Source: an uncultured delta proteobacterium (GTDB lineage Bacteria; Desulfobacterota; Desulfobacteria; Desulfobacterales; Desulfosalsimonadaceae). Taken from it: a DNA stretch of 64,000 nt. The DNA is taken from assembly GCA_963826785.1 (NCBI GenBank), contig CAWGYD010000006.1, positions 832,001-896,000 of the forward strand. Reading direction: 5' to 3'. Both the position numbers and the translations under genes were made by a program. Shown here piece by piece: positions 1 to 64,000 of the stretch. Each line of letters begins with the position of its first letter. The stretch's first letter is position 1. Under the pieces are notes generated by a model, which made no database searches, was not told where the DNA came from, and saw only the letters and a program-made list of their open reading frames with translations.

Positions 1-1
1 A

Positions 2-1000
2 GGCCTGGTGGCAAATATCTTCAAGGAAGTGCGCAATATCGATCTTGCGCCGCCCTTTGCCCGGATGACCTACGATGAGGCCATCGCCCGCTACGGCCTG
101 GACCGGCCGGATCTCCGGTTCGGCCTGGAAATGACCGACATTTCAGATATCGTGGAAGATTCGGGGTTTAAAGTCTTTTCCGACGCGGTGAAAAAAGGAG
201 GGATCGTAAAAGCCATCAATGCCAAGGGGTGCGAGTCCATGACCCGCAAGGAGCTGGACGACCTCACCGAGTTTGTCAAGATCTACCGGGCCAAGGGGCT
301 GGCCTGGATCAAGGTCCGGGAAAACGAATGGCAGTCCCCCATCACCAAGTTCTTTTCCGATAAGGAAAAGCAGCAGATGGCAAAGCGGCTGGACATGAAG
401 CCCGGAGACCTGGTCTTTTTCGGCGCGGACAGCGCCAAAGTGGTCAACGAGGCCATGGGGCAGCTCAGGAACCACCTGGGCCGCAAGCTCAAACTGATCG
501 ATGAATCCGCTTTCCAGTTTGTCTGGGTCACCCATTTCCCCATGTTCGAATACGATGAAACGGAGAAGCGCTACCAGGCCCTCCACCACCCCTTCACCTC
601 GCCCTTGGAATCCGATTACGACAAGCTGGAATCCGATCCGCTGGCCGTGCGCTCCCGGGCCTATGATCTGGTCTTGAACGGCTCTGAAATCGGCGGGGGC
701 TCCATCCGTATCCATCGCAAGGACCTTCAGGTGAGAATTTTAAAAGGGCTGGGCATGGAGCAGGAAGAATACGAAGCCAAATTCGGGTTTTTGCTCTCGG
801 CTTTAGATTCCGGTGCGCCGCCCCACGGCGGACTGGCCTTCGGGTTTGACCGCCTGATGACCATCCTGTGCGGCGGAGGCTCCATCCGGGAGGTGATCGC
901 CTTTCCCAAGACCCAGAAAGCGGCCTGCCTGCTCACAGACGCGCCGTCGCCGGCCAGCCGGGCGCAGCTGCAGGAGTTGGCGCTGAAAATTGATCTGTAA
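2..1000 (+). CDS. aspS: Aspartate--tRNA ligase, 3' part (5' end outside window)
   Basis: GAD-domain region, YGLDRPDLRFG, HHPFTSP, AYDLVLNGSEIGGGSIRIH, motif 3 GAPPHGGLAFGFDR, IREVIAFPKT. Confidence 0.96.
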   Translation, partial: GLVANIFKEVRNIDLAPPFARMTYDEAIARYGLDRPDLRFGLEMTDISDIVEDSGFKVFSDAVKKGGIVKAINAKGCESMTRKELDDLTEFVKIYRAKGLAWIKVRENEWQSPITKFFSDKEKQQMAKRLDMKPGDLVFFGADSAKVVNEAMGQLRNHLGRKLKLIDESAFQFVWVTHFPMFEYDETEKRYQALHHPFTSPLESDYDKLESDPLAVRSRAYDLVLNGSEIGGGSIRIHRKDLQVRILKGLGMEQEEYEAKFGFLLSALDSGAPPHGGLAFGFDRLMTILCGGGSIREVIAFPKTQKAACLLTDAPSPASRAQLQELALKIDL

Positions 1001-1059
1001 TCTTGCATGATGAACTTGAGAGATGATCTCTCTCTCGGTCTTGTACGATTTGAACTTTT

Positions 1060-1136
1060 TGGAATAATGGAATGTTGGAATACTGGGAAAAAAAGAGCAC
1101 TCTGCCCATCCATCATTCCATCATTCCATTATTCCA
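1060..1136. repeat. Inverted array of 8-bp units (TGGAATnn) forming a long hairpin
   Basis: Left arm tggaataatggaatgttggaatactgg (1060-1086) matches the reverse complement of right arm 1110-1136 at 24/27 positions. Confidence 0.85.
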
Positions 1137-1206
1137 ATTTCCATCAGGACGAAGCCGCTGCCCTTAAAAATATCTTGGACTTTATAGAAATCAGGGAGGG
1201 GGGATC

Positions 1207-2580
1207 ATGCCGCATTTGATCGAGGAGAAGCTTACGGCTCTGGAGGCCGAAGGGGTCAACCAGGTCAAGATCGCCCTGACCGATATCGACGGCGTTTTGC
1301 GGGGCAAGTACCTGACCCTGAAGAAGTTCAAATCGGTGGCCCGGGCCACGGGCGGGTTCTGCGACTGTGTGCTGGGGTGGGACTGCGCCGATCAGCTTTA
1401 CGACAATGCCGCCTATACCGGGTGGCATACGGCCTACCCGGATGTCGCCTTCAAAATCGATCTTTCCACCGAGCGGCGCATGCCCGAAGAGGCGCACATC
1501 CCTTTTTTCCTGGGCGAGTTTGTCAGCGCCGATGACGACCTTCACCCCATCTGTCCGCGCTCCCTGCTGCGCCGGGTGCTGGAAAAAGCAAAAGACATGG
1601 GGTTTGGCGCAAAGTATGCCTTTGAATATGAGTTCTTCGTGTTCAAGGAGACCCCCCATTCCATCCGGGAAAAGCATTACCGGGATTTGACCCCGCTCTC
1701 ACCGGGCATGTTCGGCTATTCCATCCTGCGAAACACCTGGCTCTCCGACCTGTTCAACACTTTCATGGATTATTTTGACAAGCTCGACATCGAGTTGGAG
1801 GGGCTTCACTGCGAAACCGGGCCGGGTGTCTGGGAGACGGCCATTTCCCATGACACCGGCATCACGGCGGCGGACAAGGCCAACCTGTTCAAGACCTTTG
1901 CCAAGACCTTTTTCCAGAAGCAGGGCATGGTAGCGACCTTCATGGCCAAATGGTCCATGGACTATCCCGGCCAGAGCGGCCACATGCACCAGTCCCTCTA
2001 TGATCTGAATTCCGGCAAATCGGTGTTCCACGACCCGGAGGCAAAAGACGGCATGAGCGAGATCATGCGCTGGTACACTGCCGGGGTGGTCAAATACATG
2101 AAGGAATTTCTGGTCATGTCGGCCCCCACCATCAACAGCTATACCCGGCTTACCAAGGGGGCCTGGGCCCCCACTTCGGCGGCCTGGGGCATGGACAACC
2201 GGACTACCGCCGTCCGGGTCATTCCCGGAAACGACAGCGCCCAGCGCCTTGAATTTCGCATCGGCGCGGCCGACGGCAACCCCTACCTGGTGGCAGCAGC
2301 GGTCATCGGGGCAGGGCTGCGGGGGATCGAGGAAAAGCGCTCGCTTGCCGATCCGGTGAAGGGAAACGCATATGAGATCCAGGATAGGATGCCAGAAGAA
2401 CTGCAGCTGCCCACCTGCTTAAAGGATGCCGCCCGGCTGTTCAAGCACTCCGCGGCCGCCCGGGAACTGTTCGGGGACACGTTCGTGGACCATTTCGTCT
2501 GCACCCGGGAGTGGGAAGTGCGCGAATACGAGCGGTTTGTCAACGACTGGCAGCTGAAGCGGTATTTTGAGATTATATGA
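1207..2580 (+). CDS. Glutamine synthetase-like protein (probable gamma-glutamyl-amine ligase)
   Basis: EYEFF, HCETGPGVWE, ATFMAK..GQSGHMHQSL, DNRTTAVR, RLEFR..ADGNPY. Has KGAWAP where canonical GSI has PGYEAP. RBS GGAGG upstream. Confidence 0.88.
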   Translation: MPHLIEEKLTALEAEGVNQVKIALTDIDGVLRGKYLTLKKFKSVARATGGFCDCVLGWDCADQLYDNAAYTGWHTAYPDVAFKIDLSTERRMPEEAHIPFFLGEFVSADDDLHPICPRSLLRRVLEKAKDMGFGAKYAFEYEFFVFKETPHSIREKHYRDLTPLSPGMFGYSILRNTWLSDLFNTFMDYFDKLDIELEGLHCETGPGVWETAISHDTGITAADKANLFKTFAKTFFQKQGMVATFMAKWSMDYPGQSGHMHQSLYDLNSGKSVFHDPEAKDGMSEIMRWYTAGVVKYMKEFLVMSAPTINSYTRLTKGAWAPTSAAWGMDNRTTAVRVIPGNDSAQRLEFRIGAADGNPYLVAAAVIGAGLRGIEEKRSLADPVKGNAYEIQDRMPEELQLPTCLKDAARLFKHSAAARELFGDTFVDHFVCTREWEVREYERFVNDWQLKRYFEII

Positions 2581-2593
2581 CGCCCGGCGTTTG

Positions 2594-2702
2594 ACACCCC
2601 CCTGGCCCCCCTCAAGGGGGGATTTTGACGGGTGCCCATCTTTTCCCCCCTCGCCGGGGCGTGGATTTTTAATTCCCCCCTTGAGGGGGGGCAGGGGGGT
2701 GT
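2594..2702. repeat. REP/MITE-like palindromic element, copy A
   Basis: 29-bp terminal inverted repeats ACACCCCCCTG(G/C)CCCCCCTCAAGGGGGGA, 28/29 match; each arm contains its own C-run/G-run hairpin. Confidence 0.9.
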
Positions 2703-2740
2703 AGGAGCCTGAAAAATTTTAGATATTTAAAGGAAAACCC

Positions 2741-3892
2741 ATGAACCAATATAATTTTCCCACCACCATTTTATGCGGCCAGGGTGCACTGGCGGAATTC
2801 GTCAACCGGATCCAGGCGAAAAATCACCGGCATCTGCTCATCGTCACGGACCCGTCGCTGGTGACCTATGGCCTGGTCGACCATCTGACCCGGATGCTTT
2901 CTGAAAAGGACATGGCGCATACCGTATTTTCGGACACGCACCCCAACCCGGTGGAGGAAGATGTGGAAAAGGGGGCCGGGATCTTCCGGGACCAGGGGTG
3001 TGATGCCATCATCGCCTTCGGCGGGGGAAGTCCCATGGATGCGGCCAAGGCCATTAAAATCATGGCCGTGCATCCATTCCCCATGGAACCCTATGACGAT
3101 GCCAAAGGAGGCGACAGGAACATCGTCCATCCCATGCCCCCCCTGTATGCCATCCCCACCACCGCGGGCACGGGAAGCGAAGTGGGGCGCTCCGCGGTGA
3201 TCATCTTAAAGAGCACCGGCCGGAAAACCATCTTCTTTCATCCGGACCTGATGCCGGATATGGCGGTGCTGGAGCCGGAACTCACCACGAACCTTCCCGA
3301 AGACATTACCGCGGCCACCGGCATGGACGCCTTCATCCACTGCCTGGAGGCCTACTTTTCTCCCGGCTTTCACCCCATGGCCGACGGCATCGCCCTCCAG
3401 GGAATGGAGCTGATCCTGGACTGGCTTCCCCAGGCGGTCAAAAAGGGGCGCAACTTAAAGGCCCGGGAGCGGATGCTCATTGCCGCCTCCATGGGCGCCG
3501 TGGCTTTTCAGAAGGGGCTCGGCATGATCCATTCCATGGCCCATCCCCTGTCGTCCCGGCACGGGCTCCACCATGGCCTGGCCAATGCCCTGCTGCTGCC
3601 CCAGTCCATCGCCTTTCTGGAAAAGGCGGATCTGGACGCCGCCCAGATGGCGCGGATGGAGAGGGTAAAAGCCATGTTCGACAAACGGATCGCAAAGGAA
3701 AACAGCCTGTCCGGCCAGTGCCGGGCCTTCATCAAGGATCTTGGAATCGTGCGCGGCCTTTCCCATCACGGGATCGGCCCGGCGGACCTGGAAATTTTGA
3801 GCACGGAAGCATTTGAGGATCCCTGTCATGCCAATAACATGATCCCGGTGACCCGGTCCGACCTGTTGTCCGTGTACCGGGCGGCCCTGTGA
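2741..3892 (+). CDS. Iron-containing alcohol dehydrogenase
   Basis: GGGSPMDAAK, IPTTAGTGSE, TGMDAFIHCLE, HSMAH...HHGLAN metal ligands. Confidence 0.93.
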   Translation: MNQYNFPTTILCGQGALAEFVNRIQAKNHRHLLIVTDPSLVTYGLVDHLTRMLSEKDMAHTVFSDTHPNPVEEDVEKGAGIFRDQGCDAIIAFGGGSPMDAAKAIKIMAVHPFPMEPYDDAKGGDRNIVHPMPPLYAIPTTAGTGSEVGRSAVIILKSTGRKTIFFHPDLMPDMAVLEPELTTNLPEDITAATGMDAFIHCLEAYFSPGFHPMADGIALQGMELILDWLPQAVKKGRNLKARERMLIAASMGAVAFQKGLGMIHSMAHPLSSRHGLHHGLANALLLPQSIAFLEKADLDAAQMARMERVKAMFDKRIAKENSLSGQCRAFIKDLGIVRGLSHHGIGPADLEILSTEAFEDPCHANNMIPVTRSDLLSVYRAAL

Positions 3893-4590
3893 AAATCGCC
3901 CTGCTCCAGTGTGATCATGTGATGCCGGAACTGGCGGCCCATTTCGGCGATTTTTCTGAATTTTTCTCCAATCTGTTTTCCGCCCACTCGCAAGTTAGGG
4001 TCGCACTGGATGTGTTTGATGTGACGGCGCGCCGGTACCCGGACGATCTTGACGCCTATGACGGATTCATGGGCACGGGATCCCGCTTTTCGGTGTATGA
4101 CGACCTGGATTGGATCAAGGCGTTTTCCCGGTTTGTGGTCCGGCTGTTTGAAGAGAAAAGAAAATTTATCGGCATCTGTTTCGGCCACCAGATGATCGCC
4201 CAGGCGCTGGGGGGCAGGTGCGAACAAGCAAAAGCCGGGTGGGGGCTGGGGGCAAAAGAGATGTCCGTGTATCGCCAAAAGGACTGGATGTCTCCTGAAA
4301 AAGACCGGATTTTTCTGCTCATGAGCCACCTGGACCAGGTTTCCGCGCTTCCCGAAAATGCCGAGGTGCTGGCCGGAAACGAACACTGCCCCTATGGCAT
4401 GTTCGCGCTTCAAGATCATTTCCTGGGCATCCAGGGGCACCCTGAATTTAGCGCGCCATATCTTGAAAAGCTGATGGAATCGCGCATCGGCCGGATCGGG
4501 AGAGCAGAAGTGGACGGTGCGGTAAAGACCTTGGGCAATCCCACGGATGAAGCCGTGGTGACAAAATGGATGATCAATTTTCTGCGGTAA
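3889..4590 (+). CDS. Type 1 glutamine amidotransferase-like protein (probable gamma-glutamyl hydrolase)
   Basis: GICFGHQ nucleophile and QGHPEF His-Glu; GTGA overlap with the upstream ADH. Confidence 0.9.
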   Translation: MKIALLQCDHVMPELAAHFGDFSEFFSNLFSAHSQVRVALDVFDVTARRYPDDLDAYDGFMGTGSRFSVYDDLDWIKAFSRFVVRLFEEKRKFIGICFGHQMIAQALGGRCEQAKAGWGLGAKEMSVYRQKDWMSPEKDRIFLLMSHLDQVSALPENAEVLAGNEHCPYGMFALQDHFLGIQGHPEFSAPYLEKLMESRIGRIGRAEVDGAVKTLGNPTDEAVVTKWMINFLR

Positions 4591-4598
4591 CAACGATG

Positions 4599-4684
4599 AC
4601 ACCTCCCCTGACCCCTTTCAGGGTGGGAATTTCCGGCATTATTTCGGAAGCAACGCGCTGTCGATTTCCCTTGAGGGGGCCTGG
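4599..4684. repeat. REP/MITE-like palindromic element, degenerate copy B
   Basis: acacctcccctgacccctttcagggtggga ... ttcccttgagggggcctgg resembles the arms of copies A and C. Confidence 0.65.
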
Positions 4685-4731
4685 CTGTCAATCCTCGAAT
4701 TCTCAAAAATATCAAGAAAGCAGAAATCATC

Positions 4732-6576
4732 ATGTACGGTTTTACCGGAAAAATCCTGGTGGTGGACGTGGGCGAGAAAACCTTTATGGTCCTTGAGAAG
4801 GACGCGGCGTTTTATCGCAAATACACGGGGGGCGCGCTGCTGTGCGCGGCCCTGTTTGCCGGTCATACCGCCGGAAAGGCGCATCTGACCCCGTTTTCCA
4901 CTGAAAACCCCCTTGTTTTTGCCACCGGTCCCATGGCCGGGGGGAAGGTGTGCGGGGCCACCCGGGTCAACCTCATGTCCCTGGCGCCCGAATCGACCGG
5001 CATCTATCTTTCCCAGGCCGGCGGGGAATTCGGCCCGGCGCTGAAGCGGGCGGGATTTGACGCCCTGGTGGTGTCCGGCCGCTCGGAGCAGCCCGTGGTG
5101 GTGGTGATCGAAAATGAATCCGTGTCCTTTAAAGAGGCAACTCCCTGGTGGGGAACGGACCGGATCAGCGCCCGCAGCGCCATGATCGACGAATTCGGAG
5201 AAGATTTCTGCCTGGCCGTCATCGGTCCGGCCGGGGAAAACCGGGCCGTACAGGCCAACATCATGTTCGAGCCGGAGCACTACGCGGGCAGGGGAGGACT
5301 GGGCGCGGTCATGGGGGACAAGAAAATCAAGGCCATTGCGGTCCGGGGCAACCGGGAAGCACAATTCAGGGACCCGCAGGCCGTAAAATCCGTCAACCAG
5401 GCCGGCGGCAGGGCGCTTGCGCAGAAGATCAAAAAGAACCCCGGGTCGTTCATGGGGGTGTTGCGCCACCTGGGCACCTTCGGGCTTCTTTCCATGAATC
5501 AGAAATCGGGCAACCTCCCCACCCGCAATTTTACCGCCGGAAGTCCGAAGCATCCGGAGACACTGGCCTGGCTCTCCCCTCAAACCGCGGCCGATGCCTA
5601 CGTGGGCCGCATCAATCCCTGCAGGAGCTGTTTTGTGGCCTGCAAGAAGGGGTTCAAGGCCGATCCGGCCTACTCGTCTTTGGCCGAGTATGAGAGCGTG
5701 GCCACCCTGGGTCCCAACCTGGGGCTGGAAGATGATTTCGATGCCGGCCTGGCCGCGTGCGAACTGTGCAATCGTCTGGGCATGGACACCATTTCCACCG
5801 GCAACATGATCGCCTGGCTCATGCAGGGGTTCGAATCCGGGGCCATCACGGAAAAAGAGACGGGATTTGCCATGGGTTTCGGCGAAGGGAAGAAGGCCAT
5901 TGCGCTCATTACGGACATGGCATACCGGAAAACGGACCTGGGCAGCCTACTGGCGGACGGAATCGAGGCGGCCATCGGGCATTTCGGCCCACATACCCGA
6001 GCTTTCAGCCGATTTGTCCGGGGCATCGGCATGCCGGCCCACATGCCCGGCAAAAAACCGGGGATCGGGTTCGGCTACTTTCATGGGCCCAACCCCAACG
6101 ATCACATGAAAGCCGAACACGACTGGATCGCTTCGGACCCGGAGAGCTTAAACGCCCTGGGCGTGTCGGTCACCTCGGCCCCCGATGCCCTGGATAGCGC
6201 CAAGGTGGACGTCTACCGGGCCACGCAGTTCTATTATGCGGCCATGGACGCCTTAAGCCTGTGCCTGTTCGTGTTCGCCCCCGGAAACGTCTATTGCATC
6301 GAGGAAATCCTCCAGCTGGTCAACGCCGCCACCGGTTTTGAGCTTGACTTTACATCGTTAATGGAGATCGGTGAACGCACGGTCCAGCTCCAGCGCAAAC
6401 TCTACCTGGATTTCGGCGGCGAAGACGAACCCTGTGCGTCATTCGGAAAGGATGATGCCGGTTCTGCTGTCACCCGGGCGGAATTCGAGGCGGCCCGCAG
6501 GCACTACTACAACATCATGGGGTGGGATGAACAGGGCCGTCCGCTGCCTGAAACGCTTTCCCGCCTGGGCCTGTAA
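4732..6576 (+). CDS. Aldehyde:ferredoxin oxidoreductase family (W/Mo-pterin) protein
   Basis: N-terminal MYGFTGKILVVD, GRGGLGAVMGDK, CxxCxxxC (CRSCFVAC), EYES, LGMDTISTG, DALSLC, YY..MGWD..GRP. Confidence 0.9.
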   Translation: MYGFTGKILVVDVGEKTFMVLEKDAAFYRKYTGGALLCAALFAGHTAGKAHLTPFSTENPLVFATGPMAGGKVCGATRVNLMSLAPESTGIYLSQAGGEFGPALKRAGFDALVVSGRSEQPVVVVIENESVSFKEATPWWGTDRISARSAMIDEFGEDFCLAVIGPAGENRAVQANIMFEPEHYAGRGGLGAVMGDKKIKAIAVRGNREAQFRDPQAVKSVNQAGGRALAQKIKKNPGSFMGVLRHLGTFGLLSMNQKSGNLPTRNFTAGSPKHPETLAWLSPQTAADAYVGRINPCRSCFVACKKGFKADPAYSSLAEYESVATLGPNLGLEDDFDAGLAACELCNRLGMDTISTGNMIAWLMQGFESGAITEKETGFAMGFGEGKKAIALITDMAYRKTDLGSLLADGIEAAIGHFGPHTRAFSRFVRGIGMPAHMPGKKPGIGFGYFHGPNPNDHMKAEHDWIASDPESLNALGVSVTSAPDALDSAKVDVYRATQFYYAAMDALSLCLFVFAPGNVYCIEEILQLVNAATGFELDFTSLMEIGERTVQLQRKLYLDFGGEDEPCASFGKDDAGSAVTRAEFEAARRHYYNIMGWDEQGRPLPETLSRLGL

Positions 6577-6619
6577 ACCATTGCCCAGCCACGAGCCTTT
6601 ACGGGCCGCCCGGCTTTGC

Positions 6620-7255
6620 TCAAACACCCAGTGCCGGGAAGAGCTGTTTGAGTCCGTTGGTGATAAATTCCACGGCAATGGCCGCGATGATCAGGCCCAT
6701 GATGCGGGTAATGATGTTGATGCCGGTCTTTCCCAGATAATCCGCGATATAGATCGAGCCCCGCAGGATTACCCAGGAGGAAATGGAAATCAGCACGATG
6801 ATGCCCGCAAGAATCCCGTCGTGCTCCCATGACGGCGCCCGGTTTGCATAGACGATCACGGTGCTGATGGCGCCGGGTCCCGCCAGCAGCGGCAGGCCCA
6901 GCGGCACCACTGCCACGGCGTCGCTTTCCTCCTTGTCTTCGGCCTCCTCCTGGGTGTATTTGGCCTGGCTCATCCGGGCGTGCATCATGGAAATGGCCAT
7001 GAGCAGCAGCAGGATGCCGCCCCCCACCCGGAATGACGCAATGGAAATCCCGAAAAACTTCAGCACCGCTTCCCCCGAGAATACGGCGACAATCAGGACA
7101 ATGCACAAGGTGGTGGCGGCAATCCGGGCGGCGCGGAAGCTTTGGGGGCCGGTCAGATTTTTGGTCAGGTTGATATATACCGGAACCGAGCCGACGGCAT
7201 TGACCACCGAAAACAGCGCCACAAAAAATTTGATGTACTCCGTAGAAGAAACCAT
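6620..7255 (-). CDS. MarC family membrane protein
   Basis: FGISIASFRVGGGILL, VPLGLPLLAGPGAIST, RIMGLII. Confidence 0.92.
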   Translation of the reverse strand: MVSSTEYIKFFVALFSVVNAVGSVPVYINLTKNLTGPQSFRAARIAATTLCIVLIVAVFSGEAVLKFFGISIASFRVGGGILLLLMAISMMHARMSQAKYTQEEAEDKEESDAVAVVPLGLPLLAGPGAISTVIVYANRAPSWEHDGILAGIIVLISISSWVILRGSIYIADYLGKTGINIITRIMGLIIAAIAVEFITNGLKQLFPALGV

Positions 7256-7264
7256 AGAGGATCT

Positions 7265-7726
7265 TTACAAATATTTGGCCACAGAAGGAGCGCCGCCTTC
7301 CAGGTCAAAGCCCGGGAGCACCATCACGGTGGAGGCGCCGTGGGCCACCAGGTCGCCGTTTCCGTTGCGCACTTCGGCGGATCCCAGGCCGATGGTTTTG
7401 CCCAGCCTCACGCATTGGCCCGTACCATGAAGCTCGCCGGATACAATGGGGGCAAGATAATTGAGTTTCAAGTCCACCGTGGTCAGACCGGCCCCTTCGG
7501 CCGCCTGGGTGAACACCGCCCAGAAGCAGGCCGCGTCGATGAGCGAGGCGCAGACCCCGCCGTGGACAATGCCGTAGGGCTGCAGGTGCTTTTCCCGTGC
7601 GGAGATGGTGAGCTCGGACTTGCCCCAGGTCATGTTTTCCAACCGCATGGACATGAGTTGAAAAAAATTGCTCGAATTCACCACCCGGGCGATGCGGGCC
7701 GTAAATTCCGGATTGATGGTTTTCAT
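7265..7726 (-). CDS. PaaI family hotdog-fold thioesterase
   Basis: GIVHGGVCASLID, TTVDLKLNYLAP. Confidence 0.9.
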   Translation of the reverse strand: MKTINPEFTARIARVVNSSNFFQLMSMRLENMTWGKSELTISAREKHLQPYGIVHGGVCASLIDAACFWAVFTQAAEGAGLTTVDLKLNYLAPIVSGELHGTGQCVRLGKTIGLGSAEVRNGNGDLVAHGASTVMVLPGFDLEGGAPSVAKYL

Positions 7727-7778
7727 GTGAAATTTATTCTTTTCTTCATTATATTTAATATTGTTTCATGCTTGCCTG

Positions 7779-7988
7779 AACACCCCCCTGACCCCCCTCA
7801 AGGGGGGATTACAAATCCATTCCTGACATACAGCGGGGCACCGCTTCCCGTTTCCAGCTAATGGCTTTTCCCAAATGGGGGATTACAAATCATTCCCTCG
7901 AGGGGCATCCTCCATCAATCCCCCCCCCCTCGAGGGGCATCCTTCCTTCTCCTCAATTCTCCCCCTTGAGGGGGGCCAGGGGGGTGTT
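7779..7988. repeat. REP/MITE-like palindromic element, expanded copy C
   Basis: Same terminal inverted repeats as copy A (7779-7808 and 7958-7988). Internal direct duplications gggggattacaaatc (7803, 7877) and ccctcgaggggcatcct (7895, 7927). Confidence 0.9.
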
Positions 7989-8751
7989 ACACGTTGGCCA
8001 ACGTCCCGCCGTCCACGTACAACGTTTCACCCGTGATATATCCCGAATCCCCGGAACAGAGAAAAAGGACCGCCCCCACGATTTCCTCGGGCTGGGCCAG
8101 CCGCCCCTTGGGGATTTTGGATGCCGCGATCTGCTCGATTTCGGGATGCGACCAGATGGGTTCGCTGAAACTGGTTCTGGTCAGTCCCGGACCCACCGCA
8201 TTCACATTGATGTTGAGATAGGCCCACTCCACCGCCAGGCACTTGGTCAGCATGTTCAAGGCCGCCTTGCTGATGTGGTAGGCGCCCATGCCGGCGCCGC
8301 CCCGCACGGCCCCCACGGTGCTGATGTTGACGATGCGGCCGCCCCCCTGTTTTCCCATGACCTTGGCCGCGGCCCGGCTCAGCAGCCACACCGCCTTCAA
8401 ATTGGTGTCAAACACCTTGTCCCAGCCGTCCTCCCGCAAATCCATCAGGGGGACCATGTAGCTCTTGGCTGCGTTGTTGACCAGGATATCCAGCCGGCCG
8501 AAGGTGTCTACGGCGGTGGCCACCAGCTGTTCGATATTCTGGCTGTCCATCAGGTCGGTCTGGACGCACAGGGCTTCGCCCCCCATTTCCCGGATTTCGT
8601 CCTGAACGGATTCGAGCTCGGTCAGGGTCCGGCTGGACAGGACCACCCTGGCGCCGTTTTTCGCCAGACCCAGGGCGATCACCCGGCCGATGCCGCGGCC
8701 CGCCCCGGTGACAATCGCCACTTTGTCCCCAAGATCATAATGTACCGGCAT
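7987..8751 (-). CDS. SDR family NAD(P)-dependent oxidoreductase
   Basis: TGAGRGIG, NNAA, YHISK (YxxxK), VDGG. Confidence 0.93.
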   Translation of the reverse strand: MPVHYDLGDKVAIVTGAGRGIGRVIALGLAKNGARVVLSSRTLTELESVQDEIREMGGEALCVQTDLMDSQNIEQLVATAVDTFGRLDILVNNAAKSYMVPLMDLREDGWDKVFDTNLKAVWLLSRAAAKVMGKQGGGRIVNISTVGAVRGGAGMGAYHISKAALNMLTKCLAVEWAYLNINVNAVGPGLTRTSFSEPIWSHPEIEQIAASKIPKGRLAQPEEIVGAVLFLCSGDSGYITGETLYVDGGTLANV

Positions 8752-8794
8752 ACCATCCTCCCTTCACATATGTTGAATACAACTTCTCCGGTGA

Positions 8795-11329
8795 CTATTT
8801 CCCCGCTCTCAGCACGAACACCCGGTCGTACTGCTTTTCAATATTTTCATCCGAAAATGCCATCTGCCGGGTTTCGGCGTTGCGCCAGGCGGGAATGCCG
8901 TCATCACAATGGGGGCTTGCCGGATTTCCGGACTGCCCCCCGCAGATGGTCAGAAACAGCGGTTCGTCCCGGCTGAAGTCCACCACCATGCGCATGGCGG
9001 GCACCAGCCAGACATCAAAATCCTGTCCTTTATAAAACCCGGCGACATTTATGGTGTTGATGCTTCCACCCGCCGGATAGGGCCCCCGGTCCGTGTATTT
9101 TCCGATCATCCAGACGGCCGCACGCTTCATCCATGGCAGTTTTTCGCGCATCTGGCTCAGCCCGGTCCGCCATGTGTAGGTGTGGAGATCGCCCCATTGC
9201 CAACTTTTCCGATCCCGGCCCAGCCGTCCTTCGGCATACCGCATGGAATTGGCCAGGGCCAGCGCCAGGATGTCGGCCTTGGTCTCTTTCCGGGAGGTAT
9301 AAATGTTGTCCCAGAAGGGGCTGTCCGCCCGTCCCAGCAGATGATCCTCATCCGGCGAATAGATGCCGCTGTTTAACACCATGTAGTTCTTCCAGGCCGA
9401 TTTGCCCTCCGGTCCGAGTTCGTCCAGGAACAGGCTGCGGATGAACATGTGCTGAAAGATGCCGAAAAAAGCCGCTCCCGGGGAATCGGCAGCCATGTTG
9501 CCGTCAAATTCAGCCAGCATCTCAAGCGCGGCATTGGCCCTGTCGATCTGATCGGGCTGGGGCAATGCCGCGATGGCTTTTCGGACATCTTCGGCCACAG
9601 GCGATTCAAACAGGAGCTTTTTGACCTTGGCGGCCAGCAGGTCATGCACATCGGCCTGCATGGCAACCGCGTCTTTCCAGGTGTATGCATCATTTTCGGA
9701 CAGCATCTGGCCGATGCGCTCGGCGCGTTCCGGCGCATACCAGGAAGACCCCAGAATCGGTTCGGTACCCGGTTCGATGGTCCGGTTGTTTGCCGTACAC
9801 AAGTAGCCCTGGCCCGGATTTTGCCGGTATGGCTGCTCGCTCTGGGGAAGATACCCTTCCCAATCGTATTCGTCGGTCCATCCCGGTGAGGGAAGATGGC
9901 CGCGCCCTTTCTTGCGGATCGGGTAGCACCCGGTCACCTGCCAGGCGATGTTCTTTTGATCCCCGTAGATAAAATTCAAATCCATGAACCGGACCTTTTC
10001 CAGCGCGGCCCGGGCTGCTTTCATGTCTTTGGCGGAAAAGAGTTCGTACATCCCGTTAAAGGAATCATCGGTTTGAAGCGATACGGTTTTAACGGCGATC
10101 CCATAGGGGGTGGGATCGATCCGGGGCGGGAGCGCCGGGTGGATCGGGTCGGCGGAAAGGGCTGAATTGAGCAGCGGCCCGTGGCCGGTGGCGTAAATTG
10201 TTCGGGTGGTCTCCTTTCCCCCTTTGGCCCGGAAGGTTTCACTGCGGGCCGAGGCCGGCAGCCATTTGTCCTGGTAAAGATAGTAGAGCCTGCCGTCGAT
10301 GGTTTTGAGTTTTTCCACGAAGAGGTCCTGGCTGTCGCCCATGACCATGGTCATCCCCCAGGCGACGTTTCCGTTGTAGCCGGCCACGATCCCGGGAATA
10401 CCCGGCATGGCGATGCCGGCGGCATGAAAGTCCGGGGTCTTTAACTGCATCATCATCCAGACCGGCGGTTGCTGCAGGGGAAGATGGGTGTCGTTGGCCA
10501 CGATGCTCGCCTTGTTTACGGTCCGCTCCGGTGCCACCGCCCAGTTGTTGGAGGCGGCAACCCCCAGCGGCATCAGGCAGGCCGCCATTTTTTCACCCAC
10601 CCGGGCAAGCGCACCGGCCTGGCCGGCCACGCCTTTCAGATCGAGCGCAGAGAGGGCCCCGGCCTTTTCAAAAGGGAGCTCCTCATCCGGATAGATGGGG
10701 AAAAGCCAGGCCGCTTTTTCGGCACCCAGGGTCTGGGCCAGATTCAAAAAAGCGATCTCTTCTCTCAGGTTGAACGACAGCCCCAGGTTAAGCACATTAA
10801 ATACGTGCAGGGAATTGATGGGCTGCCACGGTTCGGGGGTGTAGCCGGACAGCTTGAAATCAAGGGGCAGATGGTCCTTGTGAGCATCGATGTAGGCGTT
10901 GACCCCGTCCGAGAAGGCCGACAGCATCTTTTTGAGCGGATCGGAGAGCTGGTCATACTGTCTCTGTGCGATCCCGGGAAGATTGATCGTCCGGATATAA
11001 ATATCGAGATCGAGCGCCATGGGTCCGGCCATCTCGGCCAGCCGCCCCTGGCCGAACAGGGCGTAGTTGACCATCTGGGCCAGCCGGTCTGCGGCCATGA
11101 CATACCCGGCGGCATAGACCAGGTCGTGCATGTTCTGCGCGTCGATCACGGGAATGCCCAGTTCGTCCCGGCGCACGCGCACATCCTGCTCCAGTCCGCT
11201 GATGGTGGTCTCGCCCGTATCCGGCGCCACGGTGTCTCCCGGGCCGCAGCCGGGCATCAGCGCCAGAAAACATGAGATGAACAAGACGATTAGGCCGAAA
11301 CGCTTTTCCGAAAAAGAACACTTGCGCAT
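8795..11329 (-). CDS. Penicillin acylase / AHL acylase (QuiP-like) Ntn-hydrolase, probable lipoprotein
   Basis: RDELGIP, beta-subunit start ASNNWAV, ANDTHL, CTANN, GQSGNPASPH; signal peptide ending LALMPGC; start placed at MRKC. Confidence 0.88.
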   Translation of the reverse strand: MRKCSFSEKRFGLIVLFISCFLALMPGCGPGDTVAPDTGETTISGLEQDVRVRRDELGIPVIDAQNMHDLVYAAGYVMAADRLAQMVNYALFGQGRLAEMAGPMALDLDIYIRTINLPGIAQRQYDQLSDPLKKMLSAFSDGVNAYIDAHKDHLPLDFKLSGYTPEPWQPINSLHVFNVLNLGLSFNLREEIAFLNLAQTLGAEKAAWLFPIYPDEELPFEKAGALSALDLKGVAGQAGALARVGEKMAACLMPLGVAASNNWAVAPERTVNKASIVANDTHLPLQQPPVWMMMQLKTPDFHAAGIAMPGIPGIVAGYNGNVAWGMTMVMGDSQDLFVEKLKTIDGRLYYLYQDKWLPASARSETFRAKGGKETTRTIYATGHGPLLNSALSADPIHPALPPRIDPTPYGIAVKTVSLQTDDSFNGMYELFSAKDMKAARAALEKVRFMDLNFIYGDQKNIAWQVTGCYPIRKKGRGHLPSPGWTDEYDWEGYLPQSEQPYRQNPGQGYLCTANNRTIEPGTEPILGSSWYAPERAERIGQMLSENDAYTWKDAVAMQADVHDLLAAKVKKLLFESPVAEDVRKAIAALPQPDQIDRANAALEMLAEFDGNMAADSPGAAFFGIFQHMFIRSLFLDELGPEGKSAWKNYMVLNSGIYSPDEDHLLGRADSPFWDNIYTSRKETKADILALALANSMRYAEGRLGRDRKSWQWGDLHTYTWRTGLSQMREKLPWMKRAAVWMIGKYTDRGPYPAGGSINTINVAGFYKGQDFDVWLVPAMRMVVDFSRDEPLFLTICGGQSGNPASPHCDDGIPAWRNAETRQMAFSDENIEKQYDRVFVLRAGK

Positions 11330-11476
11330 AAATCCCCCCCGTGATGAATTTTTTCGGTGATGATAAGGAACTTTAACTTTATGTTTCAAATAGATCGATG
11401 ACAAGAAAAATTCGGAAATGACCACGGGCACGATCGGATGGACGAAAGATCCGGTAAAAGTTTGGACCCGGAAATC

Positions 11477-11507
11477 AAAAGCCCCGCAAGGGCGTTGCGG
11501 GGCTTTT
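11477..11507. terminator. Intrinsic terminator after the efflux operon (could act in both directions)
   Basis: aaaagccccgcaa-gggcg-ttgcggggctttt, perfect 13-bp stem. Confidence 0.85.
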
Positions 11508-11548
11508 AAGCATGACGATACAGCGTTGATGGATTTTGTGCCGCAGCG

Positions 11549-12981
11549 TCAATCGGCTGCCTGCGGCACGGCCGGACCGCCGCCGCCGCCCAGAACCGCA
11601 TAGAGCCGGACCTGGTTGGCGTATTGGGTGAGCCAGGTGAAGATAAGCCCCTGCTGTGCGGCATAGAGGGACCGCTGGGCGTCTAAGACCGTCAAAAAGG
11701 TGTCGATCCCCTTGGTGTATCGCGCATTGGAAAGCCGGTAGGCCGCCGCGGTGGCTTCCACCAGCGACTGCTGGGCCTCCATTTGATCCGAAATGGTCCC
11801 CCGTGTGGCCAGTGCATCGGCAACCTCCCTGAAGGCCGACTGGATCGCCCCTTCATACTGGGCCACCGCAATCTCGCGTTCCACCTTGGTCGCTTTCAGC
11901 GCCGGCCGGATGCGGGCGTCGAAGATCGGCATCACGATCTGGGCGCCGTAATTCCACAGGCCGGTGCCGGAATCGAACAGCCCGGAAAGATCATTGCTGG
12001 CGGTGCCGATGGAGGTGGTGAGCGAAATGCGGGGAAAAAAGCGGCCCGGGCCGCGCCGATGCTGGCATTGGCGGCCTTGAGCCGGTTTTCCGCGCCGAGA
12101 ATATCCGGGCGCAGCAGGAGAACTTCTGAAGATGTGCCGGGCGATACCTCGGCAAAGGGTTCGATGCCGCTCAACCCCTCGGGCAGCAGAACGGCCGGCA
12201 CGGTCAAACCCGCCAGCAGATCCAGTGCGTTTTTCGCCTGAGCCGCCAGCTCCGTGTACCGGGCCACATCCACGCGTGCCGCATCCACTCTCGTCTGGGC
12301 CTGCCACAGGTCCAGCTCGGGGGCGATGCCGATGTCAAAACGCCGTTTGACCAAATTATAGGTGGACTGCTGCGCCTCGAAGGTGGAGCGGGCCAGTTGC
12401 AGGGTTTCCAGGTCCGCGGCAAGGGTCAGGTAGGTATTGGCCACTTCGGATACCAGCAGAATCTGCGCGCTGCGGCGGGCCTGTTCCGTGGCGAGGTACT
12501 CTTCCAGGGCCCGCTTTTCCAGGCTGCGGATACGGCCGAAAAAATCGATTTCCCAGGCGCTGATGCTCAGATCCGCGCTGAACTGCTTCCGGGTCGTCGA
12601 TGCCCCGGATCGGGAGAGATCGGGCGAAACGCGCTGGCGGCTGCCGCCGGCCCCCGCATCGATGGTCGGCAGAAGCTCTGCCCTCTGGATACGGTACAGC
12701 GCCCGCACCCGCGCCACATTCAGGGCCGCCACCCGCAGATCACGATTGTTGGCCAGGGCCGTGTCGATGATGGTCTGCAGCCGTTTATCCGTCACAAACT
12801 GCCGCCACTGCAGGTCGGCGGCAATGGGGGCCGCCTGCGGCGCACCGGTCTCCGGGTACGCCGGTCCGTTGGGCCAGTTTTGGGGAACCGGCGCTTCGGG
12901 CCGGGTGTATGTGGGGATCATGGTGCAGCCGGCGAGAAAAACGGTCGTTGCTGCCAGAAGTGAAATTATGCTTCGTATCAT
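11549..12981 (-). CDS. RND efflux outer-membrane lipoprotein (OprM/NodT-like), 1-bp frameshift near 12031-12040
   Basis: LAGC lipobox, WEIDFFGR. ARAAFFP|RISLT is split over two frames at a C4/T6 homopolymer; restoring one base gives about 477 aa. Confidence 0.88.
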
Positions 12982-12982
12982 G

Positions 12983-15900
12983 TTATCGTTCCTCCCCGGA
13001 ATCTGCGGCTGCCTGATCTTCCTGCTTCCTGCTGAATAACTGAACCACCATGACGAAGAAGAGGGGGATGAAGAAGATGGCCAGGAAGGTGGCCGTCACC
13101 ATTCCGCCCAGAACGCCGGTGCCGATGGCCATCTGCGCCCCTGCGCCCGCGCCCGAGGCCATGGCCAGGGGAAGAACACCGAATCCGAAGGCGAGAGAGG
13201 TCATCACGATGGGCCGAAGCCGCAGTTTCGCACCTTCCAGCGTGGCCTCGATCAGCCCCATGCCTTCTTCCATCTTGGTCTTGGCGAACTGAACGATCAA
13301 AATGGCGTTTTTGGTGGTCAGCCCCAGCACGGTGAGCAGTCCGATCTGGAAATACACGTCGTTGGGAAAACTCCGGAACGACGTGGCCGCCACGCCGCCG
13401 ATCACGCCCAGCGGCAGGGCCAGCAGGATGGTGATGGGAATGGTCCAGCTTTCGTACAGGGCGGCCAGGCACAGGAAAATCACGATCATGGAAAAAGCGT
13501 AGAGCACCGGTGCCTGGGACTTGGCCATCCGTTCCTGGTAGGAGATGCCGGTCCAGTCGAAACCGATCCCCTTGGGCAGCTTCGAGGCGATTTCTTCCAT
13601 GGCCGCCATGGCCTCCCCGGAACTTTTTCCCTGGGGCGGCTCCCCCCAGATGTTGACGGAGGAAAAGCTGTTGAACCGCTCGAGCTTGGGGGCGCCCTGG
13701 AACCAGTGGCCGGTGGCGAAGGCGGAAAAGGGGGTCATGGTCCCGGAGGCATTCCGGACATAGAGCTTTTCGATGTCTTTCGGCAGCATGCGGTAGGGGG
13801 CGTCGGCCTGGACAAACACCCGCTTGACCCGTCCGCCCTGGATAAAATCGTTCACATAGGCCCCGCCGAAGGATGCCGCGATCGTGTTGTGGATGGAATT
13901 GATGGGAACCCCCAGGGCACCGGCCTTTTCCCAGTCCACGTCGATCCGGTACTGGGGCACGTCCTCCAGTCCGTTGGGGCGGACCCGGGTCAGCCTCGGG
14001 TCCTGGGCGGCCATGCCCAGCAGCTGGTTGCGGGCCGCCATGAGGGCCTGGTGGCCCAGTCCCCCCCGGTCCTGCAGCTGGAAATCGAACCCGCCCGCCT
14101 GTCCGAGCTCGACCACGGCCGGGGGCGGAAACGCGAACACGCGGGCGTTTCTGATTTTGGAGAATCTGGCCATGGCCCGTCCCACCAGTGCGTTGACTTT
14201 TAAATCATCCCGGTTGCGCAGGCCCCAGTCCTTGAGATTGACAAATGCCATGCCCACGTTCTGGCCGCTTCCGGAAAAGCTTCGGCCGGCCAGGGTGAAG
14301 CAGGAGTTCACCGCCTCTTTTTCATCATTTACAAAATGGTCCCGGACCTGGGCCATGACCGCATCGGTCTGCTCCAGGGTGGAGCCGGCCGGCAGCATGG
14401 CCTGGACGAACATGATCCCCTGGTCCTCGTTGGGGAGATAGGCGGTGGGCATCCGCTGGTACAGAAACCCCAGGGCCCCCACCACCAGAAGATAGACGAA
14501 CAGGTAGCGCAGTTTGCGGTTGAGGATATGGCCCACCAGGGCCTGGTACCTGTTTCTGATTTTCAAGAATGTCCGGTCGAACCACAGAAAGAAGGGCCGG
14601 AACAGAAAAAATCCGGTTTCCGCGCACTCGTGCCCCTTGGTCACCGGCTTGAGCAGCGATGCGCACAGCACCGGCGTCAGGATCAGGGCCACCGCCACCG
14701 ACAGCAGCATGGCGGCAATGACGGTGACGGAAAACTGGCGGTAGATGACGCCGGTGGAGCCGCCGAAAAAGGCCATGGGGCCGAACACCGCCGAGAGCAC
14801 CAGCCCGATGCCGACCAGTGCGCTGGTGATCTCCCGCATGGACTTGCGGGTGGCCTCCTTGGGGCCAAGCCCCTCCTCGCTCATGACCCGCTCCACGTTT
14901 TCCACCACCACAATGGCATCGTCCACCAGCAGGCCGATGGCCAGCACCATGGCGAACATGGTCAGCATGTTGATGTTGAATCCCAGGAATCCAAGGACGG
15001 CAAACGTCCCCAGGATGACCACCGGCACCGCCAGGGTGGGAATCAGGGTGGCCCGGATATTCCCTAAAAAGAGGTACATAACCAGAAAGACCAGCAGAAT
15101 CGCCTCGAACAGGGTTTTGACCACTTCATCGATGGCGACCCGCACGAAGGGGGTCGTATCATAGGGATAGATCACCTTCATGCCCGGGGGGAAGTACCGG
15201 GAAAGTTCGGCCATCTTGGCTTTTACGGCATCTGCCGTATCGAGCGCGTTGGCGCCGGGGGCCTGCCGGACGGCCAGGCCGGCCGCGGGCTGGCCGTTGT
15301 ACAGGGTATGGCTCCCGTATCGCTCGGCGCCCAGCTCCGTCCGTCCCACGTCGCTTACCCGCACGACCGAGCCGTCGGGGTTGGTGCGAAGCGGTATGGC
15401 GGCAAATTCTTCCGGGGTCCGGAGCAGGTTCTGCACGATAATGGAAGCGTTGAGCCGCTGGCCGTCCACGGCCGGGGCCCCGCCGAACTGGCCGGCGGAA
15501 ATTTCCACGTTGTAGGCCTGAAGCCCCCGGATGACATCTTCCACGGTCATCTGGTAGTCGGTCAGCTTGTCGGGATTGAGCCAGATGCGCATGGCATACT
15601 GGGAGCCGAACACCTCCACTTCACCCACGCCCGGCACCCGCGCCAGCACCTGCTGAACGCTGGACTGGGCATAATCCGACAGATCATAATCGTCCATGCT
15701 GCCGTCCTGGGAGGTCAGTCCCACGATGATCAGCCAGTTCCGGGTGGACTTGCTCACCTTGACGCCCTGGCGCTGCACCACATCGGGCAGGCTCGCCATG
15801 GCCAGCTGCAGCTTGTTCTGCACCTGGGCCCAGGCGAGGTCCGGATCGGTGCCCGGGGCAAAGGTCAGCTCGATTCTGCCGGCGCCGGAGGCATCACTGG

Positions 15901-16144
15901 TGGCGGACATGTACAGCAGTTTATCAAATCCGGTCATCTTCTGTTCGATGATCTGAACCACGCTGTCTTCCACGGTCTGGGCGGAGGCCCCGGGATAAAA
16001 GGCGTCGATGGCGATGGAAGGGGGGGCGATGGGCGGATATTGGGAAATGGGCAGATGATAGATTGCCAGCGCCCCCGCGAGCATGATGATGATGGCGATC
16101 ACCCAGGCAAAGACCGGGCGGTCCAGAAAAAAATTCGACAGCAT
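12983..16144 (-). CDS. HAE1-family RND efflux permease (AcrB/MexB-like)
   Basis: [46 protein letters not shown]; 1053 aa. Confidence 0.96.
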
Positions 16145-16158
16145 TGAGCGCTCCTCTC

Positions 16159-17373
16159 TTACTTCGATTCAGCAGGCGCGCCCGATTCGGGAGCTTCTGC
16201 GCCGGCTTCAGTGCGGTTCAGGGGAACGGCTTTCACGGTTGCACCGGGCCGGATGCTCAACATGCCCTCGACGATCACCCGGTCACCGCCCGAAAGTCCG
16301 GCGGAGACGAGCCACTGGTCGCCGATGGCGCGATTGAGGGTGAGCATCCGCTGCTGGACCTTGCCGGATTCATCCACCACCAGCGAGACGGGATCCCCCT
16401 TGGGCGTACGGCTCACCCCCTGCTGGGGCACCAGGATGGCCTGTTCGGCAATCCCCTCCTGAATCACCGCGCGCACGAACATGCCCGGCAGGAGCAGATT
16501 ATGCGGGTTGGGGACCACGATGCGCAGGGTGAAGGAGCCGGTTGCCGGGTCCACGGTGACATCGCGGAATTGCAGGGCGCCTTCGATGGGGTAGGGCGTT
16601 CCGTCTTCCAGGAGGATGCGGACCTTTTTACCGTTATTGTCATCGGCGGTGAGTTCTCCGGTGGCCAGATTCCGCCTCAGCCGCAGCAGTTCGGCGGATG
16701 ATTGGGTGACATCCACGTAAATGGGGTCCATCTGCTGAATGGTGGCCAGGGGGGTCGGCTGGTAAGCAGTCACCAGCGCGCCGCCGGTGATGCCGGATCG
16801 GCCGATGCGTCCGGAGATGGGCGCGGTGACACGGGTATAATCCAGGTTGATGCGGGCGGCTTCAACCGCTGTCTTCCAGTATTCGATTTCGGCCCGGGCC
16901 TGTTGCACGGCGGCGGCCGCATCATCGTATTCCTGCTGGCTGACGGCATTGTCCGCAATCAGCTCCTTGTACCGTTCGGCCCTCGAGCGGGTCGAGGGGA
17001 GATTGGCCTGCGCCTTGCCCAAAGAGGCTTTCGCAGAATCATAGGCCACCTGGAAAGGGGCGGGATCGATCTGGTACAGGAGATCGCCGGCCTTGACATC
17101 GGAGCCCTCCTGAAACAGGCGCTTCTGTATGATGCCGTTCACCTGCGGCCGGATTTCGGAAACCAGGCAGGCGGCGGTCCGGCCCGGCAGTTCGGTGGTC
17201 AGTTCCACCGCCTGCGGTTCAATGGTCACAAAGGCCACTTCCGGAACCGGAGGGGGCCCGGCCTGCTGCCCGTGACTGCTGTTTTCACACCCCGCCAGCA
17301 AAAGGGCGCCCGCCGCGGCCGCCAGAATCATCCGCCATGAGAGCGGCAGAAAACATTTCTTGTTTGGTTGCAT
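16159..17373 (-). CDS. RND periplasmic adaptor subunit (AcrA/MexA-like lipoprotein)
   Basis: LAGC lipobox, [35 protein letters not shown] before MQPN. Confidence 0.94.
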
Positions 17374-17423
17374 CAAAGACCTCCGGAATATTGAAGATGA
17401 GCGGATTGCGTACGCATACGGAT

Positions 17424-18047
17424 TCATGAATTGAGTAGACCTTTTAAAAAAATATCTAAGACGTCATCCGGATTTTCCGGATAGGGATGGCGCTCGGGCG
17501 CATCGAGCCAGAGAAGAAGAAACGCATCGAGGGCGCTGTCGAGGGCCACGGCCAAATGAAAAGGATCGGCGATGGGCTTGAACCGTCCGTTTTTGATTCC
17601 ATTTTCGAAAATCGAGGCAAGCCCCTCCAAAAAGACGTAAGATCGTTTTCGGATCTCATCATCGAGGCCGGCCTTGATGTTGAAACTCGCGCCCCGGCGC
17701 TCGGCCAGAAACAGGCGCACAAAAGCAAGGTTTGTGCGAAACTGGTCGCCTTTTGCCCGGATGTAATTGCGCAGCCGTTCAATCTCGTCATCCGATTCTT
17801 CGATGGATTTTGTGACTGCGCTCTCAAACTCATCGCATTGCTCCAGAACCAGTGCTTTGTACAGATCTTCCTTGTTCTGAAAAAACTTGTACAGCGTGCC
17901 GATGGCAAACTCGGCCTTTTCGGCGATTTCATGCATGGAGACGTTGTGATACCCCTTCTGCGAGAAAAGGTCAAAGGCCGCAGAAAGCATGTCGCAGCGC
18001 TGCCGTATTTTCTCCCGGGCCCGTCTCGAAAGGTTCTGGTTTTTCAT
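17424..18047 (-). CDS. TetR/AcrR family regulator
   Basis: N-terminal HTH LFSQKGY..VSMHEIAEKAEFAIGTLYKFF; first gene of the efflux operon. Confidence 0.93.
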   Translation of the reverse strand: MKNQNLSRRAREKIRQRCDMLSAAFDLFSQKGYHNVSMHEIAEKAEFAIGTLYKFFQNKEDLYKALVLEQCDEFESAVTKSIEESDDEIERLRNYIRAKGDQFRTNLAFVRLFLAERRGASFNIKAGLDDEIRKRSYVFLEGLASIFENGIKNGRFKPIADPFHLAVALDSALDAFLLLWLDAPERHPYPENPDDVLDIFLKGLLNS

Positions 18048-18098
18048 TGCCGGTTCTTCTGGGGGGTGAATTTGATTTCAGAAAGTGAATGAGGCGTC

Positions 18099-18127
18099 AC
18101 AATATTTAATTGCGCGCAGATTGTCAA
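18099..18127 (-). promoter_or_regulatory. Putative sigma70 promoter of the tetR-RND operon
   Basis: TTGACA-17 nt-TATTGT on the minus strand, followed by a GTGA-N8-TCAC pseudo-palindrome (possible operator). Confidence 0.6.
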
Positions 18128-18193
18128 AGAAAATTATACTGTTTGCGGTTTTTGCGCTTAAAGGCGGGCGTCTGCCGAAAAAAAAGGGGACGG

Positions 18194-19304
18194 ATGTGAT
18201 TAGGGGACGGTCATGCATGAATGCACAACTTTCTACTTTTCCAGCTTAAACCCATGCCGAATGACCCATTTTTCTCCCCGGCTCACGGCGCGGCTGACAG
18301 CCGATTGGCTCAAACTCAGTTTGAGCCCCGCTTCCGTTCCGGTCATCCCCAGTTCCCGAACCGCCCAGTAGGCAACCACACTTCTTGCTGCCGAACGTTT
18401 TGGCGAACGGCTTGGCTGGAGAATCATTTCCATCGGCATATCAAATATTTCCGAGACGCGGTGCAAAACCTCTTCAAAACCAAAATTCCCGGCCCGGAGA
18501 CGATATTTCCGCTCCAAGGTTTCTGCGGCGGCTTTCAAAACGGATTGGACGTATTCCGCATCCCCTAAGATCCGTTCATCACCTTTCAAGTGCGTCTGCA
18601 TCCGGCGCCGGGATTTTAGCTCCCGCCATCCGCCCATGCTTCTGACCAGTCCGCCGCCGGTCAATTCCGGACGCTTTCCCTGGGAAATCCCTTTTTCGAC
18701 AAACCGGCGGTATTCCGCTCTGGCAGACGATGTATGCGAACCAAACATCCCCAAAACGGCATCCGTAGCCTGCCATTGATCGGCTGCACGTCCCATGAGG
18801 CGGCTATGGCCGCAATACCGGTAGCCATCCAGAGCATCAAGGTCCGCCATAATCCCTGCCCGCAAAGGGTTTAAATGAATGTATCGCACCAGCTCTTTCA
18901 AATAAGCATCTTCCTGGCACAAAATCGACTTGTACCGGTTTTGAAACAAATGTCCTCGTCGCTTGTGCCGGCGGTTGAATGCGCCTGCATATCCAGTCAG
19001 CAGCCGGCGCATGACCGTGGCAATCGGAACATTGCCTGTTCTCAAAAGCAGATGAAAGTGGTTGGGCATCAGGGCCCATGCATAACACAAAGTCCGGGTG
19101 TCGGCGATGATCGTGCTCAGTCGATCAACAAAATCATTCCGGTCGGTGTTGTTTCTGAAAATATTCCGCCCCTCGATTCCCCTGCCCATGATGTGGTGCA
19201 GGGCGCCGGGCGCATCTATCCTGGATCGTCTCGGCATGACTAACGGATATCATCCTTGAAGCGGCAAATCAACGCATTTGCGCATGACCGTCCCCATAAC
19301 ACAT
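18194..19304. mobile_element. RAYT-type element bounded by imperfect 31-bp inverted repeats
   Basis: 18194-18224 matches the reverse complement of 19274-19304 at 25/31 positions, with a perfect 14-bp core GGGGACGGTCATGC. Confidence 0.7.
18233..19237 (-). CDS. REP-associated tyrosine (Y1/HUH) transposase with C-terminal HTH
   Basis: MPRRSR...HHIMGRG, HUH in LMPNHFHLL, HLFQNRYKS, catalytic Tyr in YIHLNP; C-terminal helix-turn-helix (LSLSQSAVSRAV). Confidence 0.9.
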   Translation of the reverse strand: MPRRSRIDAPGALHHIMGRGIEGRNIFRNNTDRNDFVDRLSTIIADTRTLCYAWALMPNHFHLLLRTGNVPIATVMRRLLTGYAGAFNRRHKRRGHLFQNRYKSILCQEDAYLKELVRYIHLNPLRAGIMADLDALDGYRYCGHSRLMGRAADQWQATDAVLGMFGSHTSSARAEYRRFVEKGISQGKRPELTGGGLVRSMGGWRELKSRRRMQTHLKGDERILGDAEYVQSVLKAAAETLERKYRLRAGNFGFEEVLHRVSEIFDMPMEMILQPSRSPKRSAARSVVAYWAVRELGMTGTEAGLKLSLSQSAVSRAVSRGEKWVIRHGFKLEK

Positions 19305-19328
19305 GATTCATAACAATAACGCATTGCT

Positions 19329-20486
19329 TCAGGTTGGCTGGATCGCCTTCTGCAAATCCTGAATTTCGGTAACTGAATGAACTGAAACGTTTTTTTCTGC
19401 CGGATAGGAATGTTCACCCGGGTAAATGATCCAGAGATGATCCAGTTTGAGAGTGGCCAGTGCGGCGTGCATCGATTTTGTCAGCACCGGTGATTCGGAA
19501 AACTTCACCTCTATGCCATAGCGCTTGCCCTGATGCATAAAAAAACAATCAAGCTCAGCACCGCTGTGGGTGCTCCAGAAATAGGCCTGGGAAGGTCTGA
19601 TGATCCGCAGCACCTGTTCAATAACGAAGCCTTCCCAGGAGGGTCCCACCTGCGGATGTCCCAATAAAACATGCATATCTGCAAAATCGAGAAGTCCATG
19701 CAGAATCCCCGAGTCCCTGATATAAATTTTAGGAGATTTAACCTGGCGTTTGGATATATTTTCAAACCAAGGCTGCAGCTGGCGCACCATGAATGTTCCG
19801 GCAAGGATATCCAGGTAGGAGCGAATGGTTTTGTCCGACAATCCCATTGAACGCGCCAGTTTAGAGGCATTCCAGACCTGTCCGTGAGAATGGGCCAGCA
19901 TGGTCCAGAAACGGCGCATGGCCGCCGAAGAAATGGATATTCCCAACTGCGGCATGTCCCGTTCCAGAAAAGTTCTGATAAATCCCTCGCGCCATGCCCT
20001 GCTGTCTTCATCCGAGCCCGCAAGATAAGAACGGGGGAATCCACCGCGGAGCCAGATTTCTCGCCAGTTCGTTTTTCCGATTTCCAGCAGGTCAAATCCG
20101 GACAGTTCAATAAATTCCACCCGGCCCGCCAGCGATTCTGAAACATTTTTAACAATTTCAGGGGATGCGCTCCCCAGCACCAGGAATCTGGCTTTATTTT
20201 CAGGCCGGTCCACCAGCACCCGGAGCACATTGAAAAGCTCCGGAATTGCTTGGATTTCATCAAGGATTACGAGGCCCTTCGCTCCGCCCAATACAAGTTC
20301 CGGATTCTGGAGGCGCTGCTGGTCCGGTCTTGATTCCAGATCATAGTAGATGGCATTTCTTTCCTTGCCGAACATTCTGGCAAGCGTCGTTTTACCGCAT
20401 TGACGAGGGCCGAGGAGTGCCGTGACCGGAGACCGGCGCAGTGCGGTATTGAGTTGCTGAATATAAAAAGGCCTTTCAATGATCAT
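19329..20486 (-). CDS. AAA_14 ATPase-wHTH-DUF4143 protein with C-terminal PD-(D/E)XK-like motif
   Basis: GPRQCGKTT, ILDEIQ, LGSAS, ESLAGR, GGFP, KSPKIYIRDSG, ELD..IEVK. Confidence 0.9.
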   Translation of the reverse strand: MIIERPFYIQQLNTALRRSPVTALLGPRQCGKTTLARMFGKERNAIYYDLESRPDQQRLQNPELVLGGAKGLVILDEIQAIPELFNVLRVLVDRPENKARFLVLGSASPEIVKNVSESLAGRVEFIELSGFDLLEIGKTNWREIWLRGGFPRSYLAGSDEDSRAWREGFIRTFLERDMPQLGISISSAAMRRFWTMLAHSHGQVWNASKLARSMGLSDKTIRSYLDILAGTFMVRQLQPWFENISKRQVKSPKIYIRDSGILHGLLDFADMHVLLGHPQVGPSWEGFVIEQVLRIIRPSQAYFWSTHSGAELDCFFMHQGKRYGIEVKFSESPVLTKSMHAALATLKLDHLWIIYPGEHSYPAEKNVSVHSVTEIQDLQKAIQPT

Positions 20487-20493
20487 AGCAAAA

Positions 20494-20537
20494 AAATTAA
20501 ACTTGAAAATTCGGAATGTCAATCCGAATTTTCAAGT
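20494..20537 (-). promoter_or_regulatory. Sigma70 promoter embedded in a perfect 15-bp inverted repeat (putative operator)
   Basis: ACTTGAAAATTCGGA-ttgacat-TCCGAATTTTCAAGT (20501-20537); TTGACA-17-TAATTT, with the ATG 7 nt after the -10. Confidence 0.75.
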
Positions 20538-20825
20538 AACCATTATTTTCTGATCAAGTTTCGCCCGGACTCCTTTATATTCGGCGCCTTCTGTAATTCG
20601 TTCGACGATGACCGATTCGTGGTTGAACCTCACGCCGTCATCCAAGTCGATACTGGCTATTGCAACAACCGCGTTTCGGATCTCATTTAGCTCATTGGGA
20701 GTTGAAGAACCAAGAAAGTCGATATCCTTAGTAGGACGCAGCAACGACATTTCATGAACAAGGAAGAGAAGTGCCCCCTTGAGGATCAGATTTCGCCGAT
20801 AGGCCCATGGCCAGATCTTCACCAA
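20532..20825 (-). pseudogene. AbiEii-like nucleotidyltransferase toxin fragment
   Basis: LILKGALL...RPTKDIDF...DDGVRF...I.EGAEY.GVR; under 100 aa with both ends missing and no antitoxin gene. Confidence 0.78.
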
Positions 20826-21079
20826 GTTTTCGGCGGTAACGGAACATATCGCAGATTGTTTTTTCCTTCCCTTAAACCCTTATCTCTCCAGCCGGTCTCC
20901 GAACAAATTCAAGCAGCAATTATAATCGTTTTCAGCAAATGTTAAAAACATGCAATTTAATGAAAACAGGTGCAGAGTATTAAAAAAGTCCCTTGATTTA
21001 TTTTTTAAATTCAGATCAGACATATTGTAACCACTTGTTGACAAACGAAAACTTTTTGTCTGAATCAAATGATATCTGT

Positions 21080-24009
21080 ATGGATTATCAGAAATTACTC
21101 GAAAAATATAACGCCCTCCTGGAGCAGTTAGACCGCTTAACAAAAGAAAATATCCGGTTAAAAGCCCAACTGGGGCTGCCGGCATCTGAGGCTATCCCAA
21201 CGACTGCCTCAGTAAAAGGCACCGAAAGAAAAGTAACTGACGATGAATCGGCTCAAAAGAACTTCTTTTCAGGTTTGGATTGCACATCGGATTCTCTTTC
21301 CAAAATTCATCTGTTCATGTGGCTTTTCAACGGCCGTGAAGATGTTTACGCGAAACAATGGGAAAACAAAAGTAAAGAGAAATCGGGTTATGCACCGGTC
21401 TGTCTGAATGAATGGCAGCCAGGGATATGCGAGAAACCAAAAATTTCCTGCTTAAAATGCAATCACAAAGCATATGCAGGATTGAATGAAAAAGTTGTTG
21501 AGCATCATTTGAGAGGCAATATCGTTATCGGCATTTATCCCATGCTGCCGGATGAAACGTGCCGTTTTCTGGCTATGGATTTTGACAAGGATGATTGGGA
21601 AAAGGATATCACGGCCGTGCGGGAGGTGTGCAATGAGTTCATGATCCCCATAGCCGTTGAGCGATCACGTTCCGGTAAGGGCTGCCATGCCTGGTTGTTC
21701 TTTGAGCATCCCATTTCCGCCGTCCTGGCGCGTAAATTCGCTACGGCCATTTTAACCTCTGCTATGAGCAGACGGCATGAAATCAAATTCAAATCCTATG
21801 ATCGGCTGTTTCCCAGCCAGGATACCATGCCCAAGGGCGGTTTGGGGAATCTGATCGCACTGCCATTGCAAAAAGAAGCAAGGGAAAATGCCAACAGCGA
21901 ATTCATCGATGATGATTTTCAATCGTATCCGGACCAGTGGGCGTTTCTTTCCGGAATTCAAAAGATATCGGAAAGCCGCATTAAACATCTTATTCCCGCC
22001 ATTTCCCCCGGGAATGAACTGGGCGATTTGAAGGTCGATGAAGAAGAGGAGAAACCCTGGGAAACGCATAAGCCCCAAGTCATCCTGGATAAAAGCGATT
22101 TTCCCGATAACGTTATGATCGTCAAGGCGAACATGCTGTTTCTTCCGAAAGCAGGGATCTCTCAGCGGGCGTTGAATCGAATAAAACGTATCGCATCTTT
22201 TAAAAACCCGATGTTTTACCGGCAGCAGGCCATGCGTTTGCCGACACATAACCATCCAAGGGTCATTTCCTGTGCGGATGAAACACGAGATTATCTGTGT
22301 TTGCCCAGGGGGTGCGAGGCTGACCTGGTCGATGAACTCCACAAACTCGGAATCGCATTCGAAATGATCGACAGGACCTTTCACGGCAGACCCATAAATG
22401 TAAAGTTCAAAGGTCATCTCCGGGACGAACAAACCCTGGCCCTCGGCCACCTGCTCCGGCATAACACCGGCATACTTTCAGGTACGACGGCTTTCGGCAA
22501 AACCATTGTAGCGATCAAATTGATAGCAGAAATGAAAATAAACACGCTGGTCCTGGTGGACAAAGTCAGCCTGCTGTCGCAATGGAAGGAAAAATTGTCG
22601 GAATTTCTAGAAGTTAACGAAAGCGTACCGGCGGAACCGATCATCGCCGCCGGGAAAAGGGGTCGCAAAAAGATCAAACATGTTATCGGGCAAATCGGTG
22701 CAGGCAAGGATACCTCAAGCGGCATCATCGATATTGCGGTAATGCAATCGTTAAGCAGGCAAAGACGAGGTCAGGGATTGCGTCAAAAATTACGGCCTGA
22801 TTATTGCCGATGAGTGTCACCATGCGTCGGCCTTCACCTATGAACAGATTCTGAAAACCACCCCGGCGAAATATGTTTATGGCCTTACCGCCACCCCGGC
22901 ACGAAAGGATGGACATCACCCGATTCTGTTCATGCAATGCGGCCCCATCCGATATCGGGACAATCCCAGAAAACAAGCGGAAAACAGGCCCTTTGACCAC
23001 TATATCATCCCCCGATTCACTTCCTTGAGAATACCCTTGGACATTGACCCCAAAGACCTGACCATTCAGGCATTATATACCGAGATCATGGAAAATGATT
23101 TCAGGGATCAGCAGATCATCGAAGATGTATTGAAAAACCATCATCAGGGCAGAAATTGTCTTGTGCTGACCCTCAGAACAGCCCATGTCGAGAATCTCGC
23201 AGGGAAGTTGAAAGAACACATTCCGGATGTGATAAGCCTGACAGGCAAAATGGGCAGAAAATCAACGCAGAAAGCCTTTGAACGTATAAACGATATTCCC
23301 GCCGACAACCCTGTTGTTCTGGTGGCAACCGGCCATTTTATCGGAGAAGGTTTTGACGAGCCCCGTCTCGATACGCTGTTTTTGGCCATGCCCATATCGT
23401 GGAAGGGAACGCTGCAGCAATATGCAGGCAGGCTCCACCGGCTGTTTGAAACGAAAAAAGAGGTGAGAATTTATGACTATGTGGATATCCAGATAAAGAT
23501 GCTGGAAAAAATGTATCAGAAGCGGCTGAACGGGTACGCTTCGATGGGATATAAAGCCAAAGGTGAAGTGTCAGCGGACGCGCCTTTGGATATCATCTTC
23601 GATAAGGATAATTTTCTGCCAGTTTTCAACCAGGACATTGTTGCGCTCGACAAAGGAGATCATCATCGTAAGCCCGTTTGTAAGGAAAAGACGCACGCAG
23701 CAAATGGTGCAGAATCTGAACGTCGCAGCCGGTAAACATATCCATGTCACCGTCGTAACGCGTCCGAAAAAGGATTTCCCGGAGAAGGATCACCCTGCTA
23801 TGCAAAAAGCCCTGGATCTTTTAATCGGCAATGGCCTTAACGTTGTATTCAAATCAGATATCCACCAGAAGTTTGCCATTATGGATCAAAAGGTGGTGTG
23901 GTACGGCAGTATCAATCTGTTGAGTTATGGCAGTGCCCAGGAAAGCATCATGCGCATTGAAAGCGCCAATATTGCTAATGAATTAATGAAAACCATAGAA
24001 AGTGAATAA
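21080..24009 (+). CDS. AEP primase-like (TOTE-type) - SF2 helicase - PLD nuclease fusion, two +1 frameshifts (~22760, ~23646)
   Basis: FLAMDFD, ERSRSGKGCH, DRLFPSQD, GNLIALPLQ; Walker A TTAFGKT, DECHH (22809), TAT, GEGFD, QYAGRLHR; HQKFAIMD..GSIN. About 975 aa when joined. Confidence 0.82.
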
Positions 24010-24154
24010 CCAGAAAAGGATCGCAGAGGGATGAACTGGCAGGTTTTTTTAAGGTGGACGTAAAAGCAGGATAACTGAATCCAAATCCGGCCGCTTAAAC
24101 AAGATGGTGATTACGGGCAGTTATTCGGCCCTGGTAAGCGCCATCCAAAAAAAC

Positions 24155-24190
24155 AAAACCGGGGCTCCTGCAAAAGGAGTACCCGGTTTT
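24155..24190 (-). terminator. Intrinsic terminator downstream of tRNA-Asn
   Basis: aaaaccggg-g-ctcct-gcaaa-aggag-ta-cccggtttt hairpin, followed by T-tracts on the minus strand. Confidence 0.7.
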
Positions 24191-24199
24191 GGGTTTGTT

Positions 24200-24275
24200 T
24201 GGCTCCCCAGCGCGGACTCGAACCACGGACACGGTGGTTAACAGCCACCTGCTCTGCCGACTGAGCTACTGGGGA
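24200..24275 (-). tRNA. trnN: tRNA-Asn (GTT)
   Basis: Reverse complement is TCCCCAGTAGCTCAGTCGGCAGAGCAGGTGGCTGTTAACCACCGTGTCCGTGGTTCGAGTCCGCGCTGGGGAGCCA: 76-nt cloverleaf, GTT anticodon, encoded CCA. Confidence 0.97.
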
Positions 24276-24620
24276 TCAAGGCCTCATTTATTAGAGGCAA
24301 ATGCAGCGATTGTCAAGGGGAAAATATATGGATTACTCTAGTGCAGCGCCGGTTTTTTTGTCAATGGCGCGGCCGGATGCATCATTTCTTTTTACAGTCC
24401 TGCAGACCGGTGAATACCGGATTTACCGTATATCCATTTTGGATGAACCCGCGTATTTTCATTCAAAGCACTTCGATTGAAGTCAGATAATCCGGGCCTT
24501 GAGGATAAGAAGCCGGATGTCATGCGCTGATACTTTTCAGGCATCAGGGGCGGTTTTTCAACTTCTGTGCCCGGGCCTTGCCGTTTTCAGAAAGATCAAT
24601 ATTCCATCAAGGAGATCAAC

Positions 24621-25577
24621 ATGTTCAGGCACATACTGATGCCGCTGGACGGTTCCCGGCTGGCGGAAGTTGCGGTATCCTGCACCCTGGTGTTCGCAAA
24701 GGCTTTCGGCGCTCGGGTCACGCTGCTTCGGGTCATGGAGAACACCGTCACCGACGACTGCCTGTCGCCGATTGATCCGCTGGAGTGGGACATGTGCAAA
24801 AAGGCGGCCCGTTCCTACATGGAGGGGCTGGTATCCCGGTTTGAAAAAGAGGGGATCACGGCTGAATATGTCCTCATGGAGGGGAAGCCGGCCCAGCGGA
24901 TACTGGAATTTATCAATGAAACAGACAATGACCTGATCATCGTCAGCAGCCATGGCCGCAGCGGGCTTTCCGGATGGAACGCCGGCAGCGTGCTGCAAAA
25001 AGTCATTGCCCGGGCGCGCATCTCTTTCATGATCATCCGGGCCTATCGGGAAGGGATCGATCCCGACCTTTCCATCGAGTTCAAAAAAATCTTCATTCCC
25101 CTGGACGGATCCCGCCGATCGGAATACGTCCTTCCCCCCGCTACCACGCTGGCCAGTTTCCTGGATGCACGGCTTATTTTGGCGCACGTGGTCCCCCGGC
25201 CGGAAATGCCCCGCTTCGCCCCGCCCAATCCCGAAGATCTGGAATTGGCCGATCGGATCGTGGAACACAACCATGAAGAGATGCGAAAGCATTTCGAGGT
25301 TTTAAAATCCAGGTTGCCGGTAGAGGTTCAAACGCGGCTGATAACGGCCGAGGATACCGCCCCGCGGCTGCACGAACTGATCAATGAGGAAAATGCCGAT
25401 CTGGTCATCATGAGCGCCCATGGCTATTCCGGAAGGACCCATTGGGGATACGGCGGTATCACCGCCACTTTTATCGAATATGGCACCACTCCGCTGCTGA
25501 TCATGCAGGATGTCCCCCCGGACCAGATCGAACCGTCTGCTGCGGAAAAAGCAGCCGCCCAGAAAAAAGGACATTAG
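24621..25577 (+). CDS. Tandem-domain universal stress protein
   Basis: Two Usp domains (ILMPLDGS...SSHGRSG; IFIPLDGS...SAHGYSG); RBS AGGAG. Confidence 0.92.
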   Translation: MFRHILMPLDGSRLAEVAVSCTLVFAKAFGARVTLLRVMENTVTDDCLSPIDPLEWDMCKKAARSYMEGLVSRFEKEGITAEYVLMEGKPAQRILEFINETDNDLIIVSSHGRSGLSGWNAGSVLQKVIARARISFMIIRAYREGIDPDLSIEFKKIFIPLDGSRRSEYVLPPATTLASFLDARLILAHVVPRPEMPRFAPPNPEDLELADRIVEHNHEEMRKHFEVLKSRLPVEVQTRLITAEDTAPRLHELINEENADLVIMSAHGYSGRTHWGYGGITATFIEYGTTPLLIMQDVPPDQIEPSAAEKAAAQKKGH

Positions 25578-25580
25578 CCG

Positions 25581-28500
25581 ATGCCCACCAAGACAGGCGG
25601 ACGCGAAAATGGTGCAAAATTGCGATCGGCGCCCGCAAACACAGATCCGGCAGGCAGCGGAAAAGCAGGGCCCACGCGTCCGGACCGGTCCCGGAAAACG
25701 GTGCGGACACCCGGCCGGCCGGAGTGGCTGGCCTCCCGGATCGATGCGCAAAAATCTGTACTCAAGGATGCCTACAAAGGGTTTTCCCGGGAATCGGATC
25801 AGGAGTTTACCCGTTCCTATGCATCCGAATGGCTCCTGGACAATTTTCATGTGGTGGAGCAGGCCTGGCGTCAGATCGAGCACGACATGCCCAGTGCGTT
25901 TTACCGTCAGCTGCCGAAGCTTGCCCAGACCGATCTCAAGGGAAAACCCCGGGTGTACGCGGTGGCACTGGATATCATCCGTGCCTGCAATGGCGAACTC
26001 AAGGAAGACCAGATCACCGATTACGTAAATGCCAGCCAGCAGGAAGAGATACTGGAGATCGGGGAGATCTGGGCCTTGCCGGTCATGCTCCGCTTCGGGG
26101 TGCTGGAATGCCTGACGGCGGCGATCGGCCGGATCACCGGGATGACCGCAAAACCGCAGCCGGCTGAAGCGGCCGAATGCATCGACACAGATGATGAAAC
26201 CCTGGTGGCCAATTCCATTGTGAGCCTGAGGATGATTGCCACCCGGGACTGGAAAGAATTTTTTGAACGCACCAGCCGCGTGGAGCAGATACTGACCGCC
26301 GATCCATCCGGAGCCTATGCCCGGATGGATTTTGCATCCCGGGACACCTACCGGAAACAAATCGAGAAGCTGGCGCTGGGTTCCATGCTCAGCGAAACCC
26401 AGATCGCAAAAGAAGCTATCCGGCTCGCCCGGGCTCAGTCAGAGGGCCATGGGAAAGCCGACCGCCGGGAAGCCCATGTGGGATTTTACCTCATCGATGC
26501 CGGCCGCAGCCGCCTGGAAGACGCAGTCGGATTTAAAGCCTCCCTGTTTGATCGCTTTTTGCGCCTGGTGCGCCATGGGGCCACGGGGGCATACCTCGGG
26601 GCCATCGGATTTGTTTGCCTGCTGATCCTGGCCGGCCTGGTGGGGTTTGGCTACCGGCAGGGGGGATCATTGCCACAGCTTTTCGCTGTTTTTGTACTGT
26701 CGCTGATTCCCGCCATTACCGCGGCCACCGCCCTGGTGAACTGGGCGGTTACCCGCCTGCTCCCTCCGGCCTTGCTGCCCAAGCTCGATTTCAGTCAATC
26801 CATACCCGACGAATGGCGGACCATCATCGTAATTCCCGCCATATTCTCGGATAACGAAGAAGTCGAATCCCTGCTGCGTCAGCTGGAGATACATTACCTG
26901 GGCAATCCCGATCCCAGGCTGTCTTTTGCGCTGCTGTCGGATTTACCGGACGCACCCGAAAAAGAGATGCCGGAGGACCGTGAACGGATCTCCTTTGCCA
27001 TTGCCGGCCTCCAGCAGCTCAATGAGCGGTATCGCCGGACCGGCGATCAAGCGGATTTGCCCCATGCCCCCTTTTACCTGTTTCACCGGGAACGGCTGTG
27101 GAATCCCAGAGAAGGGAAATGGATGGGCTGGGAGCGAAAGCGCGGCAAACTGGAAGAATTCAACCGGTGGCTGCTCAAGGAGGGGGAGACCTCGTATGCG
27201 GTCCAGGTGGGCGAACTCGAGCGCCTCGAGGGCGTCCGTTTCGTGATCACCCTGGATGCCGACACCATGATTCCCCGGGAAACCGCCCACCGGCTGGTGG
27301 GAACACTGGCCCATCCGCTGAACCGGCCGAAATTCGATCCGAAAACCGGGGAAGTGGTCTCGGGGTACACCGTGCTTCAGCCGCGGACGGAAACCCGGCC
27401 GGCCAGCGCCAACCGATCGGCCTTCACCCGGATTTTCACCGGGAGCAGCGGGCTGGACCTGTATGCCATGGCAATATCCGATGTGTATCAGGACCTTTTC
27501 GGGGAGGGCATCTACACCGGCAAGGGCATATACGATGTGAGCGCATTCGAATGCGGCATGTACGGCCGGGTGCCGGACAATGCCCTGCTGAGCCATGACC
27601 TGTTCGAGGGGCTTCATGTGCGGGTGGGGCTGGTCACGGATGTGGTCCTGATGGAAGAAAATCCGCCCGACTACCTGGTGTACACCCGCCGTCTGCACCG
27701 GTGGGTCCGGGGGGACTGGCAGCTGCTGCCCTGGCTGTCCAGGCGGCCTTATCCCGATGAGATCACCCGTCAGCACCGGCTTTCCGTCATCAGCCGGTGG
27801 AAAATCCTGGACAACCTGATCCGCAGCCTTTTTCAGCCGTCGCTCCTGCTGCTGTTCATCGGACTCTGGATCGTTTTTCCGGGATCCGAACTGGCCTGGA
27901 CCGTTTTTGCCCTGCTGCTTTCGGCCGTTCCCCTGGCCATTTCAGTGGTCAATCAAATGCCCCACAAGCCATGGAGGAGAACGATCGTCAAAGGCGGGGC
28001 CCGCCCCACCCGGACATCCGCCATCCGGTGGCTGCTGCTGCTGGTGTTTCTCCCCTATGAGTCGATAATTTCAGTCGATGCCATTATAAGGACGGTTTTC
28101 CGGATCACCGTCTCCCGCAAACACCTTTTGGAGTGGGCCACCTCGGCCAGCACCATCCGCCTGTTTGAAAAAAAGCGGCGGCACCTGTACTACTGGCAGC
28201 AGATGGGCGGGGCATCATTGCTCGGCGCTGGGCCTTGCTTTTCTGGTGGGATCGTTTCAGCTGACCGACCTGGCCGTGGCGCTGCCCCTGCTGGCGGCCT
28301 GGTTCCTGTCGCCCCGGATTGCATTCTATATCAGCCGGCCGACCCGGACGGAGCCCGAAATGCTCAAAGCCGGCCAGCGATACCAGATCCGGCGTCTGGC
28401 CCGGCGGACCTGGTTTTTTTTCGAACAGTTTGCCGGGCCCGACGATTACTGGCTCCCCCCGGATCATTTCCAGGAGTCCCCCCGGGGAACCGTGGCCCAC

Positions 28501-31500
28501 CGGACTTCGCCCACCAACCTGGGCCTTTTGCTCCTGTCCACTTTAGCCGCCCATGACCTGGGGTATATCGGTCTGCCGCTGCTGTCGATCCGCCTTCGGA
28601 ACACCTTCGACACCATGGAAAAACTGGAGCGCTACCGGGGGCATTTTTTAAACTGGATCGACACCCGCAATCTGGCCCCGCTGCCGCCCCGATATGTCTC
28701 CACCGTGGACAGCGGCAACCTGGCCGCTTTTCTGCTGGCGCTCAGGGAAGGGTGCCTGGAAATGGGCGAGACGCCCCTGATGCGGTGGGAGCGCTGGCAG
28801 GGGATCCTGGATACCCTGGACGTGATGGATGAAATCGTCGAAGGTTTTGAAAAATCAGAAGCCGAAGCCATCCGGCCGCTCCAGGAGCAGTGGAAACACA
28901 TACGGTCAAAAGTACTGGCGGTGCGCGAAGAGCCCGGCCGCTGGATGTCCCTGCTGGAATCGCTGGAAAAGGATGACCGCAGGGAACTGGACCGCCGGCT
29001 GGCGGTCCTGGTGGAGGAAAAAGGAAACCTGCTGAATGCGGATGATCTCAACAGCATGCGGCTGTGGACGGAGCGGATCCGCTATCAGCTGCGGTCTGCC
29101 CGCCGGGAGCTGATCCGTCTGGCCCCATGGATCTCCATGCTGGACCGGGCGCCAAAATATTTTAAAACCGCCGGTGCCCCGGTGGCGGATGCCTGGCAGG
29201 CGCTAAAAGGGTCGCTGCCGGTGATGCCGAGGCTCAAAGACGTCAATTTCGCCTGTGATCAGGGGCGCGTCTACCTGGACCGGCTGCGGGCGGCATTGCT
29301 TTCGGCCGCCGCATCCGATGCGCAGCAGCAGGCCCTGGAATGGTGCGACCGGCTGGCGGACTCACTGGTATTCGCCTGCCGGGGGGCGGCCGAACTGACG
29401 GCCGAATTTCAGGCCATCAGCCGCCAGGCGGAAGCCTACGTCATGGAAATGGATTTCAGATTCCTGTTTAATCTCCGGCGGCAGATTTTTCGCATCGGTT
29501 ACAATGTGGATGCGGGGTTGTCGGATCAGAACCATTACGATCTGCTGGCTTCAGAAGCAAGGATTGCCAGCCTGGTGGCCATCGCCAAGGGCGATATTTC
29601 CCAGAAACACTGGATCCATCTCTCCCGGCCGCTGACCCTGGTAGACGGCATGCGGGGCCTGCTTTCCTGGAGCGGCAGCATGTTCGAATACCTCATGCCC
29701 ATGCTGCTGATGCGGGAATGGGATAATTCGTTGCTGGGCCAGAGCGACCAGGCCGCGGTGGAGCGCCAGATCCGGTACGGCCGGCAGAAGGGCGTTCCCT
29801 GGGGAATCTCGGAATCGGCCTACTACCGGTTCGACCGGGACATGAATTACCAGTACCGGGCCTTCGGGGTGCCGGGGCTGGGATACAAGCGCGGTCTGGA
29901 GGAAGATCTGGTCGTGGCGCCCTACGCCTCTCTTCTGGCCCTGCCCGTCAAACCGAAAACGGTGATGGACAACATCGCCCGGCTCATCCGGATGGGCGCC
30001 CTGGGAAACTACGGGATGTATGAGTCCATCGATTTTACGGTGTCGCGGCTGGCCCTGGGAGAGGATCACGCCATCATTCGCTCGTTTTACAGCCATCACC
30101 AGGGAATGATCTTTCTGTCGCTGACCAACTATCTCCTGGAAGATATCATGATCAACCGGTTCCACCGCAATCCCCGGGTGCAGAGTGTGGAACTCCTTCT
30201 GCAGGAGCAACTCTCTCCCCGGGCGCCCATCGAGCAGGTGCCCGAGGAGGAAGCCGCCGCCAAGACCCGGGTCAAGCAAAGGACCGTGTATGAACCCTGG
30301 CCGGTGCCGGTGCACGCGCCGTATCCCCGGGTATGCGTGCTGTCAAACGGATCCTACACCGTTTTTGTCAGCAGTTCGGGCAGCGGATTCAGCCGCTTCG
30401 GAGAGACGGACCTGACCCGGTGGCGATCAGACGCCACGCTGGAGAACTGGGGAACATGGATCTATATCCGGGATGTGGAGAAAAATGTCCTCTGGTCGGC
30501 GGCCTTTCAGCCCACGGCGGCCGCGGTGAAGAATGCGGAAGTCCATTTTTCGGCACACCAGGCCGATTTCCGGTCTCAGTTTCAGGACATCGCCGCGCAT
30601 CTGGAAATAACGGTGTCGCCGGATGACCCGGTGGAAATCCGCCGCCTGACCCTGACCAACCTGGGGACCACCATCCGGCACCTGCAGGTGGCCAGCTACG
30701 CCGAGGTCGTTCTGGCCCCCATGGCCGCCGACCGCCGCCATCCGGGATTCAACCGCATCTTCATCGAGAGTCGATATCACGATGCGGTAAAGGGGCTGCT
30801 GTTCAGGCGCCGGCCCCGGGCCGCCTCGGAAGAGACGGTTTTTTTGTTTCACGGGTTGGTCATCCCCGACGGGCAGAAACCGGAAGTGGCGTATGAATCC
30901 GACCGCGCCCGGTTCCTGGGGCGGCAGCGTTGCGTCCGCCGCCCGCTGGCGCTCTCGGAAGAAAATGGCGGCCTTTCCGGAACGGCGGGGGCGACCCTGG
31001 ACCCGATCATGTCTCTGGGCACGGACATCGCCATAGCGCCCGATCAACCGGTTCAGCTGATATTCGTCACCCTGTCCGCAGAGTCGGAAAAAATGGCCCT
31101 GGAGCTATCCGGCCGCTACCGGGACCGGTCGCTGATCGGCCGTGTATTTGACCGGGCCGCATCCCAGAGCCGACAGGAAATGCAGCAGCTCGAACTCTCC
31201 GGAGCGGAGCTCGACCAGATTCAGCAGCTGTTTTCGGTCATGCTGTACCCCGTGCCGGCCCTGCGGGCCAATCCGTCCATTCTGGGGGCCAACACCCTGG
31301 GGCAGCCGGCCCTGTGGCCCCATGCCATCTCCGGTGACTACCCCATCCTGCTGGCCCGGATCAGCAGCGAAGCGGAATTGCTGCTGGCATACGAACTGCT
31401 GCGGGCCCACACCTATTTCAGAAATCGCCGCATCAAGATCGACCTGGTGATATTGAACATGAAAGAGACCGGGTATGCCCAGGAACTCCAGGGGCAGCTG

Positions 31501-34177
31501 CGGCGCCTGATCGGCCGGACCGGCGGCGACGGGTGGATGAACCAGCGGGGGGGCATTTTCCTGCTCCGGGCCGACCAGATGGAAGAAGCAGAAGGGGTGC
31601 TGCTGGGCACCGCGGCCCGGGCGGTGCTGGACGGGGAAAACGGGGGGCTTTCCGCGCAGCTCTCCCGGATCCTGGGGCCGCCGCCCATGCTTCCGGATTT
31701 TGCCGCCTCCCTGTCGCCGGCAGAGACAGATGAGCACACGGGAAAGCTTTCGCGGCCCGATGACCTCATGTTCGACAACGGCCTGGGCGGGTTCAGCCCG
31801 GACGGGACGTGAATATATCATTTACCTGGAACCGGGCAGGGCCACGCCGGCGCCCTGGATCAACGTGATCGCCAATCCCGGCTTCGGGTTTATCGTGTCG
31901 GAATCCGGCAGCGGCAACACCTGGGCGGAAAACAGCGGGGAAAACCGGCTTACCCCGTGGCAGAATGATCCCGTGTCCGATCCGCCGGGAGAGGCGATCT
32001 ATCTCCGGGACGAGGAGACCGCCCAGGTATGGTCCCCCACGCCCCTGCCCGCCGGCGTATCGGCGCCGTTTCTGATCCGGCACCGTGCGGGCTGCACCGT
32101 ATTTGAGCACCACAGCCACAATCTCAGGCAGCGGGTGCGGATGTTTTGCCCCAAGGATGCGCCGGTCAAGATCATGGAGGTCCGCCTGGAAAATGCCGGG
32201 AGGCGTCCGCGTCGGATTACCGCCACCTGCTATGCCGAATGGGTTCTGGGCCCGGACCGGGACGGCATGCAGGCCTATGTGATTCCCGAATACGATGCCG
32301 AAAGCCAGGCAATGCTGGCGAAAAATCCCTACAACATCGAATTTGCGGACCGGGTGGCGTTTCTGACCGCCGATAAAGAGCTGCACGGCCTGACCGGCAG
32401 CCGCACCGAATTTCTGGGGCGCATGGGAGATTACCGGCATCCGGCGGCACTGTCGCGGATCGGGCTGGCCAGCGCCGTGAGGCCCGGGGATGATCCCTGT
32501 GCGGCAGTCCAGGTGCATATCGATCTTCCCCCGGGCGAGACCCGGGAAGTGGCTTTTCTGCTGGGCCAGGGGGCCAACCGGCAGGAATCCCTTCTGCTGA
32601 TCCAGAAGTACAAGGCGCCCGGGCGCATCAATGCGGCATTTGCAGAAATGGACGCCTTCTGGGAGGAAGCCCTGTCCGCCGTCACGGTCAAAACGCCCGA
32701 TCCGGCGATGGACCTGCTGGTAAACCGCTGGATGCTGTATCAGAATCTTTCCTGCCGGGTGTGGGGCCGCTCGGCCCTTTACCAGTCCAGCGGCGCATTC
32801 GGGTTCCGGGACCAGCTCCAGGACGTGATGGGGCTGGTGCATACCCGGCCGGACATTACCCGGGAGCACATCCTGCGCGCCGCCCGCCACCAGTTCGAAG
32901 AAGGCGACGTGCTGCACTGGTGGCATCCGCCGTCCGGCCGGGGCGTGCGCACCCGGATTTCCGACGACTTGCTGTGGTTCCCCTTTGTCATCGCCCAGTA
33001 TGTCAAAACCACCGGCGATGCATCGATCCTGGACGAAGAGGCCCCGTTCCTGACCGGCAAGCCGCTGGAACCCGATGAGGAAGAGCGATACGGCCACTAT
33101 GATCGCACACCGGAGACCCACACGATATACGAACACGGCCTCAGGGCCATTGCCAGGGGGAGCACCCGCGGTGTGCACGGCCTGCCGCTGATCGGGGCCG
33201 GCGACTGGAATGACGGCATGAACCGGGTGGGGATCAGGGGCCGGGGGGAAAGCGTCTGGCTGGGTTGGTTTTTACGGGCGGTGCTGGATGAATATGCCCG
33301 GATCTGCCGGCTCAAAGGCGACGTGAGCCGGGCGGAAGCCTTTATCGGGGAGAAGGAGAAACTGCTGGCGCAGCTTGAATCGAGCGCGTGGGACGGCCAG
33401 TGGTATTTGCGTGGATTTTACGACGACGGTGCGCCGCTGGGTGCATCTGCATCCGATGAGTGCCGGATCGATGCCATCGCCCAGTCCTGGTCGGTCATCT
33501 CCGGCCCGGCCGATCCGGAGCGGACGAAAACGGCCATGCAGTCGGTGGATGACCTGCTGGTGCAGCGGCAGAAACAGTTGATTCAGCTGTTCACCCCGCC
33601 CTTCGACCAGACCCCCCGGGATCCGGGCTACATCAAGGGCTATCCTCCGGGAATCCGGGAAAACGGGGGGCAGTACACCCATGCCGCCATATGGACCGTG
33701 TGGGCCTTTGCGCAGATGGGGCAGGGGGATCGCGCCTTTGAGCTGTTTTCCCTGCTAAATCCCGTCCATCATGGCGACACGCCCCAAAAAGTGGAGCAGT
33801 ACAAGGTGGAACCGTATGTGATTGCCGCCGATGTCTACAGCATCCCGCCCCATGCGGGACGGGGCGGCTGGACCTGGTATACCGGATCCGGCGGGTGGAT
33901 GTACCGCCTGGGTGCAGAGGCCATCCTGGGGGTGCAGCGCGAAGGGGACCTGCTGAAAATCAATCCCTGCATTCCCAAAAGCTGGCCGGGGTATGACCTG
34001 TCCTACCGTTTCGGCAAAACGATTTACCGGATCCGGGTGGACAACTCAGCGGGCGTGAACCGGGGGGTAAAAAAGGTCCTCCTTGATGAGCGGGAAATCC
34101 CCGGGGGGAAAATCCCGCTCGAGGATGACGGAAAGGCGCATAACGCGGTCATCTACATGGGCGTGCCCGAAGCATAG
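25581..34177 (+). CDS. cgs: Cyclic beta-1,2-glucan synthase (Cgs/NdvB/ChvB type: GT84, cyclisation domain, GH94 phosphorylase), two +1 frameshifts (~28224, ~31805)
   Basis: EWLLDNF, WMGWERKRGKL, TLDADT, SHDLFEG, RWVRGDWQ, HRTSPTN, YDLLASEAR, SWSGSMFEYLMP, PWGISES, YQSSGAFGFRDQLQD, GDWNDGMN, RENGGQYTH. About 2864 aa when joined. Confidence 0.92.
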
Positions 34178-34331
34178 GTCCATCTTTCAGGGCTGATCCC
34201 GCAAATTTTCACATTTCCCGAAAGCTCCGTCCGTATGATGCGAATGATGCGAAGATTTGCAGTTGCCTTGCAATCGATGATCTGTTACACGTGCGGGCAG
34301 CAGCGCATCAGATGAACAGGACAGGTGAAAC

Positions 34332-34649
34332 TTGCGAAAAAGGCCCCTCACGCCGGCATACGTTATCTTTTATATCCTGTTTCTGCCCGACACGTGGCGG
34401 ATTCTAACGGGGATCATCATTTCCGTTCTTGCAGTTCCATATATCGTAAAACCCGAAATGGGAACCGGCGCCCGCATCATGCTCTATGTCATGATGACCG
34501 GGATCGGTTATGCCGCCTCGGGCGTCCCCGGCCGCAAAATCGCTTCTCTGTTCAAACGGCTGATCCTGGGCAGCCAGATCCCTCCCCGGCGCCAGGCGCC
34601 TCAAAAGCGGGGCACCCGCAAGGGCGCAAACAAAACCGGGGAAAAATAA
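34332..34649 (+). CDS. Hypothetical small membrane protein
   Basis: 105-aa ORF with hydrophobic segments, filling the gap between flanking genes. Confidence 0.6.
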   Translation: MRKRPLTPAYVIFYILFLPDTWRILTGIIISVLAVPYIVKPEMGTGARIMLYVMMTGIGYAASGVPGRKIASLFKRLILGSQIPPRRQAPQKRGTRKGANKTGEK

Positions 34650-34653
34650 TCTT

Positions 34654-36615
34654 TCAGTCCCCACTGACCGGATACTGATTCAGACGTTCTTCGATCATCT
34701 GCCTCAGGCTGTTGACGGGCGCCGATCGCAGACGGTCGAGAACGCCTTCCCACCGGCATCGGATGCCGCCCCATTCACCGGAGCGATTTTCAAATAAATG
34801 GATAAGGCCCGCATCGGCATCATCGAGGAGTGCCTGCATGCGACGGATTTCCGATTCCAGTCCGCCTGAAAAGGCATCCACGGCGGCTTTGCAGGCGGTT
34901 TCCGCCATTTCCTGGCGCCTTGCCCTGTTGATATGAACCGCCATTTGATCGGCGCAATGGGCAGCCCAGCGGGTCAGCGGTGAGGTCCAGTCATTGAATG
35001 ATCCGGTGGTTTCGATCATCACCAGGTTGCAGGGGATGCCCCCGGGGTCCAGCTGGATCACCTCGTCGCCGTCATCGAAATAGAGCCTGCCGGTCCGCGG
35101 GTCGGTCCGGCCCAGGACCAGGCTGTCTGCGGCGGCCCGGCCCAGCAGATCGGCCAGCCGGATGATGAAATTATCGCCTTCGTAGAGAAACGGTGATATC
35201 CGGCAGGTCACCACCCCGGGCACATAGTCGCGCTCGAAATAATACACCGGGATAATATCTGAATCGCATGCGTCTTCGATGCAGATTTCTTCATAATGCA
35301 CAATGGGCAGTCTCAGCGCCCGGGCCGCGGTATGGCGGTCAATGATGTAGTCCCGGTATTTTCGCGTTTCGGATACCGCCTGGGCCAGGGGGATGCCTTT
35401 TTTCAGACGGTGCCGGACATCCCATTTGCTCATCCGGATATGGCGGATCTCTTTTGCGCCGCCGGCCCGCTCCAGGGCGACGATGTAAACCTCCCGCTCC
35501 TCGCCGGTCCGATCTCTTTCGGTCAGCGGCGATTCGATCCGGCCCACGTTTATGGATATGCAGTCGTTGCGCGTAGAGGTAAAATGCAGGATCAGGCGCC
35601 TGACCCGGGGATCGGATGCGGGATCGAAAACCGCCTCACCGGCAATGATCCGGGCGCCGGAAAGCCATCTGATATTGAGGTAGAACTCGGGGCCGAGGCC
35701 CAACGACCATTCCGAAGTGGTCTGCTCATCGATATTGAAGAGGCGGCTCATCATGGCCAGCCGCCAGGCATCGCAATGGGTATCGTCGCTGGTCAGCCCC
35801 GGGCCGGCGATTTGGGAAAATCGGGTCAGAAGCTGGTCAAACAACGCTTCTGCGCCGGCATCCGCGGCAGGGTCGGCCTTTTCCAGCAGTTGCAGAACAT
35901 CTTCTAAAATTTGTATTTCCATTGCCTGATCCGACGCCACCAGAAAGGTTATCTCCGGATAGCCCTGGGCGTTGATGAGCCGGCTGAATTCCAGGATTTC
36001 CCTGATCCGGAGGGCGGCCTGATCGGGGGCGGTGCGCAGCAGCGGTTTAATTTTGGAGAATTCGGCGAGGGTGAGGATGTGCTCGCCCGTGTGTTTATTG
36101 TGGTAATAAAGGGTGTCGGTGCCGATGCGGACCCGGCAGTTTTGGATCAGCTGGTCGAAATCCGTTTGATGCACCGGGGCCGAAGAAAACCGCCAGATTT
36201 CGCCGCGGCGCGCCAGCGCCTCCCGGACCTGGGCCTGGTGCAGGCCGGTAAACCGGATACACTCCCTGGGGTAGATTTCCTGGAGCAGTTCATCGGCCAG
36301 AAAAACCCGTTCCATTCTGTACGGGTCGGTCCGGATGATGATGCAGGCGTTTCTGACATGGAGCGCCACTGCATCCCGGCAGATTGCGTCAATCCGATCG
36401 ATGCCGGTCTCTTCGGGTTGTTCGTTCTGCAGATATTCCAGGGCCCGGTGAATCTGCATGGCGTGTATGCCCTGGCCGGTGACGATCAGGCGGTGGCAGG
36501 GGAAAACCGTGGCAATGGCGTTTGCGGGCGCACCCTGCTCTGTGCGGCAGAGGAGATCGTCTCCGATAACGGTGATGGCTTTGTTCACGTGTTTTTGGAT
36601 GACCGATAAATCCAT
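34654..36615 (-). CDS. Hypothetical protein, 653 aa
   Basis: Long ORF with globular-protein composition and no recognised motif. Confidence 0.8.
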   Translation of the reverse strand: MDLSVIQKHVNKAITVIGDDLLCRTEQGAPANAIATVFPCHRLIVTGQGIHAMQIHRALEYLQNEQPEETGIDRIDAICRDAVALHVRNACIIIRTDPYRMERVFLADELLQEIYPRECIRFTGLHQAQVREALARRGEIWRFSSAPVHQTDFDQLIQNCRVRIGTDTLYYHNKHTGEHILTLAEFSKIKPLLRTAPDQAALRIREILEFSRLINAQGYPEITFLVASDQAMEIQILEDVLQLLEKADPAADAGAEALFDQLLTRFSQIAGPGLTSDDTHCDAWRLAMMSRLFNIDEQTTSEWSLGLGPEFYLNIRWLSGARIIAGEAVFDPASDPRVRRLILHFTSTRNDCISINVGRIESPLTERDRTGEEREVYIVALERAGGAKEIRHIRMSKWDVRHRLKKGIPLAQAVSETRKYRDYIIDRHTAARALRLPIVHYEEICIEDACDSDIIPVYYFERDYVPGVVTCRISPFLYEGDNFIIRLADLLGRAAADSLVLGRTDPRTGRLYFDDGDEVIQLDPGGIPCNLVMIETTGSFNDWTSPLTRWAAHCADQMAVHINRARRQEMAETACKAAVDAFSGGLESEIRRMQALLDDADAGLIHLFENRSGEWGGIRCRWEGVLDRLRSAPVNSLRQMIEERLNQYPVSGD

Positions 36616-36753
36616 GCCCGATACGCCCTTGTGGAATAATCATCACGCCCTTGTTGGGGCCCGCCCACTGAAATCCTGTTTAGAAAGATAGTGCACAGGA
36701 GCTGAAAATCAAAGGAAATTTCATCCGGAAGGGCAGCCCATGGGCTTGATTGT

Positions 36754-37797
36754 TCAGGCGATTTTAGAAATCCGGCGGTTGCGGCGTTTGTCCTCCTTGA
36801 CCCGGTAGAGGCGCTCGTCCGCTTTTTTGACCAGCAGGTCCGGCTGTCCCGGGGCACTATCCGCCATGGATGCGACGCCATGACTGACGGCCAGATGGAA
36901 AAGCGCACCGGTGGTGAACAGGGGATGGCGGTCGAGATAATCCTGAACGCGTTTCATGAAGGCATCAGCCATCTCCGGGGGCGTTTCCGGCAGGATCACC
37001 ACGAATTCGTCTCCGGCAAATCGGGCCACGATATCTTCTTTCCGCGAAAGCCCGGTCAGCGCGTCCGCCACATATTTGAGGGCCATGTCCCCGGTTTCAT
37101 GGCCGAAGCCGTCGTTGATGTCCTTGAATGCATCCACATCCATGAACACCAGCGACAAGGGCTGACCGTGGCGGGCGCAGCGGCTGGTTTCCCGCTCCAG
37201 TTCGGCCTCAAAGGCCCGGCGGTTCAACAGGTTGGTAAGCGGATCATGGTACGCATAGAAGCGAAGCTTTTCATGGGCGGCGACATTGGACAGGCACAGG
37301 GAGATCTTGAGCATCAACTGCTCCAGATAGGAGGTATCCATGTCCGGCTCGTAGCGGGCAGGGTCGGTGTCCCCCTGGTTGAGGCTGCCCACCACCTCGC
37401 CGTCGATGGTGACCGGGGTGAGGGCCAGCGACCGGATGGATGATATGCGGCCGTCAGGAAAAAACGATCGGCAGTGCGCCATGTCGCTGTTGAACAGCAG
37501 GGGGCGGCCCTGCGCCCCGATGATCGCATCGAAATCGCTTTTTTTGATGAAGCAGGTGGTTTTGCCGATGATTTCGGAATCATTGAGCTGGCGGATCAGG
37601 TCGGCCAGGTGGCTTTCTTCGATCACTGTCAGCCAGACCCGGGGAACATCGAAAATACCGGCCATTTCAGTGATCAGGCATTCGAAAAAATCCCTGAAGT
37701 TCAGAGTGGCGATCATCCGCGATTCCAGCAGGTTGAACTTGCGGTGAATCTGTTCGTTTTCACGTAACCGTTCATAAATGACATCGATCTGTGACAT
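36754..37797 (-). CDS. DUF484/GAF-like sensor - diguanylate cyclase
   Basis: HDPLTNLLNRR, DVDAFKDINDGFGH, RKED I-site, ARFAGDEF; RBS GGAGG. Confidence 0.9.
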   Translation of the reverse strand: MSQIDVIYERLRENEQIHRKFNLLESRMIATLNFRDFFECLITEMAGIFDVPRVWLTVIEESHLADLIRQLNDSEIIGKTTCFIKKSDFDAIIGAQGRPLLFNSDMAHCRSFFPDGRISSIRSLALTPVTIDGEVVGSLNQGDTDPARYEPDMDTSYLEQLMLKISLCLSNVAAHEKLRFYAYHDPLTNLLNRRAFEAELERETSRCARHGQPLSLVFMDVDAFKDINDGFGHETGDMALKYVADALTGLSRKEDIVARFAGDEFVVILPETPPEMADAFMKRVQDYLDRHPLFTTGALFHLAVSHGVASMADSAPGQPDLLVKKADERLYRVKEDKRRNRRISKIA

Positions 37798-37974
37798 CGG
37801 ATCCTCCCGGGCTGCGTGCTCACCATCGCAGGGACGTAAAAAAAGCGCAGTTCATTCGGTGTTCTTCCGAATTTTATATCCTCACCGCCGCCACCGCAGC
37901 GCCTTGCGCTCGGGTATTCCTGCGGCCCTGAATACCGGATCTGCACTTTTTCCGGTCATGCGCCAAATAAGACT

Positions 37975-37990
37975 TGCAAATTATATACCA
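37975..37990 (-). promoter_or_regulatory. Putative sigma54 (-24/-12) promoter upstream of the DGC
   Basis: TGGTATATAATTTGCA = GG-N10-GC, with an AT-rich IHF-like tract just upstream. Confidence 0.65.
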
Positions 37991-38352
37991 AATAAGCCTT
38001 TGAAAATAAAGCAATTTTTATTGGTCCGAAGCGGCATGGATGAAATCATAGATGTGAAAAAAAATAAGCAAATTGGAACCGAATCCGGGCTGATTTTCAA
38101 GTTGTAAATCTGACCGGGTAGATCGGCGACAGGGAGGCCAGGAAGAAAAGGACAAGAACGGGCAGGGATCGGGTGTGATCTAAAGTAGACGGGCGTGCAG
38201 AAAAAGTCATGGGCGCGGCAGGCCGGCTTCCGATTTCATGCTTTTTCCTTGGGCGTTCAAGGCAAGCGCCGTCGGCCTGCGTATCGCCTTCTCACGTATT
38301 AACCGGCACCCTTTGCTGGCCGGATTTCATCATCAGCTGGAATACGCCGGTA

Positions 38353-38643
38353 TTATTTTGGAAAGTATTTGACGGCCCGGCGGAAATCGTCATTGAGGTC
38401 GGTCAGCAGTTGATCATAATGAACCCGCATTTTCTGCTGGTCTTTTTCGCCGGCCTGCTCCATGTGGGTGACCACCTGCTGGATATTCGTGTTGTTTTTA
38501 TCGATCCGATCCATCAATTCGGTGAAATCGGCCCGGTGCTCGTCATTGAGCTGACTCGATTTGGATCGTATTTCAGCAAGCTGGGACGAAATCTGGCCCA
38601 TCTGCATCTTGATATCTTTTAAGGAGACTTTATTGGATGTCAT
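38353..38643 (-). CDS. Small helical/coiled-coil hypothetical protein (paralogue of 39105-39389)
   Basis: 96 aa with a heptad pattern; C-terminus LLTDLNDDFRRAVKYF resembles LLADLNENYRDALSYY. Confidence 0.75.
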   Translation of the reverse strand: MTSNKVSLKDIKMQMGQISSQLAEIRSKSSQLNDEHRADFTELMDRIDKNNTNIQQVVTHMEQAGEKDQQKMRVHYDQLLTDLNDDFRRAVKYFPK

Positions 38644-38689
38644 CTTTTGGTTCCTTTCAATTTGTCATCTGATGCCAGTGAGGTCCTGT

Positions 38690-39088
38690 TCAGGTGATGT
38701 AAAAGAGAATGATGGCCGATAGAAGCGCCAGGACCAAAATCCAGAAAAAAATGCTGAAGGCTTTTTCCGCTTCGGTTTCCCGTATATTTTGCTCGATGGC
38801 TTCCTTCCGGGTCCGGGGTCGGCCCCGCGGCGCCAGCGCCATGACCAGAAGGGAGACCAGAATGGCCACCACGAAAAACGGCAGAAGGTAAATACCGAAA
38901 TATTGGGGTCCCAGCGGTTTGAGCCATATCCCGCCGGCCCAGGCAACCAGAAAGATCAGCACGAACAAAAAGACCATGTTGGTGCTGAAAAGCGTGTCCC
39001 CGGGCCGCCGCCGGCCCAGCGCCGCCGTAATCGACAGGCTCAGAACCAGGGCCAGCATCAAAGCGAACAGGATTTCAAATATCAACAT
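38690..39088 (-). CDS. Hypothetical membrane protein (about 4 TM)
   Basis: Four hydrophobic stretches, WAGGIW.KP.GP motif. Confidence 0.78.
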   Translation of the reverse strand: MLIFEILFALMLALVLSLSITAALGRRRPGDTLFSTNMVFLFVLIFLVAWAGGIWLKPLGPQYFGIYLLPFFVVAILVSLLVMALAPRGRPRTRKEAIEQNIRETEAEKAFSIFFWILVLALLSAIILFYIT

Positions 39089-39104
39089 GGTCGATGTTTA
39101 ATGT

Positions 39105-39389
39105 TTAATGATAGTATGACAATGCATCCCGGTAGTTCTCATTGAGATCGGCCAGCAGGTTTTCAATTTCCGACCTCAACCGGGAATGGTCGACTTCACC
39201 TCCTTTTTCGAATTTAACGATGATATTCTGAATTTCTTCATTTTTCGCATTGATCTGTTTCATGAGATCAAGAAACTCGGATTTGGTTTGCGGATCGAGT
39301 TTTTCGCCCCGGTTTTCCAGCTCGGAAATTTTTTCCTTCCATGCTTCGATTTGCCTTACCAGGTCCTCCTCGTATCTTCTATGGGGCAT
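39105..39389 (-). CDS. Small helical/coiled-coil hypothetical protein
   Basis: 94 aa, strong RBS AAGGAGG, charged helical composition. Confidence 0.8.
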   Translation of the reverse strand: MPHRRYEEDLVRQIEAWKEKISELENRGEKLDPQTKSEFLDLMKQINAKNEEIQNIIVKFEKGGEVDHSRLRSEIENLLADLNENYRDALSYYH

Positions 39390-39483
39390 AATAACCTCCT
39401 TTCATCATGCTAAAAACCAGCCGGGGTGCTTAAAATAGCCCCTTGGCCGCGGTATCCGGATGAGCTATCCTTTTGCTTCCGGA

Positions 39484-39882
39484 TCAGAATTCGATGAAGG
39501 GCTCTTCCTCGATGTAGGCATCGGAAGTCTCGTCTTCATTTTTGGATACATTGGTCTGAAGACCGAACGCGCGGATATTTTCGTCATCCGCAAAGGGGAG
39601 GGAATAGGTGGTGGAATCCGGAAATTCCCCTTCCGCCGACTGGAAGTAGGTCACCGTCACTTGCCGGGGAGGGGCGGTAATTTCGATGATATCCTCCAGA
39701 TAAACGATGGCGACGTTTTTAAAGGGCGATTCCCCATTGGCGTTTTTGATGTCGGTGATGTATTGCCTGAACTGATCCGTCGCCCGTTCAGGACCGTCTG
39801 ATTCGACGATACAGGTGAAGTATCCATGACGAAGCTTGTCTTCTTCAAATTCATCAAAGGAAAAATAACCAAGATATAACAT
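39484..39882 (-). CDS. Hypothetical acidic protein
   Basis: ORF with RBS AAGGAG before MLYLGYFSF. Confidence 0.75.
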   Translation of the reverse strand: MLYLGYFSFDEFEEDKLRHGYFTCIVESDGPERATDQFRQYITDIKNANGESPFKNVAIVYLEDIIEITAPPRQVTVTYFQSAEGEFPDSTTYSLPFADDENIRAFGLQTNVSKNEDETSDAYIEEEPFIEF

Positions 39883-40100
39883 TTCCGGCTCCTTCTGCGC
39901 ATATCTGATGGTGGTGGACAGGCCGGCCATTCCCGCCTCTGTAAAATAATTTAATCACGATGGATGAAAAATCCAAAAACTCGACGTTACGGTGGATTTT
40001 GAATGGCCCTGAAAAACAAATCCGCTCTGCAATGATCAGCGGATCAGAATCGGCCGTTTCGGCAGTGTGCAACAACCGGATGACGACATTGATTATTTCA

Positions 40101-40433
40101 TCATATCGCCTTTGCCACAGGTATCAGGGGGTAGTGCCTGCGGGCCGTGACCTGGCCGATGGCCTCCTTCAACTGCCGCAGAACCTGAATGCCCGCGTAG
40201 AAAAACACGAACAATGGCAGGTTCGGCCATTTTTGCTTCAATTGATGGAAAAGGTCCCAGGTTCGGTTCACATCCGGAAAATAATTGATAATCGCCATGT
40301 CGTAAACAGAATAATCTGAATTATCCGGATCGCTGTCTTTCTGGATTGCAACCGTGTATCCCGAATTCTTTAAGAAGTGACGCAGGTAATTTCTGCGTTC
40401 CCTGTTGTTGTCGATGATCAGTATATATGCCAT
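40101..40433 (-). CDS. Degenerate single-domain response-regulator receiver
   Basis: ILIIDNN...LKNSGYTV...YDMAIINY (Asn at the phospho-Asp position), WPNLP. Confidence 0.6.
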   Translation of the reverse strand: MAYILIIDNNRERRNYLRHFLKNSGYTVAIQKDSDPDNSDYSVYDMAIINYFPDVNRTWDLFHQLKQKWPNLPLFVFFYAGIQVLRQLKEAIGQVTARRHYPLIPVAKAI

Positions 40434-40441
40434 ATTCAACC

Positions 40442-40750
40442 TTATAAAAGGGTATCAACAGACGGCACCGCCGTATCGGGAAGGCAATGCCGCGCTTCGA
40501 CGCCCCTTGAAATCAAAATGTTTTTACCCCGATGATACTGAATTCTTCCGTCTTTTAAAAACAGGCGCCAGCCGTTTAGATGATACATGGAAACCCCGCG
40601 GGTGTGCACATGGATCCACCGGTAGGAATCGATGCGGGAATCAATGACCTCCCTGAGCGAAGCGGCTGCACCCACATCGAAGGGACCGCTGAGGTACAGG
40701 TGAAGGGTTTCGCCCTTTACTCTCGGCCAGATATAAAATTTCTGTTTCAT
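40442..40750 (-). CDS. STAS-like small protein
   Basis: LHLYLSGPFDVGAAASLREVI resembles the start of STAS / anti-anti-sigma domains. Confidence 0.5.
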   Translation of the reverse strand: MKQKFYIWPRVKGETLHLYLSGPFDVGAAASLREVIDSRIDSYRWIHVHTRGVSMYHLNGWRLFLKDGRIQYHRGKNILISRGVEARHCLPDTAVPSVDTLL

Positions 40751-41011
40751 GAAGGCATCCTGTGTGTTGTGGCAGACGGGAGTGTCTGCGCGATATATTT
40801 CGGAGTGCAGCATTGAAGCCGTTCTGACCAAATTTAAGGGCTATATTACCACCGTGCATCGGGGCCACAAATACGGGAAAACCCCTATTTTGAATGCGAT
40901 ATTCATGTAGTCGGAAAAGTACGCCTTTGAAAGTTTGGGGCATGGTGTCTATATTCGATATGCCGGGTGTTGAATACAAAGGCGAAAAGAAATTTCAGGA
41001 AAGGAGCAGGC

Positions 41012-42049
41012 ATGGCATACCGTCAATTACCCATCGCACCCCATTTTGATCCGGAAAAGGTTGGCGCCGTGTGGCGGGTGGCCTATCAGGAGCGCGCCGC
41101 AGAGGCTGAAAAATGGGCACGGCGGCATAACATGACGCCGGCCGCTGCGGATGATTTCAAAATTTCCCTGCTGCTGGTGGACGTGCAGAACACGTTCTGC
41201 CTGCCGGATTTTGAACTGTTCGTCGCCGGATCTTCCGGAAGCGCAGCCGTTGAGGATAATCAGCGGCTTTGTGCGTTCATTTACCGCCATCTGCACCTGC
41301 TGACGAAGATTTCGCCCACCATGGACACGCACCAGGCCGCCCAGGTATTTCACAGCGTCTTTCTGGTCAACGGAGAGGGGGCCCATCCGGAGCCGTTTAC
41401 GGTGATTACGGCAGAAGAGGTGGAATCGGGCGCATGGAAATTCAACGCGCAGCTGGGACAAACGCTTGGCATCGATCCGGCCTATGGCCAGCAGTACCTG
41501 CGCCATTATGTCCGGGCGCTCAAGCAGGGGAAAAAATATGATCTTACCATCTGGCCGTATCATGCCATGCTCGGGGGGATCGGCCATGCCCTGGTTTCCG
41601 CGGTGGAAGAGGCGGTCTTTTTTCATTCCATGGCCCGGCTCAGCCAGACGGATTTTCAGATCAAGGGGAAAAATCCCCTGACGGAAAACTATTCGGTGGT
41701 AAGCCCCGAGGTGGATACGGATCAGCAGGGAAAGTCGATTGCGGAAAAAAATGTGCACCTGGTGCGCAGGCTGCAGGAATTCGATGCGGTCATCATCGCC
41801 GGCCAGGCCAAAAGCCACTGTGTCGCCTGGACCATCGACGATCTGTTGGGTGAACTCAAACGCCAGGGGAAAATGGAACTTGCCGCAAAGATCTACCTGC
41901 TGGAGGACTGCACCTCACCGGTGGTCATTCCCGGGGTGGTGGATTACACGGATGCGGCGGATGCGGCGTTCCGGCGTTTCTCGGATGCGGGTATGCATCT
42001 GGTGAAATCCAGCAACCCCATGGATCAGTGGCCCGGCATGAAATTTTAG
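41012..42049 (+). CDS. Isochorismatase/nicotinamidase (cysteine hydrolase) family protein
   Basis: [39 protein letters not shown]. Confidence 0.85.
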
Positions 42050-42516
42050 GACCCGGGTGGGCCCAAAGCCCGGTCCTTTTTGGAAAATTCCGCCCAGGAG
42101 AGGAAAAGGGCCATCAGGAAGAAGGAGATATCCCGGGCAATGGTCCAGTTGTTGATGGGATCTCCGGCATCCACGGAAAAACATCCGCAGTGGATGTTTA
42201 AGCCCCGCGCCAGGTTGAAAACCAGGGCGGTGATAAAGGAGGCCAGCATCAGGGTGCAGACGAGGACCGCACCCGGCATCCACAGGCCGGCGACCAGCAG
42301 CCCGCCCACGACCACCTCCGTCCAGGGAAGCACGATGGCCACCAGGTTGATCAGGACGTCCGGCAGAATCTGGTAGTTGTAAACGGCTTCGGCAAAGGCC
42401 GCCGGATTCAGGATCTTGGGGATACCCGCATAGACGAAAATGCCCCCCAATGCCAAGCGTACCATTAAAACCAGGTATTGAACCCATATGGATGATCTTT
42501 CAGACCGCACCGGCAT
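42046..42516 (-). CDS. MauE/DoxX family redox-associated membrane protein
   Basis: [34 protein letters not shown]. Confidence 0.88.
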
Positions 42517-42518
42517 AT

Positions 42519-43553
42519 TTAGCTCCCACTGGGGTGTACGGGTTTTTCCGGATGGGACCATTCGCACAGCAGGGTGCCGCTCCCGCAATTAACGGTTTCA
42601 AACTGCAGAATGGGATGGTCGATGCCGAAGAGATGAAGCAGTTGATGGCGGATCTTTTCCGCCAGAATTTCCGTTTGGCTCACCAACTGGTCCGGCACGG
42701 TCAGGTGGCAGGAAAACGCCACCCCGCAGCTCCCGGTGTTCCATGCGTGCATGTAGTGAACGGAATCGATCTCGGGCCGGCTTTCCAGGTAGGTCTGAAC
42801 GGCGGGAAGATCCAGTCCCCGGGGCGTGGCGTTCATGAGGATGGCCACCGCTTCGCTCATGACCGTCCAGCAGTTCTTCAAAATAAAGACGGCGATGATA
42901 AACGACAGAATGGGATCCAGAAAATACCAGGGTGCAAACACCAGCACCGCGCCATTGATCAGGACCACCAGCGAGACCAGAAAATCCCCCATCATATGCA
43001 GAAACGCCCCCCGGATATTGAGGTTGTGTTTCGCGTCCCGATGGAGCAGCCAGGCGGAGAACCCGTTTCCGACGATGCCGACCCCGGCAAGGAGCATGAC
43101 GATCTTGCCCGAGACCGGCTCGGGGTGAAAGAGCCGCAGCAGGGCTTCATAGAGGATAAAGGCCACCGCGCAGGTCAGGATCATCACATTGAGCAGCGCA
43201 CCGATCAGTTCGGCCCGCTGATAGCCGAAGGTATGCTGAACGGAGGCCCCTTTCCGCCCGATGCGCAGCGACACCCAGGATACGATGATGGCGGCAAAAT
43301 CGCTGAAGTTGTGAACGGCATCCGATACCAGGGCCACACTGTTGGCCATGATTCCGCCGGCCACCTGGAGCACCGGGATAATGAAATTGATGGCCATGGT
43401 GATCAGCAGCCGGTTTCCATTCACCTCTGCGTGCCGGTGAGAATGGGCGGCATGAAAATGGCTTCGGGCCTCTGGTTCCGGATGCGGATGCTGGCAGCCG
43501 CAAGGAATACGTTCTTCCATTGAATGATCCGTCATTTTCTGCTTGGTTCTCAT
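42519..43553 (-). CDS. Cation diffusion facilitator (CzcD/ZitB-like) transporter
   Basis: SVALVSDAVHNFSD, TFGYQRAE, NIRGAFLHMMGD; His-rich N-terminus; ATGA overlap with the rhodanese gene. Confidence 0.92.
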   Translation of the reverse strand: MRTKQKMTDHSMEERIPCGCQHPHPEPEARSHFHAAHSHRHAEVNGNRLLITMAINFIIPVLQVAGGIMANSVALVSDAVHNFSDFAAIIVSWVSLRIGRKGASVQHTFGYQRAELIGALLNVMILTCAVAFILYEALLRLFHPEPVSGKIVMLLAGVGIVGNGFSAWLLHRDAKHNLNIRGAFLHMMGDFLVSLVVLINGAVLVFAPWYFLDPILSFIIAVFILKNCWTVMSEAVAILMNATPRGLDLPAVQTYLESRPEIDSVHYMHAWNTGSCGVAFSCHLTVPDQLVSQTEILAEKIRHQLLHLFGIDHPILQFETVNCGSGTLLCEWSHPEKPVHPSGS

Positions 43554-44029
43554 GCGCCCGGAAGCTCCACCGGCAGGTTGAATTTCTTCCACGTGGACCA
43601 GCCGTTGTTGATGGGACGGACATTTTCAAAGCCAAGATCCCTTAGAAAAAGGGCCAGCTTATCGCACAGGTCGCAGGTGGCGCCGTCGCAGTAGGTGATG
43701 ACGGTCTTTTCTTCGGGGATCTGCTGGGCCACTTCAATGAAATCTTCTTCCGCGCGGTTCCATGGAAGGTTTAACGCGCCTTTGATGTGCCCCTTGCGGT
43801 ACTGGTCCGCCGGACGCGCATCCAGAAAGATGGCCTGTCCCCGGTTAAAAAGGGTTTTGGCCTCATAGATGGAAATGGGGGACAGGCCGTTTTCGGATGC
43901 GTGCTCGTTGGCCATGGTATTGCCCCAGTTGCAAAACAGGGGCAGGGGATGGCTGCGGACCTGGTTGAAGCAGAGGCCCAGGACCAGGGCCAGGGACAAT
44001 ATGAAGAACATCTGCGAAACAATTTTCAT
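43550..44029 (-). CDS. Membrane-anchored rhodanese-like domain protein
   Basis: LDARP..Y..GHIKGALNLP, YCDGATC, GWSTW; N-terminal TM segment. Confidence 0.88.
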   Translation of the reverse strand: MKIVSQMFFILSLALVLGLCFNQVRSHPLPLFCNWGNTMANEHASENGLSPISIYEAKTLFNRGQAIFLDARPADQYRKGHIKGALNLPWNRAEEDFIEVAQQIPEEKTVITYCDGATCDLCDKLALFLRDLGFENVRPINNGWSTWKKFNLPVELPGA

Positions 44030-44213
44030 GAATTCAAACCGCAGGATGATGCGTGAAGTACAAAACGGTGAAAGAACAGGTTTTACAGTTGAGGTGATAT
44101 AACCATCAACCCGGGGGCGCTGTCAAGTCCCGCAAGTTGTATTCGGCATCTTTTTTGTGTATGGTATCCGGAATGGATTTTAAATTCGGGGATGGAAGAA
44201 AACAGGAGAAAAC

Positions 44214-45308
44214 ATGACCATGGATTGCCGGCATATGCGACCCATCTGGCTGGATGCGCAAACGGATGCGGTAAAAATCATCGACCAGCGGCGGCTGCCC
44301 CATGAATTTGTCACCATGACCCTTGAAACCATAGACGATGTGATCGTCGCCATCAGGGAAATGTGCGTGCGGGGCGCACCCCTGATCGGGGTGACCGGCG
44401 CCTACGGCATGTTCATCGCCGCCCGGACGCAGGGAAATGCTGCAGCGCCCGCGTTTCTGGCCGAAGCGGCCGACAGGCTCAAGGCCGCCCGTCCCACCGC
44501 GGTGAACCTTGCATGGGCGGTGGACCGGGTCTGTTCTGTACTTTCGGGGGAGAAGGGCCCGTCCGGCCGCATCGATGCCGCGCGCCGCACCGCCGCTGAT
44601 ATCGCGGAAGAAGAGGTGGAAAACTCGCGCAAAATCGGAGAATTCGGCCTGGAACTGATCCGGGAAATTGCCACCAAAAAAAACGGGCCGGTGCAGATCC
44701 TGACCCACTGCAATGCCGGGGCGCTGGCCTGCATCGAGTACGGAACGGCCACGGCCCCCATGTATGCGGCCCATGATGCCGGCCTGGACGTGCATGTGTG
44801 GGTGGATGAAACCCGACCCTTAAACCAGGGCTCCCGCCTGACCGCCTGGGAACTGCTCCAGCGGGGGGTGCCCCACACCGTGATCACGGACAATGCGGGG
44901 GGCCACCTGATGCAGCATGATCAAGTCGACCTGGTGATCGTGGGAACCGACCGGACCACCTGCACCGGAGATGTGGCCAACAAGATCGGGACCTACTTAA
45001 AAGCCCTGGCGGCGAAAGACAACCAAATCCCTTTTTACGTGGCGCTGCCGTCTTCCACTTTCGACTGGGAAATCAGAGACGGCCTGGCGGACATTCCCAT
45101 CGAACAGCGGGACGCAGACGAGGTCCGGTATATGCCTGGAAAACCCAAGACCCCCGATAACCTGCTGGTGCCGGAATCCAGCCCGGCGGCCAATTACGCC
45201 TTTGACGTGACCCCGGCCCGGCTGGTGACCGGTTTCATCACCGAACGGGGAATCTGCAGGGCCGCTGAAGACGATATCCGGCGGCTGTTTCCGGACAGGC
45301 TCCGGTAG
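44214..45308 (+). CDS. mtnA: S-methyl-5-thioribose-1-phosphate isomerase
   Basis: IIDQRRLP, VRGAPLIG, RPTAVNL, THCNAG, DETRP..QG, GDVANKIGTY, AFDVTP. Confidence 0.95.
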   Translation: MTMDCRHMRPIWLDAQTDAVKIIDQRRLPHEFVTMTLETIDDVIVAIREMCVRGAPLIGVTGAYGMFIAARTQGNAAAPAFLAEAADRLKAARPTAVNLAWAVDRVCSVLSGEKGPSGRIDAARRTAADIAEEEVENSRKIGEFGLELIREIATKKNGPVQILTHCNAGALACIEYGTATAPMYAAHDAGLDVHVWVDETRPLNQGSRLTAWELLQRGVPHTVITDNAGGHLMQHDQVDLVIVGTDRTTCTGDVANKIGTYLKALAAKDNQIPFYVALPSSTFDWEIRDGLADIPIEQRDADEVRYMPGKPKTPDNLLVPESSPAANYAFDVTPARLVTGFITERGICRAAEDDIRRLFPDRLR

Positions 45309-45367
45309 AACAGCCGCTGCCTTGAAATCACTTGACTTTTAAATGACGGGACAGGTAGAAACGCCCT

Positions 45368-45862
45368 ATGCTGACGGATCTGGAGAAAAAAATAATCGCA
45401 AACATTCAGGGGGACATGCCGGTGTGCCCGCGCCCCTACCTGGAAATCGCCCAAAAACTGGAAATTGACGAGGAAACGGTCCTTTCCGTGCTCGCCGATC
45501 TTCAGCAGCGGGGGATCATCCGCCGGTTTGGAGCCACCCTGAAGCATCAGAATTCGGGATTTGCCGTCAACGCCATGATCGCCTGGCGGGTGGATGAAGA
45601 CCGGGTGGAAGAAGTGGGCAGCACGATGGCCGGCTTTGACCGGATCACCCACTGCTATCGGCGAAACCCGTCCGGAGAGTGGCCTTATAACCTGTATACC
45701 ATGGTGCATGCCGCCGACCGGGAAGAGTTTCAGAAAATCGCCGAAGCCGTGGCGGAGAAGACCGGTGTATCCGATTATGCCATCCTGTTTTCGAAAAGAG
45801 AACTCAAGAAAACCTCCATGCAGTATTTCGATGATGATCCGGATTTTTCGGACCCGGATTGA
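45368..45862 (+). CDS. ahbB: Siroheme decarboxylase subunit (AhbB/NirDL-like, Lrp/AsnC fold)
   Basis: QGDMP...RPY, IRRFGATLKH, NAMIAW, THCYRR, WPYNLYTMVH, ELKKTSMQYF. Confidence 0.8.
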   Translation: MLTDLEKKIIANIQGDMPVCPRPYLEIAQKLEIDEETVLSVLADLQQRGIIRRFGATLKHQNSGFAVNAMIAWRVDEDRVEEVGSTMAGFDRITHCYRRNPSGEWPYNLYTMVHAADREEFQKIAEAVAEKTGVSDYAILFSKRELKKTSMQYFDDDPDFSDPD

Positions 45863-47212
45863 TCGGTTGCCCGAGGCGCCCCTTGCCCCACATCCTGTTT
45901 GTCAACCCCTGGATTTACGACTTTGCCGCCTATGATGTATGGGCCAAGCCGACAGGCTTGCTCACGCTGGCGGCCCTGGCCCGTCAGCACGGGGTCGAAG
46001 TCTCCTTTATCGACTGCCTGGACCGATTCCATCCCAATGCCCCGAAGGATGATCCCCATAAGCGCCATGGCCGCGGCCCCTATGTGAAGACCCCGGTGCC
46101 CAAGCCCGCCTCCCTTGCCGCTGTGCGCCGCACCTATTCCCGCTACGGCATCCCCCGCCAGTGGTTTCGTCAGGATCTGGCGGCCCTTCCCGCACCGGAC
46201 CTGGTCATGGTCACCGGCCTGATGACCTATTGGTATCCGGGGGTGGTGGACACCATTGGGCAGATCAAGAAGGTTTATCCGGACGTACCGGTGGTGCTGG
46301 GCGGCATCTATGCCAGCCTTTGCCGCGAACATGCGAAGATTCATTCCGGGGCGGACCGGGTCATTTCCGGTTCAGGCGAGAGCGGCCATGTTCGAGGTTC
46401 TTGCGGAAATGCTCGGTTTTAAATGCAGCCGGTCATTTGATCCGGATGATCTGAACACCTTCCCGTATCCGGCCTATGACCTCGCGCACGCCATCACCTG
46501 CGTGCCGCTGATGACCTCCCGGGGATGCCCCTTTTCCTGCGATTACTGCGCTTCCCGTCTCCTTGCGCCCAGGCGCATGGTCCGGTCCGCCGGCAATGTG
46601 GCCGAAGAGATCCGGTTCTGGCACCATCGATACGGTGTGTCTAATTTCGTGTTTTATGACGATGCCCTGCTGATGGATGCCGAAAACCACATCATTCCCC
46701 TGCTGGAAGAAGTGATCGCCTCCGGCATGAAGGTCTCCTTTCACACCCCCAACGCCGTTCATATCCGGCCCATCACCCGGAAACTGGCGCAGCTGATGTT
46801 TAACGCCGGGTTTGAAACACTTCGCCTGGGGCTGGAGAGTTCGGATTTTGAAGGCCGGGAAATGGATTGCAAGGTCAAACAGGAGGAATTTTTCCGGGCG
46901 GCATCCCACCTGAAGGAAGCCGGTTTTCGGAAAAATCAGGTGGGGGCATATCTGCTGGCCGGGTTGCCGGGGCAGGATCTTTCCGCGCTGGAGGCGTCCA
47001 TCCGGGCGGTCCATGCCGCCGGCCTCACCCCCGTTCCGGCCTGGTATACACCCATCCCGGGGACCCCCATGTGGGAGAAAGCCGTGGCCGCCTCCCGCTA
47101 CGACATCGCAGCCGACCCCGTGCTCACCAACAACGCAATCATGCCCTGCCAGGCCGAGGATTTCGACTGGGGGGTGCTGTCTAAAATCAAGGATCTGGTG
47201 AAGGGCGGTTGA
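45859..47212 (+). CDS. B12-binding-domain radical SAM protein, +1 frameshift near 46384
   Basis: NPWIYDFAAYD.W.KP.GLL, MTYWYPG, LGGIYA, TSRGCPFSCDYC; about 450 aa when joined. Confidence 0.85.
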
Positions 47213-47225
47213 TCTGCGTCTTGAA

Positions 47226-47279
47226 ACCAAAAAGGGCACGAAGATGTATCTATGTCTTTACCTTCGTGCCCTTCCTGGT
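47226..47279. repeat. Intergenic inverted repeat between convergent genes (possible terminator or repeat-family member)
   Basis: accaaaaagggcacgaag ... cttcgtgcccttcctggt, 16/18 paired. Confidence 0.7.
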
Positions 47280-47333
47280 GGATTTTTGATTATCTGAAAG
47301 AAGTTCTTTTTTACACTTTGGAGAAGTTATTTT

Positions 47334-49361
47334 TTACTTCCGTTTCAGCAGCGTCAGGGCGGTCTCAGTGATGTTTTCGGCGGTGAAACCGAAGTTTTTC
47401 AGCACCGTTCCCCCCGGGGCGGAAGCGCCGAAGGTGGTGATGCCGATGACCTTTCCGGAATCGCCCACATATTTCTCCCATCCCATGGGCAGGGCCGCCT
47501 CGACGGCGATCCGGGCCTTGACGGCCGGCGGAAGGACGCTGTCCCGGTAGTCCTGCGTCTGTTTTTCAAACAGCTCCCATGAAGGCATGCTCACCACCCG
47601 CACCTTGATTCCCTTTTCCGTCAGCTGCTGTTTTGCGGCCAGGCTGATGTGGATTTCCGACCCGGTGGCAATCAGGATCAACCCGGGTGCGCCCTCGCAG
47701 TCCGAAAGCACATAAGCCCCTTTTTCCAGCAGGTCCGCGGCCGGATACGTTTTTCGGTCCAGTACGGGCAGGTTCTGACGGCTCAATGCCAGCACGATGG
47801 GGGCGTTATCCGTTTTCATGGCCAGGTGCCATGCGGCGGCGGTTTCCGTGGCATCGGCCGGCCGGATCACCGTCAGGCCCGGAATGCACCGCAGGGAGGC
47901 CAGGTGCTCCACCGGCTGGTGGGTGGGGCCGTCTTCCCCCACGGCGATGCTGTCATGGGTGAATACATAGATGACCGGCTGCTTCATCAGGGCGGCCAGG
48001 CGGATGGACGGCCGCATGTAGTCGGCGAAAATGAGAAAGGTCCCCCCATAGGGGCGAACGCCCTTGTGCAGGCAAAGCCCGTTTAAAATGGCGCCCATGG
48101 CATGTTCCCGGACCCCGAAGCGGATGTTGCGGCCGGTATAGCTGACTTTCTGGAAATCGGTGGATGCCTGGATATAGGTGTTGTTGGAAGGCGCCAGGTC
48201 GGCGGACCCGCCCATGAGGGACGGCACCCGGGTGGCAATGGCATTTAATGCGATGCCGGAAGCCTTGCGGGTGGCCATGGGGCCGTCCTTGGGATAAAAC
48301 TGCGGAATTGCCCCTTCCAGCGCATCCTTGAAGTCGCCGCGGATGGCCGCGGTCAGCTGTGTAAACAGGTCTGCATGGGCCTTTTCGTATGCGGCAACAC
48401 GATCCTTCCAGTCGGATTCCAGGCGGGCGCCGTTCTCTATGGCGCGGCGGCAGTGATTCAGCGCCGCATCGGGTACGCAGAAATCATCGGGGGCGCATCC
48501 CAGGCACTGCTTGGTCAGGCGGACCTCATCCACCCCCAGGGGAGCGCCGTGGGCATCGGCCGATCCCTGCTTGTTGGGGCTGCCATAGGCGATCTGTGTC
48601 TTTAAGATAATCAGGGAGGGTCTTTCCGTCTCTTTCTGCGCCGCTTCTATGGCCTCTCCGATGGCGTTCGCGTCGTTTCCGTCGGAAACGGTCAGCACCT
48701 GCCAGTTGTACGCCTGGAACCGCAGCGCCACATTTTCGGTGAAGGCGATGCCGGTGCTCCCCTCGATGGAGATGCCGTTGTCGTCATAGAGGCAGATCAG
48801 TCCGGAAAGCCCGAGATGCCCGGCCAGAGAAGCGGCCTCCCCGGAAATCCCTTCCATCATGTCGCCGTCGCCGCACATCACATAGGTGAAATGATCGATA
48901 ATATCGTGGTCCGGCCGGTTGTACAGGGATGCCAGGTGGCGTTCGGCCATGGCCATGCCCACGGCCGTGGCAAATCCCTGGCCCAGCGGGCCGGTGGTGG
49001 TCTCCACCCCCGGGGTGTGGCCGTATTCGGGATGGCCCGGGGTCTTGCTCCCCCATTGCCGGAAATTCTGCAGGTCGTCCAGGGAAAGGCCGTACCCGGT
49101 GAGATAGAGCAGGCTGTAAAGGAGCATGGAAGCATGCCCGCCCGACAGCACGAACCGGTCCCGGTTCATCCAGCCCGGATTTTTCGGGTTGTGCCGCAGG
49201 TATTTCGTCCACAGCACATAGGCGGCCGGCGCCAGCCCCATGGGGGCCCCGGGGTGGCCGGAATTGGCCTTTTGAATCGCATCCATGGAAAGGGTGCGGA
49301 TGGTGTTGATGCATAGCCTGTCCAGATCTGCCCCGGTGCCGGCCGCACATTCAGTGTTCAT
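47334..49361 (-). CDS. tkt: Transketolase
   Basis: [50 protein letters not shown]. Confidence 0.97.
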
Positions 49362-49387
49362 GATGTCTGCTCCTTTTGATTAAAATT

Positions 49388-50257
49388 CTATAGGGCTCTT
49401 AGAAACTCCGGCTTGAGGCTGACCTTTCCGGCCAGTGCATCGTCGATCAGTTTCAAGGTTTTTTGTTTGTCCTCGGGCAGCCGGGCCCGGATGGGAAGAT
49501 AGTTGGAGGCGTGGTTGGCGTGAAAAAGGCCGCCCGAAAGATCGGTATGGGCGATCATGGTTCGCAGTTCGGACAGCATTTCCTGGGCGGAAAGCAGGGG
49601 GAAGGTGCCCGCGGCATATTCGTCGTGAAGTTCGGTGCCCGGGATCAGCATGAGGCTCAACGCCCCCACGTATTCCGGATCGATGGCCGACAGCACCTTT
49701 CCCGTTTCTTCGGCATGGGTGCGGGAGCGCTCCCTGCCGGCAATTCCCAGCAGTACCGTGACGGAAAGTGCGATGCCCGCTTTGCGGATTTTCTGGCCCA
49801 TGTCGATCATGGCCTGGGCGGCAGCCCCTTTGCGGATGTGCGTCAATGTCTCGTCATCGCCGCTCTCCAGTCCCAGGTAGGCGATCTTGATCCCGTGGCG
49901 CCGCAGTTCGGAAAGTTCCGCCTCCGTCTTCATCTTGATGCTCTTGGTATTGGCATATACGCCCACCCGGCGGACCCAGGGGAGCTGCTTTTCAATTTCC
50001 TGCAAAATGGTGAGCAGCCGCTTCTGGGGAATGATCAGGGCGTCGCCGTCGCAGATGAACAGCCGGTCCTGCCTCCGGCAGTGGGCGGCGGCAAAGGCGA
50101 TGTCCTCCATGATGATGTCATCGGACTTGATCTTGAAGCGCTCCCCCTTGTAGGTGCCGCAGAAGGTGCACTTGTTGTGGGAGCAGCCCACGGTGGCCTG
50201 AAGCAGAATGCTGTCCGCTTCACTGGGCGGCCTGATGATAAACCCTTCGTAATGCAT
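49388..50257 (-). CDS. Radical SAM protein
   Basis: IRPPSEA, GCSHNKCTFC (CxxxCxxC), GLESGD, HASNYL. Confidence 0.9.
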   Translation of the reverse strand: MHYEGFIIRPPSEADSILLQATVGCSHNKCTFCGTYKGERFKIKSDDIIMEDIAFAAAHCRRQDRLFICDGDALIIPQKRLLTILQEIEKQLPWVRRVGVYANTKSIKMKTEAELSELRRHGIKIAYLGLESGDDETLTHIRKGAAAQAMIDMGQKIRKAGIALSVTVLLGIAGRERSRTHAEETGKVLSAIDPEYVGALSLMLIPGTELHDEYAAGTFPLLSAQEMLSELRTMIAHTDLSGGLFHANHASNYLPIRARLPEDKQKTLKLIDDALAGKVSLKPEFLRAL

Positions 50258-50588
50258 ATTTAACTCCGTTTGGGCGGATCAACCGCTTGAAATGGAAGGC
50301 GATTAAATTAGATTAACTATTTATAAACATTAAAAAATATAATTATCATACCATTTGATTCAAGTCTTTTTAGCCTGAAATGGAATCGAATTTCAACCCT
50401 TTATTGAGATCCGCGCCTGATGCGGGTGAAAAGCGGATGCGTTTCCGCCTGCCTTCAAATGATACATCACATATCGTTCGCAAATACGCACATGACCGTA
50501 TTTACATCATTTAAAATTATGGCCATTATGTCATGGTGATATCTAATGGAACTCGAAGGCGCAAACACGGGTCGATGGGGCAAAGGTG

Positions 50589-51812
50589 ATGAACCCGCTG
50601 TCAAAAGCATATAACAGCCTCGGCGTAAACCGGACTATCCTTGCGCTGTCTTTCGCGCGCATGGGAGACGGCATCGGCAACAGCATTCTGTTTGTGCTCA
50701 TTCCCCTTTACGTGGTTCAGATCCCCGAAGAATTCATCCACCTGCCCAAAGAACTGCTCATCGGCGTGCTCATCTCCGTGTACGGTTTTGCCAATGCCCT
50801 GCTGCAGCCCTTCATGGCTGCATTGAGCGACCGGATCGGCCATTACAAACGGATTATCCAGGCCGGACTGCTGGTGATTTCCCTTGCCACCCTGGGTTTT
50901 ATTCTGGCAAACCGCTATGTGGACATTCTGGGCCTGCGCATCGCCCAGGGGCTGGGGCTGGCCATGGAGATCCCGCCCACCCTGGCGCTTTTGGGATTGA
51001 TGACCCGGAAGGAGACCCGGGGCAGCGCCATGGGCTTTTTCACCACCATGCGCATGATGGGGCTGGCCATCGGACCGCTGGTGGGCGGATTTCTTCATGA
51101 CCGCCTGGGGTTTAACGCCGCATTTATCTTCGGCGCGGGGGTGCTCCTGCTGTCTTTGATCGCAGTCGAGTTCGGCGTGGAAAATGTCAAGGCGCCAGAG
51201 GATGCCCGCTGCACACCGGTGGTGGATCTTTCCGTTTTAAACCGGGGCATCCTGAGCGTTGCCATCGCCACCTTCCTGGTGGCCACCGCGTTTACCCTGG
51301 TGACCACACTGGAAAACGAGATCAACAGCCGGCTGGGCATCAGGGCTTTCGGGTTCGGCATCGCCTTCAGTGCGCTGATGGTAAGCCGTCTGCTGTTTCA
51401 GGTTCCCATCGGCCGCCTGTCGGACCGGTTAGGCCGCAAGCCGTTTGTCCTGGGGGGATTGCTGCTGCTGGCGCCGGTGACCGCATTATTGGGGGAGATG
51501 ACCGCCCTGTGGCAGTTTGTGGCGATTCGGCTGGTGCAGGGTCTGGCCGCGGGCGCCATTGTGGCCCCCGCATTGGCCTTTGCCGGAGACATGGCCGAGC
51601 AGGGAAATCAAAAGGCCCGGAGCCGCCAGATGAGCATCGTCACCATGGGGTTCGGGTTCGGCATCGCCTTCGGACCGCTCATGGCCGGCTTTCTGGCCAT
51701 ATTCTTCTTCGAACTGCCGTTCTGGGTGGACGGGGCGCTCTGCCTGGCCGGCAGCGTTCTCGTATACCGGTATATGACCGAAACCGTCGAAAAATCTGGC
51801 AGGCGAACCTGA
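50589..51812 (+). CDS. MFS transporter
   Basis: About 12 TM; motif A copies ALSDRIG and GRLSDRLGRK. Confidence 0.9.
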   Translation: MNPLSKAYNSLGVNRTILALSFARMGDGIGNSILFVLIPLYVVQIPEEFIHLPKELLIGVLISVYGFANALLQPFMAALSDRIGHYKRIIQAGLLVISLATLGFILANRYVDILGLRIAQGLGLAMEIPPTLALLGLMTRKETRGSAMGFFTTMRMMGLAIGPLVGGFLHDRLGFNAAFIFGAGVLLLSLIAVEFGVENVKAPEDARCTPVVDLSVLNRGILSVAIATFLVATAFTLVTTLENEINSRLGIRAFGFGIAFSALMVSRLLFQVPIGRLSDRLGRKPFVLGGLLLLAPVTALLGEMTALWQFVAIRLVQGLAAGAIVAPALAFAGDMAEQGNQKARSRQMSIVTMGFGFGIAFGPLMAGFLAIFFFELPFWVDGALCLAGSVLVYRYMTETVEKSGRRT

Positions 51813-51959
51813 CCGCCCGGTAAAAAAAATTGTTTTCGGTGCGGTGTCGCTTCGGTATAACGATTGTGCATCGCGTCGGCCATGCAATCTGTCGATACCG
51901 GAGCCGGCGGTTTTTGAATCAAGCCGCTGGACGCATTATCCCCTCAACCTAAAAAGGAG

Positions 51960-52673
51960 GTGCAAATCGTGCATTATATTCCCGTGCCGCTGTCAATTTT
52001 AACCGGATTGATCCTTTTTTTCGTATTTGTCATCTTTTTAATTGAAATCCGGATACTGGGGTATGCATATGAAAAAATCGGCATCGAACGGCATTATGCA
52101 TATCTTCTGCTGTTTCTTTCGCTTGTGGGCGGCTACATCAATATTCCGCTCTACCAGCTTCCCCCGGAAAAAGTGATGGCCGGCGGCACGGCTACCTGGT
52201 TTGGAATGAATTACATCATCCCCTATGTTAGCGAATGGCCGGGTGCGATCATCGCCGTAAACCTCGGGGGGGCGGTGATCCCCACGATGCTCTCCATCTA
52301 CCTGATCATCCGCAACCGGCTGTTTGTTTCCGGATTTATCGGCGTTTTGGTGATGACGGTGATTATTCACATGCTGGCCCATCCGGTCCGGGGGGTGGGC
52401 ATCGCCGTGCCCACCCTGCTTCCGCCCGTGGCCGCCACCCTGGTGGCGGTCCTGCTTTCTTTCCGGTATGCGCCGGCCCTGGCGTATATCTCCGGCACCC
52501 TGGGGACCCTCATCGGCGCCGACCTGCTCAATCTCGGCAGGATTCAGGGACTGGGCGCGCCCGTGGCTTCCATCGGCGGCGCGGGGACGTATGACGGGAT
52601 TTTTCTGACCGGCATACTGGCGGTGCTGCTGGCCAGCCTGTTTGTTCCGGGCAGGGTTCGAAAAAAGGCATGA
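51960..52673 (+). CDS. DUF1614-like membrane protein
   Basis: INIP, AVNLGGAVIP, GTLIGADLLNL, ASIGGAGTYDGIFL. Confidence 0.82.
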   Translation: MQIVHYIPVPLSILTGLILFFVFVIFLIEIRILGYAYEKIGIERHYAYLLLFLSLVGGYINIPLYQLPPEKVMAGGTATWFGMNYIIPYVSEWPGAIIAVNLGGAVIPTMLSIYLIIRNRLFVSGFIGVLVMTVIIHMLAHPVRGVGIAVPTLLPPVAATLVAVLLSFRYAPALAYISGTLGTLIGADLLNLGRIQGLGAPVASIGGAGTYDGIFLTGILAVLLASLFVPGRVRKKA

Positions 52674-52684
52674 GTGCCATTGTA

Positions 52685-53365
52685 TCAGGGCTTTACGGCG
52701 GACCCTTCGATCACCGAATCGGTAATCGAAGGGCCCATCTTTGAGGACCGGTAGCGCTCCAGCCGGTCAAACTCGAAACCCGCCGCCATGATGCCCGAAG
52801 CGGTATCCCGGGTCAGGTGGCATCCGCAGCCGACTCTCTTCCAGAGCGGGTTGATGGTCTTTTGCACCCATTTGACTCTGGGGTCGCTGGAAAGGACGTG
52901 CTCAAAAAAGAGAAGTCTCCCGCCGGGCTTGAGAACCCGGTAAATTTCGGACATCGCCATAGACGGGTCGCTTACGGAGCAGAGCACCAGGAAGCTGATG
53001 GCCGTGTCCATGCTTTCATCGGCGCAGGGCAGTCTTTCGGCCATGCCCTCGATGATCCGGAGCGGCCTTTCGCCCAAACCGTTTTTCGCGGCCCTTCTGC
53101 CGGCCTTCCGGATCATGACGGGAGAGGGTTCCACTGCAAGATATGAATCGATGGCATCCGGCAGAAAGGGTATGTTCTGTCCCGCCCCGGCCCCGATTTC
53201 AATGACATTTCCGGTGGCATTCGAGATCAGCCGCCGCCGGATGGCTTTGAGCCGGCTGGTGGCCAGAATCTCCAGATACGGAAACAGATAGCGGCCGTAA
53301 ATCCCATGCCCCGGCCGTTTCCGATGTTCCATGCCCGCGGGGTCCGATTCGTTGCTTCCGTTCAT
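52685..53365 (-). CDS. Class I SAM-dependent methyltransferase
   Basis: VIEIGAGAG, AERLP, VLCSV, RVLKPGG, FEHV, GCHLTR; start codon uncertain. Confidence 0.88.
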   Translation of the reverse strand: MNGSNESDPAGMEHRKRPGHGIYGRYLFPYLEILATSRLKAIRRRLISNATGNVIEIGAGAGQNIPFLPDAIDSYLAVEPSPVMIRKAGRRAAKNGLGERPLRIIEGMAERLPCADESMDTAISFLVLCSVSDPSMAMSEIYRVLKPGGRLLFFEHVLSSDPRVKWVQKTINPLWKRVGCGCHLTRDTASGIMAAGFEFDRLERYRSSKMGPSITDSVIEGSAVKP

Positions 53366-53487
53366 ACGCCCACCTGTTGTCAGAAGTCTGGTTCCCGAAT
53401 GAATATTCATCAATATAATTCCTTTTCCCCATTGATTCATCCGCCTGCAGACGATGATCCCTGAAGGCGCCGTTGATGTCCATGAAG

Positions 53488-53610
53488 TGCATATTGCATA
53501 CCATCACCTCATTTCAGGTTTCAAGGGCTTGAGATCGATGGGAATATAACCGGGTTTGACGTTTCATCGCCCCGGCAGGGGTGTGAACGGTGTGTCCGGC
53601 GATGAGATGT
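53488..53610 (-). promoter_or_regulatory. Putative sigma54 promoter with IHF-like site and paired upstream activator sites
   Basis: TGGTATGCAATATGCA (53488-53503, GG-N10-GC); tttcaagggcttg at ~53519; inverted pair 53559-53571 / 53598-53610 (11/13). Confidence 0.55.
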
Positions 53611-53694
53611 ATTGTTCAGGAAATGTGAAAAAAATGCGCAGCCGTACAGGCCGGAAGAGGTGGCAGGAGATCCGCGTTTAAGGAAAAAACCGTC

Positions 53695-53729
53695 AAAAAA
53701 AAGGACGCTCCCACAGGAGCGTCCTTTTT
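53695..53729 (-). terminator. Intrinsic terminator after the lipase gene
   Basis: aaaaaggacgctcc-caca-ggagcgtccttttt, with T8 on the minus strand. Confidence 0.88.
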
Positions 53730-53759
53730 ACAGATGTTAGCGGATGGGTCTTGTGTCGA

Positions 53760-54659
53760 TCAATACCCTCTGCTTTTCAGGTCGCTTGCGATGTCGACAT
53801 AGAATTCGGGTGCATCGAATCCCGGGGTGATCCCGAAGACCTGATCGACGATGTTGAAATGATCGCATCCCACGCTGTACCATGCCGCATCTTCAATTCC
53901 CCGGAAGTTTCCCCATTTGGCGCTGTTGACGCTGACCAGGCCGTCGTTTGCGCCTTCATAGGCCAGCAGCAGCAGCCAGGTGGGTTCCAGAAACAGGTTG
54001 GGGCAGGAGGTTTTCGCCTTGGCGGCCCAGCTCTGGTAATATACGCAGGATTTATCGGGGGTATTGGGATTGAAGGTATTCTGCATGTAGGACCGGGTCA
54101 TGTTGTAGCCGTTTTCCAGGCTGTTGGGGCTGGTGTCCCCGAAAATGAAGGCATATACGAAATCCAGCGTGCCGCCCACCAGCCATTCCATGGAATCCGG
54201 AATCACCCCGACTACCACGTCGGCTACGGCGCTTCCCCGGTGAGGGCCGGCGATGCTGGTATAGCTTGCCACATATGCGGAAATCCCCAGGTTGGAGATG
54301 GCGTCCCGGGTGTAGACGGTGCCGTGGGAGTGGGCGATGATGTTGAGCTTCTCCGTTTTGGTGATGGCCTTGATGTACATGAACTGGTTCTTGAAATCGA
54401 CGGCCTTGTTCCGGGTGCTGTCCATGCCGTTGACCGAGGTGATGTAGACTTTTGCGCCCTCGTCCTCCAGTGCCCCCGGAATTCCCCACCAGTAGTCCAC
54501 AATGCCTAAAATCTCTGCGGACGCGCCCATGCCGTGGGCCAGCACGATGGGGTATTTGGTGGCGGCGGCAGTGGAACTTCCGCCGGCCAGTGCGCTGCCG
54601 GAAACCATCATCATCGAAGCCAGAACGACCAGTAGAATCGCCAGTAACCCTTTTTTCAT
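53760..54659 (-). CDS. Secreted alpha/beta-hydrolase, family I lipase-like
   Basis: Signal peptide, TKYPIVLAHG, nucleophile elbow AHSHG, PHRGS, NDGLVSV.SA.WG, DH. Confidence 0.88.
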   Translation of the reverse strand: MKKGLLAILLVVLASMMMVSGSALAGGSSTAAATKYPIVLAHGMGASAEILGIVDYWWGIPGALEDEGAKVYITSVNGMDSTRNKAVDFKNQFMYIKAITKTEKLNIIAHSHGTVYTRDAISNLGISAYVASYTSIAGPHRGSAVADVVVGVIPDSMEWLVGGTLDFVYAFIFGDTSPNSLENGYNMTRSYMQNTFNPNTPDKSCVYYQSWAAKAKTSCPNLFLEPTWLLLLAYEGANDGLVSVNSAKWGNFRGIEDAAWYSVGCDHFNIVDQVFGITPGFDAPEFYVDIASDLKSRGY

Positions 54660-54886
54660 CTTTTCCCCCTGAATTCCCTTTGTATTTCGAATCATTGCTT
54701 GTGTTCCCAAGTTATGCTCATCAATGTGATCACTGTTTACACATCAATATGAGGCAATGATAAACTTAAAACAATCGGGGGAAACCTGAAATCAGGGTTC
54801 GATTTCCCTGATTTGGAAGGAAAGGCTTAAAAGTGGCCGAATGAAAGACGGGATATCGGCCAAATGGACGGTTATCGTTCAGGCGT

Positions 54887-55540
54887 TTAAGTATCCAGAG
54901 ACGTGATTCCTTCCCGCAGGGCGATCTTGGTCAACTCGGCCACGCTCTTGGCATTGAGTTTGCGCATGATCTGCTGGCGGTGGGTTTCAACGGTTTTGAT
55001 GCTGACGTGGATGCGGGCCGCGATTTCTTTGGTGCTCAACCCTTCGGCGATGAGCTGGAGCACTTCGCGCTCCCGGGCAGTGAGCTGCGAAGCCAGGGAA
55101 TCTTCGTTGGATTCGAGAATACTGGCGTAATCCTTCATTACCGTGCTGGCCACGGCCGGGCTCATGTAGTTCTGCCCTTTCATCACCGCGGAAATGGCGG
55201 CCACCAGTTCGTCGAAGGCACAGTTTTTCAACAGGTATCCGGAGACGCCGGCTTTGAGCATGCCGGCCACATAGCGCTTGTCGGAATACATGGAAAGCGC
55301 GATAACCCGGGTTTTGGGCAGTTCGGTGCGGATCTGGCGAGTGGCTTCGATACCGTTTAACTCCGGCATGTTGATATCCATGACGATCACGTCCGGCCCC
55401 CGTTCCATGGCCATCCGGACCGCTTCCCGTCCATTTTCCGCTTCTCCCACCACCTCCATGTGGTCCTGCTGTTCCAGCAGGGCTTTCAACCCGGTGCGGG
55501 TAATCTTGTGATCATCGGCCAGTATGATGCGAACCGTCAT
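54887..55540 (-). CDS. NarL/LuxR family response regulator
   Basis: LADDH, MDINMPELNG, GYLLK, LTAREREVL, KTVETHR. Confidence 0.95.
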   Translation of the reverse strand: MTVRIILADDHKITRTGLKALLEQQDHMEVVGEAENGREAVRMAMERGPDVIVMDINMPELNGIEATRQIRTELPKTRVIALSMYSDKRYVAGMLKAGVSGYLLKNCAFDELVAAISAVMKGQNYMSPAVASTVMKDYASILESNEDSLASQLTAREREVLQLIAEGLSTKEIAARIHVSIKTVETHRQQIMRKLNAKSVAELTKIALREGITSLDT

Positions 55541-58500
55541 ATCTCCCCCTCAGGCCGGCTGGATATGGGCGCGATAATGGTGACCCGCGACCCCATGTCC
55601 GGAGTTGACTTGATTTCCAGGCGGCCGCCCAGGTTTTTCAACCGCTCCCGGATGGAAAACAGGCCGAAACCGCCTTTCCGGATCTCTTTCTTGTTTGCCG
55701 AAGCGTCAAACCCGATGCCGTTGTCGGCGATGACAATCCGGATATGGTTTTCCTCGTTTGATATGGATACGCTCGCGGCCGTGGACCGGGCGTGTTTGAC
55801 CATGTTGAACAGCAGTTCCCGTGTGGCTTGGAACAGGAGCACCCTCAGACTTTCCTCGATGGACCTGGGGGTGTCGTCATCGAAAAAGTCGATTCTGATG
55901 CCGTGCTGCTTCTGTGTCTGTTCGATCAGCCAGTCGATGGCGGCTTCAAGACCCAGATCATACAATATTGGCGGACTCAGCTCAAAAGTCAAGGACTGAG
56001 TATCGGTGATGGTCTGGTCGATGATGACGCTGATGTCATCGGCATTTTCTGCCAGCTTCGGGGAGGGCGCCTCTGCTTTGAGCTGCCGCAGTTTCATGGC
56101 GGCGTGGGCCAGGGCATGGCCGATCCGGTCATGCAGTTCGGTGGCGATTCGCCGGCGTTCCCGTTCTTCGGTCAGCGACAGTTCGGAAGACAAGGCGCGG
56201 AGCCTGGCCTGGTAGCGCATGGCTGCTTCCTCGCTCCTGGCGGAAATTTCCCGCAGTTCCTGTTCGTTTTGGATCACGTTTTCATAAAGCCGGGCGTTTT
56301 CCATGGAAATGGCGGCCTGGGAAGCCAGCAGCCGGAGCACCTCGATCCGGTCGGATGTGAACACCGAAGGGGTCAGGTCATTTTCAAGGTACAAAATGGC
56401 GATCTGCCGGCCATGGCCGACCACCGGCAGGCACAGAACGGATCGGGGGCTGTATTTGCGCACATATTCATGGGCGCCGTATTCAGGGGAATGGAGCGCA
56501 TCCTCGAGCACCAGGTAATTGCCGGACCGCCGGACAAAATTGATCACGGGCGTGAACAGCGCAAATCGGCTGTCCGCGGGTGCTGCCGAGTAGATCCGGA
56601 CATGGTCATCCGGAAGGGCGTATTGGGCATCAACGTACATCCGCTCCGATTTTACGGACAGGAAAATGGCCTTGCGGGCGCCGGCGTTTTCGGTCACGAT
56701 CTTCATCAACCGCTCAATCAGATCGGTCCGGACGATCTCAGTGGAGATCATCTGAAGGCTGTTGACAATCGTCTCGAAATCGAGATTCGGCATGCCCGCC
56801 GGCCCGGAAATCCCCTGCTGCCGGGGAAGGATGCCGGAAAAAGCGGCCTCGACCTGCTCGACCTTGGCCGATGCCCCCCATGCCCGGTATTCGCGGCGGG
56901 CGGTGTCGGCAAGGGGAGCGGCCATCTTATCCAATCCCATTTTCAAGAAAAACATGGCCGCCCGCTCGCAGGCAAGGGCGTGGCAGTGGGTGAACCCGTT
57001 TGAATGCGCGGATGTGACGGCCTGCTGGTAAATATCGATGGCGTGGAGGGGACTGCCGGACAGACGGGCAATCTCCGCCCGGATGAGCAGGTGCTTGTGT
57101 TCAAAATTCTCCGGGCAGGATACGGACAGGGGGGCAAGTTTTGCCGCCAGCCGTTTAATCTTATGGACGTACCCGATCTTTGCGGCCGATGAAGCCAAAT
57201 CCGCCGCATCGGCCAGGGCTATCGCGCAATAGAAGTAATATTCCGGCACCACGATGGTCCCCATGTGATAATGCAAATAGCGCCGGCATCTGCGGGCGGT
57301 GCGCAATGCTTCCGCGGGGCGTCCCATGATCACCTGGAGCCGGAGCTTCATCAGGTAATGCCGATACAGGATGGCCCGGATGTCGTCGTGTTCCATTTTT
57401 TTGATGTGATCGGCTTCACTGAATGCGCTGTCATTAAATAGCGCCGGCTGCTCCGTTTTTCCCGTCAGCGCCCGGATGAACTGCCGGGTGGTGATCAGGT
57501 AGTTGAGCGCTCCGGAATCCTTGGCCTGCTCGACAAATTCAAAATACCGGGTGCATTCCCGCTCAATTTCGGTCAGCCCCGTCCCGCTGACCATCAGATT
57601 GATCACCAGCGACTGGATGTGGTAGATGGCGTAATTGATGTCCCCGGTGTCCAGCGCACTCCGGATCCCCTGCCGGTTGTAACTGACCGCCTGGCAAACG
57701 GGGCTGACCCACACACTGATCCCGGCGCCGAAATAGAGATAGAGCTTGGCCGTCATTTCCGGGGTGCCGTAGCGTTCATTGGCGCTCAAGGCCAGTTTCC
57801 CGAATCGCATTCCGGCCGGGTAGTCCTTGAAAATGGCGCAGAGGGAGACGCCGTAGGTCAGGTAGCCGAAGGGGGATAAAGCGGAATTGCCGTGTTTTAA
57901 TGTCAACTCGAAAATCTTTAAGGTCAGGACAAATGCCAGGTAGGGCTTGCACAGAAATGCCGAAAAACTGAGGTTGGACAGCATTTTGAGAATCATCAGG
58001 AGGCGGCCGTCCGTGATGGGCGGCATCCCCATGAGGTCTTCGGCATTTTTGCCCCGCATCTTCAGTTTCAGCATCAGCATGCATTTGAGAACATCCGCTC
58101 CACCGGCCCGCCCCGGCAGGCGGATACCCAGGCGCTTGAGCCCGGCCAGCCCAATGCTCAGCGCTTCATCATGCCGGGCCAGGCTGGCCAGCATGATCAT
58201 TTTCTGATTAAAGGCCCCGGCAAGGTCTTCATCCGTTGCGGCCCGCTTCTGCAGCACATCAAAGATTTCTTCTGCAGCTGAAAAATTCAGCCGGAGATAT
58301 TCGCACTCCATCCGGCGCTGTTTAAGGGCGAAAAGCACATCGTAATTTTCATCCCACGATGCATCGGGCAGAAGCTGCTCGCCGATGATGAAATAATCCA
58401 GAGATTGGGCATATGCGGCCGAATCCCGCGCCTTTTTTCCGGCGGCAAGGTTGAGCTTCGCCAGCTGCAGACGCTGATCCGGGTCGGTGATGAGCCCCCG

Positions 58501-60765
58501 TCCCTGGTTGAGGTGGGACACGATGGTAAAAATCCGGTTCTGGACCGCATCGGGGTCCGTGCCCGTCAACAGGAGGTACCCGATTTTGAGATGCAGGGCA
58601 TTTTTATGGTCTTCCGGAATCAGGGAGTAGACGGCCTGGCGGATCTTGTCATGCAGAAACTCCAGGACAAAATCGCCTGCCTCCTCGTTATCATCGCCTT
58701 GCCCTTCCCCGGCCGGATGATGAATCGAAAATCGGGTATACAGGCGATGAATATCCTCCCTGGAGACGATAAATCCCATTTCAACGGGTTCGTGAAGATC
58801 CGCGGCGATTTGCGCAAAAGGTTTTTCCGCAAGGGACGAAAGCAGCGCCATGTCAAATCGGTTGCCGATGCAGGCGGCCAGTTGAAGGATATGGCGGGCC
58901 GCGTCTGTGAGCTGCAGGACCTTTTCGGCCATGAAGTCCACCACGTTGTCCGTGATCCGCGCCCCGGCAATCCGTTCGATATGCCAGCGCCAGCGTCCGG
59001 TTTCATAATCATAGTACAGCAGGCCTTCGCGATACAGCGACTGGAGAAACTGCCGGACGAAGAAAGGGTTGCCCCGGGTCTTCTCGTGGACGATCCGCCC
59101 CAGCATCTTCACCCTGGGCAGATTTTCATGGACGGCGTCCCCGATGAGCTTATTCACATCATTTTCGCTGATGGGCTTCAAGGTGATGGTTTTGAGCGGA
59201 ATTTTTCTGTCCCGGATCGTCTTTAAGGAAGCGAACAGCGGGTGGGAATCGGTGATTTCATTGTTGCGGTACGCCCCGATAAAATTGAAATACCGGGTCC
59301 GGGTGCCGGCAAAAAAGGCTTCCATCAGCTTGAGCCCGGCAGGGTCCGCCCACTGAAGGTCATCGATAAACAGGGTCAGGGGGTGCTCCGGTGCGGCAAA
59401 TACCTGGATGAATTTTTCAAATACCAGATTAAACCGGTGGTGGGCATCGGCGGGCGGCAGCTCGGAAACCGGCGGGCTTTTCCCGATAATGTTCTCGATT
59501 TCGGGAATGACATCGGCCATCACCTGCGCATTGGCGCCCAGGGCCGAGAGCAGTTTCTGTCTTAAAACCCCGATCCGGTCTGCAGGCGCTTTCATTACCT
59601 CATGGATCAGCGACTGGTAAGCGGCGATCACGGCGCTGTAGGGGATATCCTGCTGGAACTGATCATATTTTCCGGAGATGAAATATCCGCCCTGGGCCGT
59701 GACCTGCTTTTGGAATTCGCCAACCAGCGTGGATTTTCCGATGCCGGAATATCCTGCCAGCATAATGATGCCGATCCCGCCCTCTGTGATGCGGGCATAC
59801 GCATCGCAGAGCAGGTCCAGTTCGATTTCCCGGCCGTACATCCGGTCCGGCAACCGGAAATACTCGGGAATGTCCGATCCCCCGGGCCGGAACCCGGGGA
59901 TGGTGCCCCCTGGCCCCAGGCACTGAAGGCAATAATCCAGATCCCGTTTCAGGCCCTGGCTGCTCTGGTACCGGTCCTCCGGAGATTTGGCCAGCAGTTT
60001 CATCACGATCCCGGAGACGGATTCGTCGATGTCCGGGCGAATGGCGGACGGGGAAACAGGATGGCGGGCCATGTGCGCATGGATGATTTCCAGGGGTTCG
60101 CCGGCGGTAAACGGCGGGGCGCCGGTCAGGATTTCATAAAAGAGGGTGCCAAGGGCGTAAAAATCGGACCGGTAGTCCACGCCGCGGTTGATCCGGCCGG
60201 TCTGTTCCGGCGACATATAAGGCAGGTCGTCTAAAGAAAAGGCGGCCCCTGCCTTGCCGGACCCATTGTCCGGGGCCGCCGCGGCCGACCGGGACATGCC
60301 GGCGACCATGCCGGCAATCGTCACGAATCCCGATTCCGTATCGATCACCACCTTGCGGCTTGAAAGCGCCCCGTGAATCAATCCCGCCTGGTGCAGCGCG
60401 CCGAGACCGTCTGCCAGCTGCAGGGCCAGGTCCAGGAAATCTTTGACCGCAACCGGTCCGTTGGCCCGGCAATATTCTGCAATGGATATCCCCCCGGGTC
60501 TTTCCAAAATCAGCAGGATGCCGCTGCCATTTGCGCCTGCCTGTTTTTCAACGGCATATATGCGGGGGAGGTGGGCCGGCCGCAGCCGGTTCAAGTGAAG
60601 CAGCCGGGCATAGAGGCCGTCGGCATCGGGGGCGCCATGATTGAGGCCGGGTATAAAATGGATATCCACCGGGCACCCCGTTTTGACCTGCCGGCCGCGA
60701 TAGCATTTCAGGCCGGGACGAGACGGCATCTCCATCAGCTGATCGTAACCCGGCAGGTTCAGCAT
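55537..60765 (-). CDS. Ser/Thr kinase-like - AAA/STAND ATPase - GAF - HisKA_3 histidine kinase multidomain sensor
   Basis: YMSPEQTGR, GYSGIGKS, IDDLQWAD, GNPFF, LYLEN..F, ERRRIATELHD, DNGIGF, GFGL; 4-bp overlap with the regulator gene. Confidence 0.92.
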   Translation of the reverse strand: MLNLPGYDQLMEMPSRPGLKCYRGRQVKTGCPVDIHFIPGLNHGAPDADGLYARLLHLNRLRPAHLPRIYAVEKQAGANGSGILLILERPGGISIAEYCRANGPVAVKDFLDLALQLADGLGALHQAGLIHGALSSRKVVIDTESGFVTIAGMVAGMSRSAAAAPDNGSGKAGAAFSLDDLPYMSPEQTGRINRGVDYRSDFYALGTLFYEILTGAPPFTAGEPLEIIHAHMARHPVSPSAIRPDIDESVSGIVMKLLAKSPEDRYQSSQGLKRDLDYCLQCLGPGGTIPGFRPGGSDIPEYFRLPDRMYGREIELDLLCDAYARITEGGIGIIMLAGYSGIGKSTLVGEFQKQVTAQGGYFISGKYDQFQQDIPYSAVIAAYQSLIHEVMKAPADRIGVLRQKLLSALGANAQVMADVIPEIENIIGKSPPVSELPPADAHHRFNLVFEKFIQVFAAPEHPLTLFIDDLQWADPAGLKLMEAFFAGTRTRYFNFIGAYRNNEITDSHPLFASLKTIRDRKIPLKTITLKPISENDVNKLIGDAVHENLPRVKMLGRIVHEKTRGNPFFVRQFLQSLYREGLLYYDYETGRWRWHIERIAGARITDNVVDFMAEKVLQLTDAARHILQLAACIGNRFDMALLSSLAEKPFAQIAADLHEPVEMGFIVSREDIHRLYTRFSIHHPAGEGQGDDNEEAGDFVLEFLHDKIRQAVYSLIPEDHKNALHLKIGYLLLTGTDPDAVQNRIFTIVSHLNQGRGLITDPDQRLQLAKLNLAAGKKARDSAAYAQSLDYFIIGEQLLPDASWDENYDVLFALKQRRMECEYLRLNFSAAEEIFDVLQKRAATDEDLAGAFNQKMIMLASLARHDEALSIGLAGLKRLGIRLPGRAGGADVLKCMLMLKLKMRGKNAEDLMGMPPITDGRLLMILKMLSNLSFSAFLCKPYLAFVLTLKIFELTLKHGNSALSPFGYLTYGVSLCAIFKDYPAGMRFGKLALSANERYGTPEMTAKLYLYFGAGISVWVSPVCQAVSYNRQGIRSALDTGDINYAIYHIQSLVINLMVSGTGLTEIERECTRYFEFVEQAKDSGALNYLITTRQFIRALTGKTEQPALFNDSAFSEADHIKKMEHDDIRAILYRHYLMKLRLQVIMGRPAEALRTARRCRRYLHYHMGTIVVPEYYFYCAIALADAADLASSAAKIGYVHKIKRLAAKLAPLSVSCPENFEHKHLLIRAEIARLSGSPLHAIDIYQQAVTSAHSNGFTHCHALACERAAMFFLKMGLDKMAAPLADTARREYRAWGASAKVEQVEAAFSGILPRQQGISGPAGMPNLDFETIVNSLQMISTEIVRTDLIERLMKIVTENAGARKAIFLSVKSERMYVDAQYALPDDHVRIYSAAPADSRFALFTPVINFVRRSGNYLVLEDALHSPEYGAHEYVRKYSPRSVLCLPVVGHGRQIAILYLENDLTPSVFTSDRIEVLRLLASQAAISMENARLYENVIQNEQELREISARSEEAAMRYQARLRALSSELSLTEERERRRIATELHDRIGHALAHAAMKLRQLKAEAPSPKLAENADDISVIIDQTITDTQSLTFELSPPILYDLGLEAAIDWLIEQTQKQHGIRIDFFDDDTPRSIEESLRVLLFQATRELLFNMVKHARSTAASVSISNEENHIRIVIADNGIGFDASANKKEIRKGGFGLFSIRERLKNLGGRLEIKSTPDMGSRVTIIAPISSRPEGEI

Positions 60766-60936
60766 TTCAGATTTTACACCTTTGGTGTGATGTTGTGTTG
60801 AAACGGATTCATTTATAGCCGATTTTACCCGACAAGGGCCTAATGTTATGTTGATGAAAATCTGCAGTCATGAACTTTAGCATAATCCCGGTCACCGGTC
60901 AGCCTCAAAGTGCAGAAGGGCACTGATCGCTGTTCG

Positions 60937-62265
60937 CTACTGCTGAATTGCGGTCAGGGCGGGGCTGAAGGTCACCCGGTACTCGTGTTCGGGGTACAGG
61001 CGTTTGAATTTCGGATCCAGCCGCGCCAGCTGGTCTTTGCAGCGGGCGCGGATGTCATCCAGGGAGGGCGGGGGGGCGGTGATGCGGCCGTTTTGCATGA
61101 CGGTGGACAGGAGGGGGGTTGCGCCCCCGATCTTTTCATCCGGGGTGCCGATGACATCCTGGCAAAAGAAGCCGGTGTGCGGATCTGTTTTTCTGAACAC
61201 CTGCTTTTCGCCGGCCAGGTTGATCTTTCCGGGGCTGAGCTTGCGCACGTTTTTATCGCTGTAGCGCACCATTTTATAGGCGATGTTCAGGTAGGGGGCA
61301 TCGGCGGAGACGCCCATATGGGTCCCCACCCCGAAGGCATCGATTACCGCCCCTTTTTCCGTCAGCGCGGCGATTTTATACTCGTCGATGCTGCTGCTGG
61401 CAAAGATCTGAACGTCGTCAAGCCCTGCTGCATCCAGTATCTGCCGGACCGCCTGGCTCAATTTAGCCATGTCCCCGCTGTCCAGCCGCACGCCGTGGAG
61501 ATTCCGGCCGGATTTTTTCATGTCCCGCCCCACTTTTGCGGCGATTTTTGCGCCTTCGATGGTGTCATAGGTGTCGATGAGAAAAACGGAGTCGTCCGGA
61601 TAGGTTTCGGCAAAGGCGGCAAAGGCCTCTTCTTCGCTGTCAAAGGCGGTGATAAAGGAGTGGGCCATGGTGCCGGAGACGGGGATATCGAGGATTTTTC
61701 CCGCAAGGACATTGCTGGTGGCAATAAAACCGGCGATATAGGCGCTTCGGGCCACCCTGACCGACGCATCCACTCCCTGGGTGCGCCGGGCGGAAAAATC
61801 GACCAGGCGCCTGCTGCCCGCCGCTTCCATGCAGCGGGCGGCCTTGGTGGCGATCAGGGTCTGAAACCCGATGGTATTGATCAGAAATGTTTCCAGCAGT
61901 TGGGCCTCGATGAGTGGAGCGGACACCTCCAGCACCGGTTCATCCCGGAAAAAAACGGTCCCCTCTGGCATGGCCCGGATGGTGCCGGAAAACTTGAAAT
62001 GCTTCAGGTGATTTAAAAACTGATCTGAAAATTTTCCGATCGATTTCAAATACGCGATATCCGAATCGGAAAAGGTAAACGACGCGATGGCCGACAAGGC
62101 GTCTTCCAGTCCGGCGGCAACGAAATAGCTGCGGTTTACCGGATATTTCCGGATAAACAGGGAAAAGGCGGCATCCGCGGTAACCTTCTGGTCGAAATAG
62201 GTTTGCGCCATGGTCAACTCGTAAAGATCCGTAAATAGAGGTCCGGGAGCGGTGATTTCGGTCAT
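60937..62265 (-). CDS. pncB: Nicotinate phosphoribosyltransferase
   Basis: TDLYELTM, DFSARR, GTMAHS, LIDTYD, GVRLDSGD, FGVGT. Confidence 0.94.
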   Translation of the reverse strand: MTEITAPGPLFTDLYELTMAQTYFDQKVTADAAFSLFIRKYPVNRSYFVAAGLEDALSAIASFTFSDSDIAYLKSIGKFSDQFLNHLKHFKFSGTIRAMPEGTVFFRDEPVLEVSAPLIEAQLLETFLINTIGFQTLIATKAARCMEAAGSRRLVDFSARRTQGVDASVRVARSAYIAGFIATSNVLAGKILDIPVSGTMAHSFITAFDSEEEAFAAFAETYPDDSVFLIDTYDTIEGAKIAAKVGRDMKKSGRNLHGVRLDSGDMAKLSQAVRQILDAAGLDDVQIFASSSIDEYKIAALTEKGAVIDAFGVGTHMGVSADAPYLNIAYKMVRYSDKNVRKLSPGKINLAGEKQVFRKTDPHTGFFCQDVIGTPDEKIGGATPLLSTVMQNGRITAPPPSLDDIRARCKDQLARLDPKFKRLYPEHEYRVTFSPALTAIQQ

Positions 62266-62625
62266 ACGCCTGCCTTCTTGTTTTCAGATGAGACCATGGG
62301 GGTTTTCGGGCCGTGTTGGAAAAAACGGTACGTCCTATGATGTTGTCATTTGTAAAATGTTAAATATATACATATTATGACGATTATGCAATAAGTGGGA
62401 ATCGCATTTAAGCCGGTGGTGAGATCGGGTGGACATCGGGCTTTCAAAAAGTTGACACGGCAGGGTTTTTCACATACATGGAAGCTGTTTCAAAACCCTG
62501 TTTGCGGCATGCAGGCGGCGTTTACCTCTTCTTCTGCGGTTTTTCCGCCACCTGATCCAACGGTTTAAAACCGCTTTTTGTCGTCTACCCTACAACCAGA
62601 CTGTGCAATTGGAGAATACATCAAG

Positions 62626-63018
62626 ATGAACATGACGGAAAGCGGAATTCTGCCGCTGGACACCATACGGCCGGATGTCCTGGAGGCCATCGATTATGCC
62701 TACCAGGGGAAACGCGACATCGACATCGTGATCGAGCAGCCGGAATATTCGTCGGTCTGCCCCAAGACCGGGCTGCCCGATACCGGAAACATCATTATCC
62801 GCTACGTGCCGGATAAACTGATCGTGGAGCTCAAATCCCTCAAGTACTACCTTTTGCAGTACCGGTGCGTGGGAATTTTTTACGAGCACATCGTCAACCG
62901 GATCATGGACGACCTGGTGGCGGTGCTCGCCCCGAAGAAGATGACGGTGACCGGCGATTTCACTCCCCGGGGCGGCATTTCCACCCGGGTGACGGCGGCT
63001 TATGAGAAACTGGGGTGA
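62626..63018 (+). CDS. queF: 7-cyano-7-deazaguanine (preQ0) reductase, short type
   Basis: CPKTGLPD, ELKSLKYYL, F.PRGGI; RBS GGAG. Confidence 0.93.
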   Translation: MNMTESGILPLDTIRPDVLEAIDYAYQGKRDIDIVIEQPEYSSVCPKTGLPDTGNIIIRYVPDKLIVELKSLKYYLLQYRCVGIFYEHIVNRIMDDLVAVLAPKKMTVTGDFTPRGGISTRVTAAYEKLG

Positions 63019-63047
63019 CGGAAAGATACCCGCAGCAAATAACGGCG

Positions 63048-63824
63048 CTACAGCAGGCCCCGCTGTTTTAAGATATCATGGAGCTGGCGGGCTTTTTCCT
63101 GTGTGGTTCCTTCCAGCACCCTGCCGGCCCGCTGTTTTTCAGGCCAGTCGTAGTGGTCGACCTGCACCGGTCTTTCTGCCGGATCCGCATCGGGTGCGGG
63201 AACAGGCTCCACTCCGGCCTGGTTGGCGCGCAGCAGTTTGGAAACGGACGGGTAGCGGGGCTCATTGATGCCGGTCTGGATAGAGAGCAGCGCCGGCAGG
63301 TCGATCTCCATCATGTCGATCAGGCCGCCGTCGCGCTCCTGTTCCACATAAATTTTGGAATGTTCAGCGTCCGGGCGAAGGCAGACCACCGATGTGGCCC
63401 AGGGCAGGCCCAGGCGTTCGGCCAGCATGGGGCTGACCTGGGACTGCATCATGTCCTCGGACATCACCCCGGTCAGCACCAGGTCATACCCCTTTTCTGC
63501 GGCAAAACCGGCGATGCAGCGCGACACCCGGTCCGCGTCGCCGGAGGCAAAATAATCCGCCGGCGCATGGAACCCCCGGTCGGCGCCCATGCCCATGGCG
63601 CGTTTAACGGCGGCCGCGGCGTTCGGCGGCCCCACGGTGACCACATCGACAAGTGTGCCGGCGATTGCCTGCTTGATCTGCACCGCCGCTTCCACGGCAT
63701 ACTCGTCAAACCGGTTCATCCGCAGGGGCGTGTCGGCATCGACAGTAATGACAGGCGACTTTCCGGTAAAGGAAATCACCTGTTCGGGTTCGGGAACGGC
63801 TTTGATGCATACCAGTATGTTCAT
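63048..63824 (-). CDS. etfB: Electron transfer flavoprotein beta subunit
   Basis: MNILVCIKAVP, MNRFDEYAVE, AMGMGAD, NEPRYPS. Confidence 0.92.
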   Translation of the reverse strand: MNILVCIKAVPEPEQVISFTGKSPVITVDADTPLRMNRFDEYAVEAAVQIKQAIAGTLVDVVTVGPPNAAAAVKRAMGMGADRGFHAPADYFASGDADRVSRCIAGFAAEKGYDLVLTGVMSEDMMQSQVSPMLAERLGLPWATSVVCLRPDAEHSKIYVEQERDGGLIDMMEIDLPALLSIQTGINEPRYPSVSKLLRANQAGVEPVPAPDADPAERPVQVDHYDWPEKQRAGRVLEGTTQEKARQLHDILKQRGLL

Positions 63825-63873
63825 GAAAATCATTATAAAAGCATCCGGGCGTCGAGGTCAAGGACAAAAATAG

Positions 63874-63887
63874 AACGATCGCTCGTT
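63874..63887. promoter_or_regulatory. Palindromic operator-like site upstream of etfB
   Basis: AACGA-tcgc-TCGTT adjacent to a TTGACA at 63893. Confidence 0.35.
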
Positions 63888-64000
63888 TTTTGTTGACAGC
63901 GGCGCCCAGGCCGGTTAGATAATAGAGAATACAAATTAACGGCCGCCGATTGAAAATACCCGGGCAGCCGTCATTTAGCAGATTAACCACTAAGAACCGC

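Follow-up and report, generated by a model that had tools for sequence, protein, structure and literature searches.

Gamma-glutamylation of ethanolamine is known from Chromohalobacter salexigens, Agrobacterium tumefaciens C58 and Phaeobacter sp. MED193, and its named parts are ETAGA, GETADH, GAADDH, GGAH and the TRAP transporter EtoVWX (PMC10132767). The GlnA4 pathway of Streptomyces coelicolor is encoded by SCO1611-SCO1615 (PMC6529630). A defined physiological role has been given to only five of 92 clades of the WOR family, to which the aldehyde:ferredoxin oxidoreductases (AORs) belong (PMC13328260); the text and three supplements of that study do not mention glutamine synthetase, glutamyl, ethanolamine or amidotransferase, and the neighbourhoods in its Table_1 may hold such loci. 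Our literature search, with most subscription papers lying outside it, turned up no report of a glutamylation pathway that includes an AOR.

The window, that is, the whole 64,000-nucleotide stretch analyzed here, contains four co-oriented genes at 1207-6576, as the initial annotation had reported; all four ORFs are on the plus strand, and the Pfam assignments agree with the products it had named.

1207-2580, plus strand: glutamine synthetase (GS)-like ligase, 457 aa (Pfam Gln-synt_C)
2585-2710, no strand: paired palindromic repeats, a long hairpin in the ligase/ADH gap (arms 2594-2625 and 2671-2702)
2741-3892, plus strand: iron-type alcohol dehydrogenase (Fe-ADH), 383 aa (Pfam Fe-ADH, PF00465 and PF25137)
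3889-4590, plus strand: stand-alone class I GATase, 233 aa (Pfam GATase)
4600-4679, no strand: GATase/AOR gap, with degenerate copies of that palindromic repeat (families D1, 4600-4630, and D10, 4668-4679)
4732-6576, plus strand: AOR, 614 aa (Pfam AFOR_N and AFOR_C)

The GTG start of the GATase gene overlaps the ADH stop by 4 nt, bearing out what had been read from the sequence, and this overlap is retained in all nine of the four-gene loci compared. The GATase-AOR gap is 2-72 nt in eight relatives. The 160-nt and 141-nt gaps of the window locus contain copies of a palindromic repeat that is a genome-wide element (227 core copies) rather than a pathway-specific one, and the hairpin in the ligase/ADH gap folds at -85 kcal/mol. 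No ALDH is present among the ORFs of the locus, as had been claimed, nor is any transporter or regulator; no sigma-54-like site was found upstream, and a promoter and terminator scan returned counts no higher than chance. The genes are presumably co-transcribed. In several relatives, this four-gene subtype closely follows aspS.

We consider it probable, at roughly 0.6, that the cassette protects a small amino alcohol by gamma-glutamylation and then oxidizes it, with ethanolamine as the likeliest substrate and the AOR standing in for the NAD-dependent aldehyde dehydrogenase (ALDH). The replacement of ALDH by AOR, taken by itself and judged from sequence, is highly probable. In the proposed order of steps, the ligase would join glutamate to the amine, spending ATP, after which the Fe-ADH with NAD+ would convert the alcohol to gamma-glutamyl-aminoacetaldehyde. 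The AOR would then turn the aldehyde into gamma-glutamyl-glycine, passing electrons to ferredoxin and replacing the NAD-dependent ALDH of related cassettes, and the GATase would free glycine, recycling glutamate. What the sequences themselves show is the gene content, a conserved linkage, intact catalytic residues and an alternation of AOR and ALDH from locus to locus.

The ligase scores 310 bits against PF00120 and falls below the NCBIfam cut-offs for GlnA, GlnT and gamma-glutamylputrescine synthetase (213 bits against 429 for TIGR00653; 189 against 650 for NF045547). Its top PDB matches are 11ZS (245 bits) and 5DM3 (241 bits), with GSI structures at no more than 165; the ligase of a published-type ethanolamine operon scores 670 bits against 5DM3. 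By alignment, and judged by the residue list given in PMC6529630, the metal, glutamate and ATP ligands are intact (E140, E142, E203, E210, H259, H261, R314, R332, R337, E349 and R351 are retained) and the ammonium-site residues are lost, the pattern of a GS-like gamma-glutamyl-amine ligase. The alignment also verified two features noted earlier, the KGAWAP sequence at the flap position (residues 317-322, with W320 at GSI Glu327) and the lack of DGSS. P254 occupies the GSI N264 position, and the GSI hallmarks as a set (Glu327 flap, Asp50/DGSS, N264, Y179) are missing.

In a quick IQ-TREE phylogeny the ligase forms its own clade, outside GSI, PuuA and the ethanolamine glutamylase/GlnA4 clade, the last of which is separate from the window-type clade with support of 100 for each. 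Identity is 29% to E. coli PuuA, about 35% to ethanolamine glutamylase/GlnA4 (34% to the GlnA4-type proxy L156; plasmid-operon proxies stood in for the characterized ETAGA and GlnA4 proteins) and 41% to an IpuC-labelled gene, the nearest annotated ligase. No oxidase is encoded at the locus. Of the PuuA and GlnA4 types that the initial annotation had cited as precedent, the ligase is an orthologue of neither; it belongs instead to a sister subfamily. An apparent 864-aa ligase-ADH fusion in L001 was rejected as an artefact of masked bases. Public records annotate the ligase as glutamine synthetase, and D66 aligns near GSI D50, in a region of uncertain alignment; even so, that it is a second true glutamine synthetase with unrelated neighbours is scarcely credible, given the missing Glu flap, N264 and DGSS, its distance from GSI in the tree, a linkage conserved across phyla, and a separate true GSI (DGSS, PGFEAP) on contig C8 of the same genome. 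We propose that it is a GS-like gamma-glutamyl-amine ligase of an uncharacterized subfamily, acting as an ethanolamine gamma-glutamylase.

The ADH contains GGGS at 94 as well as D196, H200, H264 and H278, which we take to be the metal ligands. It clusters with the ADHs of ALDH-type cassettes (25 rows, support 100), is 39% identical to the ADH of a published-type operon and falls outside the clade of the latter; it is proposed to be an iron-type (group III) gamma-glutamyl-ethanolamide dehydrogenase. The GATase, stand-alone and without a synthase partner, has the Cys-His-Glu triad (C97/H184/E186) of class I GATase-fold gamma-glutamyl hydrolases, as described for plant gamma-glutamyl peptidase 1, GGP1 (PMC12958103). 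GGP1 is also its best PDB match (9K7I, 102 bits, versus about 40 bits for GMP synthases), and it resembles PRK05665 but scores below the cut-off. Sister cassettes carry Peptidase C26 or M20 in its place, and the GATase is proposed to be a gamma-glutamyl-glycine hydrolase. A PF07722 search found a C26 hydrolase elsewhere in three of four genomes whose cassette has none, which is only suggestive.

The AOR is about 29% identical to 1AOR (TM 0.84), and about 29% or less to every solved family member; its AlphaFold model (pLDDT 76, low near the active site) confirms the fold only. With AFOR N and C domains, four Fe-S cysteines and no WorS partner, it has the features of a Class I AOR/WOR. The cysteines (C297, C300, C304, C511) and T249, E319, Y320, E321 and H458 are invariant in 120 of 120 homologues. 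Relative to the second shell of P. furiosus AOR (Thr243, Glu313, Tyr427, His448), T249, E321 and H458 are kept and H437 occupies the position of Tyr427, a change that also occurs in an active aldehyde-oxidizing AOR and in WOR5 (PMC12096430); the second shell was counted as that of an aldehyde-oxidizing AOR. It is proposed to be a gamma-glutamyl-aminoacetaldehyde:ferredoxin oxidoreductase of the single-subunit AOR/WOR family, with tungsten as the probable metal and ferredoxin as the probable acceptor.

This AOR belongs to an uncharacterized clade with the motif DHMxxEHDW, which has support of 98 in a mixture-model tree; the EHDW AORs form two groups in FastTree and are joined only in the mixture-model tree. 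The motif lies beside the catalytic His and does not vary within the clade; sister clades without a ligase differ there. A ligase adjoins the AOR at 27 of 32 informative EHDW loci, and an ALDH at none of 46; as a control, neither a ligase nor a hydrolase occurs at any of 19 loci of the closest AORs that do not carry the motif. The ligase is absent from the other five informative loci, and no intact ligase of this kind was found in G711 or G018, but the ligase-less loci still hold a C26 or GATase gamma-glutamyl hydrolase plus EtoX or a phosphodiesterase. A first tree, whose outgroup consisted only of the genome's own paralogues, exaggerated the specificity of the clade. The wider AOR clade was rejected as a ligase-linked group, and the claim is limited to the EHDW clade because a wider profile search revealed a large sister group without ligase.

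Conservation of the AOR with the other three genes is borne out by a neighbourhood search. Among the 80 best ligase loci, seven combine AOR, ADH and GATase, 13 combine ALDH and ADH, and none has both oxidizing enzymes; at 47 of the 80, a symporter, ligase and GATase occur with no dehydrogenase nearby, and five such genomes searched for the ADH had no close orthologue (best 44%). These loci are not independent, many coming from a few genera. The seven AOR-type loci are from Desulfobacterales/Deltaproteobacteria and share the order ligase, Fe-ADH, GATase, AOR, with ligases 76-77% identical to that of the window; the 13 ALDH-type loci come from other phyla. AOR-linked ligases fall at three places in the ligase tree, two of them adjoining ALDH-linked ligases. 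The pairing of AOR with a ligase persists even as the partners around it vary: the hydrolase may be a GATase, C26 or M20 enzyme, and the alcohol dehydrogenase may belong to either of two Fe-ADH clades or be an SDR. The mutual exclusion of AOR and ALDH raised by the initial annotation thus holds per locus (0 of 80; 0 of 46) but has exceptions at the level of the genome: G168, G206 and G379, all of one genus, carry this AOR plus a 48-50% orthologue of the cassette ALDH at separate loci. Elsewhere, no such orthologue was found in the window's own genome (best 27-31%; 88% complete) or, above 31% identity, in four of five AOR-cassette genomes tested. With a ligase that stands apart from GSI and an AOR that is conserved beside it, the idea that AOR takes the place of ALDH survives both sequence-based checks.

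Conceivably, the AOR could be a general aldehyde scavenger, or a generic ADH-AOR pair attached to a ligase-GATase module, with ALDH acting in trans or with hydrolysis before the oxidations; in the Ipu pathway, the hydrolase acts ahead of them. The genome does hold further ADH-AOR pairs (C10, C8) and eight other AOR-like genes, one genus retains a matching ALDH, and among order-level AOR orthologues Fe-ADH adjoins 13 of 13 and the ligase only nine (10 counting a contig break). We nevertheless regard this arrangement as quite improbable, in view of two loci (L139, L142) in which the AOR after the ligase bears the motif and is accompanied by an SDR instead of an Fe-ADH, the gamma-glutamyl hydrolases and EtoX or phosphodiesterase kept by ligase-less loci, the absence of a cassette-ALDH orthologue from the window's genome, and the clade-invariant motif by the catalytic His.

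Neither the locus nor the genome has a recognized ethanolamine transporter (the latter gave no EtoX or TIGR00908 match), and the substrate is therefore judged from relatives. The TRAP binding protein of one sister cassette (L137) scores 517 bits against 4UAB, the ethanolamine-bound Csal_0678 (PMC12410723). Its orthologue, EtoX, comes after the AOR in L131, L178, L100 and L082, and adjoins eutB in all three other genomes of the phylum that possess it; the sister AOR cassettes with EtoX also carry a 59% GETADH-type ADH. The permeases beside ALDH-type L038 and L176 exceed the TIGR00908 ethanolamine permease cut-off (426 and 553 against 382), the ligase and ADH of L038 being 63% and 55% identical to those of the window, and a glycerophosphodiester phosphodiesterase adjoins the AOR in L177 and L202. 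Conversion of ethanolamine to glycine is our best guess because sister cassettes carry the ethanolamine-binding TRAP orthologue or an ethanolamine permease, and the earlier naming of ethanolamine as an example substrate gains support from these genes.

The same four steps, with AOR in the ALDH slot, could serve another amino alcohol (3-aminopropanol, 4-aminobutanol, alaninol, serinol) or several. Neither the ligase nor the ADH groups with its published ethanolamine counterparts, an IpuC-labelled gene is the closest annotated ligase, and members of the ligase clade lie beside polyamine ABC importers (with class III aminotransferases, in L149 and L150), an HDAC-family deacetylase (L151) or a GMC oxidase (L152), the window locus itself having no transporter. 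This substrate range nonetheless seems rather unlikely: the polyamine-type neighbours occur in loci without Fe-ADH, and the substrate-assignable transporters in ADH-bearing cassettes of the clade are an ethanolamine permease or the EtoX orthologue (L038, L176, L131, L137).

AORs are reversible, so the cassette might run reductively, converting glutamylated glycine first to the aldehyde and then to the amino alcohol, which would make it either an electron sink or a biosynthetic route. Anaerobes are known to reduce acids with AOR and ADH together, and the subtype, close behind aspS in those relatives, has no importer or regulator. We consider this very improbable, since sister cassettes with orthologous AOR carry ethanolamine importers and the ALDH that accompanies the same ligase, ADH and GATase in matching cassettes is essentially irreversible.

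Returning to oxidation of ethanolamine, the genome (88% complete) has no EutB or BMC match, and a search for the glycine decarboxylase P protein found none; a tupAB-like locus on C8 lies below the NCBIfam cut-offs (241 against 400; 181 against 320). More tentatively, and at slightly less than even odds, the DHMxxEHDW AORs may be one dedicated clade of gamma-glutamyl-aminoacetaldehyde:ferredoxin oxidoreductases, linked on several occasions to differing sets of ligase, hydrolase and alcohol dehydrogenase, which would give anaerobes a B12-free route from phospholipid-derived ethanolamine to glycine, NADH and reduced ferredoxin. The source names of motif-bearing homologues include Planctomycetota, KSB1, Thermoleophilia and Asgard archaea (names only, not gene context), so the route may reach well beyond Desulfobacterota. 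If correct, this would give one more WOR clade a named substrate, together with a diagnostic motif and an assay that is simple to run, and would extend ethanolamine gamma-glutamylation beyond Chromohalobacter, Agrobacterium, Phaeobacter and Streptomyces, the sources described so far, to anaerobes that lack eut genes, in which coupling to low-potential ferredoxin would offset the ATP cost of the ligase. The lineage-wise alternation of ALDH and AOR within the same gene families is a clean example of enzyme replacement, in genes that annotation pipelines currently label glutamine synthetase, GMP synthase and generic AOR.

The Puu/Pau polyamine and Ipu isopropylamine pathways likewise glutamylate, oxidize and hydrolyze, and PuuD-type C26 hydrolases occur in sister AOR cassettes, but those pathways rely on ALDH for the second oxidation only, the first falling to an oxidase or a P450. 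In the GlnA4 pathway, the same four steps are proposed, ending in glycine and glutamate, and there too the ligase retains its metal, glutamate and ATP ligands and has an aromatic residue in place of the E327 flap (F331 in GlnA4 and W296 in PauA7, matching W320 here; PMC6529630); that pathway uses an SDR and an ALDH, and its ligase is in a different clade. Like the Class I WORs (PfAOR, BmWOR, PfGAPOR), the window AOR is a single large subunit of the same fold, with no small Fe-S partner at the locus, and keeps the four Fe-S cysteines and the second-shell Thr, Glu and His (PMC13328260, PMC12096430). It differs from them in the Tyr427-to-His change, the clade-specific DHMxxEHDW and an amine-pathway setting as opposed to general aldehyde detoxification; for a WOR taking over a pathway step from an NAD enzyme, GAPOR provides a precedent.

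The closest likeness in parts is to ethanolamine gamma-glutamylation, which also comprises a GS-like ligase (the type of the window ligase's best PDB matches), an iron-type ADH, aldehyde oxidation and a gamma-glutamyl hydrolase. The window clusters ligase, alcohol dehydrogenase and hydrolase in the same way and has an AOR where that pathway has an NAD-dependent ALDH. Its ligase is from a sister subfamily (35%) and its ADH from another clade (39%), the hydrolase is a GGP1-like class I GATase rather than an N-formylglutamate amidohydrolase, the locus is without TRAP or RpiR, and the host lineage is anaerobic, unlike those of the published operons. The initial annotation had seen novelty in a route free of O2, B12 and a microcompartment, but the published ligase-FeADH-ALDH-hydrolase route, being NAD-linked, already has this independence. 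The new element is the AOR, within a known pathway.

Four open reading frames make up the cassette, just as the initial annotation described it (1207-6576), flanked by aspS on one side and a convergent marC on the other:
1207-2580, co-oriented with the other three: glutamine synthetase (GS)-like ligase
2741-3892, co-oriented with the other three: iron-type alcohol dehydrogenase (Fe-ADH)
3889-4590, co-oriented with the other three: class I GATase
4732-6576, co-oriented with the other three: aldehyde:ferredoxin oxidoreductase (AOR)
The 4-nt ADH/GATase overlap is retained at 9/9 loci, and the GATase-AOR gap is 2-72 nt in eight relatives. The window's intergenic gaps, of 160 and 141 nt, both contain a palindromic repeat that has 227 core copies across the genome (88% complete; nearest relatives within the Desulfobacterales). 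Judged from sequence, gene spacing and overlap fit an operon. The repeat is GC-rich, REP- or MITE-like and intergenic (2585-2710, 4600-4679 and 7780-7993); a different, 28-nt inverted repeat at 1059-1137, between aspS and the ligase gene, could influence read-through.

In a residue alignment, the ligase retains the six metal ligands as well as the arginines that bind glutamate and ATP. It has Trp320 at the flap position of GSI Glu327, Pro254 in place of Asn264 and no DGSS, which bears out the proposed absence of the GSI flap glutamate and of DGSS. PMC6529630 gives the same pattern for GlnA4 and PauA7. A quick IQ-TREE phylogeny (74 rows, with ethanolamine glutamylase/GlnA4 represented by proxies) places it in a 57-row clade (support 100) separate from GSI, PuuA, IpuC-annotated genes and those proxies, so that the comparison with GlnA, PuuA and GlnA4 proposed at the outset sets it apart from all three. 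True GSI is encoded separately, on contig C8 of the same genome. Against 5DM3, which we take to be Csal_0679, the window's ligase scores 241 bits versus 670 for the ligase of a published-type ethanolamine operon. Residue pattern, tree placement and 5DM3 scores together mark it as a predicted amine ligase that belongs to a sister subfamily without characterised members.

The remaining enzymes can be compared similarly. The GATase triad (Cys97-His184-Glu186; triad as in PMC12958103) is intact. Among solved structures, plant gamma-glutamyl peptidase 1 comes closest to this GATase, at 102 bits versus about 40 for GMP synthases. The ADH clusters with those of cassettes carrying an NAD-linked aldehyde dehydrogenase (ALDH), away from that of the published operon. 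The AOR shows the fold of its family (TM 0.84 to 1AOR), and 120/120 homologues keep the four Fe-S cysteines together with the second-shell Thr, Glu and His. His occupies the Tyr427 position, a change present in another, active AOR according to the accessible text of PMC12096430. Residue 440 (5980-6070), three residues past the active-site His437, is Gly where 109/120 homologues have Arg. No small Fe-S subunit adjoins the AOR, which places it in Class I as defined by PMC13328260. We infer that its metal is tungsten; a tupAB-like locus in the genome scores below cut-offs.

A scan of representative genomes returned 468 ligase relatives, and among the best 80 the ligase-ADH-GATase-AOR set recurs at 7 loci, upholding the suggested linkage of the AOR to the other three genes. 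Thirteen loci carry ALDH-ligase-ADH (Verrucomicrobiota, Planctomycetota, Spirochaetota, Fibrobacterota; GATase visible in 8), 47 carry symporter-ligase-GATase without a dehydrogenase, 13 are other or incomplete, and AOR and ALDH occur together at none. The mutual exclusivity proposed as a check therefore holds within loci but not in every genome: G168, G206 and G379 keep a cassette-ALDH orthologue (48-50%) elsewhere. The window's genome, G134, G262, G392 and G037 yielded nothing above 31%. The 47 symporter-type loci (within L008-L080, e.g. L057:5900-10200), from marine Gammaproteobacteria of the Pseudomonadales/OM182 type, carry DUF4212, TIGR03648 sodium/solute symporter, ligase (60-67%) and GATase, with no ADH, ALDH or AOR in the vicinity; the symporter may transport the same amine.

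Within the order, 13 of 401 genomes have an AOR orthologue, always adjacent to Fe-ADH (13/13), with the ligase at 9, probably at 1 more across a contig break, and absent at 3. AOR-linked ligases occupy three positions on the ligase tree, and their loci vary in hydrolase (GATase, Peptidase C26 or M20) and dehydrogenase (Fe-ADH or SDR). One genome, 77% complete (G044), has ligase and ADH only. Stops interrupt the ligase genes of L140 (G375) and L224 (G018), which suggests pathway decay in some genomes, or assembly errors.

All cassette-linked AORs compared share DHMxxEHDW, adjoining the catalytic His. Among 46 motif-bearing loci (known duplicates removed), ALDH is found at none. Of these loci 32 are informative, meaning that they show a ligase or include 3.5 kb or more of upstream sequence; 27 of the 32 have the ligase and 5 lack it. 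As a control, 20 of the 69 matches to an AOR profile in 401 phylum genomes were taken by score and extent of contig; 19 lack the motif, and none of these 19 has a ligase or hydrolase at its locus, the motif-bearing and control loci being non-independent samples. FastTree places motif-bearing AORs in two groups inside the wider family, and a mixture-model tree unites them (support 98). G206 and G379 encode a published-type ligase with convergent ALDH elsewhere in the genome; in G711 and G018 no intact ligase candidate was found. A large, often multi-copy AOR group of other Desulfobacterota families (L203-L221) has motifs such as DHIEAPHDT and varied neighbours.

The window's locus has no transporter, and the substrate evidence is therefore drawn from relatives. 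The TRAP binding protein of L137 matches 4UAB with 517 bits (next match, 66); 4UAB is Csal_0678 with ethanolamine bound (PMC12410723, available in part). L131 combines the same TRAP system with ligase, ADH, C26 and an AOR that shares 52% identity with that of the window. An EtoX-type TRAP system directly precedes eutB in all three of the other Desulfobacterota genomes in which the binding protein occurs (L157:8495-13764; L158:8639-13193; L159:8500-14039), with eutC seen in two, and this transporter therefore serves both ethanolamine routes. Permeases adjacent to two ALDH-type cassettes, L038 and L176, exceed the ethanolamine permease cut-off; L038 shares its subtype with the window's cassette (identities: ligase 63%, ADH 55%, GATase 39%). 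Glycerophosphodiester phosphodiesterases flank AOR or ligase in L177, L202, L196 and L197, where they recur with a PotD-like ABC importer and GATase, joined to ADH-AOR or to ligase; this module may serve to take up glycerophosphoethanolamine. Searches of the window's genome (88% complete) found neither EutB nor BMC genes.

Membership of the ligase clade does not by itself specify the amine, because the neighbours of other members include a deacetylase, a GMC oxidase, or aminotransferases together with polyamine importers. On alphaproteobacterial plasmids (L149, L150), same-clade ligases have a polyamine ABC importer, a P1 peptidase and a class III aminotransferase as neighbours, which may form a diamine route that needs no oxidase. 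A third cassette type (L139:1-11500, L141, L142) comprises an RpiR regulator, branched-chain-type ABC importer, ligase (33-36%), motif-bearing AOR, SDR and M20 peptidase; no close solved relative of its binding protein was found, and its substrate may therefore differ.

The cassette most likely encodes a four-step ethanolamine route, every reaction of which we infer, with the AOR as third enzyme. The ligase would convert ethanolamine, glutamate and ATP to gamma-glutamyl-ethanolamide, which the ADH would oxidise to the aldehyde, yielding NADH; the AOR would then form gamma-glutamyl-glycine and reduced ferredoxin, and the GATase would release glycine and glutamate. Acylation protects an otherwise unstable aminoaldehyde. 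SHMT is present in the 88%-complete genome, in which glycine decarboxylase was not found. The window's subtype lacks a regulator or importer and lies close to aspS in some relatives, suggesting, as a guess, salvage of endogenous or diffusing ethanolamine.

The logic of glutamylation is already published, and the published route needs no O2, B12 or microcompartment, so the novelty first suggested for such a route narrows to the AOR step, of which no description in a gamma-glutamylation pathway was found in the literature searched. A review of the pathway (PMC9397018) does not mention ferredoxin or tungsten, and the text and three supplements of the 2026 WOR classification (PMC13328260) do not mention the cassette's partner genes. 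New here are the alternation of AOR and ALDH on a single ligase tree, an AOR motif of diagnostic value that was checked against a negative control, and evidence from transporter genes that points to ethanolamine. Compared with the published route, as proposed in the available parts of PMC10132767 and PMC6529630, the sequence of steps would be alike, and the third enzyme is exchanged for an AOR in the window's cassette.
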